From Armatimonadota bacterium (GTDB lineage Bacteria; Armatimonadota; UBA5829; DTLH01), in assembly GCA_038207085.1 (NCBI GenBank), contig JBBRAE010000017.1:1-60344 (forward strand): 60,344 nucleotides of DNA, written 5' to 3'. The notes under the pieces are model-generated. The model was not told the DNA's origin, did no database searches, and saw only the letters and a list, made by a program, of their open reading frames with translations. The position numbers and the translations under genes are program-made. Of this stretch, positions 1-60,344 are shown in pieces; the first letter of the stretch is position 1; each line of letters opens with the position of its first letter.

Positions 1-76
1 CCGAAGCATCAAAAGCATCAAGACAACGCTTGGCAATCTGCTTGAGTGATCGCTCGAAAGTCAGTAATTACCTCAC

Positions 77-111
77 AAAAAATGGGCCCACCAAGAGACC
101 AGGTGGGCCCA
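77..111 (-). terminator. Intrinsic terminator downstream of the 1374-aa protein gene
   Basis: Stem TGGGCCCACC (83-92) / GGTGGGCCCA (102-111) followed on the minus strand by a T6 run (77-82). Confidence 0.7.
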
Positions 112-268
112 AATCAGAAACTTTCCGGCCACTACACCGGACGTCCGGGGGCTTTCTTCATATTTTGCAAGTCGGCTCCCGTCAAGACAGCCTCTCGTGT
201 CCAGGCTGCCTTGATGGAAGGCCGGGCCCTCCGTAGAAGGCCCGGCTCGTAGTAGTCAGTCGGTGGGG

Positions 269-3200
269 CTAGTTCCCCGTATAGTCATCGAGGTCGTTCA
301 GACCCGAGCCGTAGCCTCTCGGGAAGATGACCGTGTCAGCGCCGTCCTTCACCACAATGCCCATTACTGCAATGTAGTGGCCGACCGTGCCTGCCTGAAT
401 CGGCAGTGGATCGTTCATCCACGTGCCCTGTCCGCGCATCTTCACCTTGAAGTCGCCGGATCCGTCGTTGATGATGTAGTACTCATACGGCCACCGAGCT
501 TTTTCGTCGTCAGTGCCTGTGGTGTTGGGAACAAGAGCTGTTACCTTGCCCCACATCCTGACGAACCTGTCGCGAGCCGAAGGACCAGCCGCGGTAAGCG
601 CCTTGCCGCTGATACCAAGCGGCTTGAGCGGCGTCCCCAGGACCTGATCGTTGATTGAGATCAGCTGAATTACCTTGCGAGCAGGATCAGCCGGGTCGCT
701 TATGATCTTGCCGCTGAAGGTGATCTTCCAACCCACAGGAACCACTATGGTGTTGGCATCTCCAACCAGCTTGAAGGCCTGGCTCCTGTCGTTTGTAGAG
801 ACGTAGATGCTATAGTCCTTGTAGTTGTTTGCAGCCGCGGTAACAGTGAGCGGCGTGAGCATCATTATCGGTGTGCCAACAATGTTGCCAGCGATCTGAG
901 CCTTCAGGTCAGCTGCACTGTTGCACTGAATGATAGTCGTGTTGCGAACGACGCTTCCAGTTATCGCAAGGCTGAGCGGCGGATGCACGTTGGTGCCATG
1001 TCCCGTAGACCACTCGTAACCCGACTGGTAGTCGAAGTCATGCGAGAAGTCGACCACGTCGCCGCTGTTTAGCGGAATAGTCAGATTGAACACCTGCTCT
1101 GCGCCACCTGCCGTGCTGTCGGTGTACCCGGCCGCATTGGTGCCGATAAAGCCTGCGCAGAGCTTCTTTGTAAGGATATTGCCGTTCTTCAGAATAGCGA
1201 ACCCTTGGCTAGTTCCCATCGCATGCTGGTTGAAGACTCGGCAATAGATGTCGTATGCGCCGGTCGCAGGAGTCGTCCAGCGAACCGATGCGATGTCGTT
1301 TATGTTGCCACTTGAAATGAACATGTCATGTGGCTCGATGTAGTTGTACTTGGGATTCGCTCCCCAACCGGTCGCAATGATCGGAGCGTCGGACTCGTTC
1401 TTTCCGATCATAGGACGCCAGAACCCGACGCGTTCCCATCTCGTTGCTGTGGCCTGCGGATTAGACGCGCCGTCGTTAAAGATCGATGTGATCACATAAT
1501 CGAGCAGCCCAAACGTGTTGCTGGTGGCCTGATTGAACGCACCATAGCTCCACTGCCCGTTGGGGTTCACAAGGGTCGTGTAGTCCTGGGACATATCCCA
1601 TGTTCCAAGGTGATGCATAACGATGTCGGCTGCAGTCACAGTCTGGTCGGCAATCGCGGTAACTTCGCCAATTCCCATACCGAAGCCACCCTTGAAGGTC
1701 GTAATCTCATAGTAGCCTGCACCAACGGAAGTCTGGTAGTAACCATCTTTGTCGGTGTAGAGCGTGTAGCCTTCAACCTGGACCCTCGCGTTAGGGATCG
1801 GCGCATTGCCGGGAACGTCCGAGATTACTCTACCCTTGACCAACGTGTTTGACTTGGCAATGGTCAGGTCCATCTGAGTCCAGCCGTCGGTTGCATCCCA
1901 GACCATCGACTCCAGAGTGTCACCGAAATTAAGCGCCATCTCATTATTAGCATACTCAACAGTCGGAGTGCCGAAGCTGTCGGTGTATCCGGCGGCGAAC
2001 GATCCGGCAAATCCGCTTATCGTCGTCTCGCCGACAACATAGGTCACAGTAGGACCGGCTGTCCTTCTGAGGGCAACCTTGGCGGTGGTTCCCCCACTGA
2101 CCTTGGTACCGGACCACTTTGCCGATACCTTGTAAACACCGGCGGTTCCTACGGTGAACTTGGCGATTGTGCGATAGCCGTCCGCGCTCGCCACAACCTT
2201 GCCACTGTCTATAGACTGCGGCGCTACGTTCATCGGCCACTGTGTCGAGTTGCCGGGCAACGCCATGTGCTTGATGAACCCGCTGTATTTGATGCCGTTG
2301 GTGATGTTTGAGAACCACATCGGCGACAGACTAGACAGTCCACCCATCTGGCCGCTGTTGCTGGGGTAAGGGGTAAACCCTTCGCCGGTGGACACGTCAG
2401 AGCCATAGCTCCATGTGGAACCAAGCACAGATACGGGGTTGCCACCTGCCACATACTTGAAGTCAGAGGCAAGATCCCAGCCCATTGAGAGAACCGGGCT
2501 AAGCGTTGTGGCTGCTGTCATGTTCAGGGCTTGGGTCTTGCCCACATATCCCGTCTTGCTGAAGCCAAGCGCCACTATGCCTCGTGAGACCAGAAGGCTG
2601 TAGTTTCCAGCCAAATCAGTAGTGGTTGAGTAGACGCCGTCCACTGATGAGACAACCACGCCCGCAATCGCCGGGTTCGGCGAAGCGGAATCCGTGACTT
2701 TTCCTGAAACAACCACACCGACAGGCAGCGTGTAGTTCTTGTTGGGAGTAAGCGTAGTAAGCGTTATGTTCTCAGTAACTGTCATCGTTTCATAACCGGG
2801 CTTGCTGATCGCGAGGTCGTATGAGCCTGTGCTCGACACAATCAGCGTATAGACGCCGGCGTTGTCCGTGGTGGCAGTCTCAGTGCCGTTAACGTTCTTT
2901 ACCACGGCACCCGCGAGCTTGACGAGGTTGCTGTCCTGCACGTAGCCGGTGATTCCAATGGCGCCGGTCTTGATGGTCGCGTCCAATCGGATGCGGTCGG
3001 TAGAATCGGTGCCCTGGGTGATGAAGTCGATATACTCACCCGCCTGCATCTGCACGACATACTTGTTCAGGGTGAGCACACCGGCACCGCTAGCGAGTGT
3101 CGAATAGCTCGATCCGGCGTTCTTCACGACAGCGGAATAGCCGGTAGCAATGTTAGTGATGTTGCTGGTCGATGTGATGTTGTAGTAGTCAGGGGCAGGG

Positions 3201-4393
3201 GCGACCCAGCGCACGACTACGCTGTCGGATGTACCGGGCTTGGAGCCAAACTCCTGCCAGTTAAGTAGGTCAACCCACGTGCCTCTGGGGTTGAAGATGA
3301 TCGACGGATAAGGCGCAGGGTTCGGAGCCGCAACTATCGAGTTGCCCCACACCTGCAGGCTGCCCGAGCTGTCACCGCAGAGCGATGTGGCAGTGAAGGG
3401 CACGAAGTTGTAGCCGCTCACAGCCTTACCTGAGTAGGAGCCATATTTCCACTGGCCGTTGGGGTTGCCGAGTGGCAATTTGGCGCCGCTGACGCTGGCG
3501 AAAATGTAGTCGGCTTTCATGGCCCACGTTCCAGTATGCTGGAGCGTGAACGATCCGACGTTGGTGCCGCCTGTGGTGAGATCCGCCGTGGTCACACTCC
3601 GTTGGGTATAACCGGACTTGCCCAAAGTAAGTGTGTGGACCCCGGGGAACATGACCATACTGAAGTCGCCGTTCTGGTTGGTAACGGCGCTGTAGTTGTT
3701 ATCGGTGACGGTTACACCAGACAGACCGACGTTATTTGCGTCTACTACTCGTCCGGTCTGGAACCAGTTGCCGTCCATGAACGTCACAAAAAAGTTATGG
3801 TAAGCCCAGTTATTACCTTTGCCGACCGCGAAGTCGTAGATGTCACCCGCACTTGGAGTAACCACCGCCGCGCAGCTCACTGAGCCAGGGGTGGCGCCAC
3901 TGACCAACTGCGTCGTCGTTCCTGATACAATACGGTTGACAACAACGGTGGCGCCTTCGGTGGCCTGGAACCGCGCGAGCACTGTATAAGTGCCGGATGT
4001 TCCAGCAGGGGCAGTCCATCTAAGGATGCTCCATTCAATCATACTAGGAGGCATCATACACATTTGGTTTGCGAAGATGCGACCGACTGTCCAACCGCTG
4101 TTCTTGCAGATCATCGGGTATGGCACGTTTTCCCCCGCGCCTCCGACGCCGTTATTGTTGTGCCACGCAAACACGCTGCTGGGAGGGTAGCCATCGCTGG
4201 CGGTAAACCGGGCAAACGTGTAGCTCCCGGTGAGGCTCGCGTTCGCGCTCATGCCGTATTCCCACCCACGGTTCCCCTGGGTGGTGCTTGAAAAATCTGT
4301 GTAGGCGTCCCAAGTGTCGGCTGCGCACGATGCGGCCAACATGAAACAGGTCGCCAAGATGAGCATTGCCCAAAACAGGGTCTTCTTAGTCAT
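269..4393 (-). CDS. Large secreted multidomain surface protein (~1374 aa): four W-x-x-x-x-D-[FY]...W-x-YG beta-rich repeats alternating with carboxypeptidase-regulatory-like (Ig-like) domains, plus a ~220-aa C-terminal module
   Basis: Long ORF; start moved to ATG 4393 (MTKKTLFWAML..., signal peptide) behind RBS AAAGGAG; repeated G-x-V-x-D...TD-x-x-G-x-Y...K-x-G[YF] motifs. Confidence 0.9.
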   Translation of the reverse strand: MTKKTLFWAMLILATCFMLAASCAADTWDAYTDFSSTTQGNRGWEYGMSANASLTGSYTFARFTASDGYPPSSVFAWHNNNGVGGAGENVPYPMICKNSGWTVGRIFANQMCMMPPSMIEWSILRWTAPAGTSGTYTVLARFQATEGATVVVNRIVSGTTTQLVSGATPGSVSCAAVVTPSAGDIYDFAVGKGNNWAYHNFFVTFMDGNWFQTGRVVDANNVGLSGVTVTDNNYSAVTNQNGDFSMVMFPGVHTLTLGKSGYTQRSVTTADLTTGGTNVGSFTLQHTGTWAMKADYIFASVSGAKLPLGNPNGQWKYGSYSGKAVSGYNFVPFTATSLCGDSSGSLQVWGNSIVAAPNPAPYPSIIFNPRGTWVDLLNWQEFGSKPGTSDSVVVRWVAPAPDYYNITSTSNITNIATGYSAVVKNAGSSYSTLASGAGVLTLNKYVVQMQAGEYIDFITQGTDSTDRIRLDATIKTGAIGITGYVQDSNLVKLAGAVVKNVNGTETATTDNAGVYTLIVSSTGSYDLAISKPGYETMTVTENITLTTLTPNKNYTLPVGVVVSGKVTDSASPNPAIAGVVVSSVDGVYSTTTDLAGNYSLLVSRGIVALGFSKTGYVGKTQALNMTAATTLSPVLSMGWDLASDFKYVAGGNPVSVLGSTWSYGSDVSTGEGFTPYPSNSGQMGGLSSLSPMWFSNITNGIKYSGFIKHMALPGNSTQWPMNVAPQSIDSGKVVASADGYRTIAKFTVGTAGVYKVSAKWSGTKVSGGTTAKVALRRTAGPTVTYVVGETTISGFAGSFAAGYTDSFGTPTVEYANNEMALNFGDTLESMVWDATDGWTQMDLTIAKSNTLVKGRVISDVPGNAPIPNARVQVEGYTLYTDKDGYYQTSVGAGYYEITTFKGGFGMGIGEVTAIADQTVTAADIVMHHLGTWDMSQDYTTLVNPNGQWSYGAFNQATSNTFGLLDYVITSIFNDGASNPQATATRWERVGFWRPMIGKNESDAPIIATGWGANPKYNYIEPHDMFISSGNINDIASVRWTTPATGAYDIYCRVFNQHAMGTSQGFAILKNGNILTKKLCAGFIGTNAAGYTDSTAGGAEQVFNLTIPLNSGDVVDFSHDFDYQSGYEWSTGHGTNVHPPLSLAITGSVVRNTTIIQCNSAADLKAQIAGNIVGTPIMMLTPLTVTAAANNYKDYSIYVSTNDRSQAFKLVGDANTIVVPVGWKITFSGKIISDPADPARKVIQLISINDQVLGTPLKPLGISGKALTAAGPSARDRFVRMWGKVTALVPNTTGTDDEKARWPYEYYIINDGSGDFKVKMRGQGTWMNDPLPIQAGTVGHYIAVMGIVVKDGADTVIFPRGYGSGLNDLDDYTGN

Positions 4394-4936
4394 CTCAATA
4401 CTGCTCCTTTCATCTCCCAATGAGTTGTATTTGCCACCGTGCTTGGGAGTGACCACACGGCAACACATTGAAGTCCACTAAAACTACAAAATCGACTTGA
4501 CTAACTGACTCTCACCTCCCGAGATGCCAACGATGGCATTGGTATTAGGAAAAAACCCAGCCAGAGCTACAGGCAAGGGTCTATCGGTTGAACTCTTCTT
4601 CACTATGCCATGTCCAAGCGCCATTGTCAATACCATTCTTCAGATTGTTTTTTTGCCTGATTATGTCAATTGACGTTATGGCTTACTGCTGTAGAATCAG
4701 CACTACTCCGCCACAGTATCTACAGCATATACTCAGAAACGAACGAAACAATAAAGTATTGAGGTGTATAGGCTATTGGAGTCCCGATGACATTAGCGTG
4801 ATAAGCTATTCTGATGCTTGGGCTCTCGGTTTGTTGAGCTGAAGCTCCAAGCGACAGCACTCTCGGCAGAGAGTGCGATAGCCGCCGATCATGGGGCTTC
4901 GGCCCAGAACTGCGAGGGCCGAAGCATCAAAAGAGG

Positions 4937-5023
4937 CCTGCCTGCTCCGTCATAGCTGTAGTGGGTCTTGTAGCCGTTTTCGTCCCGGCTCCAGAGCAGG
5001 TTGCAGCAGGAGTAGGAGTTCTC
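4937..5023 (-). pseudogene. RHS/YD-repeat remnant (~29 codons)
   Basis: Hand translation ENSYSCCNLLWSRDENGYKTHYSYDGAGR matches the YD-repeat pattern D-x-x-G-x-x-T-x-Y-x-YD-x-x-GR. Confidence 0.55.
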
Positions 5024-5279
5024 CGGGATGAACAAGCGAACCTGCTCATCCCGGATATACTCAGCTAAGAAAGGTCAGCTGGACTCAGATGCTATACCGG
5101 AAAAGGTGTCTATCACCTTTTATTCAAATGGCCTCAGCACTGATCGTCTCACTACCTTTCTGGTCCGAGATCCACGCTCCACCTACTCCCCCCTTCAAGA
5201 TGCTTGGTCTGTTCCGCCCCGTGCATATCAATAATACTACCACTGACACACACTGTCTTCAAAACGAGTAATACTCACT

Positions 5280-6707
5280 TTACTTTACCACTACGGTGCG
5301 CTCGGCTTTGATCACTCCCACGGTCGAGTAAGTGTCCATAACCAAGTGCAAAGTGTACTGCCCTGGAGTCAGCTTGGGTTTATTGAAGGACCGCAAGAAG
5401 CAGCCGAATTTCTGCTCTCCAGATGTAAAGGTTTCTAAAGCCAGCTTGTTGTTGGAATCGAAGTACTGGGCTTTCACGGGAATGAATCCTGCACCAAGCT
5501 CAGGATGCACCTGACTGGCACTTGTGATAACAGCCACATCTCCAATGGTTATGCGAAAATCCATCTTCTCGTAAGGCCGGTTCGCGTCTTCGGCAATGAG
5601 CACTATTTCTGCTTTGACGCTGCCATTCAGACTTACGTTGGTGCATTGGCCTGCAACAACATCTACAGGCTTTGTCAGCTTACAGACCAGAGCCATCCCC
5701 CTCTCGGAGTGTGGTTTGATGGTGGCAAAGGCTACGTAATTGCCTTCGGGCACTTGTGCCTCCCCACTATCTTTCTCTGTGATCTTAAACTTACCGTTGT
5801 CTCCGGAGAGTGTGGCACTGGAAACCCCTGTTGGCTCGCCTCCAATGTTTTCGGCGATTATTTTGATAGTTCCGGTCTTACCGGTGTACTCCCCGATGGT
5901 CAGACGGTCGCCGATATCGCTCGCTTTGATAGCATACAGGCACCCACCGATTTGGCACGCATTCTGCAATAGATATCCACAGCCCGGACTGGAAGCACCA
6001 TCGGAGGCATCCTCCGTAGCGGGTTTGAGAAGAACCACATCAGCGAAGCGCGACGGAAGATCGACAGAACCATCCGTTGCCACGCGGTCACCATAGGTGC
6101 CATTTGCGTTGGTATCCAGTAATGTAACTGCTACTTTGCCGGACGAGCTGCTCGCGACACCCTTCCAACCTCCCCTCCTCTGGAGCCCGACCGGGAACTT
6201 GCCGCCAGTCTCAAACACGTACCGCACCTGGATTGGGTAGCTGCAGTGGTCGCCGGACACGGCACCCTGATGAGATGGGATATCAACCCAATCGGTCGCC
6301 ATCACTGGGTAGCCAGATATGGTGTTTATTTTCGAAGTTACCGGCTCATCATCTGATATATCCCAGTTGCGGTTGCTATCAATGTATGCTGTATCGTATC
6401 GAGTACCCGTGCCTTTACTTGCGTCCAGGATTACCCCGACCGCCTCTTCATCTCGAAGGCTGTCAACACGGAATAAGAGCCGCTCAGGATGTGCAGACAC
6501 AAAACTCGGTTCGATCTTTATCAACGAATAGTTCATCGACTGCTGCACGCAGTAGAAATGACACACTGTGACCTGAGGGTCCCACTCCAGCTGGTAAGTA
6601 CCCGGTGCGAGCCGCCCCATCGACTGCTCCAACTTATCAAACTCTGCACCAACACCAGCCGAAGTAAGTGTCACGACTGCAAGCAATCCCGCAAAGAACT
6701 TATTCAT
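5280..6707 (-). CDS. Secreted hypothetical protein (475 aa)
   Basis: Signal peptide MNKFFAGLLAVVTLTSAGVGA; RBS GAGGAG; D-x-N-x-N-[GW] motifs (DSNRNWD, DTNANGT). Confidence 0.8.
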   Translation of the reverse strand: MNKFFAGLLAVVTLTSAGVGAEFDKLEQSMGRLAPGTYQLEWDPQVTVCHFYCVQQSMNYSLIKIEPSFVSAHPERLLFRVDSLRDEEAVGVILDASKGTGTRYDTAYIDSNRNWDISDDEPVTSKINTISGYPVMATDWVDIPSHQGAVSGDHCSYPIQVRYVFETGGKFPVGLQRRGGWKGVASSSSGKVAVTLLDTNANGTYGDRVATDGSVDLPSRFADVVLLKPATEDASDGASSPGCGYLLQNACQIGGCLYAIKASDIGDRLTIGEYTGKTGTIKIIAENIGGEPTGVSSATLSGDNGKFKITEKDSGEAQVPEGNYVAFATIKPHSERGMALVCKLTKPVDVVAGQCTNVSLNGSVKAEIVLIAEDANRPYEKMDFRITIGDVAVITSASQVHPELGAGFIPVKAQYFDSNNKLALETFTSGEQKFGCFLRSFNKPKLTPGQYTLHLVMDTYSTVGVIKAERTVVVK

Positions 6708-6995
6708 CTAACTATCCTCCTCCATCCCAATCTCCCACATCCGTTCAAGATCTCCGTTGGAGTAGCTTTTGAACGCGATCAGGGTTTCGGTGGCGGCGAT
6801 TCCGGGGAGTTTTAGCATTTGGTCGGCGACGACATCGGCGAGATTCTCCATTTCGCTCACGCGCACCATCGCGACGAGGTCCCATTGACCTGCGACGGAG
6901 TAGACTTCTTTTACGCCGGGGACATCGAGGAGCGCCTCGGCGGTTTCAGGCACCATATCTCGCTCGGCCTGGATGAGCACTATGGCTGTTACCAT
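6708..6995 (-). CDS. Stand-alone Lrp/AsnC ligand-binding (RAM) domain protein
   Basis: V-x-EVYSVAGQWDLVA and LPGIAATETLIAF motifs; no HTH. Confidence 0.9.
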   Translation of the reverse strand: MVTAIVLIQAERDMVPETAEALLDVPGVKEVYSVAGQWDLVAMVRVSEMENLADVVADQMLKLPGIAATETLIAFKSYSNGDLERMWEIGMEEDS

Positions 6996-7034
6996 ATAAT
7001 AGAACCCCCTGATCTCAAATAGTGGGGAAGAGAA

Positions 7035-7062
7035 GGCCCGGATTGCAAATCCGGGCCAACAT
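7035..7062. repeat. Palindromic REP-like unit GGCCCGGATTGCAAATCCGGGCCAACAT
   Basis: Reverse complement of the core of the repeats at 15343-15478 and 26264-26443. Confidence 0.7.
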
Positions 7063-7093
7063 AACGGTCATTATGTCCCCTAACCCCGATAAA

Positions 7094-8152
7094 CTAGCCT
7101 TCAGCTACGAACTTAGCCACCATATCGCCGACCTCGGTCGTCGAATAACCCATCTTGCCCGCTGCGAGGCTCTTCAGCTTCTCACCGGTGATCTTGGCGA
7201 TTGCCTTGTCAATGAGATCGGCCGCTTTGGTCTCACCAAGCGTCGCAAGCATCATCTGAGCTGCGCCGATAGCGGCGAGCGGGTTGATGACGTTCATACC
7301 CGTGTACTTGGGAGCGGAACCACCGATCGGCTCGAACATCGAAACGCCCTCGGGGTTGATGTTTCCACCGGCGGCGATCCCCATTCCACCCTGGGTCATC
7401 GCGCCGAGGTCGGTGATGATGTCGCCGAACATGTTGTCCGTGACGATGACGTCGAACCACTCCGGGTTCTTGATCATCCACATCGTGGTAGCATCGACGT
7501 GAGCGTAGTCGGTCTGAATGGTGGGATACTCCGGCGCGACCTCGTAGAACGCTCTCTCCCAAAGGTCCCAAGCGTAAGTGAGGACATTGGTCTTGCCGCA
7601 AAGGGTCAGCTTCTTACCCTTGTTGCGCTTCTCGGCATACTTGAAAGCGTAGCGGATGCAGCGCTCGACGCCCTTGCGGGTGTTGATCGACTCCTGCACG
7701 GCGACCTCATCGGGCGTGCCCTTCTTCAGCACGCCGCCCGCGCCCGTGTAAAGGCCTTCGGTGTTCTCCCTGACTACGACGTAGTCGATGTCCTCGGGGC
7801 CCTTGTCCTTGACCGGGGACCAAACGCCGGGGTAGAGCTTGACCGGCCTCAGGTTGATGTACTGATCCAGCGCAAAGCGGGTGTAGAGAAGAATCCCCTT
7901 CTCAAGGATTCCGGGCTTTACGTCGGGGTGGCCGATCGCGCCGAGCAGGATCGCGTCCTGCTTCCTCAGCTCTTCGAGCACTGAGTCAGGGACGAGCTCG
8001 CCGGTCTTCATATAGCGCTCACCGCCGAGATCGTAATCGGTGGTCTCATACTTGAAACCAGTCTTTTGCGCGGCTGCCTCAAGAACCTTGAGAGCCTCAG
8101 CAACTACTTCCGGGCCGGTTCCATCACCGCCCATTACACCTATCTTATACAT
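7094..8152 (-). CDS. leuB: 3-isopropylmalate dehydrogenase
   Basis: [43 protein letters not shown] motifs. Confidence 0.92.
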
Positions 8153-8288
8153 GTCTTATTGAGTCCTCCTGAAAAATCTACTTATTCTACTTAGCCTCCG
8201 AGCACTTTTTTTCCTTCTAACTTATGCGAAGTGGGGTAAGTTTGGGTATTGAATAGTCAGAAATGAAGCGCCACCGTGGAGGATTGCG

Positions 8289-8603
8289 TTGATGATATCA
8301 CAAGAGATCAAACTGCCGAGGCTCGAAGACCTCAGCCACTTGAGTGGGCTGCCGGAAGGGATCATGGCAAGCGACATGGTCACAGACCTGCGAAAAGACC
8401 TGATGAGACTCGGTAAAAGCGAGAAAGAAGCCGTCGAAATCACCCGCAAGATCGCCGAAGCCTACGAGGACGAACGCAGCCGAGCCGTCGAAGCGTGTTA
8501 CCTCGCCGGATATCTAAAGGGAATGGCCGACATGTCCCAAAGGTTCAAACATCTGCTCGAAACCCGCGAGACGACGGGGCACCCCGAGGGAGGCAAGCAG
8601 TAG
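8289..8603 (+). CDS. Hypothetical protein (104 aa)
   Basis: GGAGG RBS upstream; helical charged sequence; no recognised family. Confidence 0.55.
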   Translation: MMISQEIKLPRLEDLSHLSGLPEGIMASDMVTDLRKDLMRLGKSEKEAVEITRKIAEAYEDERSRAVEACYLAGYLKGMADMSQRFKHLLETRETTGHPEGGKQ

Positions 8604-8710
8604 ATTACACTTGTGCGATAGAGTGAGAGCCGCTACACTGAAGATGTCCGTGCCGCCGAGGTGCGGAGTTTATCGACGGGCATAGGAAGCATTAACACGG
8701 CCCGGATATG

Positions 8711-8745
8711 TGGTATAATAGACTAGTCTAAGACCAGTCTATTAT
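8711..8745 (+). promoter_or_regulatory. Extended -10 promoter overlapping a palindromic operator of the TA operon
   Basis: TGgTATAAT (8711-8719); ATAATAGACTAGTCT-A-AGACCAGTCTATTAT (8715-8745), one mismatch. Confidence 0.75.
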
Positions 8746-8757
8746 CGAGGCAAACAT

Positions 8758-9000
8758 ATGGCAACTGTAGGCGCATACGAGGCAAAAACTCACCTTCCAG
8801 CACTGCTCGACAGAGTTGCAAAGGGCGAGCGTATCACAATTACCCGACACGGTGTTCCCGTTGCGGTTCTTGAACCTGTCGAGGCCGATATGCAGATGAC
8901 TGTGGATGAAGCGATTGATAGAATTGCAGAGATCAGCAAAGGCAAGTCGCTCGGTGGTCTTAGCATAAGGCAGATGATTGAGGAAGGCAGAAGATATTGA
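8758..9000 (+). CDS. Phd/YefM family antitoxin
   Basis: MATVGAYEAKTHLPALLDRVAKGERITITRHGVPVAVL. Confidence 0.92.
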   Translation: MATVGAYEAKTHLPALLDRVAKGERITITRHGVPVAVLEPVEADMQMTVDEAIDRIAEISKGKSLGGLSIRQMIEEGRRY

Positions 9001-9413
9001 AAGAGTTTGTGCTGGACTGTAGCGTGACTCTTTCATGGTTCTTTGGAGACGAGTGTGATCCTTACAGCCTGTCGATAAGGGAAAGCCTGCGCCGGTCAAG
9101 AGCACACACTCCCGCCATTTGGCCTTTGGAAGTTGCTAACGGTCTTCTCGTAGCTCAGCGAAAGAACAGACTCACGGCATCAGATGTATTGCTTCTCACC
9201 TCGGCTGTCAAGTTCCTCCGCGTGTTTGTGGAAGAGAAACGTCCTGAAACGTGGATAGAGCAGGTGGTAGCTATCGCCAGACAGTATGACCTGTCCGCCT
9301 ACGACGCAGCCTATCTGGAACTTGCGATCAGGCTGGGTCTGCCTATCGCCACGCTCGATGGTGCGCTCCTTCGCGCAGCAGAATCGGCAGGACTACCAAG
9401 ATTCGAGCCGTAA
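8997..9413 (+). CDS. vapC: VapC (PIN-domain) toxin
   Basis: FVLDCSV...EVAN...LSAYDAAYLELA...ATLD; overlaps the antitoxin stop. Confidence 0.92.
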   Translation: MKEFVLDCSVTLSWFFGDECDPYSLSIRESLRRSRAHTPAIWPLEVANGLLVAQRKNRLTASDVLLLTSAVKFLRVFVEEKRPETWIEQVVAIARQYDLSAYDAAYLELAIRLGLPIATLDGALLRAAESAGLPRFEP

Positions 9414-9416
9414 TAC

Positions 9417-9446
9417 AAAATGGCCGAGCTACAAAAGCCCGGCCAT
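9417..9446 (-). terminator. Terminator hairpin between convergent vapC and manC
   Basis: Minus strand ATGGCCGGGCT-loop-AGCTCGGCCAT followed by TTTGT. Confidence 0.55.
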
Positions 9447-9479
9447 CAATCTGCAATCTACAATTTCAGATCTGAAATC

Positions 9480-9560
9480 CTAGCCTGCATTATTCACGAG
9501 GAGCGTGAATAACGCTTTGCTAGCGAGAGCTTTATTCGCTTCACGAATAAAGCAGGCTAG
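9480..9560. repeat. 81-bp multi-hairpin repeat element, copy 1
   Basis: 71/81 identical (hand alignment) to the reverse complement of 33244-33324; terminal inverted repeat CTAGCCTGC/GCAGGCTAG. Confidence 0.85.
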
Positions 9561-10633
9561 AGATATTCCCCGCAGCCCTGCTCTTCGAGCTTGTCGAGTA
9601 GTGCTTTCACGTCCTGGGAGCGGCCTTTGGGGCAGATCATCAAGACGTCGCCTGAGTCGACTATGATCATGTTGTCCAGCCCGACGGTGGCGATTAGCTT
9701 GTTTCCGGCGTGGATCAGGCTGTTGTGGGTATCGACGCCGACGTGCTTGCCGATCACAACGTTGCCGTCGTCCTCGGTTGAAAGCAGGTCGTGGAGCGCG
9801 GCCCAGCTGCCGATGTCGCTCCAACCGATGTCGGCGGGCATCACTAGCACCTTTTCGGCTTTTTCCATGATCGCGTAGTCGACGGAGATACTCGGAAGAT
9901 CTTTGTAGACCTTCTGGAAGGCTTCTTCTTCCTCTGGAGTTCCAAGCGCCGCCTTGTACTCCATCAGCCCCTTGTAGATCTCGGGAGCATGTTTGGCGAA
10001 CAGATCAAGGATCGTGCTGCACTTCCAGACGAACATGCCACTGTTCCAGACATATTTCCAAGAAGCGACGTAGTGCTCGGCGGTCGCGAGGTCGGGTTTC
10101 TCCTTGAAACTCTTCACCCAAAAGACCTCGTCACTGTCCGAGGACTTGAACACGTGGCCGATCTCGATGTAGCCGTAGCCTGTCTCGGGATAGGTAGGCT
10201 TGATGCCGAGAGTGAGCAGGCACTCGGGGTCGCTCTTGATGACCTCCTCGGCGAAGTTCAAGACCCTCATGAAGTCGTCGCCCTTGGATATATAGTGGTC
10301 CGCGGGAAGGACGAGCATAATCGCGTCGGGGTCGCGCTCCTGGAGCACCACCGCCATCGTCCCGACCGCCGGAGCGGTGTTGCGGGCAATCGGCTCGGCT
10401 ACCACGTTTGACAGCGGAAGCTCGGAAAGCTGCTCCCTGATCTGCTTGGTGTGGCTCTTGTTCGCGATGATGTTGACGTGCTCGCGGTCCATGATCGGCG
10501 CTAGCCGGGAAACTGTATCCTGAAGGAGGCTGTTTTCTCCGGTGAGGCTATGGAACTGCTTCGGCTGTTTCTTTCGCGACCTCGGCCACAGCCTCGTGCC
10601 CGATCCACCCGCCATAATAACTGCATGCATCAT
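9557..10633 (-). CDS. manC: Mannose-1-phosphate guanylyltransferase
   Basis: VIMAGGSGTRLWPRSR, EPIARNTAPA, LPADH, PETGYGYI, FKEKP, WNSGMF, WSDIGSW. Confidence 0.93.
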   Translation of the reverse strand: MMHAVIMAGGSGTRLWPRSRKKQPKQFHSLTGENSLLQDTVSRLAPIMDREHVNIIANKSHTKQIREQLSELPLSNVVAEPIARNTAPAVGTMAVVLQERDPDAIMLVLPADHYISKGDDFMRVLNFAEEVIKSDPECLLTLGIKPTYPETGYGYIEIGHVFKSSDSDEVFWVKSFKEKPDLATAEHYVASWKYVWNSGMFVWKCSTILDLFAKHAPEIYKGLMEYKAALGTPEEEEAFQKVYKDLPSISVDYAIMEKAEKVLVMPADIGWSDIGSWAALHDLLSTEDDGNVVIGKHVGVDTHNSLIHAGNKLIATVGLDNMIIVDSGDVLMICPKGRSQDVKALLDKLEEQGCGEYL

Positions 10634-10876
10634 TTCTATTGAGTTCTCCAGTATATGATTGCTTGACTGATTTTTTAGGATACCAGGATTATCCTGTTTT
10701 CACACATTCCTGGTGCACGCTTAACTAATATCTGCGCGAATGCCGCAGCAGGTGTTTCCGCGTGCGAGGCCTCGTAGATAGATGTGTGGAATCTACCGCA
10801 TATAGGTTAATCCAACACTAGGGAAGCCTTCGCATCCCACCCAACAATATCAGACAGGCCCGCCCAGCGTCAAGCA

Positions 10877-10905
10877 TTGTCGAAACCCCGCTAAGCGGGT
10901 ACAAT
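10877..10905 (+). promoter_or_regulatory. Putative sigma70 promoter of htpX
   Basis: TTGTCG-17 nt-TACAAT. Confidence 0.45.
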
Positions 10906-10990
10906 ATATAAGAAACGCGGAACTCCGTGGCAGCCGGACGCGTATATACAGATGGATACCCACTGTATACGGAGGGCAAGGTATCTAAAG

Positions 10991-11866
10991 ATGAACTGGA
11001 TAAAGACTTTTCTATTGATGGGAATAATGACGGCGATCATTATGCTGGTCGGCGAACTTGTCGGCGGCAGGCAGGGGATGATATTCGCCTTTGTGATCGC
11101 TGGAGCGATGAACTTCGTCAGCTACTGGTACAGCGACAAGATCGTGCTCGCGATGTATAGAGCGCGCCCGGTGAGCGAGTCCGAAGAGCCCGAGCTTTAC
11201 CGAATGATCGAGAACCTGACAAGGCAGGCGGGGCTTCCGATGCCAAAGCTCTATATGATGGAGATGGACGTGCCGAATGCGTTTGCTACGGGGCGCGACC
11301 CCAATCACGCCGCAGTTGCCGTGACAACGGGGCTGATGCGTATACTCGACAAGTCCGAGGTGGAGGGGGTGATCGCACACGAGCTCGCTCACGTGAAGAA
11401 CCGGGATATATTGATCGGGACGATCGCTGCGACGATGGCCGGTGCGATTATGATGATCGCTCGTATGGCTCAGTTTGCCGCGATCTTCGGTGGTGGTCGA
11501 AACGATGAAAACGACCGAGGAGGAATCGGCCTCATCGTTGCGGCGATAGTCGCGCCGATTGCGGCGCTGATGGTGCAGATGGCGATCAGCCGCTCCCGGG
11601 AGTACGGGGCCGATGCGACCGGCGCTGAGATATCAGGTAAGCCCCTGAACCTCGCCAACGCGCTGCTTAAGCTTGAGCGAGGCAACGAAGCGATCCCCGC
11701 CGACGTGCAGCCAGCGACCGCGCACATGTTCATAGTAAACCCGCTTCACGGCGGCATCGGGTCGCTTTTCAGCACCCACCCACCGATCCCCGCGCGCGTG
11801 GAACGCCTCCGGGCAATGGCCGAACAGCCGAAAACCTATCAATCACGCGAAAATTGGACCGAATAA
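10991..11866 (+). CDS. htpX: Zinc metalloprotease HtpX
   Basis: PNAFATGR, HELAH, AISRSREYGAD, FSTHPP; start MNWIKT at 10991 fits the family N-terminus. Confidence 0.93.
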   Translation: MNWIKTFLLMGIMTAIIMLVGELVGGRQGMIFAFVIAGAMNFVSYWYSDKIVLAMYRARPVSESEEPELYRMIENLTRQAGLPMPKLYMMEMDVPNAFATGRDPNHAAVAVTTGLMRILDKSEVEGVIAHELAHVKNRDILIGTIAATMAGAIMMIARMAQFAAIFGGGRNDENDRGGIGLIVAAIVAPIAALMVQMAISRSREYGADATGAEISGKPLNLANALLKLERGNEAIPADVQPATAHMFIVNPLHGGIGSLFSTHPPIPARVERLRAMAEQPKTYQSRENWTE

Positions 11867-11870
11867 CCGC

Positions 11871-11899
11871 TTGACGAGCCGTGCTGCCATTGCTATAAT
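11871..11899 (+). promoter_or_regulatory. Sigma70 promoter of tRNA-Leu
   Basis: TTGACG-17 nt-TATAAT with TG extension. Confidence 0.8.
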
Positions 11900-11910
11900 G
11901 GATATGTTGT

Positions 11911-11996
11911 GCCGCAGTGGCGGAATGGCAGACGCGCATGGTTCAGGACCATGTACACGCAAGTGTGTGGAGGTTCAACTCCTCTCTGCGGCACCA
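11911..11996 (+). tRNA. tRNA-Leu (anticodon CAG)
   Basis: Acceptor GCCGCAG/CTGCGGC, anticodon arm CATGG-TTCAGGA-CCATG, long variable arm, GTTCAACTC T-loop, encoded CCA. Confidence 0.97.
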
Positions 11997-11999
11997 TAC

Positions 12000-12035
12000 A
12001 AGGGGTAGTAGTCTCATCGACTGCTGCCCCTTTAT
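12000..12035 (+). terminator. Terminator after tRNA-Leu
   Basis: AAGGGGTAGTAGTC-loop-GACTGCTGCCCCTT followed by a T-rich tail. Confidence 0.6.
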
Positions 12036-12205
12036 CTTGTACGCCTTCACAAATACTTCACGATTATGAACAGCGGCTTTTGCGAACCATGGACACGAGC
12101 TGCACCCGCTGATACCTCTGTTAACCCCATTGTACTGTGCCTGGCAACATGTGCAGCCTGAACGATTACGTGAGCCTGTTCAAGAGGTTCTTTGGAGCCT
12201 GAGAC

Positions 12206-12245
12206 AAAAACAAGTCGCCCCGGAAGTATTGACTTCCGGGGCGAC
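12206..12245 (-). terminator. Terminator of the cysteine protease gene
   Basis: 14-bp perfect stem GTCGCCCCGGAAGT/ACTTCCGGGGCGAC plus a T-rich tail on the minus strand. Confidence 0.75.
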
Positions 12246-12256
12246 CGTCGTTCTCA

Positions 12257-15019
12257 TTACCTGCCTCTATTGGGCCGTTTGATTATGTTCTGCGCTGTCT
12301 GATCCGTGGTGAACCTAAGCGCCATGCCGTTTGCAAGTGTCGCTCTGTTGATCGAGAACAGGCACGCGGACTTGCCGAGGTCGTCCTCGATCCCTACCGT
12401 CGCGCTCCGACCTGCTCCATAGACCAGGTTCGACGCGGCTACTTCCTGATACTGGATGATGATATCGTTCGAACCCTCGCAGAGCATCGCCTGGAAGCTG
12501 AACTTAGCAGTCGATGCGAAGTACTGCGGCACTCCCACCCAGCTTACCACGAACCGGCGGTTCGGCGCCGATCCAATCGTCCCATACCGAATAGTCCCGG
12601 ACGGCGGGTTGAGATCATCCCAGAGCGGGCAGATCACCGCGTTCGGGGTCGAGAGGTATGGCAGAGTCGTGTTGTTCGGGGTGGACATCCCTGTCCCAAG
12701 GAACCCGATCAGCCCGTTTGAGCCGACATAGACCTTGGTATAGGACTTGCCGTAAAACCCGAAGGTAAACGGAATCGCAAGCGCGTAGCTCACGGAGTCG
12801 TCCGATAGGTATGCCCTGGTGTGAGTGCTCGAATCGACCCAGCTGTAACCTGTCTGGACCACTTTGTAACTCCCAGAAGGAGGGGGGGAAGTGGTGGTCA
12901 CAGACAGGCTGACAGGTCTGGTAGCGCTGCCCGCGCCGTTGGTGGCGTTGGTGAAGCTGACCGTGTCCGAATAGCTTCCGGCGGCGAGAGATGCAGCCGC
13001 GGAGTTGATCGACACAGTCACCGTCGCGCTTGCTCCGGCGTTGAGCGTTCCGCCAGAGCTTGAGATCGTGACCCAGGGCTGGGTGTTGGCGGCGGTCCAG
13101 GAGATCACTGTGCCGCCGGTGTTCTTCAGTGTAAACGACAGAGCCGACGAGCTAAACGGTCCGCCGACGCCGCCTGAGGAGGCAAGTCCGGTCGACGGAG
13201 TGACCGTGAGGTTCCCGGCGGTCGGCGTCGGGTTGACGGTGAGCGACAGGTTTCGGGTCGTGCTTCCTACGCCGTTTGTGGTGTTTGTGAAGCTGACCGT
13301 GCCCGTGTAGCTTCCCGCCGCAAACGAGTTTGCTTCGGCGCCGAGGGAAACCGTGACCGTTGCGTTTGCTCCGGCCTGAAGGGTCCCGGATGTCGCCGAG
13401 AGCCCAGCCCAGGTCGCCGAGGAGTTGGCCGTCCAAGAGACGTCTGCATTACCGGTGTTTGTCAGCGTGTAAGTCGCGCTTGTGGGCGAGAACGGACCGC
13501 CGATCTGGCCCGAAGCGCTCATGCCGGTTGTCGGGGTGACCGAAAGCGCGCCCGTGGCTGGAGGAGGAGTCCCCCCACCCTGCCGCGCAAACGCCTTCAG
13601 GCAGACATTGGTGTTAGCGTAACTCGAAGCTACATCAGTCCAAGTGCTGCCACTGCTGCTCATATAGCTCTGGCCAGTCGAAGCTGTCGCATAGCTCGCG
13701 AAGCCGCCCATCGGCTTCTCAAGCGGGATCGGGTAGCCGTATCCCGGGGTAGTCACTTTGACCACCACAGAGAACTTCTGGCCCGCGGTTACGGCGACGG
13801 GGGTATCGAGCGCTACGGTATGGTACCCCGCAGTCTCAATAACGCCAGTCTTGATCGCGACAGGCCCAGAAGAGCTCACCGGACCACTGGTAGGGTTCAG
13901 GTAGACGCGAAGCTCGTAGCTTGCGTTGTTGGAAGATGCGTAGAGTCCCGCAGCGGAGATGTTCGAGCTTGTTGTTGCCGTAAAGACGTTCGCAAACCAC
14001 GCGGTGTTGTTGCCATATCCTGTGCTCGTGACCCAGCCGAGGGTGTCGTACTGGTAGACCTGATCGTAGCTTGGGGTCGACTGGGCGATGAACGCCGCGT
14101 TTGATATCCCAAGCTTTGAGTCATAGTAGGACATATAGAAGTATCCGGACTGGCCCCAGTAGCTGCCCCAACTGTTGCGCATGATAAACGCGCCGTTGGC
14201 GGGTGCGGGGGTTCGGAACTTGTTGCGGTCAAAATTGTCGTCCCAGCCCACGATACAGACCGCGTGGTTGCCCTGCGATGTGCCGTTGTAGTAGTAGGCG
14301 TAGGTTGAGCTGTTGTAGTAGGTGTCGTTGTGATAATAGGAGGTGTACACCGCTCCATAGGCCATAACGGCCTGCTTCAGGGCATCGTTATCGAGCGAAC
14401 CTGTGCGGTCGGCGATAAAGACGACATCCTGAATGTGCCGGGCCGAGGGGAGTCCCTGCGGGGAGGCGCAGCTTCCTGCGTTGTAGGGGTCGGCCGATTC
14501 GCTCACGGCACCTGCCCATCTCGCGAGGTACGCGGTGGACATCGTTCTGTTGCCGCCTGAACAGCAGGATAGGTCGAAGCCTGCCAGGTTCTTCAGGTTA
14601 TTCTCCGAGCCGTCGAAACTGTCGTTGGGCATCATGGAAGACTCAAGCGATCCAAACGTCGCAAAGCTCCAGCAACTTCCGCACGAGCCCTGGTTTCTGA
14701 CAGCGGTCAGTTTGCCGAGAGTGCGCAGATCGTAGAAAGTGGGGAGTGAGAGAATTTCCAGGGAGCTTGTGCTCGGCCCGCTCGACAGGTGGCTGAGGTC
14801 GATAGTCTCGGGAATGAGTCCTGAGACGGGCTCACCGATCGGCAGGTTGTTCGTCGAATAAACAGGCTGTTCAAGATACTGTAAGAATGCCGGGTTGACC
14901 GGCGCGAGCATCGGGGTCTCCGAGTCCTGCGCCATCAAAGGCATCCCTGAAGAAAGGACCAAAGCAGCAAACAAGCCGATAACGGCAGCCGCTCTGGTCA
15001 AGTAGGCGTTTGTAATCAT
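12257..15019 (-). CDS. Secreted papain-family (C1A) cysteine protease with a lectin-like domain, two BACON-like repeats and a C-terminal NIDO-like domain
   Basis: QGSCGSCWSF, NHAVCIVGWDD, RNSWG catalytic motifs; two L-x-VTP...GGPFS...TL-x-NTG repeats; IPFTFGFYG...PLWDDL tail; signal peptide. Confidence 0.9.
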   Translation of the reverse strand: MITNAYLTRAAAVIGLFAALVLSSGMPLMAQDSETPMLAPVNPAFLQYLEQPVYSTNNLPIGEPVSGLIPETIDLSHLSSGPSTSSLEILSLPTFYDLRTLGKLTAVRNQGSCGSCWSFATFGSLESSMMPNDSFDGSENNLKNLAGFDLSCCSGGNRTMSTAYLARWAGAVSESADPYNAGSCASPQGLPSARHIQDVVFIADRTGSLDNDALKQAVMAYGAVYTSYYHNDTYYNSSTYAYYYNGTSQGNHAVCIVGWDDNFDRNKFRTPAPANGAFIMRNSWGSYWGQSGYFYMSYYDSKLGISNAAFIAQSTPSYDQVYQYDTLGWVTSTGYGNNTAWFANVFTATTSSNISAAGLYASSNNASYELRVYLNPTSGPVSSSGPVAIKTGVIETAGYHTVALDTPVAVTAGQKFSVVVKVTTPGYGYPIPLEKPMGGFASYATASTGQSYMSSSGSTWTDVASSYANTNVCLKAFARQGGGTPPPATGALSVTPTTGMSASGQIGGPFSPTSATYTLTNTGNADVSWTANSSATWAGLSATSGTLQAGANATVTVSLGAEANSFAAGSYTGTVSFTNTTNGVGSTTRNLSLTVNPTPTAGNLTVTPSTGLASSGGVGGPFSSSALSFTLKNTGGTVISWTAANTQPWVTISSSGGTLNAGASATVTVSINSAAASLAAGSYSDTVSFTNATNGAGSATRPVSLSVTTTSPPPSGSYKVVQTGYSWVDSSTHTRAYLSDDSVSYALAIPFTFGFYGKSYTKVYVGSNGLIGFLGTGMSTPNNTTLPYLSTPNAVICPLWDDLNPPSGTIRYGTIGSAPNRRFVVSWVGVPQYFASTAKFSFQAMLCEGSNDIIIQYQEVAASNLVYGAGRSATVGIEDDLGKSACLFSINRATLANGMALRFTTDQTAQNIIKRPNRGR

Positions 15020-15272
15020 CTACTAACCATCCTTTCACCGAATCCTTGATTTGTGGGGATTATCCCTGCCAAGTCCGCCCGGGGACGTGCGCGGCGGCTC
15101 AGCTATTGCCATGCTATTAGATGCGCTTCCAATGTAATCGTTCCGTAGAGTGAGGAATATTTATCCAGACACAAATAGGGGTTGTGGGGAAATGCAAAAT
15201 TGGGAACTGGCGAGGGTTGGGAGGTTTGGCTAGCTTCCCTTGGTTGTAGTACGTCCTTTGATTTGTGGAGCG

Positions 15273-15296
15273 CACCCTTCGAGAGCCTCAGGGTGA
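15273..15296. repeat. CCCTTCGA-type short palindromic repeat
   Basis: CACCCTTCGAGAGCCTCAGGGTGA resembles the CCCTTCGACAGGCTCAGGG element I recall from many bacterial intergenic regions. Confidence 0.45.
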
Positions 15297-15342
15297 GGGG
15301 TTGGTTTGGGTGGAGGTATGAGAGATTGTGCGGCGTTCACCT

Positions 15343-15478
15343 ATGTTGGCCCGGGTTGGGCCGATGTTGGCCGATGTTGGCCCGGATTTGCAATCCGGGC
15401 TTTCTTGGCAAGCAAGGGATCTGCGATCCCGGTCTTTCGGCGTCATCCAATCTACTGGCATCACAGATCCGGACGAAC
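15343..15478. repeat. Composite REP/BIME-like repeat, copy A
   Basis: About 100 bp collinear with 26279-26377; built from GGAT-N-ATCC palindromes. Confidence 0.85.
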
Positions 15479-15510
15479 GAGAGTACGGCCTATACCTACC
15501 CCCTGTTCTT

Positions 15511-15909
15511 CTATTTTTCGGGTTCGAGCTCGATGGATTCGGAGTTGATGCAGTAGCGGAGGCCGGTTGGGCCGGGGCCGTCGTCGAAGACGTGGCCGAG
15601 GTGGCCTGCGCAGTTGCCGCACAGAACCTCTTTGCGGATCACGCCGTGGCTGCGGTCTGTCTCGGACTCTACGTTCATCTCGCTTACGGGGTAGGAAAAA
15701 CTAGGCCAGCCGCAGCTTGAGTCGAACTTCGCATCGGACTCGAAAAGCTCCTGGCCGCAGGCCGCGCATTTGTAGACTCCTTTGCGGTGCTCGCGCCAGT
15801 ATTTGCCTTTAAACGGCTGCTCCGTGCCCTTTTCACGCAAAATATGATACTGCTCCGGTGTAAGTTCTTCGCGCCATTGTTCGTCTGTCTTATTGATCTT
15901 CTCTTTCAT
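15511..15909 (-). CDS. msrB: Peptide-methionine (R)-S-oxide reductase
   Basis: KFDSSCGWPSF, GHLGHVFDDGP, RYCINS. Confidence 0.96.
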   Translation of the reverse strand: MKEKINKTDEQWREELTPEQYHILREKGTEQPFKGKYWREHRKGVYKCAACGQELFESDAKFDSSCGWPSFSYPVSEMNVESETDRSHGVIRKEVLCGNCAGHLGHVFDDGPGPTGLRYCINSESIELEPEK

Positions 15910-16136
15910 AGTAATATCCCTGGTGTCGGATTAACTTGAATGCGGGACTGCCGACTTTGCTAAAATAATATACCAACATCAGTCTCTATATACACCTGGC
16001 GCAGAGCTGCGTGCTTGACCAAGATGCACTGTTTCTTAAATTTCGTGCGAGCTACTTGACTGTCAGGCAGCGGCATGCTATTAATTAAAATGGTCTATTT
16101 CTCACAGATAATAGGCCGAAAAGGAGGTACGCAACA

Positions 16137-17096
16137 ATGAATAAGAGGATAGTCTGCTGGCTTGCAATGGGAATGCTGGCAGCGGCGCTTCTTGCATCGG
16201 GAGTCGCGGCTCAGACCGAGATTGTCCCGGACGCCGGAGTGCGCGGGAGTGGTGTGGTCATGTTCACAGCTACCCAGAGCATGGCACAGTTCGATGTCAA
16301 TGTCACCCGTGTGGGGACGAATCTTTTCGGTGGACTGAAGTGGGTTGAGGCTGTTCCATCATCCACAACTGCAAACACAACCAGACCGAACGTCGTCGTC
16401 ACCAAAGAGGTGAAGTCGCTCCGATTCCTCGCCGCCAACCACATCGTTGTCGAAGCGGTCGGCTACTGGAACGACAGGCTCTCGAACATCAGGTTCGAAG
16501 CGCTCGACGACCTCGCCGGTGACTTCGTGCACGTCACCGCAACGACCATCGTGCCGACTGGCTCACGTATGCCTACAATGATCTATGACAAGTCAGGTGG
16601 AGTCGCCAAGGGCAACGTAGCCGTCTTCGGCAAGCCACTTTCGGGCAATTTCTCTAAGGGAAGCGGCACGATCTCGGTCTCAAGCACCCTCCCGCTGATC
16701 GGTCAGTTCAACTTCAGCGCGCAGTCGGCCCCGTCCGGGACCTCCGGCGTGCTGCAGTACGCTGTGATCAACCCGCTCGCGATGTCTCCGATCATCAGGC
16801 CTGCGATTATGATCCAGGTGCGCAAGTTCAATGTGCTCAAGGTCGACGGCAACACCGCGATCATGGTCGGCCCCGGCACGCTTAACGGCGTCGCCGCTAG
16901 GATCACCCTGGCCGTAAGCGACAACTACAAGCCAGGCACGCAGACTGCGACGGGCTTCGCTCCGGCTGCGGACACATTCAAGATCGAGGCAGTGCCGACA
17001 GCGATCAGCTCTTCGGTTAAGCCTTACGCCGCCTCCGGCCCGCTCACCAAGGGCGATTTGGTCGTGGGTGAGATCCAGATATCAGCAACTAAATAA
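16137..17096 (+). CDS. Secreted protein with two tandem beta-rich domains resembling post-COAP-1
   Basis: Signal peptide; AAGGAGG RBS; internal duplication (GSGVV..FDVN..GGVAKGNV / GSGTI..FNFS..GPLTKGDL). Confidence 0.8.
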   Translation: MNKRIVCWLAMGMLAAALLASGVAAQTEIVPDAGVRGSGVVMFTATQSMAQFDVNVTRVGTNLFGGLKWVEAVPSSTTANTTRPNVVVTKEVKSLRFLAANHIVVEAVGYWNDRLSNIRFEALDDLAGDFVHVTATTIVPTGSRMPTMIYDKSGGVAKGNVAVFGKPLSGNFSKGSGTISVSSTLPLIGQFNFSAQSAPSGTSGVLQYAVINPLAMSPIIRPAIMIQVRKFNVLKVDGNTAIMVGPGTLNGVAARITLAVSDNYKPGTQTATGFAPAADTFKIEAVPTAISSSVKPYAASGPLTKGDLVVGEIQISATK

Positions 17097-17104
17097 GTGA
17101 CACA

Positions 17105-17314
17105 TTGTGGGCGGTGGACAGGAGCGGAGCCAAAGCCGGTTGGGATGACCAACGCGACGGCTCGGGGGTGCGCGTCAAATGCATGCTTCCGGCGGGAGTG
17201 TCGGCGCCTTCGGGGTTCGCTCGGGTAACTGGGATAAGTTCATGTGAGGACGACGGATCCGGGAACCTGCTTCGACTGCTTCGGGTGAGGGACGGTGGGG
17301 ATATCAACCAGTAA
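17105..17314 (+). pseudogene. Orphan remnant of the shared C-terminal module
   Basis: DGSGVRVKC...P...VTGISSCE...RLLRVR..DI aligns with the last ~50 aa of the 58606 and 269 proteins; no RBS or signal peptide. Confidence 0.6.
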
Positions 17315-17337
17315 TAGTTGAGTCAGGCGCCAAAATC

Positions 17338-17374
17338 AAACGGCCCTCGGCAGATAGTCGCCGAGGGCCGTTTT
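17338..17374. terminator. Bidirectional terminator
   Basis: AAA-CGGCCCTCGGC-loop-GCCGAGGGCCG-TTTT between convergent genes. Confidence 0.8.
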
Positions 17375-17390
17375 AGTGTTCTGTTAGTAT

Positions 17391-18050
17391 TTACTTTCGT
17401 CTGCGGGCGATCACCGCGAGCGGTCCGGCTGCGGCCAGGAGGCCGAGGAGCGCAGAGGGCTCGGGAGTGGTTGGCGAACCGGGAACTCCCGGGGCCCAGG
17501 CCACCGCATCGGCGGTACCGTGGTCGATTGCAAACATCCGTCCTGCCACAGGAGCGCCCTTTGATACGACGTAGTATGTGACGGTGTGCTCACCGGCTAG
17601 CACATAGGTTAAGTGGTCCGTATACTTGCAGGAGTAAAACCCGCCTGCTTCGGCGTCATAGGTGATCGTGTAGCCTTCCGTGACAGACTGGACAGGAAGC
17701 TTGCCTCCGGTGAGGAACCCTATCGGCGAGTTTGCGTTCAGATATCCGAACTGGCTTGGGTTGTAGACCTCGGAAAACCCGAAGACTTCAAGCACGGATT
17801 TGCCTGAGTTCTCCGCCTGATAGAGATAGAGATACTCCCCACTCGACAGACTGAACGCCTGGCTGGCAAATGTGCCGGTGAATGTGTTGTTGTAGTTGTA
17901 GTTGCTGGTGATCAACGCTCCGGCGACGCTGTTTGCGCCGAACGAAGCAAAATCACTGCCGACGAAACTGGTGACGTTCTGCGGCACTGCCAAGGCGGCA
18001 GCGGCAGATGCGAGCGCAAGCCCGCACACAAATGCATAACGAATCTTCAT
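17391..18050 (-). CDS. PEP-CTERM sorting-domain protein
   Basis: Signal peptide; C-terminus TPEPSALLGLLAAAGPLAVIARRRK. Confidence 0.9.
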   Translation of the reverse strand: MKIRYAFVCGLALASAAAALAVPQNVTSFVGSDFASFGANSVAGALITSNYNYNNTFTGTFASQAFSLSSGEYLYLYQAENSGKSVLEVFGFSEVYNPSQFGYLNANSPIGFLTGGKLPVQSVTEGYTITYDAEAGGFYSCKYTDHLTYVLAGEHTVTYYVVSKGAPVAGRMFAIDHGTADAVAWAPGVPGSPTTPEPSALLGLLAAAGPLAVIARRRK

Positions 18051-18554
18051 ATTAACTTCTTCCCCTTTATAAAATGTGTCTGGTTGTGACCAGCATTACA
18101 ATTCCGCTCTCGACTCAGCCGCGAAACAGACGCGCCGACCAGCCAAGATGCGTTTTATGAAGGGGAAAGTAATGCTTTGCCCATATCCCCTTGCACTGAA
18201 GGCAAACCCCGTTCGCAAGTTCCCTTGCGAACTTCCCTCATCTATCCTAGTGCAATGGCGCCCTCAGCAGATTCACGACAGTTGTGACTTGTCAGGCATA
18301 TTAGAAGCAATCTGCCTATTGGCCCCTACTGTCAATAGACCAATTCATCGTATGACGCCAGTGCCTATCTCTATGGCATGATACCCTGTGTATGGTTGTC
18401 AGTCAAGGCTGATTAGCAGGAATTAGGCATAAACTAGCAATTGTACGGGGTTAAGGGAGTACCCTGCAAGGATGATGTCATCTTCTTGAGAAGAGACGGT
18501 AACAATACCCGCCCGGTGGCGAAGCCTTTTTCCACAGTGGCGGGATATTGGCCG

Positions 18555-20366
18555 CTATGAATATCCATCAGGGCTTGCTACGACTTCACCTGTCTCTTCA
18601 AGAAGACTGAACTGCACGTCGTAAAGCTTGCGGTAGAGGCCGTCCATTTGAAGAAGCTCTTCGTGGGTGCCTAGTTCGGCGATCCGGCCGTCTTCAATGA
18701 CGAGAATCTTGTCGGCCTCGGCGATCGTCGAAAGGCGGTGGGCGACTACAAAGCTTGTGCGCCCGGCGAGGAGCTTTCTGAGCGCCTCCTGGATCACCAT
18801 CTCGGTGTAGGCGTCGACGCTTGAGGTCGCTTCGTCCAGGATCAAAATCTTGGGGTCGGCAAGAAGCGCGCGCACGAACGAGAGAAGCTGTTTCTGGCCC
18901 GTCGAGATGTTCGAAGCCCCTTCCTGAATCTCGGTGTTGTAGCTCCGGGCAAGCCCCGCGATGAACTCATGCACGCCAAGCGAACGCGCCGCGGCCTCCA
19001 CCTCCCCGTCGGTCGCATCCAGCCTGCCGTAGCGCAGGTTGTCCTTGACCGTCCCGGGGAACAGGAAGCTGTCCTGGAGGACAACGCCCATCTGGCTTCG
19101 AAGTGAGTGGGTAGTCACGTCCCGAATATCGACGCCATCGATCAGGATCTCTCCTCCGGTGATATCATACTGACGCGCCACGAGGCTTATAATCGTCGTT
19201 TTGCCCGCCCCCGTGGGCCCGACAAGGGCGATCGTGTCGCCTGCTCTAGCGGTAAAACTGACGCCTTTTAGAATGGGGGTATCGCCGTAGGCGAACGTCA
19301 CATTGCGGAACTCGACCTCTCCCCTGATTCGGGGCATTTCCACCGCGCCGGGTTTGTCCTGGATCGTCGGCTCGGTTTCGAGAATCTCAAAAATACGCTC
19401 GGCGCCCGCCATCGCGCTCTGCATAGTATAGTAAAACTGGCTCATGTTTTGCAGAGGGGTGAAGAAGCGGTCGATGTAGGCGATAAAAGCCCACACCATA
19501 CCCACCTTGAGCGCGCCCAGGAGCACCTGGTAGCCGCCGAAGGTGACAACGGTGCACTGCGCGACGGACTTGATGATCTCGATCATCGGCCAGATCACAG
19601 CAGAGACCCGCACCGCGTTCATCACCGCGCGCCGATTGTCGAGGTTGATCTGTTCAAAGCGCTTGAGGTTTTCTTCCTCACGGGAAAACGATTTGACCTC
19701 GCGAACGCCGGATACGTTCTCGGCAACGCTCGCGGTAACAGTCGCGACCTTCCTTCTAACGTCTCTGTAGGCCAGCCGCGCGCGCCCTCGGAAAAGAATC
19801 GTGATGATGAGCATCAGCGGCATCGCCGTAAAGGTCATGAGCGCGAGACGAAGGTCCATCTTGATCATCAACACGAGCACGCCGACCAGCATCAGGGAGT
19901 CGGTGACAAGCGACAGTGAGGCCGACGTGAGGAACTGGTTCAGCGCACCGACATCGCTTGTCAGGCGAGAGATAATCCGTCCGACCTCACGGTTGTCGAA
20001 AAAGTCGAGTGACTGGCTCTGAATGTGCAAAAAAAGTGTACGGCGAATGCTCAGAATTACCCGCTGGGCGAGACTTGCCACCAAGCGGCTCTGCACATAC
20101 TGGGTCAGCCAATAGAAGAGCCAGACCAGCACATAGCAGACCGAGAGCCGAACGAGGAGACCCGTGTTCCCCTTCATAATGCCGTCGTCGATTGCCATCT
20201 GCTGAAGCCACGGAGCCGTCAGGTTCGCCGCAGTGGTAAGAAACATTATCACAAGCGCGAGAACTACCCGGCGCATGTGCGGCTTTACGAATACGAACGC
20301 CTTCTTTGCGAGCCTTGCGTCAAAAGCTTTTCCGAGAATCTCGTCGTCAAACGCCTGATGTGCCAC
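18555..20366 (-). CDS. ABC exporter subunit (TMD+NBD), consensus-site half
   Basis: GPTGAGKT, ISTGQ, ILDEAT, VAHRLS; start moved to GTG 20366 behind GGAGG. Confidence 0.92.
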   Translation of the reverse strand: MAHQAFDDEILGKAFDARLAKKAFVFVKPHMRRVVLALVIMFLTTAANLTAPWLQQMAIDDGIMKGNTGLLVRLSVCYVLVWLFYWLTQYVQSRLVASLAQRVILSIRRTLFLHIQSQSLDFFDNREVGRIISRLTSDVGALNQFLTSASLSLVTDSLMLVGVLVLMIKMDLRLALMTFTAMPLMLIITILFRGRARLAYRDVRRKVATVTASVAENVSGVREVKSFSREEENLKRFEQINLDNRRAVMNAVRVSAVIWPMIEIIKSVAQCTVVTFGGYQVLLGALKVGMVWAFIAYIDRFFTPLQNMSQFYYTMQSAMAGAERIFEILETEPTIQDKPGAVEMPRIRGEVEFRNVTFAYGDTPILKGVSFTARAGDTIALVGPTGAGKTTIISLVARQYDITGGEILIDGVDIRDVTTHSLRSQMGVVLQDSFLFPGTVKDNLRYGRLDATDGEVEAAARSLGVHEFIAGLARSYNTEIQEGASNISTGQKQLLSFVRALLADPKILILDEATSSVDAYTEMVIQEALRKLLAGRTSFVVAHRLSTIAEADKILVIEDGRIAELGTHEELLQMDGLYRKLYDVQFSLLEETGEVVASPDGYS

Positions 20367-22104
20367 TTGGCTCCTCCGTAAGTTGAGCCCCAAACTGCAT
20401 GTTGAAAATCTCCGAGTAGAGCCCACCCGCGGCCAACAGATCGTCGTGGGTCCCGCTTTCGACGATTCGGCCCTTGTCGAGCACGATAATTCGGTTGGCT
20501 CGCTTGACTGTAGAGACTCGCTGGGCGATGACAAAGGTCGTCCGGCTCTCGGTAAGCGCGTTCAGGGCTTTTTGGATCTGCGACTCGGTTTCAGTGTCGA
20601 CGCTTGAGGTCGCATCGTCTAAGATTAAGATCGGTGGGTTCATCAGAATCGCCCGGGCGATCGCGATCCTCTGCTTTTGCCCGCCGGAAAGGTTCACGCC
20701 GCGCTCGCCGATCTTGGTGCTATAGCCATCAGGAAGCCCAATGATAAACTCGTGTATGTTTGCAGCGCGCGCGGCCTCCATCACCTGCTCAAGCGGCGCG
20801 CCGGGGCGGCCGTAGGCGATGTTCTCGTATGCCGTGTCCCCGAAAAGAAACGTCTCCTGGGAAACCAGTCCGATGTGGCGGCGAAGTGATTCGAGCTTGT
20901 ACTCGCGGATGTCGCGCCCGTCTATCAGGATTGCCCCTTCGGTCACGTCGTAGAAGCGCGGGAGCAGGTTGATCACGGTCGATTTGCCGGACCCCGTCGG
21001 CCCCATCACCGCGATCATCTGGCCGGGTTCGACTCTGAGGTTGATCCCCGAAAGCGCGCGGCTGCCGTCAGCATAGGTGAACGAGACGTTGCTGAACGCC
21101 ACCGCGCCCTGGCAGTTCTTGATCTCGTGCCGCCCGTCGCGGACCTGGGTTTCGGCGTGGGTGTCGAGGATTTCGAATATTCTATCGGCTGAGACGACCG
21201 CGTTTTTGGTCATGTTGGCGATCCAACCCGTGATCCTGATCGGCCAAACGATCCAGCCCACATACATCAAAAACTGAAGAAACTCATCCAGCGAAAGGGT
21301 CTTGTGCACCACCATTAATCCGCCATAACCCATGACAAACGTGACGCCAAACGCCGCGATAAAGTCTACCATAGGCAGATAAAGCGCCGAAATCCGCGCC
21401 GCCTCAAGGTTTAGCGCGACAAGCCCACTTGCCTCACGGTCGAACTTCTCAGTCTCGAATTTCTCGCGAGCAAACGCCTTGACTACCCTGATCCCCATAA
21501 CATTCTGCTGAATCTTTGCAGTCATATCGCCGAACTGGTTTTGCACGCTCGCAAGCACAGGCCCCACTTTTCTGCTGTAGATGAGCACGACAACCATAAG
21601 AATCGGCATCGGGGCGAAGGAAGCCAGGGCAAGCTTCCAGTTCAACAGAAAGCATGCGATGGATATTCCGATAATAACCACGATGTTGGTGGTAATCCAC
21701 ATCATGGCGTCAGCGAGGAACCCCTGCAGCGCCTCGACGTCGGCGGTAGAGCGGGAAATAAGCTGCCCGGTCTCGGCCTCATCGTGGTAGCTAAAGGAAA
21801 GGCGCTGGATGTGGTCAAAGAGCCTGTTGCGGATGTCGAAGATGGTCCGCTGCGCCGTATACTGGACAAGGTTCGTCCTCGCGTAAATGAAGAACGCCTT
21901 GACGATGTGCATCCCGACGAGCAGCAGCCCAAGGTTGCGGGCCAGTATATAGTTGTGGTTCTTCACCCCGACGCCGATTGCGCCACCGATTACCTTCGGG
22001 GTCGCAAGAGAGAACGCTTCGACGGCAAGCATCGTGAGAAGCGAGAGCATCGCCCATTTCCAGTATTTCTTGTAGAAGCCAAGCAGCCTCCAAATTGTTC
22101 GCAT
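20347..22104 (-). CDS. ABC exporter subunit (TMD+NBD), degenerate-site half; TM287/288-type heterodimer with the neighbouring gene
   Basis: GPTGSGKS, LSGGQ, ILDDAT (catalytic E replaced by D), IAQR (switch H replaced by Q). Confidence 0.92.
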   Translation of the reverse strand: MRTIWRLLGFYKKYWKWAMLSLLTMLAVEAFSLATPKVIGGAIGVGVKNHNYILARNLGLLLVGMHIVKAFFIYARTNLVQYTAQRTIFDIRNRLFDHIQRLSFSYHDEAETGQLISRSTADVEALQGFLADAMMWITTNIVVIIGISIACFLLNWKLALASFAPMPILMVVVLIYSRKVGPVLASVQNQFGDMTAKIQQNVMGIRVVKAFAREKFETEKFDREASGLVALNLEAARISALYLPMVDFIAAFGVTFVMGYGGLMVVHKTLSLDEFLQFLMYVGWIVWPIRITGWIANMTKNAVVSADRIFEILDTHAETQVRDGRHEIKNCQGAVAFSNVSFTYADGSRALSGINLRVEPGQMIAVMGPTGSGKSTVINLLPRFYDVTEGAILIDGRDIREYKLESLRRHIGLVSQETFLFGDTAYENIAYGRPGAPLEQVMEAARAANIHEFIIGLPDGYSTKIGERGVNLSGGQKQRIAIARAILMNPPILILDDATSSVDTETESQIQKALNALTESRTTFVIAQRVSTVKRANRIIVLDKGRIVESGTHDDLLAAGGLYSEIFNMQFGAQLTEEPSGTSGV

Positions 22105-22305
22105 ACCCAGTCACCAAGCTTTGATTCGGCCAGTTGGTGTCGCCCCAAGGGGACGCACAGTTTACCCCTTAACCACTGATATGGAAAATCCTGCGAGATA
22201 TGTGACTTTGTTTGAGAATATACGCAAAAGAAGAAAATCAGGGGCAATCGTCTGCTGAGGATGTGAGAAGTGTGCTTCGACCAGCGCCGAAGCACACCGA
22301 AAAAC

Positions 22306-22794
22306 CTAACGCATGCCACCGGCGGTACTTATCCCAATCACGGCAGCCAAGCAGCCGCCGATGATTCCGAGCACAACGCCGCAGATGAAAACCGCGACTC
22401 CCCACTTCGTCCAAACCTTCTGGCAGTCATTGAAGTCCTGCACGCTGCTGAACTGTCGGTTCTTCCAACCCCACTCGTTGCCCTTGATGAGCAGAACGAT
22501 CGACATAACGATGCCGACGTAGGGCAGCAGGCAGAGCAGACCGATCCACGTGCTGTGCGCGATCGACCAGATAGGACCAAGGAGGAATGCACCCCAGTTG
22601 AGCTTGCCGGCGATTTCAACCGGCACACCCTCGGCGTTCAGCACGGGGCCACTTGCCCCAACAGGCTGGCTGGCATAGCCGGTCGTCAGCGGCGGAGCAG
22701 TCGCTGTCGCCGGAACGCTTCCGGTAGACTCTCCGCACCATCCGCAGGACACTGCGCCGTCGGAGACTTCTTTTCCACACTTACTACAGATCAT
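22306..22794 (-). CDS. Zinc-ribbon membrane protein
   Basis: CSKCG..CGWCG N-terminus; NWGAFLLGPIW...KGNEWGW membrane domain. Confidence 0.8.
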   Translation of the reverse strand: MICSKCGKEVSDGAVSCGWCGESTGSVPATATAPPLTTGYASQPVGASGPVLNAEGVPVEIAGKLNWGAFLLGPIWSIAHSTWIGLLCLLPYVGIVMSIVLLIKGNEWGWKNRQFSSVQDFNDCQKVWTKWGVAVFICGVVLGIIGGCLAAVIGISTAGGMR

Positions 22795-22848
22795 TTGTGT
22801 AATCCCTTTCTCAAGTTATGGAGACATCTTGACACTGAAGAGACCTGC

Positions 22849-23289
22849 TTACTTGATAAACCTTATGCAGAGGGGGTATCGATAATACTCACCGTAGTTC
22901 GCTCGAATTGAGGCGACTATCATCGCCACGATCTGGAATATGATAAGCGCGATTGCCGCGGGTACCGCGATAATGAGACCGATGATGGTGATCGCCACGA
23001 GGAACAAGATAACCCCGTAGATCATCAGGCTGATATGGAAGTTGAGCGATTCCTTGGCCTGGTCATCGACGAGCGCGCTTTCTTTGCCTTTCACAAGCAG
23101 TATGATAAGCGGCGCGAGGAATGAGAGGTAAAACGTGCTAAAGATGAGAATCAGCGGCAGCAGGTGACAGAGCATCGCCCAGGTGCGCTCGTCGCCCGGC
23201 AGGCTCATAGCCTGCCGTGTCGGGGCTCCGCACTGCGGACACACCGTCGCGCGATCATCAATCTGCTGACCACAACTGCTGCAATACAT
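22849..23289 (-). CDS. Zinc-ribbon + DUF4870-type membrane protein
   Basis: MYCSSCG..CPQCG; ERTWAMLCHL...QAKESLNF...YRYP; start moved to ATG 23289. Confidence 0.85.
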   Translation of the reverse strand: MYCSSCGQQIDDRATVCPQCGAPTRQAMSLPGDERTWAMLCHLLPLILIFSTFYLSFLAPLIILLVKGKESALVDDQAKESLNFHISLMIYGVILFLVAITIIGLIIAVPAAIALIIFQIVAMIVASIRANYGEYYRYPLCIRFIK

Positions 23290-23385
23290 AACAAGGCTCC
23301 TTTGCCTCCTTCGCAAACAGGCGCATCTGTGCGCTCTATCGCTCGGGTATATATGACGATTCACCGTAAGCCCGGCTGTTTCCTT

Positions 23386-23630
23386 CTACCGAAAATGTCG
23401 TGCGACCTCAGACATATACACGCGACCCAGCCACTCCGAGTTTTATCTTACCCAGAGGGAGAGTTTCGTGCTGCCCGTGGGCGGGTTTGAGGACACCAGC
23501 AGGTTGTCGAGCAGCCCACCGACCTCCTCACCGAAGGGGCTCGTCCTCCCCTGCCGAGAAGTCGACTCGTGATATGCATGCCGGTGTAACCGAATGCGCC
23601 GGTGACTATGTTGAGATTGCTATCTGCCAT
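23386..23630 (-). pseudogene. Internally deleted NAD-dependent epimerase/SDR pseudogene
   Basis: N-terminal VTGAFGYTG Rossmann motif joined out of frame to EEVGGLLDNLLVSSNPPTGSTKLSLWVR*NSEWLGRVYMSEVARHFR*. Confidence 0.7.
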
Positions 23631-23674
23631 ATATACTCCCGCAACAGCGGATCAAGATAGAAGACCTTCAACGT

Positions 23675-24115
23675 TCACGCATACGGCGGATACTTCACCT
23701 TTAACCACTGTCTTACAAGCCTGTCAAACGCTTCCACTTCACGAAAGAGTTCATCAGATTCATCTCTGCTGACCACCGAACTCTGGTGATACATCGCCGA
23801 ACTGCGTTTTGCCCTGCAGGTCTGGAAATATATCGCAATTTCTGAGACTTCCTCGCCCATCAGGTCAGGCAGGGCATTGAACACCGACCAATGGTGCCCT
23901 TCGCCACGGGTGCGATATCCCGCACAACGCAACGGAATCGTAGACAAGAGCAGAGCGCCATCGTAGGCAAGTGTGAATCGTCCCTCCGATGAGAGTCCCT
24001 TGGCAGCAGCATCTTAAACAGAACGCGCTACCACCCTCAGTAGCTCCTGGACTTCGTTTCTAGACGTGTCTTGCCTGACTACGTTCCCGCCGTCAATCAA
24101 TTCATTCAAGCCCAT
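23675..24115 (-). pseudogene. HEPN-domain toxin with a premature TAA at codon 34 (24014-24016)
   Basis: MGLNELIDG...RSV*DAAAKGLSSEGRFTLAYDGAL...GYR..GEGHH...CRAKRSSAMY in one frame; overlaps the MNT stop. Confidence 0.75.
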
Positions 24116-24671
24116 CCTTATCCCCCATCAGAAACAGTTTTGGAGCATCCATCAGCGTCGATACAAAGTGGTCACCTAGCTGCAGGCGTTCACGAAATTC
24201 CCCAAGAGATATAACAGTTGGATTGATCACCCGACCAACGTTCACACCGCTTAGCGACGACACCAGATTGCGAAGACTGACTCTCCCAATGACGAAAAGA
24301 TCGATATCGCTTTCGGACCGAACATCACCACGAGCGTAGGAGCCATAAATGAACGCCGCAACGACATCATCTACCAAAGGTTCGAGCGCTGATTTCAGCA
24401 CATCCGCAACACCGACGGTCTTGACGAACATAGACCGCAATTCCGGCACAACCGGACATCGCTCATTAACCGTGTAGTAAGTCTGCCTGCCACTTACCTC
24501 GCGCAACAGCACTCCGGCGTCCGTCAGTCGCTTGAGCTCCACCTGAACGCTTCGTAGTGGAATGGCAGCCGTCACAGCAAGCTCCCGCAGATAGAACCGT
24601 CCCTGTGGGTCAAGAAGCAGATGCTTCAGCACCTCAATTCTCGACTTCGAAACAAAAAGCGCATCAAGCAT
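24102..24671 (-). CDS. Winged-HTH + minimal nucleotidyltransferase (MNT) antitoxin
   Basis: YLRELA..ELKRL HTH; AFIYGSYARG...SDIDLFVIG. Confidence 0.88.
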   Translation of the reverse strand: MLDALFVSKSRIEVLKHLLLDPQGRFYLRELAVTAAIPLRSVQVELKRLTDAGVLLREVSGRQTYYTVNERCPVVPELRSMFVKTVGVADVLKSALEPLVDDVVAAFIYGSYARGDVRSESDIDLFVIGRVSLRNLVSSLSGVNVGRVINPTVISLGEFRERLQLGDHFVSTLMDAPKLFLMGDKDGLE

Positions 24672-24684
24672 AGACCACCTCATC

Positions 24685-24730
24685 GTATGTTAATTCCATA
24701 CAATTGTATAATATTAACATACAATGTCAA
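24685..24730 (-). promoter_or_regulatory. Promoter and 38-bp palindromic operator of the MNT-HEPN operon
   Basis: TTGACA (24730-24725)-16 nt-TACAAT (24708-24703); GTATGTTAAT-tcc-ATACAATTGTAT-aat-ATTAACATAC. Confidence 0.7.
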
Positions 24731-24828
24731 GCGGCAGATCCGACCCGCTATCTGACTCTTTCCTCTTCACGCGGCATGCAGAAATCCACTATGACGCTCG
24801 GTTCAACCTGTATGTGCACGCTCATAGA

Positions 24829-26100
24829 CTACCCAATCACATCCACACCCATATACGGACGAAGCACCTCGGGGACGATGATCGTTCCATCGGGCTGCTG
24901 GTAGTTCTCGATGATCGCGATTACCGTTCTTGGTAGCGCGACGCCGGAGCCGTTTAGCGTGTGGACGAACTCTGGCTTTGCGCCGAACTCTCTTCGGAAC
25001 CGGATGCTGCCTCGGCGGGCCTGGAAGTCTTCGCAGTTTGAACAGCTCGACACCTCAAGCCACGTGCCAACGCCTGGGCTCCATACTTCAAGGTCGTAGG
25101 TCTTGGCGGAGCTAAAACCCATATCACCGGTGCAAAGGAGAATGACCCGGTATGTGAGGCCGAGATTCTGGAGGACCTCTTCGGCGTCGTGGGTCATCTT
25201 CTCCAGCTCGTCGTAGCTCTCTTCGGGGCGGGCGTATTTGACCATCTCGACTTTGTCGAACTGATGCACGCGCAAGAGTCCACGAGTGTCTTTGCCCGCG
25301 GAACCGGCCTCGCGCCTGAAGCAGGGGGTGTAGGCGGTCATGTATTTCGGGACGCTCTCGCCGTCTAGTATCTCACTGTTGTAGATGTTGGTCACGGGGA
25401 CCTCGGCGGTTGGGATCAGGAACAGGTCGTCGTCGGGCAGGCGATACATATCGTACTCGAACTTCGGCAGCTGCCCGGTGCCGGTCATGGTCGCCCGGTT
25501 GACGATGAAGGGCGGGAGTATCTCCTGGTAGCCGTGCTCGCGGGTGTGCAGGTCGAGCATATAGTTGATCAACGCCCGCTCAAGCCGCGCGCCGAGACCC
25601 TTGTAGAGTATGAAACCGCTGCCTGAAAGCTTGGTGCCGCGCTCGAAGTCGATGATATCTAGCGTTTTGGCGATGTCCCAGTGAGCCTGTGGCTCGAAGT
25701 CGAACTGCTTCTGCTCGCCCCAGGTGCGCACGATCGGGTTGTCGCTTGCGTCCTTGCCAATCGGTACAGACTCATGCGGGAGGTTCGGGACACGCATCAG
25801 GATGTCCTCAGCTTCGGCGTCAAGCTCGGCGAACTTTGCGTCGAGCTCCTTGATCTTCTCAGACACGCCGCGCATTCGCTCGATCTCTGAGATGGCGTCC
25901 ACCTTCTCGCGCTTCATCTTGGCGATCTCTTCGGAAACTTTGTTGCGCTCGGCTTTCAGCACCTCGGACTCGGTGAGAAGCTTTCGGCGCTCTTCGTCGA
26001 GGGCGAGAAACTTGTCGATCTGCTCCGTCGAGTCCTGTCGGTTGACAAGCGCCTGTCGGACCTTGTCGGGATTTGTGCGTACCATTTTTGCGTCAAGCAT
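24829..26100 (-). CDS. serS: Serine--tRNA ligase
   Basis: [48 protein letters not shown]. Confidence 0.98.
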
Positions 26101-26263
26101 ATCTAGCTTGGCCGTCAGCCGTCAGCAATCAGCGGTGTCCGCCGATAGCAGAGGGCCGATGACCGTCCTCCTTTTGTCACGTCTCGTTGCATCATTCTAA
26201 AGTCTGGCGGGCAGGCTGTCAAGGACGGGGCCGAAGCTGGTGTCCGTTGGGTCGGCGGAGTAC

Positions 26264-26443
26264 GTTGGCCCGGATTGCGCCGATGTTGGCCCGGATTTGC
26301 AATCCGGGGCCTGATGGCAAACAAGGGATCTGTGATCCCGGTATTTCGACTGTGCCCAATCTACCGGCATCACAGATGCCTACCCGGCCCAAACGTCCCG
26401 GATAACATATCCGGACGAACAGTTGGTACAGATCCGGACGAAC
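26264..26443. repeat. Composite REP/BIME-like repeat, copy B (expanded)
   Basis: Collinear with 15343-15478; two ATCCGGACGAAC terminal units. Confidence 0.85.
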
Positions 26444-26484
26444 TATAACCCGATCCCCGTTCGCCCACGCTTTGTTGGGCCAAA

Positions 26485-28353
26485 TCAACTCTTCGGCCGG
26501 ACCGTCCTGCCGTCTAGCCATTTCCGGGTCAGAAACACGTGCATCTCACAGTGCGCGCAGTCGAAACGAACCTCAAGCTTGTCACCTTCACCACTTATCA
26601 GAAAGACAGGTGAAGCGTCGGCTGAGCGATCGATCTTCGGGCAGGCCCCCGACTCATGACGCAGGCAGTAACGGGTCGTCATCACCTGTTTGCCCAAAAG
26701 ATCCATGCCGGACTCGGCGGCGCGATCGATCGACTGAACCCCGTGACGCTTGTAAAACGCAGCGGCGCGGCTGTTCAGGACGTTTCCGTGGTAATCGAGC
26801 GTCTTTTCAGGATAGGGGACGTCGTTTTTCGCGATCTCTCCCGTCTCCCGAGGGCGCAGCCGGTCGCGCTCAGTCCGCAGCAGCCCGATTGCCCCTCGCC
26901 GAAGCTCGTTAATCTTGGACATCGACAGGAATGGGACGTTCTCAAGCTCTACCACAACCCCTGAGCAGTCAAACGCGCTGTCACCGGTCTTGGTAAGCTG
27001 AGACTGGATCGTCTCAAGCGACCGTTCCGGCGTGTTGGCGGGGACTTTTTCATTCACAAGCTCAAACTCGACCGAGATGCCGTCTTCGTCGGTCGCGTTA
27101 AGCACAAAGCCGTCGGGTGACTCGCGAAGGGCGAACTCCACGGCAATCTTACGTTCTGCATGGTTCTTCGCAAGCCGCTGAAGAAACTTGTGGTCATGGT
27201 TTCTCAATAGCTGGACGCCTGATTGGATGCCATCGATCTTGTCCGGCGTCACGATTTTGCCGTCGACTCTGTTGATGGTCGTCCCAACAAGCGCTCCGTA
27301 CGTGTTGAAGAAGCATACTCCGTCGCCGGGGTGAAGCTCCGCCGACCCCTCGAACACAAACGACTTCGCGCCGACCGAAGCGACCCGACCGACGACCTCG
27401 CCGATCATCTTGGGGGTGTCGGGGCAGCCAAGATGTTCTTTTCGCCCGTATAGGAAGTGTTTGCCGTATCCACGGTTAAATGTCTTCAAGATATCAGGAG
27501 TGAATCCCGGGTTGCTTGTGCCGGAGGACGATTTCACAAACCCCATCTCGGGCAGGAGCTCGTCGAGCTTGGCACGGTAGGCCGCGACGACGTTTGACAC
27601 GTAGGCGCGGTCCTTCAAGCGTCCCTCGATCTTGAAGGAGGTTACACCGGCGTCGATAAGCTCGCGCAGGTCCTCGGAAAGGTTCAGGTCGCGGATCGAG
27701 AGCAGATGCTTGTCGCGCGCAATCACCCTCCCCTGCCTGTCCTCAAGCGTGTAGAGCTTGCGGCAGGGCTGGGCGCACTGGCCACGGTTGCCGCTCCGTC
27801 CGCCGATCGCGTAGCTCAAGTAGCACTGCCCGCTGTAACTGACGCAGAGCGCTCCATGCACGAAGTATTCGAGCTCGATGCTGGTTTGCTCGCGTATGGA
27901 CTTGATTTGCTCCAAGTCGAGCTCACGGGCAAGGATCGCGCGGCTGATTCCAATATCTTCGAGAAACTTCACCCGCTCGGGGGTGTTGTTGTGCATCTGG
28001 GTGCTTGCGATGATCGGGACCGGAGGAAGCTCGCTCTCAAGAAGCCCCGCGTCCTGGACGATCACGGCATCTACGCCTGCCTTGTAAAGCTCCCGGATCG
28101 TCGCAAGCGCGGGGGCAATCTCTTCGTCGTGAAGAAGCGTGTTGACGGTCACGTATACCCGAGCCCAATACCTGTGGGCGTGCTCGATCAGGCGCGAGAT
28201 GTCCTCGACGCTCGTTCCGGCAGCCTCACGCGCTCCAAACTTTGGCCCGCCGATGTACACCGCGTCCGCGCCACAGTCGATCGCCGCTATCCCGCACTCC
28301 AGGTCCCGCGCAGGGGCAAGAAGTTCAATTTTTCGAATATTCAAAATGCTCAT
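26485..28353 (-). CDS. U32 family protein with a DUF3656-type extension (RlhA-like rRNA hydroxylation candidate)
   Basis: ELLAPA, GADAVYIGG, FVHGALCVSYSGQC, NRGQCAQPCR, FKIEGRLK. Confidence 0.9.
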   Translation of the reverse strand: MSILNIRKIELLAPARDLECGIAAIDCGADAVYIGGPKFGAREAAGTSVEDISRLIEHAHRYWARVYVTVNTLLHDEEIAPALATIRELYKAGVDAVIVQDAGLLESELPPVPIIASTQMHNNTPERVKFLEDIGISRAILARELDLEQIKSIREQTSIELEYFVHGALCVSYSGQCYLSYAIGGRSGNRGQCAQPCRKLYTLEDRQGRVIARDKHLLSIRDLNLSEDLRELIDAGVTSFKIEGRLKDRAYVSNVVAAYRAKLDELLPEMGFVKSSSGTSNPGFTPDILKTFNRGYGKHFLYGRKEHLGCPDTPKMIGEVVGRVASVGAKSFVFEGSAELHPGDGVCFFNTYGALVGTTINRVDGKIVTPDKIDGIQSGVQLLRNHDHKFLQRLAKNHAERKIAVEFALRESPDGFVLNATDEDGISVEFELVNEKVPANTPERSLETIQSQLTKTGDSAFDCSGVVVELENVPFLSMSKINELRRGAIGLLRTERDRLRPRETGEIAKNDVPYPEKTLDYHGNVLNSRAAAFYKRHGVQSIDRAAESGMDLLGKQVMTTRYCLRHESGACPKIDRSADASPVFLISGEGDKLEVRFDCAHCEMHVFLTRKWLDGRTVRPKS

Positions 28354-28368
28354 ATACTCCTACAGACA

Positions 28369-28406
28369 CCCCTCACCCCGGCCCTCACCATCAATGGGAG
28401 AGGGGG
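28369..28406. repeat. CCCTCACCCC-type palindromic repeat
   Basis: CCCCTCACCCCGGCCCTCACCATCAATGGGAGAGGGGG resembles the widespread CCCTCACCCC..CCCTCTCCC-N-GGGAGAGGG element. Confidence 0.55.
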
Positions 28407-28436
28407 ATGATTCTGACTATATTATACTCCAAACGC

Positions 28437-28476
28437 AAAAGCGGCCCCGCCGTCGACTAATGAACAGCGGGGCCGC
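28437..28476 (-). terminator. rpoD terminator
   Basis: GCGGCCCCGC/GCGGGGCCGC stem plus TTTT on the minus strand. Confidence 0.65.
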
Positions 28477-28501
28477 GCACTTACTTGTTCAGGCTCCGGG
28501 C

Positions 28502-29620
28502 CTACTCGAGGTAGTCGCGGAGCTTCCTGCTCCTGTTCGGATGCCGCAGCTTCTTGAGGGCCTTCGCCTCAATCTGTCGGATTCGCTCCCTGGTCACCTT
28601 GAAGTGACGACCGACCTCTTCAAGAGTTCGGGAGTAACCGTCATCAAGCCCGAAACGCATCTTGAGCACGTCCCGCTCGCGAGGCGTCAGGTTGTTCAGG
28701 ACCTCCTCGATCTTCTCCCTTAGAATCATGTTGGAAGCGGCCTCAGCCGGGCTTATAGCCTCATCGTCCGGGATGAAGTCGGCGAGGTGGCTGTCCTCCT
28801 CCTCACCGATCGGCGTCTCGAGCGAAAGCGGCTCCGGCGCGATTCTGATGATCTCACTTACACGCTCGGTCGGCAGCCCCATCTCCCGGGCGAGCTCGTC
28901 GATTGTAGGCTCGCGACCGAGGTCCTGGAGGAGCTGGCCGCTTGTCTTGATCAGCCGGTTGATCGTCTCGACCATATGGACAGGGATTCGAATGGTCCTG
29001 CCCTGGTCGGCGATCGCCCGGGTGATAGCCTGCCTGATCCACCACGTGGCGTATGTGCTGAACTTATAACCCTTACGGTAATCGAACTTCTCGACCGCCC
29101 TGATGAGACCGATGTTGCCTTCCTGGATCAAATCCGGGAAGCTCATACCTCTGCCACTGTAGCGCTTGGCGATACTGACGACAAGCCGAAGGTTCGCCTC
29201 GATGAGGGTAGCCTTGGCCTCGTCTTCACCAGCCTCTACTCGCTGTGCGAGGTTGACCTCCTGATGCACGTTAAGAAGCGGCGTCTTGCCGATCTCGCGC
29301 AGCCACATCCGGACGGAGTCGTCAAGCGGCATACCTTCCATCGCGACGAGGTCTTCTTCAGCAGCCTCAGCCTCGTGGGCGAGGATTTCATCGGGCGCTG
29401 CCGCTCGCTCAGCGAGCGCCGGGAACTCTTTTGCCTTTTCGACGATCCTGATGCCTTCATCGGCGAAGGTCTGCAGCAGGTCATCGTACTGCTCGGCGTC
29501 AAGCTCCTCCTGATGGCTGAGCGCATCTGTAATCTCTTCGTAGGTCAGTACGCCCTTGCGCTTGCCCTCATCTATCAGCGTTCGAATTTCTTCGCTGCCT
29601 TTTAACTGGTCCACAGCCAC
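28502..29620 (-). CDS. rpoD: Primary RNA polymerase sigma factor (SigA/RpoD)
   Basis: Region 1.1; [41 protein letters not shown]; directly downstream of dnaG. Confidence 0.97.
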
Positions 29621-29739
29621 TATTACTCAACTCCTCTCAAACACTTCCGGCGCGACCACTCAATCAAGCGCCCTCAAACCAAAGAGTCCGGGCCCACCCC
29701 GACCCATAACAAACTCATCGTCCGCGAGAACAGCTATTA

Positions 29740-31542
29740 CTACATGTGCAATTCACGTACCAACTGCCAGTACTCTGAGAATTCTTTATCTGTTCCCTTG
29801 ATTTCTCCTCGCTGAATTTTACCAGCAAGCATCCGGAAGCGTTTTTCGTGTTCTTTATTCCTATATAATTTAATCGCGTCCAAAAGCTCGGCTATCGGAG
29901 TCTCCGATGATTCGGAGGTCTGGACGAGAAGCTCGTTTAAAAGCCCCTCCCCCGGCGTTCCCGCAAGCCTTGCACAGAGCGCGTCTACATTTAGTTTTCC
30001 CCGATTCGCCAGTTCTTCGCGCACGACTGTCGCAACAGTTTTCGTGTCCTCGACAATAAAGCTCTCGGGGGGCACCGCGGCGAACACATCGTCTGCCGAA
30101 GCGCCATGACAGATTATCTTACCCAGAAGTTCACGTTCTGCTTTTCGGACCGCTTTTCCTTCTTCTGAGAGAAGATCGACCCGTCCCTGTCTTGCGACAG
30201 GCCTGCGCGTCGGCCCGGATTGAGGCCTCTGCTGCTGCGCAACCCTGGTGCGCCGCGCCTCTATCTCCTGGCGGATATGCACCTCCGCAGGCGTCGTTCC
30301 GCTGCCGTAATTTGGGTGATACGGCGCCAAGAGCGCAATAAGCCGCTCCCGCTCCACCTGCTGCGCGACTTCGGCGACGATGGGTATCGCTTCCCGAAGC
30401 ATCGCGAGCTGACCCGCCCGGGTCGAAAGATCGTGTTTGGCCGAAATCATCCTGAACCGGTAATCCGGAATAGGAATCGCCCCCGCGACAAGCTCTGCAA
30501 AAACCGCCCGGTCACCCCGCCTGATCAGGCTATCGGGGTCTTCCCCCTCGGGCATCGGCGCGACCCGCACGTCAAACTCGGCCTCTTCAAACATCGGAGC
30601 GCCGCGAATCGCCGCGTTCATCCCCGCCGAGTCCGCGTCATAAGCAAGCACAGCCTGCCGGGTGTAGCGCGATAGTATGTTTACGTGCTCCTGAGTGAGC
30701 GCAGTTCCCATACTCGCAACCACATTCGTGAACCCCGCGGCATGCGCGGTCAGCGCGTCCATGTAGCCTTCGACCAGGACCACTTTGCTCTGCTCAATGA
30801 TCTCTTTACGCGCAAGGTTGAGCGCATAGAGCGTCCGGTTCTTCAAGAAAACTTTGGTCTCCGGCGAGTTGATGTATTTCACATCACCCTCCGCAAGCGC
30901 CCGTCCGCCAAACGCGATGACCCTGTCCTGAACGTCGCAGATGGGGAACATCAGCCGGTTGCGGAAGCGGTCGTAAAACCCGGTGCCCTTGTCGCTTTCG
31001 ATCAGCACCCCCGCCCGTGCGGCGTCCTCGGGCCTGATCCTCTGGCTTCGCAGAAAGTCGGAAAGCGCTCTCCACTCGTCCTTTGCGTAGCCCACCCGAA
31101 ATTTGTCGGCGGCCTCGGGAGTTATCCCGCGCCTGTTCAGGTAGTCGATAGCGAACTTGCTTGCAGTAAGCTGCTTTCGAAAAAAGTCAGTGGCAAGCTG
31201 GTTGATTTTCAGCAGGAGATCGCGTTCCGCAGTCACCCTGTTGTCGCCGGGAGTGCGCTCAATTGAGACGCCAACCTTCCGGGCGAGCTGTTCCACCGCC
31301 TCAGGGAAAGTAAGTCCCTCGACGCGCATCACAAAATTGAAGACGTCGCCGCTCTCGCCGCACCCGAAACACTTGTACCTCTGTGTTTCCTGGTTGACGA
31401 TGAACGAAGGCGTCTTCTCACTGTGGAACGGGCATACGCCCTTGAGGTTCTTCCCGCTACGCTTTAAGGCGACATGGGGAGATATGATCTCCACAAGTTC
31501 GCATCGCGACCGGATTTCCTCCAGCGGATAGCGGGAGTCCAC
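29740..31542 (-). CDS. dnaG: DNA primase
   Basis: CPFHSEKTPSF..CFGC zinc finger, KYINSPET, VEGYMD, YDADSAG TOPRIM motifs. Confidence 0.97.
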   Translation of the reverse strand: MDSRYPLEEIRSRCELVEIISPHVALKRSGKNLKGVCPFHSEKTPSFIVNQETQRYKCFGCGESGDVFNFVMRVEGLTFPEAVEQLARKVGVSIERTPGDNRVTAERDLLLKINQLATDFFRKQLTASKFAIDYLNRRGITPEAADKFRVGYAKDEWRALSDFLRSQRIRPEDAARAGVLIESDKGTGFYDRFRNRLMFPICDVQDRVIAFGGRALAEGDVKYINSPETKVFLKNRTLYALNLARKEIIEQSKVVLVEGYMDALTAHAAGFTNVVASMGTALTQEHVNILSRYTRQAVLAYDADSAGMNAAIRGAPMFEEAEFDVRVAPMPEGEDPDSLIRRGDRAVFAELVAGAIPIPDYRFRMISAKHDLSTRAGQLAMLREAIPIVAEVAQQVERERLIALLAPYHPNYGSGTTPAEVHIRQEIEARRTRVAQQQRPQSGPTRRPVARQGRVDLLSEEGKAVRKAERELLGKIICHGASADDVFAAVPPESFIVEDTKTVATVVREELANRGKLNVDALCARLAGTPGEGLLNELLVQTSESSETPIAELLDAIKLYRNKEHEKRFRMLAGKIQRGEIKGTDKEFSEYWQLVRELHM

Positions 31543-31569
31543 ACCACATCACCTCTGGTATAAGATTTA

Positions 31570-32277
31570 TTAATCGTCGAGCTTAAGAGCGACCGTGATA
31601 CCCACAACCTTCTCTTTAAGGAAGGTGAAGACCACCCGGCTCTTGTCGGCATAGCTTGCGCGAACAAACTTGCTGATCTTGATATGCTCCTCAGGGAAGC
31701 CGTACTTCATAATGACATCCTTGTAGGCTGTGCCGAACTTAACACCCTTGCTCGTCTTTGCGAGCGTGAAGCTGCCGGAGCCACTGGCCGTGATCTGAAC
31801 GACCACACCCTTGTCGGAAATCAGATACTCAAGCGTCGTCCCACCGGGAAGGTCGTATGTCCAGGTGATCTGCTGCTCTGTCCCAGGCCCAGGCCCAGTC
31901 GGCTGACCAGGTGCGCCGGGCATTGAAGTCGCCCCTGGCATCCCCAGGCCACCCATTGAAGGAAGAGCAGGCGCGCCGCCTCCGGCCTCGTTCGCCAAAT
32001 TATTGTAATAAGAACCGAGCTGCCCAAGGAGCCCGTTTCCGTTCGACCCATTGTCCATACCGGTGCTTCCGGCCTGACCGGTCTGACCGGCGCCCGCCAC
32101 GTTAACGTAGCCGACGACGATCTTGGTCGGGTTACCATATCTCTTGAGGACATCCGAACCCGGCGCTCCGAGCCTGATCCCTGCAAGTGTCGTTTCTATA
32201 GCCATAGCAGCCGCGCTCGCGCCAATCAAAATTGCCACGCCAAGCGTCACGGCGACCGATCTCTTAAATGTCAGCAT
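31570..32277 (-). CDS. Secreted hypothetical protein with a Gly/Pro-rich insert
   Basis: Start moved to ATG 32277 behind AAGGAG; signal peptide; two GI-x-LG/GV-x-FG...YG-x-P repeats. Confidence 0.75.
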   Translation of the reverse strand: MLTFKRSVAVTLGVAILIGASAAAMAIETTLAGIRLGAPGSDVLKRYGNPTKIVVGYVNVAGAGQTGQAGSTGMDNGSNGNGLLGQLGSYYNNLANEAGGGAPALPSMGGLGMPGATSMPGAPGQPTGPGPGTEQQITWTYDLPGGTTLEYLISDKGVVVQITASGSGSFTLAKTSKGVKFGTAYKDVIMKYGFPEEHIKISKFVRASYADKSRVVFTFLKEKVVGITVALKLDD

Positions 32278-32515
32278 CAACAACCGCTCCTTCGCCACAA
32301 AATCCTTCTGATTACCATTTCCACGTCCCAGCCTCATAATCCTTCCTCCAGCCCCATATTTTTCGCCCCAGCAGGCGCGCACGCGGGCGGACTCAAGTTA
32401 ATCCGCTTCCAGTTGTTAGACGAAACATAGAGGAGGAATGTTCACGGAATGGGAAAAGAATGAGTTTGAAGTTGAGGCGAACGGGATGTCCGCCTCAATG
32501 CTCAATCCTGAATGC

Positions 32516-33118
32516 TTACCACTGAGTAATGCGCAGGTAGATCACGACGAACATAACGAGCGCGGCGATCATATTCAGATACTCGTGGTTTCGGGCGATG
32601 CCGCTCCACTGGGCGCGCTTGTTGCTGCCTTTGGAGTAGGACTTGAGCCTGGGGAAGAACCTCGGCACTTCGCTGCAGAAGTGGATGTAATCTTCGCCGA
32701 ATATTCCGCGGAGTCGCTCTTCCTCGCGGCTGACTCGCGCAGTGACGTAGAGCGCGAAAATGGTGTAATAAAGCCCAACCGCAACCCACAGTCCGCAGGG
32801 AGGGTACGACTGACCGACCATCATCACAAACCCGAGAAGCACGAAAAACCTGCCGAAATACATCGGGTTTCGCACGTGCTTGTACGGTCCGGAGGCGGCA
32901 AGCGCCTTGTCCTTGTGGAGGTGAGAGGCTGCCCAAAGCTGCCAAAGTTCACCGAAAAACGTCAGCGCCATTCCGGCCCAAACCCACGGAGACACGGGGG
33001 CATCCTTGCCAGCGGGGTTCTTCATAAAATATACCCCTGTTGCGAGAATCGCCGCCATAATCGGCACGCGCCACCACTGTACCTTTGCCCTGAACTTATC
33101 CTTAGCAGTTGCTACCAT
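32516..33118 (-). CDS. Isoprenylcysteine carboxyl methyltransferase / PEMT family membrane protein
   Basis: LAASGPYKHVRNPMYFG, EEERL..FG..Y. Confidence 0.88.
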   Translation of the reverse strand: MVATAKDKFRAKVQWWRVPIMAAILATGVYFMKNPAGKDAPVSPWVWAGMALTFFGELWQLWAASHLHKDKALAASGPYKHVRNPMYFGRFFVLLGFVMMVGQSYPPCGLWVAVGLYYTIFALYVTARVSREEERLRGIFGEDYIHFCSEVPRFFPRLKSYSKGSNKRAQWSGIARNHEYLNMIAALVMFVVIYLRITQW

Positions 33119-33243
33119 ATAAGTGTGATTCCATTCTTGTTATTGTGTATTTGCGCCGAAGCGCAGAATATCTCATCGACTACAAATGTAACATTTACTG
33201 GCTCAGCAGTCAAGACGAGCTATTAGCTGTTAGGTATTAGCTG

Positions 33244-33324
33244 TTAGCCCGCTTCATTCGTGAAACGAATAAAGCTCTCGCTAACAGAGCATTATTCACG
33301 CTTCTCGTGAATAATGCGGGTTAG
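33244..33324. repeat. 81-bp multi-hairpin repeat element, copy 2 (inverted)
   Basis: See copy 1 at 9480-9560; preceded by the heptamer run (AG[CG]T[AG]TT)x4 at 33218-33245. Confidence 0.85.
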
Positions 33325-33395
33325 CAGGGAGTCGGTAGCAGCCGTCGGTTTGAGGGACTTGTGCGGCGGGAACTATGTAGGCCGGAGGGCTTGCG

Positions 33396-35057
33396 ATGTC
33401 AGAGGATCAACAAAGCAATATGTGGGTCGCGTTTGGGGTGTTTATCGCGTTTTTGGTGCTCTACCTTGCTACTCCGACCTCAAACTATACATTTGATGCG
33501 CTGAACTATGCGACCTCGATCCGATACGCTGATATGGCAGGGCCAAAGGCGCTGCTTCACCCCCACCACCTCGCATTCAACAGCCTGGGATACGTCACCT
33601 GGCACACAATGAGAACGTTTTCGCCGCAGGTTCAGTCGATCGTGGCGCTTCAGGTTATGAACTCGCTCTTCGGGGCGCTCGGGCTGGCGTTTTGCTATCT
33701 GGTGATATCAAACGTGATTGCCGCGACTGCCGGGGAGATCTCTTCGTCCAAGAGATCGCTTGTTGCGGTGGTATCGACTGCTGTGCTCGGATTATCGTTT
33801 GGATGGTGGACGGCTAGCACCGACGGGCGGGCGAATATTCCGGCGATGGCGGCGATATTTCCGGCGTTTTTCTTTGCATGGAGAACAGCAAGGGTCGGGG
33901 GAGCTAGAAACACGGCGGCTGTGGGGGCACTGACGGCGATGGCGGCTCTGCTACACCAAAGCCACGGCATGTTCGTGCTTGTCGGGGCGGCGGGAGTCAT
34001 GCTTGCGCCGGTCGACGTGAAACGCAAGCTTGGCTTGGCGTCGGCGCTTGCTGGTGCGTTCTTCGTCGCGCTTGGAGTTCCCTATCTTGTCGCGCTTGAG
34101 GTGCGCGGCATCCACACCTTTGACGCTGCGCAGAAGTGGATGCTCGCTTACGCGCATGAGGGGACTTGGTGGAGCTTCGACATACCTGGCAATCTCGGAA
34201 AAGACGCGCTCGCGCTTGCCCACGCGTTTGTCACGACATCGGCGATATCGTCCGAGGTCACAAGGGTGGTCTTTGCGTTGTGCGCGGGGCTGGTCATCGG
34301 GTCGGCGCTTGCGAGGGAGGCGCTGAGGGTCGGGCGACGGGGTGCAATCACAGACATCGAAGGCGCGAAGGCGGGGTCCGGTGCGGCGAACAAAACAAAT
34401 CCGCTGTTTGCCTTCAATGCGCTTACAGTGGTCTGGATTGTCCTCTACGGCGCGTTCTTCACGGTCTGGGCGCCGGGATATTTCGCGTTTTGGATCCCGG
34501 TGGCCTCGGCGATTGTGATGGTGCTTGCGGTGAACTCGGTCCATATAAATAGAGTGGTCCCGGTGGCCTCAGCGATTGCGATAGTCCTTGGCGCGGTGAA
34601 CTTCACCCAGTACGTGCTGCCGCACATGCCGGAGCGCTCCAACAAGTCGGTGACGATCGCGCGCGCGGTCGCTCTGAACACTCCTCGGGGGTCGTTTGTA
34701 GTCGTCTCGGGGATGGGGTATCTTGCTCAGATGGAGGTCTACGTCCCCTACTTCGCCAACCGCCGGGTCATATCGCTTAACCAGGTGATGGGCCGCCACG
34801 GGGCACGCGGCATAGAGGCCCTGCGGGCCGATATTCGATCGCGCCTTGATGCTGGCACAGGTGTGTATGTCTTGGAGGACGTAACCGAGCCTGGGGAGGC
34901 GTGGAGGCAGCTTGGGAGGCGTTACGGAATCGATCGTGAACAGGTCTGGCGCGCGTTTGCGGGCTTTCAGCTAACGCCCACGTTTCTGGCGGGAAACCAA
35001 CATGTCTACGTTCTCAAGCGCGCGTCAGGGAAAGACGCACTCGATCCGCAACAATGA
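33396..35057 (+). CDS. Polytopic membrane protein, GT-C-like glycosyltransferase candidate
   Basis: About 10 hydrophobic segments; N-terminal loop FDALNYA...LHPHHL. Confidence 0.75.
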   Translation: MSEDQQSNMWVAFGVFIAFLVLYLATPTSNYTFDALNYATSIRYADMAGPKALLHPHHLAFNSLGYVTWHTMRTFSPQVQSIVALQVMNSLFGALGLAFCYLVISNVIAATAGEISSSKRSLVAVVSTAVLGLSFGWWTASTDGRANIPAMAAIFPAFFFAWRTARVGGARNTAAVGALTAMAALLHQSHGMFVLVGAAGVMLAPVDVKRKLGLASALAGAFFVALGVPYLVALEVRGIHTFDAAQKWMLAYAHEGTWWSFDIPGNLGKDALALAHAFVTTSAISSEVTRVVFALCAGLVIGSALAREALRVGRRGAITDIEGAKAGSGAANKTNPLFAFNALTVVWIVLYGAFFTVWAPGYFAFWIPVASAIVMVLAVNSVHINRVVPVASAIAIVLGAVNFTQYVLPHMPERSNKSVTIARAVALNTPRGSFVVVSGMGYLAQMEVYVPYFANRRVISLNQVMGRHGARGIEALRADIRSRLDAGTGVYVLEDVTEPGEAWRQLGRRYGIDREQVWRAFAGFQLTPTFLAGNQHVYVLKRASGKDALDPQQ

Positions 35058-35354
35058 AACGCCGCCCTTGGCAAACTCGGTGCGAAGCGCGGCATCTTTG
35101 TCGTCCCGAAGATCTGTCACGAGACGGAAGCTGTCGCCGTCCTCGATCATCAGGCGAACCGTCCCACCCTCGCTCTCGACGATCTGGTCGTACTTCAGCT
35201 CATAGCTCGCGCCGCTTGAAAGGCTGACTACCGCCTGCGGGCTCACCTTGGCAACCAGAAGCGTTGTCCCGCTTGCAATCTCTTCGGCGGGTGCGGCAAG
35301 CGCGCCGAACATAACAGTGATCATCACCATGGCAAGTGTCGTTACAAGTCTCAT
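35025..35354 (-). CDS. Small secreted hypothetical protein (~109 aa)
   Basis: Signal-peptide-like MRLVTTLAMVMITVMFGALAAPA; 33-bp tail overlap with the neighbouring gene. Confidence 0.5.
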   Translation of the reverse strand: MRLVTTLAMVMITVMFGALAAPAEEIASGTTLLVAKVSPQAVVSLSSGASYELKYDQIVESEGGTVRLMIEDGDSFRLVTDLRDDKDAALRTEFAKGGVSLLRIECVFP

Positions 35355-35412
35355 ACCTTGGTTTATGCACATTGCGTGCCACTCCAGCTCTGCTAATGCT
35401 ATAATAATACCC

Positions 35413-36396
35413 ATGAGTGACCAAGATGGCATGGGAAGAAGAGAGCTTTTGTCTTCGGCTGCAAAATCAGCTGCGGGCTTTGCGCTTGGGAGGTTTGGCC
35501 GGGGGCTGAAGAATAGACCTCTGGGCAGGGCTCCGCGCGTCGCCAGAGATCCCGCCTTCGCCGTATCGACGACCCCGGACCGAAGGCTCGCGGTTCGGGA
35601 GGCGATCGACAAGCTCGGTGGCATCAGTGCGTTTGTGAACAAGGGCGATTATGTGCTCCTCAAGCCCAATATCTCCTGGGCGAGAACTCCTGAACAGGCC
35701 GCGACGACTCACCCCGACACGGTCGCCGCGGTGATCGAGCTTTGCAAAGAAGCCGGAGCCAGGGACGTGCTCGTCGTCGACCACATCATCGAGCAGGACT
35801 TCGAGTCGGCTCTTGACGTAACCCAGGTGAGGGACGTGGCCGAAGCGCTTGGAGCAAGGGTCGTGGCGGCTCAAACCGCCGACCTTTACACCGCGATCAA
35901 GATCGCACGGGGCAAATGCCTGCAGGGCGACCAGGCACTTAGGGACGTTTTGCGGGCTGATGTGTTTATCAATATGCCGACGGCGAAGGTCCACCCGGAA
36001 ACGGGGGTATCCCTCGGGATGAAGAACCTGATGGGACTGGTGTGGAGCCCGTCGGGGTGGCACGCGAGCGGGAGCATCCACCAGTGCATAGCCGACTTCG
36101 CAGGGGCTGTGCGGCCCGACCTGACCATCCTCGACGCCTCGCGCGTGCTCCTGACAAACGGCCCCAAGGGCCCCGGTGACGTGCAGGACCTCCACCAGGT
36201 GATCGCGGGGACGGACCAAGTCGCAGTCGACGCTTACGGCGCGACGCTCTTCGGGCTCGACCCAAGGAAGGTCGCCCACATCAGAAAAGCGAGCGAATCG
36301 GGAGTCGGCGAGATAGATTTTGATAAGATAAATATCGATACAAAACAAGAGCAACTCGCGGCACAAGAAGACGTGCCGCTATTTGCAGAAACGTAA
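35413..36396 (+). CDS. DUF362 domain protein with a Tat-like leader
   Basis: GRRELL; VLLKPNISW...ATTHP, INMPTAKVH, LGMKNLMG, DQVAVDA. Confidence 0.88.
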   Translation: MSDQDGMGRRELLSSAAKSAAGFALGRFGRGLKNRPLGRAPRVARDPAFAVSTTPDRRLAVREAIDKLGGISAFVNKGDYVLLKPNISWARTPEQAATTHPDTVAAVIELCKEAGARDVLVVDHIIEQDFESALDVTQVRDVAEALGARVVAAQTADLYTAIKIARGKCLQGDQALRDVLRADVFINMPTAKVHPETGVSLGMKNLMGLVWSPSGWHASGSIHQCIADFAGAVRPDLTILDASRVLLTNGPKGPGDVQDLHQVIAGTDQVAVDAYGATLFGLDPRKVAHIRKASESGVGEIDFDKINIDTKQEQLAAQEDVPLFAET

Positions 36397-36518
36397 ATAG
36401 CATAGAGCGCCATTTATGAAGGGAATCGTGTCTGAAGCTTCTCGCAGCGCAGACTGCGCGCCGCTGCCAGCTTCGTCACGATGGGAACGTAAATGGCATA
36501 AAGCGCCATTTACGAAGG
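36390..36518. repeat. Pair of 33-bp palindromic direct repeats flanking a hairpin spacer
   Basis: AACGTAAATAGCATAGAGCGCCATTTATGAAGG (36390-36422) and AACGTAAATGGCATAAAGCGCCATTTACGAAGG (36486-36518). Confidence 0.75.
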
Positions 36519-36529
36519 AGAGGTAACCG

Positions 36530-37033
36530 ATGGAACGACTTTGGGCGCCGTGGAGGATGGAATACGTCACGGCTGACGACAAACCGGGGTGTATCTTCTG
36601 CTACAAGCCAGAGGAAGAGCGCGACCGGGAGAATATGATCCTGTTTCGCGGCAGGCTCTCGTTTATAATGCTGAACGCTTTCCCCTACAACAACGGGCAC
36701 CTGATGATCGCGCCGTACAGGCACATCGGTGACTTCTCAGAGCTGACCGATGACGAAATGCTCGACATTATGAGGCTCGTGCGCATCGGCAAAGACACAC
36801 TCGCGTCGGCGTTTGGGCCGGACGGGTTCAACATAGGCGTGAACCTCGGCAAGGTCGCGGGTGCGGGAATAGCCGACCACGTGCACGTGCACATAGTGCC
36901 GAGATGGAACGGCGACACGAACTTCATGCCCGTGATTGCAGACATCAAGGTGATGCCCCAGGCGCTCGACAAGGCCTATGAAGCGCTCCTTGCGGGGCTG
37001 GAGTCGATCGACTTGAGGTACGCGCTGGAATGA
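36530..37033 (+). CDS. HIT family hydrolase (Ap4A phosphorylase-like)
   Basis: LWAPWR, CIFC, NAFPYNNGHLM, HVHVHIVPRW. Confidence 0.93.
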   Translation: MERLWAPWRMEYVTADDKPGCIFCYKPEEERDRENMILFRGRLSFIMLNAFPYNNGHLMIAPYRHIGDFSELTDDEMLDIMRLVRIGKDTLASAFGPDGFNIGVNLGKVAGAGIADHVHVHIVPRWNGDTNFMPVIADIKVMPQALDKAYEALLAGLESIDLRYALE

Positions 37034-37671
37034 GCGAGGAGAGACCAAGCGTTGCGCCGGTTATTGAGGAGCTTCGACAGACGGCAAGCGTCTGCGAGCG
37101 CTGCGAACTCTGCCGCACCCGCACCAACGTCGTCTTCGGCGAGGGGAACCCCGACTCGCCGCTTGTGATCGTCGGAGAGGGACCGGGAGCAAACGAGGAC
37201 GCGACGGGGAGGCCGTTTGTAGGCCGCGCAGGGGCGCTTCTTGACCAGGTGATGCAGGAGTGCGGCATCACGCGCAAACACGTCTTTATCTGCAACGTGA
37301 TCAAGTGCCGGGCGTGCATCATCGAAAACGGGCGAAGCCGCAACCGTCCGCCGATGCCCGCCGAGATCGAGTCCTGCACGCCGTGGCTTGAGCGCCAGCT
37401 TGAGATCATGCGGCCGGTGGTGATACTCTCGCTTGGCGCACCCTCGGCGAAGTTCATCATCCACAAGGATTTTCGCATGACTCAGGAGCGCGGCAAGTTC
37501 TTCGATAGCAAATACGCGCCCTACGCGATCGCCGCACTGCACCCGGCGTACATATTGCGTCAGGCCGGTGAGGTGTTCGCGCAGTACAGGGCGTTTCTCG
37601 CTCAAGACATAATGGCAGCGCGCAAGAAGGTCATCGAGGCCCAAAAAGAGCCAAGACCTACGTTGTCTTAG
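37030..37671 (+). CDS. Uracil-DNA glycosylase family 4
   Basis: CERCEL, VGEGPG..ED..GRPFVGRAG, NVIKCR, LHPAY. Confidence 0.93.
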   Translation: MSEERPSVAPVIEELRQTASVCERCELCRTRTNVVFGEGNPDSPLVIVGEGPGANEDATGRPFVGRAGALLDQVMQECGITRKHVFICNVIKCRACIIENGRSRNRPPMPAEIESCTPWLERQLEIMRPVVILSLGAPSAKFIIHKDFRMTQERGKFFDSKYAPYAIAALHPAYILRQAGEVFAQYRAFLAQDIMAARKKVIEAQKEPRPTLS

Positions 37672-37684
37672 AGATCGCAGCAGG

Positions 37685-37724
37685 ATGTGTTCGTCAGGGA
37701 ATGGATTCCCGGACGAACACATCC
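37685..37724. repeat. Long palindrome related to the GGACGAAC REP-like family
   Basis: GATGTGTTCGTC-AGGGAATGGATTCCCG-GACGAACACATC between convergent genes. Confidence 0.6.
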
Positions 37725-37730
37725 CGGGCA

Positions 37731-39734
37731 CTACTTATTGTCCCGCAGCTTGAACCTGAACCGTGCGTCTTCCTCATACCACATTGGGAAGTTCGTCCCC
37801 CACACGTTGTTGTGCAGGTTGACGTGAACTCCTTTGCCCGAGTCGGGAAGCGTGTTGTTGAAGTCAAGAAGCGACGGCTTGTCAAAGGCAACGAGTGGCG
37901 CGTCCACTGTGTCTATGGCAAGGGTCCCATTGATTACACCCGTTCCAACGGCATGAAGCTTGCGGTTACCATCAGCGATCACGTCGATGGGCGAAACCAT
38001 CTGCCCCATTTTATCCATCAGCCACTCACCCTCACCGACTGCGGGGTGAAAGCTGAACCAGCACGCCTCGGGAAGCCGACAGGCCTGCTTGTCGAACCAC
38101 TTCAGGTCGAATGTGATCGCGGTGGGGTCGATCGAGACCGTTATCTCCACAGTAACGGTCTTCGGGCATCCGTATTTCTCGACAGCCTCCTGCGGGCCAT
38201 CGAGCTCGACCAAAAACGTGGTCGCATCGCCCAACTTGCGGCAATATACCCCGGCGAGACTCATGCTCCACACCCGGCTTTCGGCTTTTGCCTTGTCCAT
38301 CCCGGGCTTGCTGAAGTCAGGGATTGCCCAGGGGATGATCCAGTCTATGAGAAGCAGATACTGCTGGGTGAACCTGTCGTAGTCTTGCTGCGAAAACGTC
38401 TGGTAGGTGAACATGCCTAACAGATGCTCAGGTGTGGCAAGTGCGCGTCCCGTATTGGTGTCCACAAGGTGCGAGACGGCACCGTTTTTCGGGTCAAAAC
38501 CGATCTCGAAACCTTTAGCGTCGAACCTTGCAGGCTCCTCAAGCCGGGTCATCCCTTCATGGGAGGGTCTGGTGGGCACGAGGTTGTCGATGGCCTGACG
38601 TGCCTGGAGTCCCAGCAGTGAACCACCGAGCGCATCTACAGCTTCGGTGACATAGGCCCGCTGCTCGGCCCAGCTCGCCTCCATCTTGTTGAAGTTGTCC
38701 CTACTCCTCGCCAGCGCAAACTCCACCGCGCCGTAGTTCTCCCAGTCGTCGAGATGGGTCTTTACATCAAGCCCCCAAGTGTGCTCGGGAACCATCAGGA
38801 GGCTTCTGCTGAACTTGTCAAACGCCGGGTCGCATGCGACGTCGGGGTTGTCGGCTAGCGTACGTGCCCGCAGGCGCGAAAGCTCGCGGAACTGGGCTAC
38901 TTTGCCCGGATCGGTGCCGACGCCGTGGATCCAAGTGTCAGCTATCTCAGACTCGATCACGGGGAGGGTATCCCTGACCGCCAGAAGCGCCCCAGCGAAG
39001 GAATCCATAGTCGAGGCGACAGCCTCAGCTCCGGGGAAGCTCTCTCGAACGTGCGAAAATACCTCAACAATCTTGTCAACTGCCTGCGGGCCGTTGTTGT
39101 CTGCAGTATGGGCAAAAGAAAGCGCCTCTGAAAGCCCCTCAACAGTGCGCGTGCCGCCGTAGCCGCCCTTGTCGTAGTGCACGATGACCTCGCTCCCGCC
39201 GCTCCTCCACACAAACACCGGTGGGACGTCTGGAGGTTTGGATGCGAAATTCACGCCGATGTGCAGATACTTCATCCCCGCATCTGCCAAGAGCGGCACG
39301 ATCGCCCGGGTGTGCCCAGGCACGTCAGTCATCTTGGCGGCGATAGTCCTCCTACCAAAACGCTCATCGAGTCTCTGTGAAAGTGACAAGCCATAGGCGA
39401 AGAGCGAGGGGTCCATAAGCTCGGAGTGCGTGGTGAACGGCATCCCGTGCCAGGCGATGTCACCTGCGAGGATCGCATCTTCCATTCGTATGCGTTCCTC
39501 GCGCGAAGCCTGCTCCAGGCACTCGTACACAAGCCACGAACCGGTGGTCCACACAAACCGCTCAGGCTTGCCCTCTGCTCAAAGCTTACCGGCAAGCTCG
39601 ATCGCTCCCGGGATGAACTTCTCAAAATACTCCCGCGTTATATTGCCCGCAAAATCCGTAAACCCGACGTCGAGGTGGGTCTTAAAAACTATGTGGACCT
39701 TATTAATTGCAGGCGAACAGGTGTTTTCTCCCAA
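37731..39734 (-). pseudogene. DUF5054-type putative glycoside hydrolase (GH38-like N-terminus) interrupted by an in-frame TGA at codon 52
   Basis: TTG start behind GGGAGG; KVHIVFKTHLDVGFTD...GKL*AEGKPERFVWTTGSWL continues in frame into the 607-aa ORF. Confidence 0.8.
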
Positions 39735-39885
39735 TGCATTGCCTCCCAACAAGAAAGAGACCCATGTTTGGGCAGAAGCGGCCGCGGCGGCTCACTCCGG
39801 CTCAAACGTGAGTCTCTCTTCAAAACATACACATCTGCCTTGCTACACCAACCAATTCAGCGGTGTGACGGGACTACAAGTCAGC

Positions 39886-40302
39886 TCACTTTGCCTTCTT
39901 CAATGCCTCGTTCATCGCGGCAACGAAGGCGTCGGCATTTTTGTAGCCTACGACCCGACTGACCTCTTTGGTCTTGCTGTTGTAGAAGACGATCGTTGGG
40001 TACCCATCGACTTTGTATTTCTCGACGAGCTTTGAATACTTGTCTCCGTCCACCTTGACGCACACGAACTTGCCTGCGAGTTCGATCACGCGCGCATCAC
40101 TGTAGACGTCCTTATCGAGCTTCTTGCACCAGCCGCACCAATCGGTGTAGAAGTCGACCATCATGGGCTTGTTCGTCTGTTTGGCCACCTTGGCAGCCTT
40201 CTCAAAGTCATAGCTCCACTTGATCGACCTGGTCGCCGCGAACGCAGCACTCACTACAAACGCGGCGATTACCACGACCGCAAACATCCGCACTCTGTTC
40301 AT
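39886..40302 (-). CDS. Exported thioredoxin-family protein
   Basis: Signal peptide; VDFYTDWCGWCKKL, GYPT. Confidence 0.9.
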   Translation of the reverse strand: MNRVRMFAVVVIAAFVVSAAFAATRSIKWSYDFEKAAKVAKQTNKPMMVDFYTDWCGWCKKLDKDVYSDARVIELAGKFVCVKVDGDKYSKLVEKYKVDGYPTIVFYNSKTKEVSRVVGYKNADAFVAAMNEALKKAK

Positions 40303-40413
40303 ACCATTACCACCTCTCTGTATGCGCAAATACGCACGAGCATCCAGAATCAGTTCTTATGTACTAGTATTACGCAGAATGGCTCAGTTTAATCCTCATT
40401 TTGTGAAAAAAAG

Positions 40414-40521
40414 TTACCGAGTCTTCTTTTTGGCAAGTGCCTTCATACCGCGCACTTTAGTCGCGATCCGATCCGCCAGACGCTTTCTGGTTCTTCTCAA
40501 TTCTTTATTTCGTAATCTCAG
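40414..40521 (-). CDS. Small basic protein (35 aa, CTG start), DUF6800-like
   Basis: GGGAGGTG RBS 7 nt before CTG; (M)RLRNKELRRTRKRLADRIATKVRGMKALAKKKTR*; own promoter upstream. Confidence 0.65.
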   Translation of the reverse strand: MRLRNKELRRTRKRLADRIATKVRGMKALAKKKTR

Positions 40522-40553
40522 AGTGTCACACCTCCCTACTATATCTAGTAGGA

Positions 40554-40583
40554 ATTATATCGGCTTCGAGGCCCCAAAGTCAA
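40554..40583 (-). promoter_or_regulatory. Sigma70 promoter of the small basic protein gene
   Basis: TTGACT-18 nt-TATAAT. Confidence 0.65.
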
Positions 40584-40694
40584 CCACCGCGGGTATCTGT
40601 GCCCAAAAGCCTGTAAAAATTGCGGGGAAATACTGTATAATATAGACCACTGTCATAACTCAACCGTTAATGCAGCGAGGAGAAAGGATACCAC

Positions 40695-41390
40695 ATGTCC
40701 AGATCGACCGCTAACTGGCTTTTTGTAACCCCCGTAATCATCACCGCGCTTTTGCTCGCCAAGCCCACACTTACAGGAAATAGTGAGTTCACAGACGAGG
40801 TGGTGGACGTCATCGGCTTTGCCCTGGTCGCGCTTGGAATGATTATCAGAATTGTATCGCGCGAGTGGAAGGCGATCCATCTCAAGGGTGGCCTTGTAAC
40901 TTCGGGACCATACGCAATCGTCCGCCACCCCATGTACATCGGCAGCCTGATCTCCGGCCTGGGCCTTTGCACCGTGATGGGAAGTCTGCTGTTTGCGGCG
41001 GTGTTTGTGATAGCCTACACATTCACGCACCGGTCTATATCGTTTGCAGAAGAACGTTTTCTCGTCAAGCAGTGGCCGGATCAGTTCAAAGCCTACAAGA
41101 GTAATGTCCCGGCATTCTTCCCAAACCCAGTGAAGCTCCCTCGTCTGATCGCAGCCGAAAAGCCGTGGAAGACGCTCACACGAAACGCGGTCAAGCGCGA
41201 ACTCGGCACAATTTGTGGGTTCTCTGTCGCTGCCCTTTTGCTTGAAGTGAGAGAAGACTTTGTCGTCGAAGGCTGGAAGCACGCGCACACGGAGATTTCA
41301 TCATGGCTCGGCGTTGTGCTTGCGATATGCATAGTGTGGGGAGCCCACTCTATCTTGAGGGAGAGAAACTGTCGGGCTGCGTCGGCTTGA
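40695..41390 (+). CDS. Isoprenylcysteine carboxyl methyltransferase / PEMT family membrane protein
   Basis: LVTSGPYAIVRHPMYIGS, AEERFL. Confidence 0.88.
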   Translation: MSRSTANWLFVTPVIITALLLAKPTLTGNSEFTDEVVDVIGFALVALGMIIRIVSREWKAIHLKGGLVTSGPYAIVRHPMYIGSLISGLGLCTVMGSLLFAAVFVIAYTFTHRSISFAEERFLVKQWPDQFKAYKSNVPAFFPNPVKLPRLIAAEKPWKTLTRNAVKRELGTICGFSVAALLLEVREDFVVEGWKHAHTEISSWLGVVLAICIVWGAHSILRERNCRAASA

Positions 41391-41473
41391 GGTAAATTGT
41401 CTAAAGGGGTCAGGAGACCCTGGGAATATGCGTGCCGAGTCGGGAGACTCGGCACGATCTAGATCTAATTACG

Positions 41474-43321
41474 CTACTTTGTCCGGCGCACAGCAAGCGT
41501 TCGGTCGAGCTTGCTCAGGATCAGCTTTCGGAAGCGGAGCGCGTCCGGAGTGATCTCAAGAAGCTCATCGTCCGCGATCCAGGCAAGGGCCTGCTCCAGC
41601 ATAAACTGGCGAGCGGGAGAGATCAAGACTGTCGCATCCTCGTTTGAGCTTCGCATGTTGGTGGCATGCTTCGCCCTGGTGACGTTTACGACCATGTCCT
41701 CGCTTCGGGTGTTCTCACCCACGACCTGCCCCGTGTAGACCTCGTCACCAGGCGATATGAAGAACGTCGCCCGATCCTGGAGAGGAGAGATCGAATAAGC
41801 CGTCGCGCGGCCAGTTTCTTTCGAGACAAGACTTCCCCGCGACCTGCTCGCTATTTCACCCTTGTGCGGGCCATAGAGCTTGAAGGTGCTGGACATCAGC
41901 CCAAGGCCTTTGGTCCAGGTCAGGAAATCGGTGCGGAAGCCGATCAGCCCGCGCGTCGGGATGTCGAAGACGAGACGGTTGTTGCCGACCTCGTCCTTGG
42001 TCATCGATGTGATCTCGCCCTTGCGTTTGGAGACCTCCTCGATGATCGTGCCAACAAACTCGTCGTGGACGTCTATGATCAACTCCTCGATTGGCTCAAG
42101 AAGCACTCCGTCGACAGTCTTGGTGATCGCCCGGGGCTTTGATACGGCGACCTCATAGCCCTCGCGACGCATCGTCTCAAGCAGGATCGCAAGCTGAAGC
42201 TCACCTCTGCCGGAAACGTTCAAGGAGTCGGGAGAGTCGGTCGGCTCGACCCGCAGGCTCACGTTGGTGATCGCCTCGCGTTCAAGCCGGCTTGAAAGGT
42301 TGCGCATCGTCACCCACTTGCCGCTTTTACCGGCCCAGGGGCTGTTGTTGACGATAAAATCCATTGATACCGTGGGCTCGTCGATGTGTATCGGCTCAAG
42401 CGCCTCGGGGTTCACCGCGTCGCCGATCGTTTCACCGATCTCAACCACCGGGTACCCGGCCAAGAGCACGATCTCACCGGCGGAAGCCTCTTCCACTTCG
42501 ATGCGCTTCAGGCCCTGATAGATAAATATCCGGGTGACCCCAAACCTGTCCATCGATCCGTCGCGCTTGATGATAGCGACCTGTTCGGCGCGCTTTACGC
42601 TGCCCCGCAGGATTTTCCCGCCGAACATTCGGCCAAGGTGCTCATCGTAATCGAGGCTCGTCACCTGCAGTTGGAACGGCTTGCTCATCTCGACCTTGGG
42701 CGGCGGCACGTGCGACATGATCATCTGGAAGAGCGGGTCAATGTCAACCGGCGCGTGCGCAGGGTCCATAAGCGCGTAGCCTTCGGCTCCCGATGCAAAA
42801 AGATAAGGAAAATCGAGCTGGTCCTCGTGGCAGCCGAGGTCGATGAATAGGTCCAAAACCTCGTCGATAACCTCCCACGGCCTTGCGCCGGGGCGGTCTA
42901 TCTTGTTCACGACAACGATGGGGTGCAGCTTCTGCTCAAGGGCTTTCTTCAGCACGAACCGGGTCTGAGGCATCGGTCCTTCGCAGGCATCGACCAAAAG
43001 CAGAACGCCGTCGACCGAGCGCAGGATCCGCTCAACTTCTCCTCCAAAGTCGGAGTGACCGGGGGTATCGACGATGTTGATCTTGGTGTCTTTGTAATAG
43101 ACCGAAGTGACCTTGGAGAGAATGGTGATCCCCTTCTCGCGTTCGAGGTCATTTGAGTCCATGATGCGCTCAGCGACGACCTGGTTCAGGCGGAACGTGC
43201 CACTCTGTCTCAAGATAACGTCGACAAGCGTCGTCTTGCCGTGGTCGACGTGCGCGATGATCGCGAGGTTTCGGATGTCGTCTCGGACTTCCTCAGGTTG
43301 TGTTATCTCGGTTATGCTCAT
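41474..43321 (-). CDS. typA: Translational GTPase TypA/BipA
   Basis: [55 protein letters not shown]. Confidence 0.97.
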
Positions 43322-43435
43322 ATTGCTCCGTATGGTACACGACAAAAACGGCCGAAGTTCCCATGACTTGCGGGACTCGGCCGCCGGTTTTCCACAGTAT
43401 TTCTGGTATAATTCTACCAGTTTTGTCGCTCTTGG

Positions 43436-43597
43436 TCAAATGCGGCTTTGCACTTCGGCTATCACGTCGCCCAGACTTACGTAGACCTTGTCGGGAATCT
43501 TCTCTGCGAACGACATCATCTGCGCCGGCGCGTTGTTGTCGTTCAGGTGCTCGATGATGTCTTGTTTGCTCGCCGGAAAGTCGACCCCCTCGTCCAC
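43436..43597 (-). CDS. DUF2795-like small protein (53 aa, possibly 5'-truncated)
   Basis: [24 protein letters not shown]...KIPDKVY; absent from the ORF track. Confidence 0.55.
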
Positions 43598-43631
43598 CGG
43601 CGCTATTGCTCGATTTTATCAGGAGATTAGC

Positions 43632-44012
43632 CTAAGGTGTGGATGCCCCGGCTTTGGCGCTCAGGGTCGGGCGTTCGACGGGGATTACCAGTTTCTGCCC
43701 GACTTGTAGGGGGCGGCCTGCGTCGAGCTTGTTTATTGCGGCGATCTTGTGGACTCGTTTCAGGATATACTCATCGGGGCTGCCGTACTGCCTGGCATAG
43801 GTCCAGAGGGTCTCGCCGGAGTGGACTTGTACGGTGATTGTGCCGGGAGATGGCGCAAACTTGGACGAAATAACGTGCACTGCGGACAGGATCAGTACGA
43901 ACACGACCAATCCAGCCGCAGCGACATGGAGGTAATTCTCAGCTATATCTCTCACTTTTGAGAGTGAAACGACCCCTATAGGAACTTTCGCCAGATGATT
44001 TACCGCTAACAT
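43632..44012 (-). CDS. Single-TM LysM protein (YneA-like architecture)
   Basis: AAGGAGG RBS before ATG 44012; TM helix then VHSGETLW..A...N-x-L...LQVGQKLVIP. Confidence 0.85.
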   Translation of the reverse strand: MLAVNHLAKVPIGVVSLSKVRDIAENYLHVAAAGLVVFVLILSAVHVISSKFAPSPGTITVQVHSGETLWTYARQYGSPDEYILKRVHKIAAINKLDAGRPLQVGQKLVIPVERPTLSAKAGASTP

Positions 44013-44314
44013 CTCTACCTCCTTGAAACACCACTTCATCCGTTTGTGTTTACCTTTTACCCGAATTGTCCACAAGCTTAAACCGCAGAGCCACATTTCT
44101 ATATCCTCGCCGGCTTTCAATTTCTTTGACGTGCAAGCGGGCGAATTCGTTTCATAGCAAATAGCAATTTATGCGCGGTTTAGCGGGTTATCCACAGTTG
44201 GTATAAGCCTCTGATGAAATCAGCAGTAGACAACAAAGGTCGCGGGGCGTGAGTTACTCTGCTGCAGTTGTCGCGTAGTTTCCCACAGACGGGCGGAACG
44301 GAGAGTCAGAGGCA

Positions 44315-44998
44315 ATGTGCCTTATGCTGCAGGACAGAACCGACGCAGGCCAAAAGCTCGCGCATTTTCTCAAAACGTTCAAACACTCTGATGCGGTAGT
44401 GCTCGGAATAGCGTGCGGAGGGGTGCCGGTCGCCGTCCAAATCGCGTCACGACTGAGGCTGCCGGTCGGGGCGATCACCCTCGGCAACCTGCCGATCCCC
44501 TGGAACACCGCCGCGGGCTTTGGCGTCGTCGCAACCGACGGAAGCGTGCTTGTGAACGAGGCACTGGTGCGTGAACTGGGAATGACCGACTCGCAACTCG
44601 CAGCCACCATCGAAGACGTCCTCGCCCGTGTCAGGCACAGGCACGAAGCTATCACAGACGGCGCAGACCTCGATGTCACCGGCCGCCAGGCGTTGATCGT
44701 CGACGACGGTATGGCTAGCGGCTATACGATGCTCGCAGCCATCCAATCGACCAGAAACAAAAAGGCAAGCCGGATCACGGTGTGCGTTCCAATTGCCTCC
44801 GAACAGACCATTGCGATGGCGCGCGAAGCTGCGGACGAGGTCATCTGCATCGAAGAAAGCCACATGCTCCCGTTTGCTCTCAAAGACCACTACCACTCCC
44901 TGCCTGACGTGACCGACGAGGAAGTCTGCCGCATTCTCAAAGAATGCCCGCGAGCCATTCACAGGTTTGCGAGTAGCCTCAGCAGGGGAAAACTGTAG
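44315..44998 (+). CDS. Phosphoribosyltransferase family protein
   Basis: DRTDAGQKLA, GGVPVA, LIVDDGMASGYTM. Confidence 0.88.
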   Translation: MCLMLQDRTDAGQKLAHFLKTFKHSDAVVLGIACGGVPVAVQIASRLRLPVGAITLGNLPIPWNTAAGFGVVATDGSVLVNEALVRELGMTDSQLAATIEDVLARVRHRHEAITDGADLDVTGRQALIVDDGMASGYTMLAAIQSTRNKKASRITVCVPIASEQTIAMAREAADEVICIEESHMLPFALKDHYHSLPDVTDEEVCRILKECPRAIHRFASSLSRGKL

Positions 44999-45034
44999 AG
45001 TCAGTTTATCGAACAGAAAAGGTGGGACAAGACA

Positions 45035-45466
45035 ATGTCAGGCACACAAAAAGTGGCATTTGTGGTATTTCGAACGATGCTCGCGCTGATCTTCGTAAAC
45101 TCGGGGGTTCACAAAATATTGGGCTGGAGCCAAACCGCGGGGTATATGGCCTCCAAGGGGATGCCGGTCGTGCCGTTTTTCCTTGCTATGACTATCCTGG
45201 TCGAGGTCGGAGCCGGGCTTGCGCTCATCTTCGGGTTCAAGCCGAATATCGCCGCGGGAGTACTCGCAGCGTTCATGGTCCCGGTCACGCTGATCTTTCA
45301 CAACTTCTGGGCCTCACCAGCGGCGGAACAGCAGATGCAGATGATGCAGTTTATAAAGAACGTCGCGATCATCGGCGGGCTCGGGATGACCGCGATCAGC
45401 AGCGTAGGGGAAAAGTCCTGCGGCGAAGCGTCAAAGACAGAAGCCACGAAAACTGTTGAAATGTAG
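45035..45466 (+). CDS. DoxX family membrane protein
   Basis: R..LALIF..SG..KI, EVGAGL, FHNFW, FIKNVAIIGGL. Confidence 0.9.
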   Translation: MSGTQKVAFVVFRTMLALIFVNSGVHKILGWSQTAGYMASKGMPVVPFFLAMTILVEVGAGLALIFGFKPNIAAGVLAAFMVPVTLIFHNFWASPAAEQQMQMMQFIKNVAIIGGLGMTAISSVGEKSCGEASKTEATKTVEM

Positions 45467-45517
45467 ATATGAACACAGCTATCAGCCGCCGATTACTGAC
45501 GGCTGATAGCCTATAGC

Positions 45518-46180
45518 TCAAAGCGCCGGATCGAGGACGATGATCTCGCGCTTCTCGGGAATATTCTCACTGTGAATCTCGACGACCGACCTGCCGGTGC
45601 GCTTCACATTCTCTTTTCCAGCAAGAAACTCCTCCACGCCTGCGATCGGAAAGTCCACCTTGGGGGTCTTGAAATGCATGGGGATCACTATTTTCGCCGC
45701 GAGCTGATCGGCGACTTCCCACGCTTCACCGGGGCCGATCGTGAAGAACCCACCGACCGGCGCGATGAGCACATCCACCGCGCCGATCTCAGCGGCCTGG
45801 TCGCTGTTTAACACGTGCCCGAGATCTCCGAGGTGGCAGATTCGCACACCGTCGACCGTTGACGAGAAGACGGTGTTCTTCCCGCGCTCCCCTCCCCCGG
45901 ACACATCGTGCGCCGTCGCGGTGCCGACAAACTCGATCCCATCGGCGATAAAGCGGCCCGCGCCCTTGATGATGATCGGATTCCCCGCGACCATCGCCGG
46001 GTAGAAGTGATCGGCGTGCTCGTGGGAGACGGTGACAATGTCAGCGGGCTGGTTAAAAGCGCCGTGTTTGACCGCGCCGTCGTAGGCCCCAGGCTGGTAA
46101 GGATCGGTGACGATCCTCGTGCCGGAGTCCGACACAATCAGAAACGACGAGTGTCCCAACCACTGAATTTTCATTGCCAT
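45518..46180 (-). CDS. MBL-fold metallo-hydrolase
   Basis: WLGHSSF, SHEHADH, HLGDLGH, IPMHF. Confidence 0.9.
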   Translation of the reverse strand: MAMKIQWLGHSSFLIVSDSGTRIVTDPYQPGAYDGAVKHGAFNQPADIVTVSHEHADHFYPAMVAGNPIIIKGAGRFIADGIEFVGTATAHDVSGGGERGKNTVFSSTVDGVRICHLGDLGHVLNSDQAAEIGAVDVLIAPVGGFFTIGPGEAWEVADQLAAKIVIPMHFKTPKVDFPIAGVEEFLAGKENVKRTGRSVVEIHSENIPEKREIIVLDPAL

Positions 46181-46195
46181 TCCTCCCGGCCAAAT

Positions 46196-47119
46196 CTAGC
46201 CAAGCTGCGAAATGATGCCCTTCAGCACCTCGGCGCAGTTTCTGAGCCCAGCCTTCTCTTCTTCCGTCACTGCGGGCTCGACGACTCCGAGCACGCCGTC
46301 GCGACCGACAAACGTGGGAAGCGAAAGGCAGATGCCTTCGATCCCAAGCGCGCCTTTCTGAAGCGTCGAAACCGGCAGAAGCGCCCGCTTGTCGAGCACT
46401 ATCGCGTGCACGAGCTCGGCGATCGCAACCCCTACGGCGTAGCCCGCGCCGCCTTTGAGGCGAATAACCTCGGCGCCGCTCTTCTTGGTAAAGTCGAATA
46501 CTCCCTCGACAGTATCTTTATCATACCCAGGGAAGCTTGCGAGCGGAACACCGTTTACACCCGCGCTGCTCCATATCGGGACCATGCTGTCTCCGTGCTC
46601 GCCCAGGATCAGCGCGTCGACATGCGTCGGGTCGACGTTGAAGTGCTCGGCCAGAAGCGATCTGAAGCGTGTGGTGTCAAGAAGCGTGCCGAGTCCGATC
46701 ACCTGCTCTGCAGGGACGATTCCTGAATCAACCGTGAGCTGGGTCAGGATGTCGACGGGGTTTGAGACGACGACGATCTTTGCGCCCGTGGCGAGCTTCA
46801 CCTTCTTTATATTCTCAAGGATCCCCCGAAAAAGGGAGACGTTGCGGTTGATCAGATCAAGTCGACTTTCGTCGGGCTTGCGGCGAAGCCCTGCGGTGAT
46901 GACGACGATATCGGAGCCCTCGGCCGCCTCAGGGCCGCCTGAATATATCTTCTGAGAGGCTACAAGCGATGCCCCGTGGCGCAGGTCGAGCGCCTCGCCC
47001 TCAGCGACTTCAAGGGCCACATCGACTACTGCGATCTCACGAACGAGCCCACCGAGCTGCAGCGCGTACGCCGCGTTGGAGCCAACTCTCCCCGCTCCAC
47101 CGATGATACTGACTTTCAA
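46196..47119 (-). CDS. Lactate/malate dehydrogenase family protein
   Basis: IIGGAGRVG, TAGLRRKPDESRLDL, VSNPVD, LDTTR, GEHGDS. Confidence 0.92.
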   Translation of the reverse strand: MKVSIIGGAGRVGSNAAYALQLGGLVREIAVVDVALEVAEGEALDLRHGASLVASQKIYSGGPEAAEGSDIVVITAGLRRKPDESRLDLINRNVSLFRGILENIKKVKLATGAKIVVVSNPVDILTQLTVDSGIVPAEQVIGLGTLLDTTRFRSLLAEHFNVDPTHVDALILGEHGDSMVPIWSSAGVNGVPLASFPGYDKDTVEGVFDFTKKSGAEVIRLKGGAGYAVGVAIAELVHAIVLDKRALLPVSTLQKGALGIEGICLSLPTFVGRDGVLGVVEPAVTEEEKAGLRNCAEVLKGIISQLG

Positions 47120-47247
47120 CTCTGAGTCCTCCTGGTATACTAACTTATGAATATGTTAGTCTGCCTATGATACTGCATTATAGGGATCGCAAATCACGTT
47201 GTCAACGCCCCTGGCGACACACACGCATATTGACGCCTAACAAACGC

Positions 47248-47284
47248 CGTGGCCTCACGCATTCCACGTATCGCGTGAGGCCAC
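47248..47284. terminator. Hairpin downstream of the GH3 gene
   Basis: GTGGCCTCACGC/GCGTGAGGCCAC 12-bp stem; weak T-tail. Confidence 0.5.
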
Positions 47285-47317
47285 AACAAGAACCGTATGC
47301 GGCGAAATGGGTTTACC

Positions 47318-49417
47318 CTACTTCAGGACAAAACTCCCCTGAAGACCATCATCAGAGCTTGTCCCAACCCAGACCCGGAACTCCCCAGGCTCGACCGTCG
47401 GCGAAAGGTCTTGTCCGATGAACGAAAGCGACTCAGGAGTGAGCGTGAAAGCAACACGGCGGGACTCGCCGGGGGCCAGGGTGATCCGACTGAAGCCCTT
47501 CAGCTCCTTCACTGGCCGGGTGACGCTTGCTGTGACGTCCCTGATATAGAGTTGGGCGACTTCGTCCCCTGCCCGGCTCCCCGTGTTGGTTACAAGAGCG
47601 CTTACCTCGATGTTCTGCCCCATCGCAGGCGACTCGGGGGTGATTTTGAGATCGCTATAGGCAAAAGTCGTGTAGGAAAGCCCGTAGCCGAACGGGAAAA
47701 GCGGCGTAGGAACGACGTCGAGATAGCGAGAAACCCAAGTCCCATTTGGATCGATCGGCGGGCGTCCTGTGTTCTTGTGATTGTAGTGGATCGGCACCTG
47801 TCCCGTAACCCTCGGGAAGCTCGCGGGAAGTTTTCCTCCGGGGTTGGTGTCGCCGAAGAGCACGTCCACAGCGGCAAGTGCGCCGCCGGAGCCCGAGTGC
47901 CAGGCTTCGAGGAGCGCGGGGACGTTTTCGGCAAGCCACGTGCATGCAAGCGGGCGACCGTTGATCAGGACGACGACGGTGGGAGTGCCTGTGGCGACAA
48001 TCGCCTTTACAAGCTCCTCCTGGTTGCCTTGCAGGCCGATGTCGGAGACGCTGTGCGCTTCACCGGCACGGTCAGAGTCCTCACCGACGACGACAATCGC
48101 CACTTCCGCGCGCTTTGCCGCTTCGATCGCGCCGCAAAAGTCGGGGTCGCTGCCATCGTTTTCAATAACTTCTGTGTTGGCTGAGACAGCGCCTTTGACC
48201 GCGTCGACAAAGGGGGTAAACGAGTCCGGGCCGCCGATGACCGTCCAACAGCCGCGCCACTCGAACTTCTTCTCCTCTGTGACGTACGGGCCGATCACTG
48301 CGACGCTTTTGGTGTCTTTTGCAAGCGGCAGGAGTCCGCCTTCGTTCTTTAGAAGCACCATACACCGCGCCGCGACCTCTTGGGAGGCATTGAGGTGCTC
48401 GTCAGAGAGGATCACGCTCTTTCTGCCTTCGTCTACGTAGGGGTTTTCGAATAGCCCAAGGCGCGCTTTGATGCGAAGAACGCGGCGGACGGCTTCATCT
48501 ATGACCGACTCTTCGACCTCGCCGCTGGCGACAAGCTGCGGGAGGTTCTCTCTGTAGAGTCTGCTCTCCATCTCCATGTCGCAGCCGGCTGTGATCGATT
48601 TACGTGCGGCCTCGCGCCCGTCTGCGGCGACGCCGTGGGGGATCAGCTCACGAACGGCCCAGCAGTCGCTTACTACAAAGCCGTCAAAGCCCCATTCGTC
48701 CCGGAGGATACCCGTCAAAAGATTGTGGTTTGCGGTGCAGGGGATACCCGAAATCTCGTTGAACGCGGTCATCAGCGTGCCTGCACCTGCGTCGACAGCA
48801 GCCCTAAACGATGGGAGATAGACCTCGCGAAGCATGCGCTCGCTCACATCGACGGTGTTGTAGTCACGACCGCCCTCGGCTGCCCCGTAGGCGGCGAAGT
48901 GCTTGACGCAGGCACACATCTTGGTCGGGTCGGAGAGGTCGTCACCCTGGTAGCCTCGAACCGTCGCCTCAGCCATCCGGGAGCAGAGGAATGTGTCCTC
49001 CCCATAGCCCTCGGCGATTCTGCCCCAGCGGGGGTCGCGGGCGATGTCGACCATCGGAGAAAACGTCCAGCGAACGCCTTCGGCGGTCGCCTCGGCTGCC
49101 GAAACGTGCGCGACGCGCTCCGCAACCGACGGGTCAAACGACGCTGCCTGGGCAAGCGGCAGCGGGAAAATCGTATGCTGGCCGTGGATCACGTCCTGGC
49201 CGAAGATTATCGGAATCCCAAGGTGCGACTCGTTTACTGCCACGCGCTGTATCTCATTGGTGCGCTCGGCGTTGACCTTGATGAACATCGAGCCGATCCG
49301 GCCCGCGCGGACCATATCGAGATCTTCCTCCCCGTGCGACCACGTGGTGAAGAGCTGCCCGATCTTCTCATCGAGCGTCATTTTGGCAATAATCTCGTTT
49401 ATCTTGTTCTCTTGCAT
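47318..49417 (-). CDS. GH3 beta-glucosidase (BglX-like) with a C-terminal Fn3-like domain; no signal peptide
   Basis: DVIHG, RDPRWGR, KHFAAY, VVSDCW nucleophile motif, PFGYGLSYT, KELKGF. Confidence 0.93.
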   Translation of the reverse strand: MQENKINEIIAKMTLDEKIGQLFTTWSHGEEDLDMVRAGRIGSMFIKVNAERTNEIQRVAVNESHLGIPIIFGQDVIHGQHTIFPLPLAQAASFDPSVAERVAHVSAAEATAEGVRWTFSPMVDIARDPRWGRIAEGYGEDTFLCSRMAEATVRGYQGDDLSDPTKMCACVKHFAAYGAAEGGRDYNTVDVSERMLREVYLPSFRAAVDAGAGTLMTAFNEISGIPCTANHNLLTGILRDEWGFDGFVVSDCWAVRELIPHGVAADGREAARKSITAGCDMEMESRLYRENLPQLVASGEVEESVIDEAVRRVLRIKARLGLFENPYVDEGRKSVILSDEHLNASQEVAARCMVLLKNEGGLLPLAKDTKSVAVIGPYVTEEKKFEWRGCWTVIGGPDSFTPFVDAVKGAVSANTEVIENDGSDPDFCGAIEAAKRAEVAIVVVGEDSDRAGEAHSVSDIGLQGNQEELVKAIVATGTPTVVVLINGRPLACTWLAENVPALLEAWHSGSGGALAAVDVLFGDTNPGGKLPASFPRVTGQVPIHYNHKNTGRPPIDPNGTWVSRYLDVVPTPLFPFGYGLSYTTFAYSDLKITPESPAMGQNIEVSALVTNTGSRAGDEVAQLYIRDVTASVTRPVKELKGFSRITLAPGESRRVAFTLTPESLSFIGQDLSPTVEPGEFRVWVGTSSDDGLQGSFVLK

Positions 49418-49453
49418 TGAAAACCCCTTTCAAACTCGAACACTGTATACTTA

Positions 49454-49465
49454 GCAAACGTTCGC
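49454..49465. promoter_or_regulatory. Putative LacI-family operator upstream of the GH3 gene
   Basis: GCAAACGTTCGC quasi-palindrome with central CG. Confidence 0.4.
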
Positions 49466-49579
49466 ACATGTCCCTCCAAGAGTTTTGACTCAGGTGTTTT
49501 GAGTGGCAGCTATGGGTAGTGAATTATCCGACCCCGACAAGCTAGCGGGGCAAGCTTCAACAAAGGAGGATCATCACAA

Positions 49580-50422
49580 GTGAGCAAATCATGGATGATC
49601 GCATCGACCGTAGCAGTATCAGCGGCCCTCGTCGGGGGCCTGCCGGTCCCAGTCGCCGCCAACGGACACAAACCTGCGGCAAAAAAGTCCACGGCTCCCG
49701 TCGGCGCGGGACCGTCAAACGGCACAATGCCCAGCGGAGTAGCGACGCCTGCGGCTATCAACCAGCGCGGGCACGTCAACAACATGTGTGAGGCAATGCA
49801 GATGATGCAACTGCTCGTCCAGCAGAAGGGCGGAATGAGCACGTTTGGCGACTATATGTTGGCCTACGTGGTCGACGCCCCCAAGGGCTGGTATGAGACA
49901 CGTGACGGAAGCCTTGCCTGGAGGCCGCCCGCACCGACCGAAACCCAGCACATTGAAGCCGTCATCATGGATTCTCTCACCGGGCAGCCCCTGCCGATGA
50001 CCGGGGTCACACTCGATGTGCTCACCCCCTCAGGGACCGTCGTGCAGAGCCAGCCGCTCGCCTTCTACTGGCATCCGATGGGCAACCACTACGGGGCAAA
50101 CTACAGCATCCCGACCGCGGGAACCTACACCATCCGCGTGCAAGCGCCCGCGCCTGACTTCCGACGGCACAACATCAAGCTTGGGAACCGCCTCACAGAT
50201 CCGGTGGATGCAAGTTTCACAGGCGTCAAGCTGACCCCACTGACCCCAGCGCCGTCCGAACTTGCAGCGCCGGGCACGGATACAACAGTCGCGCCGACGG
50301 AGAATGAAATGCCTCCGGCCGCGCCAACCGGCAGCGGACCGGCTATGACGACACCGGCGACCCCGGCGAACCCGTCCGACCTGACCCAGCCTTATACAAC
50401 ACCACCATCTCCATCACAATAG
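49580..50422 (+). CDS. Exported P19/Tp34-like metal (iron) transport protein with a Pro/Thr-rich tail
   Basis: HIEA, WHPMGNHYGAN, G-x-Y, APDFRRH motifs; signal peptide. Confidence 0.7.
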   Translation: MSKSWMIASTVAVSAALVGGLPVPVAANGHKPAAKKSTAPVGAGPSNGTMPSGVATPAAINQRGHVNNMCEAMQMMQLLVQQKGGMSTFGDYMLAYVVDAPKGWYETRDGSLAWRPPAPTETQHIEAVIMDSLTGQPLPMTGVTLDVLTPSGTVVQSQPLAFYWHPMGNHYGANYSIPTAGTYTIRVQAPAPDFRRHNIKLGNRLTDPVDASFTGVKLTPLTPAPSELAAPGTDTTVAPTENEMPPAAPTGSGPAMTTPATPANPSDLTQPYTTPPSPSQ

Positions 50423-50515
50423 GAAAACATTCCGGGGGATGCTCTGCCGCTCTGCCTTGACCATCGCGGAGCATCCCCCTATACTGGATTCATCAGAACC
50501 AACCCGAAAAGGAGA

Positions 50516-51532
50516 TTGCGTATGGATCCGGTGACAAATGAGATACGCTGCGCCGTAGTGGGTTACGGCCCGGCATTTGGAATGGGTAAGAGACACCTTG
50601 AGTGGCTGAGTATGGCCGATGGTCTTAGGGGAGTCGCGGCCTGCGACAAATACCCGCCGAACCTGGAGTCAGCAAGGATCGAGTATCCCGACATCAGAAC
50701 GTATTCCGACTACGGCTACCTGCTCGCCGACCAAAACGTCGACCTGGTGGTCGTGATCACCCCGCACAACACCCACTTCGAGCTTGCGATGCAGGCGCTC
50801 AAAGCAGGCAAGCACGTCGTCATCGAAAAGCCGATGTGCGTCACCATCGATCAGGCCACCGAGCTGATCGAAACCGCACGGGCAAGCAACCTTGTGCTCA
50901 CAGTCTTCCACAACAGGCGGCGTGACGGCGACTTCCTCGCGATCAAAGAGGTAATCGATCGCGGAGTGATCGGTGAGGTCTTCCACGTCGAGGCGTTTAT
51001 GGGCAACTATTCGAAGCCCGGTGACTGGTGGAGGTCCGACAAAGAGATCTCCGGCGGCGCGTTCTACGACTGGGGAGCGCACGTTGTCGACTGGGTGCTG
51101 CACTTCATCCCCGATAAGATGGAGTCGGTGACGGGGTTCTTCCACAAGCGGGTATGGGACCACTGCACCAACGAGGACCAGACGCAGGCGATCATCCGCT
51201 TCGCAGACGGCAAGATGGCCGACATCCAGATTTCAAGCATCGCCTACGCAGGAAAACCGCGCTTCAGGATTCTAGGTACCAAGGGCGCAATCGTCGACAA
51301 CTACAGCGACAGCTTCAAAGTGACCACCGAGCACGAAGGCTACCCCGCCGAGCTTACCGTCAAATACAAAGAAACCAAGTGGGAAGACTACTACGAAAGC
51401 CTCGCGCGGCATATGATCGACGGAGCCCCGCTTGAGGTGACGCCTGAGTCCACCCGGAGAGTGATCGCGGTACTCGAGCTCTCCGAGAAGTCATCAAAGA
51501 GCGGCCAGGCTGAGCCGGTGCCGTTTGAATAG
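50516..51532 (+). CDS. Gfo/Idh/MocA family oxidoreductase
   Basis: VVGYG, TPHNTH, GKHVVIEKP, GGAFYDWGAH. Confidence 0.92.
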   Translation: MRMDPVTNEIRCAVVGYGPAFGMGKRHLEWLSMADGLRGVAACDKYPPNLESARIEYPDIRTYSDYGYLLADQNVDLVVVITPHNTHFELAMQALKAGKHVVIEKPMCVTIDQATELIETARASNLVLTVFHNRRRDGDFLAIKEVIDRGVIGEVFHVEAFMGNYSKPGDWWRSDKEISGGAFYDWGAHVVDWVLHFIPDKMESVTGFFHKRVWDHCTNEDQTQAIIRFADGKMADIQISSIAYAGKPRFRILGTKGAIVDNYSDSFKVTTEHEGYPAELTVKYKETKWEDYYESLARHMIDGAPLEVTPESTRRVIAVLELSEKSSKSGQAEPVPFE

Positions 51533-51630
51533 AGCTGTTAGCTGTTAGCAACCAGATCAGATCGTGCCGTGTCTCCTGACACGGCACGCACGTTTTCGCG
51601 ATCAGGCCCGACAAATTGATCAACTACCGC

Positions 51631-51780
51631 TGTAGGGGCGGACCAATGTGTCCGCCCTTTCCCGACGACGGCGAATATGTCACCGACGAACCCGTCGGCA
51701 GTCGGGTCGCTCTAATCTGGCTCACTGGTGGCGTATTGATCTTAGCCGATCAAGGGCGCACACACTGGTGCGCCCCTACA
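51631..51780. repeat. Inverted pair of GTAG-type REP sequences (REPIN-like)
   Basis: GTAGGGGCGGACCAATGTGTCCGCCC on + and GTAGGGGCGCACCAGTGTGTGCGCCC on -. Confidence 0.8.
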
Positions 51781-51797
51781 AGGTACCTCAGGAGTAG

Positions 51798-52136
51798 ATG
51801 ATGAACAACAACGTCATACTAATCGGCTCAGCGAGTCTCGGAGCCGCAGACAAAGAACTTGGAGGCGTCCTCCTAGCAAACTTCCTGAGACTCCTCGGTG
51901 AGCGCGAGGAACTGCCTGAGTTTGTGGTTCTTTGGAACGAAGGGGTCAGGGCCACGGTTGACGGCTCCATCTGGATTGATCACATGAAGAAGCTTGAGGG
52001 TCGTGGGGTCAGGATCATCTCTTGCAGGACTTGTGTCGAGTATTTCGGGCTTGAGGGGCAGATCGGCGCGGGGGAGATCGGGACTATGCCGCAGATTCAG
52101 GAGATTTTGCTCGCCAACCGGGTGCTTACGGTGTAA
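51798..52136 (+). CDS. DsrE-family / YedF-like sulfurtransferase-related protein
   Basis: LG..D.ELG..L..NF, NEGV, SCRTC.EYFGL, G.IGTM. Confidence 0.82.
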   Translation: MMNNNVILIGSASLGAADKELGGVLLANFLRLLGEREELPEFVVLWNEGVRATVDGSIWIDHMKKLEGRGVRIISCRTCVEYFGLEGQIGAGEIGTMPQIQEILLANRVLTV

Positions 52137-52212
52137 GATGAAAGCGCGCACCGCCCGGGGCTAATTGGGCGGCGCGCACCGCAGGTGAATCTACCCTTCA
52201 GGAGGGTTTCGT

Positions 52213-52482
52213 CTACATACTATGGAATGACTCTATCTGCTCTGGAGTAAACTTCAACACCTCCACGACGTGAGCCTTGTCGCGGATAATCTCGGGGATC
52301 AGTTGCTCTGCCTCCGTCTTGCTTCCCGCTTCGACGGTAGCCCAGCCTACATGCTCCCCGACCTTACACCCGAACTCCATTCTGTCAAGAAGCTCGGGAT
52401 GCTCGGCCTTGATCTCATCCAAAGCCGTCATGCACTCTTCTTTGCTGTGAGGAGACTCAATTACAAATCGCGCCATCTTCAT
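52213..52482 (-). CDS. Hypothetical protein (89 aa)
   Basis: GGAGG RBS; FVIESPH..EEC, FGC..GEH.GW pattern. Confidence 0.7.
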   Translation of the reverse strand: MKMARFVIESPHSKEECMTALDEIKAEHPELLDRMEFGCKVGEHVGWATVEAGSKTEAEQLIPEIIRDKAHVVEVLKFTPEQIESFHSM

Positions 52483-52621
52483 CCTCCCCCAAATCTAGGT
52501 CCACATTAGTTATCTACCCTGCGCTGTTTGCGAACAAACGAAGATTACTCATAGAATATTTCGGGTGTTGCCAATGAGGGGGCCGCCGGTGAAACGCTCA
52601 CCGACGGCATTGGAGCGTTTG

Positions 52622-53935
52622 CTAGCTCTGACTTGCTGTGATCGCCTGATCGAGGTCGGCGATAATGTCGTCGAGGTTCTCTAGCCCGACTGAAAGGCGA
52701 ACGTAATCGTCGCTCACGCCGGTGGACACCTGCTCCTCGGGGGTGAGCTGCTGGTGGGTGGTCGAGGCCGGGTGGATGATCAGGCTCTTGGAGTCGCCGA
52801 TGTTGGCGAGGTGGCTGAAGAGCTTGACGTTATCGATCAGCTTGGCCCCCGCCGCGCTCCCTCCCTTGATCCCAAAGCCTACGATCGCGCCGAAGCCGTT
52901 CTTCAGGTATTTCACGGCGTTTGCGTGGTCCTTATGGCTCTCAAGCCCAGGGTAGTTGACCCAACTGACCAATGGGTGTGCCTCAAGCCACTTTGCGACT
53001 GCGAACGCGTTCTTAGACTGCTCCCTGATTCGCAAGGGGAGCGTCTCGATCCCCTGAAGGAACAAGAATGCGTTGAACGGAGAAAGCGCGGGGCCGAGGT
53101 CGCGCAGTAGATTGACCCGCGCCTTGATGATATAGGCGATACCTGGGACAACCGCCTGGTCGTGCAGGCCAAACGCCGCCCAGTAGGATAGCCCGTGGTA
53201 GGAAGGGTCAGGCTCCACAAGCTCGGGGTACTTGCCGTTGTTCCAGTTGAACTTGCCCGAGTCGACGATCGCGCCGCCGATCGAAGTGCCGTGCCCGCCG
53301 ATAAACTTGGTGAGCGAGTAGACAACGATATCCGCCCCAAAGTCGAAGGGACGCAATACCGGCGGGGGGCTAACAGTGTTGTCGACCACAAACGGGATGC
53401 CGTGACTGTGGGCGATGTCGGCTATCGCCTGGAAGTCGTCTACGTTGTTCGCGGGGTTGCCGATCGACTCGGTGTAGATGAGCCGGGTATTCTCATCGAT
53501 TACCCCTTCAAAGCTGGCCGGGTCTCGGGAGTCGACAAAACGCACCTCTATGCCAAGCCTGGGCAGCGTGTAATGGAAAAGGTTGTATGTGCCGCCGTAG
53601 AGGTAGCTTGTCGAGACGATGTTCTGGCCCGCGCGGGCAATGTTGAGAATCGCAAGAGTGATCGCCGACTGGCCCGAGGCCACTGCGAGAGCGCCTGCGC
53701 CCCCGTCGAGCTCTGCGAGCCGCTTTTCGAGGACATCGGTGGTGGGGTTCATTATCCGGGTATAGATATTGCCGAACTCTTTCAGCCCGAACAGGTTCGC
53801 CGCGTGTTCGCTCGAGTTGAATACGTAGGAAGTCGTCTGGTAGATCGGCACCGCGCGCGATCCGGTGGTCGGGTCCGGCGTCTGCCCGCCGTGAAGCGCT
53901 GTGGTCTCTATTCCGGGTTTGGACTGGTCACTCAT
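52622..53935 (-). CDS. metY: O-acetylhomoserine aminocarboxypropyltransferase (homocysteine synthase)
   Basis: [31 protein letters not shown] (PLP Lys), [18 protein letters not shown]; start moved to ATG 53935. Confidence 0.92.
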
Positions 53936-54005
53936 CTTGTTTCCTCCTGTGCTGACGGCGCACATAACGCCGTCGAGCTGATTATCCGCGAAGTGTGTTT
54001 TAAAC

Positions 54006-54054
54006 TAAGTTGATCAACTTACTCTACTATACCGGGCATCCGTGGGCTTGTCAA
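54006..54054 (-). promoter_or_regulatory. metY promoter with a perfect 16-bp palindrome over the start site
   Basis: TTGACA-17 nt-TATAGT; TAAGTTGATCAACTTA at 54006-54021. Confidence 0.7.
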
Positions 54055-54085
54055 CGGGTTTGGCGAAATAAGTTGCGGAATATTT

Positions 54086-54175
54086 GGGGAGAGGGCTAGG
54101 GGATAGGGGCTGGGGATTAGGGGCCAGAGGCCGGGGCTGGTTTTCCCAACCCCTAACCCCCAGCCCCTAACCCCT
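54086..54175. repeat. Inverted heptamer tandem repeats (STRR-like, G-rich then C-rich)
   Basis: GGGCTAG GGGATAG GGGCTGG GGATTAG GGGCCAG ... CCAACCC CTAACCC CCAGCCC CTAACCC. Confidence 0.75.
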
Positions 54176-54180
54176 GTATC

Positions 54181-57100
54181 TTATCCCGCGGTCAGGCGGA
54201 ACTGCCGCAGGTCGTGCTTCTTGATCGGGAAGCTGAACTTATTCCCATCGACTGCAATCTGCTCGCCGGTCTCCATATCGACGACTTTGAAGCCGCCGGT
54301 GAAGCCTGCTACGGAGTTATCTACCTCGAAGGTCACTTCAGTGTCACCCTCGGCGTAGTTCGTCGCGGCGAGAATCGCTTCCTTGCCCGCTCGGACGTAC
54401 TGGACCGTCTGGACGGCGGGGTCGCTCGCCCTGATCGGCTGCGGGCGGTCGTCCCAGTAGCGGTAGGCGACACAGTCAGGCTCCTGCACAATGTCGCAGA
54501 TCGGCATTCGGAGCTTGTAGTGCAGCATATTTTCGTAGGTGTCGCCCTCGGGGAGCGGCTCCATGTGCCAGAAGTAGCGGTCGATGATAAGCTCGTTCAC
54601 GGTGCAGACCGCGTGCTGGGTGCGCACACACCAGTCCTCGAACTTGCGCTTGCCGTTGTCGTGGAGCATAATCGGCCAGACGCCTGCGTGCTCGCCGTTT
54701 GAGACGCCGAGCAGATACTCGCGGCTGAAGCGGTCGTGAACATCACCCTCAGAGAACTTCCACTCCCAGTCATACTGCACGGTGTAGAAGGCGTTGATCG
54801 GCAGGACCTGCGTGGTCGACATGTGGTTCATGTTGATCGGCAGCATCCCACGCTCGTTCATGTAGATGAACGTCCTCTTGGCAAGCTCGCGCAGGCCCCA
54901 GATGCCTGTAGAGGGCATAACAGAGCCGTCTTCGGTTTTGTAGGCTGCGGTCATCTCGGTGTTGTTTGTCGCGCAGAAGTAGTTGTTGTCGACGTAGACG
55001 CCGGTGTTCCCGGCAACATCGAAGCTCTTGCCATACCAGTAGAGCGCGTAATCGAGATAAGAGTCACTCGGAGTGATCCTGATCTCATGCGGCGCGCGCC
55101 CCGCACGATAGTTGAACTCATCCATCCCCCACTCGTCTGCAAATGTATGCCACTCATCATAGACTGGTGAGCTTGAGCGGTCGTAGTAGAAGATCATTGT
55201 CGTGCCGAACCGGTTGCGCATGTTCTTTGGGGCAATGAGCTCCCACTCTTCCAGATGGTTGTCCCAACCGTAGGGCTCGAAGTGCTTGCGTCCGTATTTG
55301 ACGAACTCGTCGACCTCGGAGTCGGAAAGCCTTTCGGTGTTGGCGCGCTTGATCATCTCCCAGAGGTGCATGTCTTTGTTCGCAGGGAAGACCGAACCAC
55401 AGATGCCGAGGGCGAACCAGTGACGGTCGCAGCCGAGGATACTGTAGTTCTTGGTGTACCACTTGTGCCTCCAACCATCGAGCATCGGTTTGACCGGCGC
55501 TCCCTGCATGCCGAAGGTGATTGTGCGCGGCGAGTCGATAGCTACAGGCTTGTTCACGAGGTGGACGATCACCGAAACCGTGCCGTCGGCCTTGCGGACA
55601 ACGTCCAGGTTCGGTTTTTCGCGGTCCCAGCTCCACCCCTGATCGTTTTCGGTGAACCAGCAGAGCCCCCGGCGCGGGTCGCCGATGAATATATAGCTGC
55701 AGAAGTTCTTCGGGAAGTCGACCGACATCAGCTCTGAGGCCGACCAGACAACGCCCTGACCATCAGGCAACTTGGCTGTGACTACGGGATAGCGCACACC
55801 GTCGGACATCGCGTGAAGGATGTCGGCGAACTCTCCCTTGAGGGGAATCTCAAGGTCAAGTGAGTCGAGGCTCGCCGCGTCCTTGGACGAAATGGTGAGG
55901 TCGACCCGCAGCAAACCGTCGTAATCAAGCGTGGACTTGGTCGCAAGCTCGACTGAGCCGATCTTGGCAGTGCTCTCGGCGATGAGAACATCATCGGCGG
56001 CGCTTGTGATCTTGACCTCTGCCGCCTCAACAGGCGCATCTTTGCCGTTTACCCTGGCGAAGTAGTTCATCGGCCCTGCTAGCACGTCTTTGCTCGCGAT
56101 CCCCTGCTGATCGGTCGTTCGAACGGCGTCAAGGAGGCCCAGCGAGTTCAGATCATACTCTTTGAGGACCGTGTGAAGCGTCTTCCCATCGACCTTGATC
56201 GGGGTAAAGGGCGCGTAGACCTCGCGGCTTGTGCCGAGGCCGAGGTGCTCCCACTCATAGGTGTGGCGCTCGAACGGCTTTGCGACCACATCGGCGGGCC
56301 ACCCCTCGCCCTTGGGCTCCGCGCTTATCGTGTAAAGCCCCGAAAGCGCCGGGACCTCGAACTCCATCTCGTGCGTCGTTCCAGCAAACTCCGACGCCTG
56401 CATCCGAATGCTTGCTACAACCTCGTCGCTCTCTTTGGGTCGAATTACAAAATCGATATAATCGAGCTTCGCATCTTCAGGAAGGTCGGATATATCCGCG
56501 CGGACCTTCATCTTGTTGTAGTAGGGATAGTAGGCAAAGTTGAAGTCCACAGGGAACACTTCACGCTCGACGGTTTCCCAACGGGGATCGCGAGGGGCGC
56601 CCCAGGCATAGTGGCGGACATACTGAATATCGCCGGTCGCCTTGTCACGCACCATGGCAAACAGCGCAAACTTGTTTGATACCGGGTCGCTGTCTTTCAG
56701 CCGAAGTTCAGCCGTCTCGCCCGGGGCGATGGTGAACACTTCGTCTTCCTGAATCTCGGGCATGAGGTTTCGTTTGAGGAAAAGATGCGCGGAAAGCTCC
56801 AGCGGCTTTGTTCCGGGGTTGTGCATCGAAAGCGTGGCGTTGACGCTTCGGGTGGTAACGTCGGTTGCGTTCTTGACCTGAATGGCCGCCGCGCCGTCCT
56901 CGACAAACTCAAAGAGAATATCTTCCTGTATCTGATAAGACCTGTTTCCCATGCAGGAGAAAGCCCACGGCTGCTTCCAGTTGCGGGTGAGGTTGATCGC
57001 CCACTTGCCTTCGGTGATCTGTCGGCCCTTGACGATGCTTTCGATCGGAATCTCGATCTCACAGTGCCAGAACCCGTCGTGGAAGCCGTGAGCTATCTTG

Positions 57101-57561
57101 TAGTGGCCTTCCCAACCGTACCACTGATCGCGTGGCACGTCGCCCAGCATGTGGGTCTGGTAGGCCGCGTAGCCTATCGAGTTGGCAAGCATCTGGTAGT
57201 TTACGTTCTTGCTCGCGCCTGGGTCCGGGCAGATCCACACTTCAAGCGAGTCATCCCAGATAAGATTGGCAGTGTTGCTCTTTTGATTGGCGGCGATGCT
57301 TCCTTCGGTCGGAAGCTCGGTCATAATCGCCACATAGAAGTGGGTCCTGGTCGCTCCAACGTAAGCGATTGACCTGCGATCTTCAAGCTTGGCTTCGTGC
57401 GAAAAGCCATCGAACCCCGCCGCGACTTTCCACTCCTCGGGGTCGACGAACCCATCGATCGTCGGAGCTTTCTGCATCAGGGGTACACGGTAAACGTCGT
57501 CAAACGTATAATCGGCAAAATGCTGAGGCAGCCCTTCCAGGCTGAGCACCTCACTACTCAT
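54181..57561 (-). CDS. Large putative glycoside hydrolase (1126 aa): N-terminal CBM9-like domain plus a DUF6067-like catalytic region; no signal peptide
   Basis: APTIDG.VD..EW, WDDSLEVWI, W..EI.IP; DYDG, RGLCWFTEND..W, GVYVDN. Confidence 0.75.
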   Translation of the reverse strand: MSSEVLSLEGLPQHFADYTFDDVYRVPLMQKAPTIDGFVDPEEWKVAAGFDGFSHEAKLEDRRSIAYVGATRTHFYVAIMTELPTEGSIAANQKSNTANLIWDDSLEVWICPDPGASKNVNYQMLANSIGYAAYQTHMLGDVPRDQWYGWEGHYKIAHGFHDGFWHCEIEIPIESIVKGRQITEGKWAINLTRNWKQPWAFSCMGNRSYQIQEDILFEFVEDGAAAIQVKNATDVTTRSVNATLSMHNPGTKPLELSAHLFLKRNLMPEIQEDEVFTIAPGETAELRLKDSDPVSNKFALFAMVRDKATGDIQYVRHYAWGAPRDPRWETVEREVFPVDFNFAYYPYYNKMKVRADISDLPEDAKLDYIDFVIRPKESDEVVASIRMQASEFAGTTHEMEFEVPALSGLYTISAEPKGEGWPADVVAKPFERHTYEWEHLGLGTSREVYAPFTPIKVDGKTLHTVLKEYDLNSLGLLDAVRTTDQQGIASKDVLAGPMNYFARVNGKDAPVEAAEVKITSAADDVLIAESTAKIGSVELATKSTLDYDGLLRVDLTISSKDAASLDSLDLEIPLKGEFADILHAMSDGVRYPVVTAKLPDGQGVVWSASELMSVDFPKNFCSYIFIGDPRRGLCWFTENDQGWSWDREKPNLDVVRKADGTVSVIVHLVNKPVAIDSPRTITFGMQGAPVKPMLDGWRHKWYTKNYSILGCDRHWFALGICGSVFPANKDMHLWEMIKRANTERLSDSEVDEFVKYGRKHFEPYGWDNHLEEWELIAPKNMRNRFGTTMIFYYDRSSSPVYDEWHTFADEWGMDEFNYRAGRAPHEIRITPSDSYLDYALYWYGKSFDVAGNTGVYVDNNYFCATNNTEMTAAYKTEDGSVMPSTGIWGLRELAKRTFIYMNERGMLPINMNHMSTTQVLPINAFYTVQYDWEWKFSEGDVHDRFSREYLLGVSNGEHAGVWPIMLHDNGKRKFEDWCVRTQHAVCTVNELIIDRYFWHMEPLPEGDTYENMLHYKLRMPICDIVQEPDCVAYRYWDDRPQPIRASDPAVQTVQYVRAGKEAILAATNYAEGDTEVTFEVDNSVAGFTGGFKVVDMETGEQIAVDGNKFSFPIKKHDLRQFRLTAG

Positions 57562-57697
57562 AACAATTCTCCTTTACACGGATTCCCTTGCATCGGTCGC
57601 ATATTTGCGCCGTCGCGGGGGAATTTCCTGTCAAGCAGATTATACATGCATTGCGCAGTGAATGGAAGGGCTTTGGGCCAACGGTTGCCTGATGGCC

Positions 57698-57743
57698 AAA
57701 AAAAGAAAAAAAAAGCCCCATCGGAAACTCCGAAGAGGCTTTC
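57698..57743 (-). terminator. greA terminator
   Basis: AGCCTCTTCGGA/TCCGATGGGGCT stem followed by a long T run on the minus strand. Confidence 0.7.
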
Positions 57744-57783
57744 TGCAATCGTATATTCTATTCGAGTATTATTCTATTCGGGC

Positions 57784-58260
57784 CTACTCGACTGAGACGA
57801 TCTCGAATTCCACGTTGCCGCCGGGGGTGACGCATGAGACGACATCTCCCACTTTTCCGCCCATCAGAGCGGCCCCAACGCACGACTCAAGCGATATCTT
57901 GCCCTCGGATGGGCTCGACTCGGCTGGTCCGACGATCATATACTCTTCGGTCGAACCATCCTCAAGATCTTTGATGACAACCTTGCAGCCGACACCAACC
58001 GTGCCGTCATCCGAATCGTTGTCAACGACCACGGCATTGTTCAGGATCGCCTGAAGCTCTCTTACGCGCGCTTCCAACATCCCCTGCACCGTCTTGGCAT
58101 CCTGATAGTCGAAATTCTCGCTCAAATCCCCGAGCTGCCTCGCCTCTCGAATCCTGTCGACAACGGCAGGACGCTTGACTGTCTGGATTTCCTCAAGCTC
58201 GCGGCTGATATCCTCGTGTCCCTGACGAGTCAGGACAATTCTTGTATCTGAAAACTCCAC
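57784..58260 (-). CDS. greA: Transcription elongation factor GreA
   Basis: AR.LGDLSEN.DY, ISLES.VG.AL.G, TPGG; start moved to GTG 58260. Confidence 0.93.
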   Translation of the reverse strand: MEFSDTRIVLTRQGHEDISRELEEIQTVKRPAVVDRIREARQLGDLSENFDYQDAKTVQGMLEARVRELQAILNNAVVVDNDSDDGTVGVGCKVVIKDLEDGSTEEYMIVGPAESSPSEGKISLESCVGAALMGGKVGDVVSCVTPGGNVEFEIVSVE

Positions 58261-58406
58261 GCTATAACATCTCCCTGTTACAGAAAGGGCAATCCCTGTT
58301 GGGACAGCATTCAAGGTCGAATTGTATCACAAACCTGCCAACTAAAGCAAATTTCGCAACTTCGTGGAGTGCATTTACGAGTCATCGGCGGCAAGTGGCC
58401 TTTATG

Positions 58407-58523
58407 TGGAGTGCGGTGCGCAAGCGCCGCTATCACAAATCATCCGACTTGCCGCTATCTCGGCGCTAGCGCGCCTTGTTGTTACCGAATGAGAAAAGCG
58501 GCGCTCGCACGCCGCACTCCAAA
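58407..58523. repeat. Inverted pair of GGAG-type REP sequences (REPIN-like)
   Basis: TGGAGTGCGGTGCGCAAGCGCCGCT ... AGCGGCGCTCGCACGCCGCACTCCA. Confidence 0.75.
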
Positions 58524-58605
58524 CTCGGCCTGACCGCTATCGACAAACTCTAAAAGCGCCCCGCTTCGCGTATGGCGTCTTCTACCTCTTGCGAAGAATA
58601 TTGCG

Positions 58606-60344
58606 CTACTGCAGGTTCTGCGGCGTGCCGACGGCGCGGACAACACGCTGCCAGTTGCCTTCAGAACCCTCAAGACCCGATACCCCATTGATCGCGACCC
58701 ACGCGCCATCATCTGGTGTCTCAATCCCCGTAGTGATGACCTTGAGCCCAAGCGCTGAGCCGTCGCTCAGCGTCATATAAGTCCCGTCCGGGGCTTTATA
58801 AGTGACCCTGCCCCAGACTCTGACAAGAAGCCCCACGTTGTTTGCGCCGAGTGCGCCGGTCACCCCCTGAATGGTACCCGAAGAGGTCGAAACACTCGCC
58901 CCGCCGACTGCGGACGCACCCATTCCGGCAGGCCGGATGCTCCCCCTGTCCCGACAGAGCACTTCCACAGTGCCAGCGTCGATCGCCCACTCCCCAGGGG
59001 ACGCAGAGATGTCTCCCGTTACGTTTATATACGAGCCGGGAGAGGCGGCGGTCTCGGTGTTGATCTTGATCCCCGACCATTTCCCGGGCCGCTGGGCGTA
59101 GATGAACCCGGTGAAGTTCCCCGTAACGACAAGGCCATCGAGATCGACAGGGAAGCCGACGGACTGGCGCTTGGCCCACGTGCAGGGGTCCTGAGTGGCC
59201 AGGCTCGTATGGAGAATCGTCCCATACTCACCGACAGCCCACGCCGTATCCGAGTCCACTGCGCAGATGCCGTAGAGTTTGTTTGTAGTTCCGGAAGAAA
59301 GAAGTGTCCAGGTCGCCCCGCCGTTGGTGGTCTTCAGCAATACGCCGTTGTCCCCACAAACCCAGCCTGTATTCACGTCGATGAACCGCACAGAACGCAG
59401 CTCAACACTCACACCCGACTGCTGGAAGGACCACGTATCGCCTCCATTTGTGGTCTTTAAAATCGTGCCTTCGCCGCCGACCGCCCAACCCGTGTTTGCA
59501 TTGACAAGGCATACGGACCAAAGCGTGCCGGTTGTGCCGGAGTCGACCAGTATCCACTCCGACAACTCAGGGCAATACTTTAGAACCGTGCCGTTCTCGC
59601 CGACGATCAACCCCGCGTTTGCTCCCGCAAAGGACACGTCGTGAAGGGCACTTGTGGTGGGTGACTGGCGCACGGTCCAAGCCTCCCCCGCCCCCGACTT
59701 GCCCACGATCGTCCCAGCCATTCCGACGGCCCATCCGGTGTCAGAACTTGTCATACAGAGGCCGAATAGAGTAGTCGTCACATCGCTCGTCTCCGTGCTC
59801 CATGTCAGGGCGTCGTCGGTGCTTCGGTAGACCACCCCCGTACCCGATGCCGATATGCCGAGCGCATAAACGTTTCCGCCGCCCGCGAACTGCACAGCGG
59901 TGAGGCCGTTGGAAGCACCCACCGGCCTTCCAGTGCCCAGGAGCTGCCACTGCACTCCACCGTCCGTCGTGCGCGCCACCCTGCCAGTGTCGTTCACCGC
60001 ACAGCCGACGCCCTGCGGCGTCATCGCAACGGCGTTGAATAGCCCGTAGTTGGTAAACGGCAAGACGCTTGTCCACAACGAACCGGCGTCGCTTGAACAA
60101 AGACAGGCCCCGCCGTCTCCGACCATACACAAGTTCTTGGAGTCAAGCGCTCTAATCGCCCGCAGGTTCGTTACAATCGGCCCTGCTACGGGAGTCGACC
60201 ACGACCCTCCGCCGGTGGTCGTCTTGGAAGTCTTTCCTCCTGCGCCGACAACCCAGCCCGTGGTCTTGTTAGGTAGAAACGTGACGGCGTAAAGGTTCGG
60301 ACTCGATGAAACGGCGGATACAGCCCAGGTGGCACCGCCGTTGG
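58606..60344 (-). CDS. YCF48/BNR-repeat beta-propeller protein with the shared C-terminal module; 5' end lies beyond the window
   Basis: Repeated GWAVG..G.ILKTTNGG.TW; frame stays open to the window edge (NGGATW... from 60342). Confidence 0.88.
   Translation of the reverse strand, partial: NGGATWAVSAVSSSPNLYAVTFLPNKTTGWVVGAGGKTSKTTTGGGSWSTPVAGPIVTNLRAIRALDSKNLCMVGDGGACLCSSDAGSLWTSVLPFTNYGLFNAVAMTPQGVGCAVNDTGRVARTTDGGVQWQLLGTGRPVGASNGLTAVQFAGGGNVYALGISASGTGVVYRSTDDALTWSTETSDVTTTLFGLCMTSSDTGWAVGMAGTIVGKSGAGEAWTVRQSPTTSALHDVSFAGANAGLIVGENGTVLKYCPELSEWILVDSGTTGTLWSVCLVNANTGWAVGGEGTILKTTNGGDTWSFQQSGVSVELRSVRFIDVNTGWVCGDNGVLLKTTNGGATWTLLSSGTTNKLYGICAVDSDTAWAVGEYGTILHTSLATQDPCTWAKRQSVGFPVDLDGLVVTGNFTGFIYAQRPGKWSGIKINTETAASPGSYINVTGDISASPGEWAIDAGTVEVLCRDRGSIRPAGMGASAVGGASVSTSSGTIQGVTGALGANNVGLLVRVWGRVTYKAPDGTYMTLSDGSALGLKVITTGIETPDDGAWVAINGVSGLEGSEGNWQRVVRAVGTPQNLQ

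Follow-up and report, generated by a model that had tools for sequence, protein, structure and literature searches.

A tandem OB-fold module on exported proteins in one class of Armatimonadota, a candidate surface or matrix retention domain

We report that two proteins encoded in the window (the whole stretch of 60,344 nucleotides that was analysed) have unrelated bodies and end in homologous tails of approximately 200 residues (profile 45-52 bits), as had been noticed in the original prediction, and that this tail is a tandem OB-fold module carried by many predicted exported proteins in one class of the Armatimonadota. We suggest that the module acts non-covalently, as an address or retention domain, and that its ligand is likely the exopolysaccharide of exosortase loci or a PEP-CTERM protein matrix, a reading to which we assign a probability of roughly 45%.

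The first of the two, an exported repeat protein of 1399 aa (ORF 269..4468, minus strand), has a signal-peptide-like N-terminus and four CarboxypepD_reg-type repeats (Pfam), and carries at its end module m1 (272..940, minus strand; profile match and AF2 model), which belongs to a divergent subtype whose second barrel contains an insertion. For m1 the HMM envelope spans 317-940, its start falling exactly at 940, and according to the AF2 model the first barrel (OB1) occupies approximately 638-871, the linker 566-637 and the second barrel (OB2) 281-565. The second protein is a BNR/YCF48-type beta-propeller protein (58606..60342, minus strand; PSII_BNR, E 5.8e-30), the ORF of which is open at the 5' end with the rest lying beyond the window, and it ends in module m2 of the mainstream subtype (58612..59226, minus strand; HMM envelope 373-577 of 578 aa, E 2.5e-57), with OB1 at approximately 58954-59151 and OB2 at approximately 58633-58827 in the AF2 model. 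SLH, Por_Secre_tail and other anchor families (Pfam) gave no match to either protein at E≤1 and a crude regular expression found no PEP-CTERM-like tail on them, in agreement with the earlier statement that neither has an SLH or a recognisable T9SS anchor; on 20 other module members SLH gave no match at E≤0.01.

A third, orphan copy of the last part of the module had also been proposed, and it is present as a 52-residue 3' relic. Specifically, an ORF on the plus strand (17093-17311) contains at 17150..17305 (plus strand; E 2.2e-11, profile positions 144-194) the last approximately 52 residues of the second barrel, i.e. the last quarter of the module only, with neither a gene body nor a signal peptide. 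The relic is 44% identical over 52 aa (E 1e-11) to the C-end of another module of this genome (C9). Just 3' of it, a terminator-like GC-rich hairpin followed by a T run (17342..17374, plus strand), read by eye from the sequence, reads as the putative 3' end of a lost gene. That the relic is the broken-off tail of the upstream 319-aa gene was ruled out, since the orthologues of this gene are 300-327 aa and lack the module, and an origin from the end of the syntenic 481-aa gene of relatives was likewise rejected.

By pairwise BLASTP the tails of m1 and m2 are only weakly similar (best segment 12/36 identities, E 0.007). Their relationship was assessed with a profile of 26 sequences, the relatives of the m2 tail in this genome, from which m1 and its paralogue C48 were left out. 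Against this m1-free profile m1 alone scores 52.4 bits, or 45.4 bits (E 9.8e-12) when the profile is run against the genome's complete set of 26,303 six-frame ORFs; as the sole query, m1 finds other modules at E 2.5e-15 to 1e-6, both in this genome and in relatives. The most conserved positions are F-Y-x-E-x-x-D-R and G-E-R in barrel 1 and D-D-G-S-G in barrel 2, together with P-L-G and G-L-N-N-x-G-L-L-V in the linker. A relationship is also seen between the two barrels themselves (hhalign E 7e-5, probability 63%).

The AF2 models of m1 (pLDDT 89.5, pTM 0.87) and m2 (pLDDT 86.2, pTM 0.82) bear out the suggestion of two tandem OB-fold-like units. Each half matches many solved OB domains (Z 9-11.5, rmsd approximately 2-3 Å over approximately 80-95 residues), placing it, as a five-stranded closed beta-barrel of OB topology, in the OB-fold superfamily; both halves of m2 are OB-folds at Z 10-11, and OB2 of m1 matches the anticodon domains of AsnRS and AspRS at Z 11-11.5. 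At the level of sequence families, PF01336 matches 4 of 19 modules (best E 1.7e-5), in every case below the Pfam cut-off (one member has 18.5 bits against 27). The BOF model (cut-off 25.8 bits) matches 2 of 19 modules here at E 0.015 or worse and one of 60 library members, in the first barrel, with 29.8 bits. A profile search of PDB sequences returned nothing better than E 0.026.

This genome has 29 module ORFs, corresponding to approximately 24 genes, and of the 47 further class genomes with the module, 44 have 17 to at least 96 matches each and three have 1 to 4, which substantiates the large paralogous family that had been anticipated. Roughly 1 gene in 100 in these genomes bears the module, and in a public library it is present in 6836 protein clusters. 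That the hosts carry signal peptides also holds, in 21 of the 23 members that could be evaluated (20 Sec-like N-termini and one Tat motif). Partner domains include S8 and M6 peptidases, GH123, melibiase, multicopper oxidase, pectate-lyase-like beta-helices, malectin, PKD, fn3 and BNR. The module is also found on the Tat aldo/keto reductase, for which an orthologue search gave paralogues of approximately 30% identity only.

The module is terminal in 18 of 24 genes here, with 0-19 residues following it. It is internal in two of approximately 24 genes, and among the best 150 library matches 123 end within 25 residues of the module and in 25 more than 60 residues follow, so that the expectation of an always C-terminal position does not hold. 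In relatives the module is also lodged between a beta-helix and a melibiase domain, and 26 of the best 150 library matches have two to six full copies. Barrels also occur singly, with OB1 but no OB2 at the end of three proteins and OB2 but no OB1 in one small exported protein, and two small exported proteins (C22, 279 aa; C12, 168 aa) are little more than the module. Over 184 modules the mean net charge is -4 and the median pI 5.1, with a pI above 8 in 13%, and from this acidic-to-neutral charge general DNA binding by the module was judged unlikely. Among neighbouring genes none recurs significantly; a prepilin-type/DUF1559-like gene lies within 3 kb of 3 of the 29 module ORFs, a count reached in 9% of shuffles.

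The module was detected in 48 of 53 species genomes of one Armatimonadota class, but in only 4 of the 267 genomes sampled from other parts of the phylum, which supports the foreseen restriction to one lineage. The five class genomes without it, with a completeness of 84-99%, come from the genera g10, g22 and g169. The module is not covered by any Pfam or NCBIfam model and matches no characterised family, in keeping with the original prediction, which had no characterised function for it, and we found no account of such a module in full-text literature outside subscription journals. DUF5689 (PF18942) was rejected as a candidate, with nothing in the whole genome matching it at E≤1 although control genomes did. 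A word-indexed protein search gave three matches, one with PF26410 and two that hold the module without PF26410; judged from these sequences, PF26410 probably belongs to the body of its protein and not to the module. A single locus in Thermoflexibacter ruber, from a scan of species genomes with one module, was a false match to a TPR/histidine-kinase gene.

Within the class, presence of the module follows that of exosortase: across the 53 genomes, exosortase is present in all 48 module-positive genomes and in none of the five module-less ones, while the controls were detected in the latter (Poly_export in 4/4 tested, secretin in 4/5). Both exosortase genes of this genome sit in exopolysaccharide loci, which encode an EpsE-like exporter, stp1-type glycosyltransferases, a chain-length/tyrosine-kinase protein, a priming transferase and EpsI; none of the module genes in this genome adjoins these loci. 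The co-occurrence derives from two or three losses in related small genomes (2.1-2.9 Mb). Moreover, three class genomes have exosortase yet only 1-4 module matches, and outside the class the link fails, with exosortase in 189 and the module in 4 of the 267 genomes; one genome there (G101) lacks exosortase yet gives a single, weak module match. The joint loss of module and exosortase may mirror a general change of lifestyle, because the module-less genomes have also lost secreted enzymes, e.g. S8 peptidases, which are found in 0/3 g10 genomes as against 5 matches in G006, the sole module-rich genome tested. Exosortase substrates are known to need a C-terminal PEP motif, a membrane helix and a basic end. 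The module ends in a beta-strand and a short polar tail and does not have the form of such a substrate; with a crude pattern, no PEP-CTERM-like tail was found on the module ORFs of this genome and 0/10 PEP-CTERM-like ORFs carry the module. Nor do the data fit a sortase/LPXTG system, since sortase was detected in 5 of 31 related genomes and not in this one.

In the reading that we prefer, N-terminal signal peptides would take the proteins across the inner membrane by Sec, and in one case by Tat, after which the tandem OB-fold tail would bind a class-specific ligand common to all of them, the likeliest being exopolysaccharide or a PEP-CTERM protein matrix from the exosortase loci. Proteases, glycosidases, oxidases, beta-helix and propeller proteins would thereby be kept at the cell surface or in the extracellular matrix. 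We infer that the module binds something and what that ligand is, as well as that the module is not cleaved off. The fold, with its two OB barrels, is a classic one for ligand binding. The arrays of 2 to 6 copies suggest avidity for a polymer, and the position pattern (mostly terminal, some internal, multi-copy) fits binding or retention better than a cleaved export tag. Counted against retention, the strong bias to the extreme C-terminus is more than a simple binding module would require.

That bias speaks for an export or sorting signal, i.e. a folded tail, like the T9SS CTD, recognised by a class-specific outer-membrane translocon or sorting enzyme and then perhaps removed. Tails of 0-19 residues in 18 genes and 123 of the best 150 library matches agree with such a signal, as do its occurrence, within one lineage, on exported proteins that number dozens per genome and are otherwise unrelated, and the way it tracks exosortase, a known family of sorting enzymes (48/48 and 0/5). 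We nevertheless regard a sorting signal as quite improbable, since whole catalytic domains follow internal copies, half modules occur, as do arrays of as many as six copies, and the tail lacks a PEP motif, membrane helix and basic end; sortase is found in only 5/31 related genomes and not here, and among the families tested no machinery with the narrow range of the module was found. The secretion half of the proposed "secretion or anchoring tag" is weakened because the module is also internal and multi-copy, and anchoring or retention of an SLH-like or dockerin-like kind is left as the better reading.

In another reading the module could, like a carbohydrate-binding module, bind a polymer from the environment (extracellular DNA or a polysaccharide of plants, algae or microbes) and so bring enzymes to their food, not to the cell. 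OB stands for oligonucleotide/oligosaccharide binding, and the nearest Pfam models are the nucleic-acid-type OB PF01336 and the periplasmic BOF. Likewise, the placement at protein ends, between catalytic domains and in tandem is that of carbohydrate-binding modules, and many partners are glycosidases or polysaccharide-lyase-like beta-helices. Against this, the hosts (proteases, aldo/keto reductase, oxidases, propellers and adhesin-like repeats) have no common substrate, the acidic-to-neutral modules speak against general DNA binding, and neither the restriction to one class nor the tie to exosortase is expected of a food-binding module, so that we consider substrate targeting unlikely. Alternatively, the tails might bind each other or a scaffold, as dockerins bind cohesins, and build multi-enzyme assemblies at the surface. 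The distribution is indeed dockerin-like (mostly C-terminal, sometimes internal, on many enzymes, in one lineage), proteins with 5-6 tandem modules could be scaffolds, and C22 and C12 resemble module-only proteins; no partner or scaffold family was found, however, and no neighbour stands out (3/29, against 9% of shuffles), which makes scaffold docking the least probable of the explanations considered here.

A bolder version of the retention reading, and one we hold to be rather doubtful, is that the tail represents the docking part of a surface-display system, not described before, that places 17 to approximately 100 secreted enzymes and adhesins per genome on an exosortase-made exopolysaccharide or PEP-CTERM layer. 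If so, exosortase/PEP-CTERM systems, the role of which is still poorly understood, would gain a second class of clients, not cleaved by exosortase, and the OB-fold a new sugar- or protein-binding use. As a surface or matrix address tag, the module would allow one profile to define the exoproteome of a poorly studied class and would offer a handle for surface display, and the match with exosortase within the class would give a testable partner for PEP-CTERM/exosortase-exopolysaccharide systems. In any case, the family merits an entry in the OB clan of Pfam.

Among known structures, the best match of each barrel is the nucleic-acid type of OB (the anticodon-binding domains of AspRS, AsnRS and LysRS, and RPA). 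This type aligns with the m2 model at Z 10.5-11.1 (rmsd 1.9-2.5, 82-86 residues) and with the m1 model at Z 10.9-11.5 (rmsd 2.5-2.6, 91-93 residues), and a hairpin motif F/Y-x-x-x-D-x-S-G is common to the module and the PF01336 kind; unlike these domains, the modules are acidic and their setting is extracellular. HIN-200 proteins, eukaryotic cytosolic or nuclear sensors that bind double-stranded DNA, provide the only solved tandem OBs for which the alignment takes in both barrels (Foldseek E 2e-4 to 1e-3). The alignment with the whole of m1 reaches Z 9.5 over 162 residues (VIA) but with an rmsd of 5.9; TM-scores are only 0.33-0.40 and identity is 9-16%, and the barrels are packed differently. 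BOF (PF04076; YgiW, PDB 1nnx), an exported single OB barrel, resembles the first barrel (Z 9.6, rmsd 4.0, 86 aligned; also Z 9.0), and the module profile matches YgiW at E 0.11; BOF proteins are small and stand-alone, whereas the module is a tail of large enzymes.

With regard to function, the T9SS CTD (Por_Secre_tail, on cargo of Bacteroidota) is likewise a folded domain found on dozens of unrelated signal-peptide proteins within a single lineage, mostly at the extreme C-terminus. It has been described as a beta-sandwich of approximately 80 residues (PMC4804311), whereas the module is a tandem OB of approximately 200 residues that is also internal and arrayed, and thus, judging by the best 150 library matches and the two internal genes here, not strictly C-terminal and single-copy. 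Por_Secre_tail had 0 matches in a search of the whole genome, but control genomes gave none either, and SprA_N was found in 0/31 related genomes, but also in 0/14 control genomes. SLH domains and cellulosomal dockerins are modular non-covalent address domains that are present on many exported enzymes, mostly terminal, movable and sometimes repeated. The module is unrelated to both in sequence and fold, and by analogy its proposed way of working would be theirs.

The module that ends the 1399-aa repeat protein (m1, 272-940, minus strand) and the one that ends the BNR/YCF48-type propeller protein (m2, 58612-59226, minus strand) show low similarity when compared directly (best BLASTP segment 12/36 identities, E 0.007), and the common motif series of the original prediction therefore required a profile test. 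The first protein (ORF 269..4468, minus strand) starts like a signal-peptide protein and contains four CarboxypepD_reg-type repeats; the second (ORF 58606..60342, minus strand; PSII_BNR, E 5.8e-30) has its 5' end beyond the window. The genome to which the window belongs (G000; 3.35 Mb, 83 contigs, 57% G+C) was searched as 26,303 six-frame ORFs. With m2 as the query 11 further ORFs were detected (E 2e-13 to 2e-8), and m1 detected one close paralogue (E 1e-87) and, weakly, a module gene of contig 20 that is interrupted by a frameshift (E 0.0048). A profile was then generated in two rounds from m2 relatives alone (26 sequences), leaving out m1 and its paralogue, and scored these two at 52.4 and 64.0 bits, respectively. 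Against all ORFs with filters off, the E-values were 9.8e-12 for m1 and 2.2e-11 for the orphan module copy on the plus strand. Moreover, when m1 alone is the query, mainstream modules are detected both in relatives' genomes (E 2.5e-15 and weaker) and in G000 (E about 1e-6). Judged from these profile and single-query scores, m1, m2 and the orphan are homologous copies, and the prediction that two unrelated proteins end in a common module holds. In alignments m1 is a divergent subtype, with 12 residues inserted into the second barrel, a longer C-terminal end and no glycine-rich linker stretch.

The same profile (filters off) matched 29 of the ORFs at E≤1e-3, which were sorted by module completeness and position. 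The full two-part module ends 18 genes, with 0-19 residues after it, and is internal in two: in one it is flanked by a multicopper-oxidase/fn3 part and a PAP2/vanadium-chloroperoxidase-like part, and in the other, a GH123-like protein on contig C3, it precedes the GH123 glycosidase catalytic part. Three genes, for two S8 peptidases and one M6 peptidase, have only the first barrel at their C-terminal ends. In one module gene a frameshift between the two barrels leaves two separate ORFs (C20:34070-34890), a 168-aa ORF has nothing but a signal peptide and the second barrel (C12:72714-73217), and three matches, including the orphan, are fragments. The bodies of the module proteins are mutually unrelated (S8, M6, aldo/keto reductase, PQQ propeller, pectate-lyase-like beta-helix, malectin, PKD, laminin-G and BNR). 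Among the 23 ORFs with an evaluable N-terminus, 20 start with a basic followed by a hydrophobic stretch, one has a twin-arginine motif (Pfam TAT_signal, E 2.2e-4) and two have neither, in keeping with the expected occurrence on signal-peptide proteins as called by a hydrophobicity scan rather than a trained predictor. Four module genes adjoin DUF1559-like genes whose N-termini are of the prepilin type, with the methylation motif (C9:35330-36253, C10:6421-7164, C4:95859-96734 and C1:118027-118512); in a pattern count a prepilin-like gene was within 3 kb of 3/29 module ORFs, which shuffles equal 9% of the time and which is thus not significant.

AlphaFold2 models of m2 (alignment of 19 modules; pLDDT 86.2, pTM 0.82) and m1 (a second alignment, 25 modules; pLDDT 89.5, pTM 0.87) both comprise two beta-barrels and a joining linker. 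The top Foldseek matches are tandem-OB proteins, i.e., HIN-200 domains (E 2e-4 to 1e-3, TM 0.33-0.40) and the Thermus/Deinococcus SSB. In a Foldseek-independent search of 48,161 PDB chains each barrel matches classic OB domains, specifically the AspRS/AsnRS anticodon domains (m2: Z 10.5-11.1, rmsd 1.9-2.5, 82-86 residues; m1: Z 10.9-11.5, rmsd 2.5-2.6, 91-93 residues), with further matches to RPA, MCM-N and YgiW (1nnx, Z 9.0-9.6). The two tandem OB-fold units proposed from the sequence are thus present in both models. Since the barrels are alike at the profile level (hhalign E 7e-5, probability 63%, 62 columns), the module looks like an old internal duplication.

The family is large, exported, unnamed and, as sampled within the phylum, restricted to one class. 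Among 1.84 billion library entries the profile matched 6836 cluster representatives at E≤1e-3, with 4741 at E≤1e-10 and 1987 at E≤1e-30. The module is present in 28/31 genomes of the window's own order, as anticipated for a large paralogous family; most of these have 28-96 matches, and two have just 4 and 1. In a phylum sample of 301 genomes it was found in 35 at E≤1e-8, 31/34 in the window's class vs 4/267 elsewhere, each of these four with a single match. Over the whole class 48/53 species genomes carry it; the five that do not (three in genus g10 and one each in g22 and g169) are 84-99% complete. No Pfam model reached its cut-off on 19 modules of the genome, and the recurrent matches below it were all OB families (PF01336 in 4/19, best E 1.7e-5; RMI2 in 3/19; BOF in 2/19). 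NCBIfam gave nothing relevant among 10 members, and the profile matched sequences of solved structures no better than E 0.026, in line with the view that this is no characterised family. DUF5689, suggested by a protein atlas with a low score (0.77), matched nothing in the genome at E≤1. Among 60 of the 150 best library matches, a Pfam family fell on the module in one alone (BOF on the first barrel, 29.8 vs 25.8 bits), and 25 of these 60 proteins had no Pfam family at all at E≤1e-5. Ten representative clusters are named 'hypothetical protein' in the source, apart from one 'DUF1565 domain-containing protein [Armatimonadota bacterium]', a name that refers to its body, and a full-text literature search found no account of such a module. 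Both this label and the protein atlas agree with Armatimonadota as the phylum. One protein, P0151, carries the precomputed Pfam family PF26410 somewhere along its length.

The orphan (17150-17305, plus strand) was counted as a third copy in the original prediction, which stands as regards homology; its 52 residues, in a 73-codon frame (17093-17311, plus strand), match the end of the second barrel only. It could be the tail of the upstream 319-aa exported protein (16137-17096); the orthologues of this protein in six related genomes are 300-327 aa and module-less, and we reject this origin. In four of five loci read, the orthologue is adjoined by a gene ending in a first-barrel-only tail, complete in three (L041, L043 and L044; 481-485 aa, immediately downstream). 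This conserved neighbour is missing from the window, where there is only the orphan, unrelated to it, and the orphan as its tail is likewise rejected (best match E 0.62). The orphan resembles the end of another module of the same genome (44% over 52 aa, E 1e-11), and is the 3' remnant of a module gene that has been lost; a terminator-like hairpin, read from the sequence, still lies downstream of it (17342-17374, plus strand). Directly adjoining the remnant is a gene for a 219-aa exported protein (17391-18050, minus strand; no Pfam match at E≤0.001) with a PEP-CTERM-type tail, i.e., a P-E-P motif, a hydrophobic stretch and an R-R-R-K end. Elsewhere in the window, a papain-type (C1) peptidase of 920 aa that also has lectin-like and BACON domains (12257-15019, minus strand), likely an exported enzyme, had no OB tail in the profile search, and a 1126-aa protein with a GH123 N-terminal-like region adjoining the BNR protein (54181-57561, minus strand) has neither an obvious signal peptide nor an OB tail.

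Comparison of hand-picked envelope families with the presence/absence pattern of the module provided a new lead. Exosortase (PF09721) is absent from exactly the three g10 genomes among the 31 relatives and from exactly the three class genomes of the phylum sample that are module-less; a fifth module-less genome (G314) also lacks it, and the nine remaining class genomes all have it, giving 48/48 genomes with and 0/5 without the module. Sortase does not track the module (5/31 relatives, none in the window's genome). Both exosortase genes of G000 (C55:9531-11174 and C8:118932-119852; loci L046/L047), one fused to an EpsI domain, lie inside exopolysaccharide biosynthesis/export loci encoding EpsE-like export proteins, stp1-type glycosyltransferases, a chain-length/tyrosine-kinase protein, a priming glycosyl-phosphotransferase (above cut-off) and EpsI, and such a pair, of about 300 and about 540 aa, recurs in almost every related genome. 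PEP-CTERM/exosortase systems have been linked to exopolysaccharide production and floc/biofilm formation (PMC1569441, PMC9850573, PMC12188702). The five negative genomes represent two or three loss events only, and they are small and have also lost secreted enzymes (S8 peptidase in 0/3 g10 genomes); G011, G014 and G029 (g10), G134 and G314 look like cases of lifestyle change, with the control families, polysaccharide export (Poly_export, 4/4 tested) and secretin (4/5), kept. Elsewhere in the phylum exosortase without the module is common (exosortase in 189/267 sampled genomes), one genome outside the class lacks exosortase yet matches the module weakly, and in three class genomes that have exosortases the module matches number only 1-4. 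The module shows none of the PEP-CTERM features and is not borne by any of 10 PEP-CTERM-like ORFs (crude pattern). For these reasons the exosortase link is a lead to a possible ligand, not evidence that exosortase processes module proteins.

Finally, the surface-display or sorting function originally proposed can be divided. Among the best 150 of the 6836 representatives, the protein ends within 25 residues of the module in 123, 26-60 residues follow in two and more than 60 in 25, which, together with the two internal copies in the genome, is at variance with an invariably C-terminal position; 26 of these 150, a list that favours multi-copy proteins since their scores add up, have two to six full copies. 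In relatives, the modules closest to m1 are flanked by a beta-helix domain on one side and a melibiase catalytic domain on the other. Internal copies, arrays, half modules and these mid-protein modules do not fit an obligatorily terminal, cleaved signal, and the sorting half of the proposal is weakened. Anchoring or retention is favoured, and a movable binding module with avidity rising with copy number fits the pattern. Since the modules are acidic to neutral (184 modules; mean net charge -4, median pI 5.1, pI >8 in 13%), they are unlikely to bind DNA or other polyanions in general, although the fold is of the nucleic-acid type; the best candidate ligand for a retention module would be the exosortase-linked matrix. 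The T9SS C-terminal domain exemplifies an obligatorily terminal, cleaved signal, whereas the module described here is also internal, arrayed and halved.
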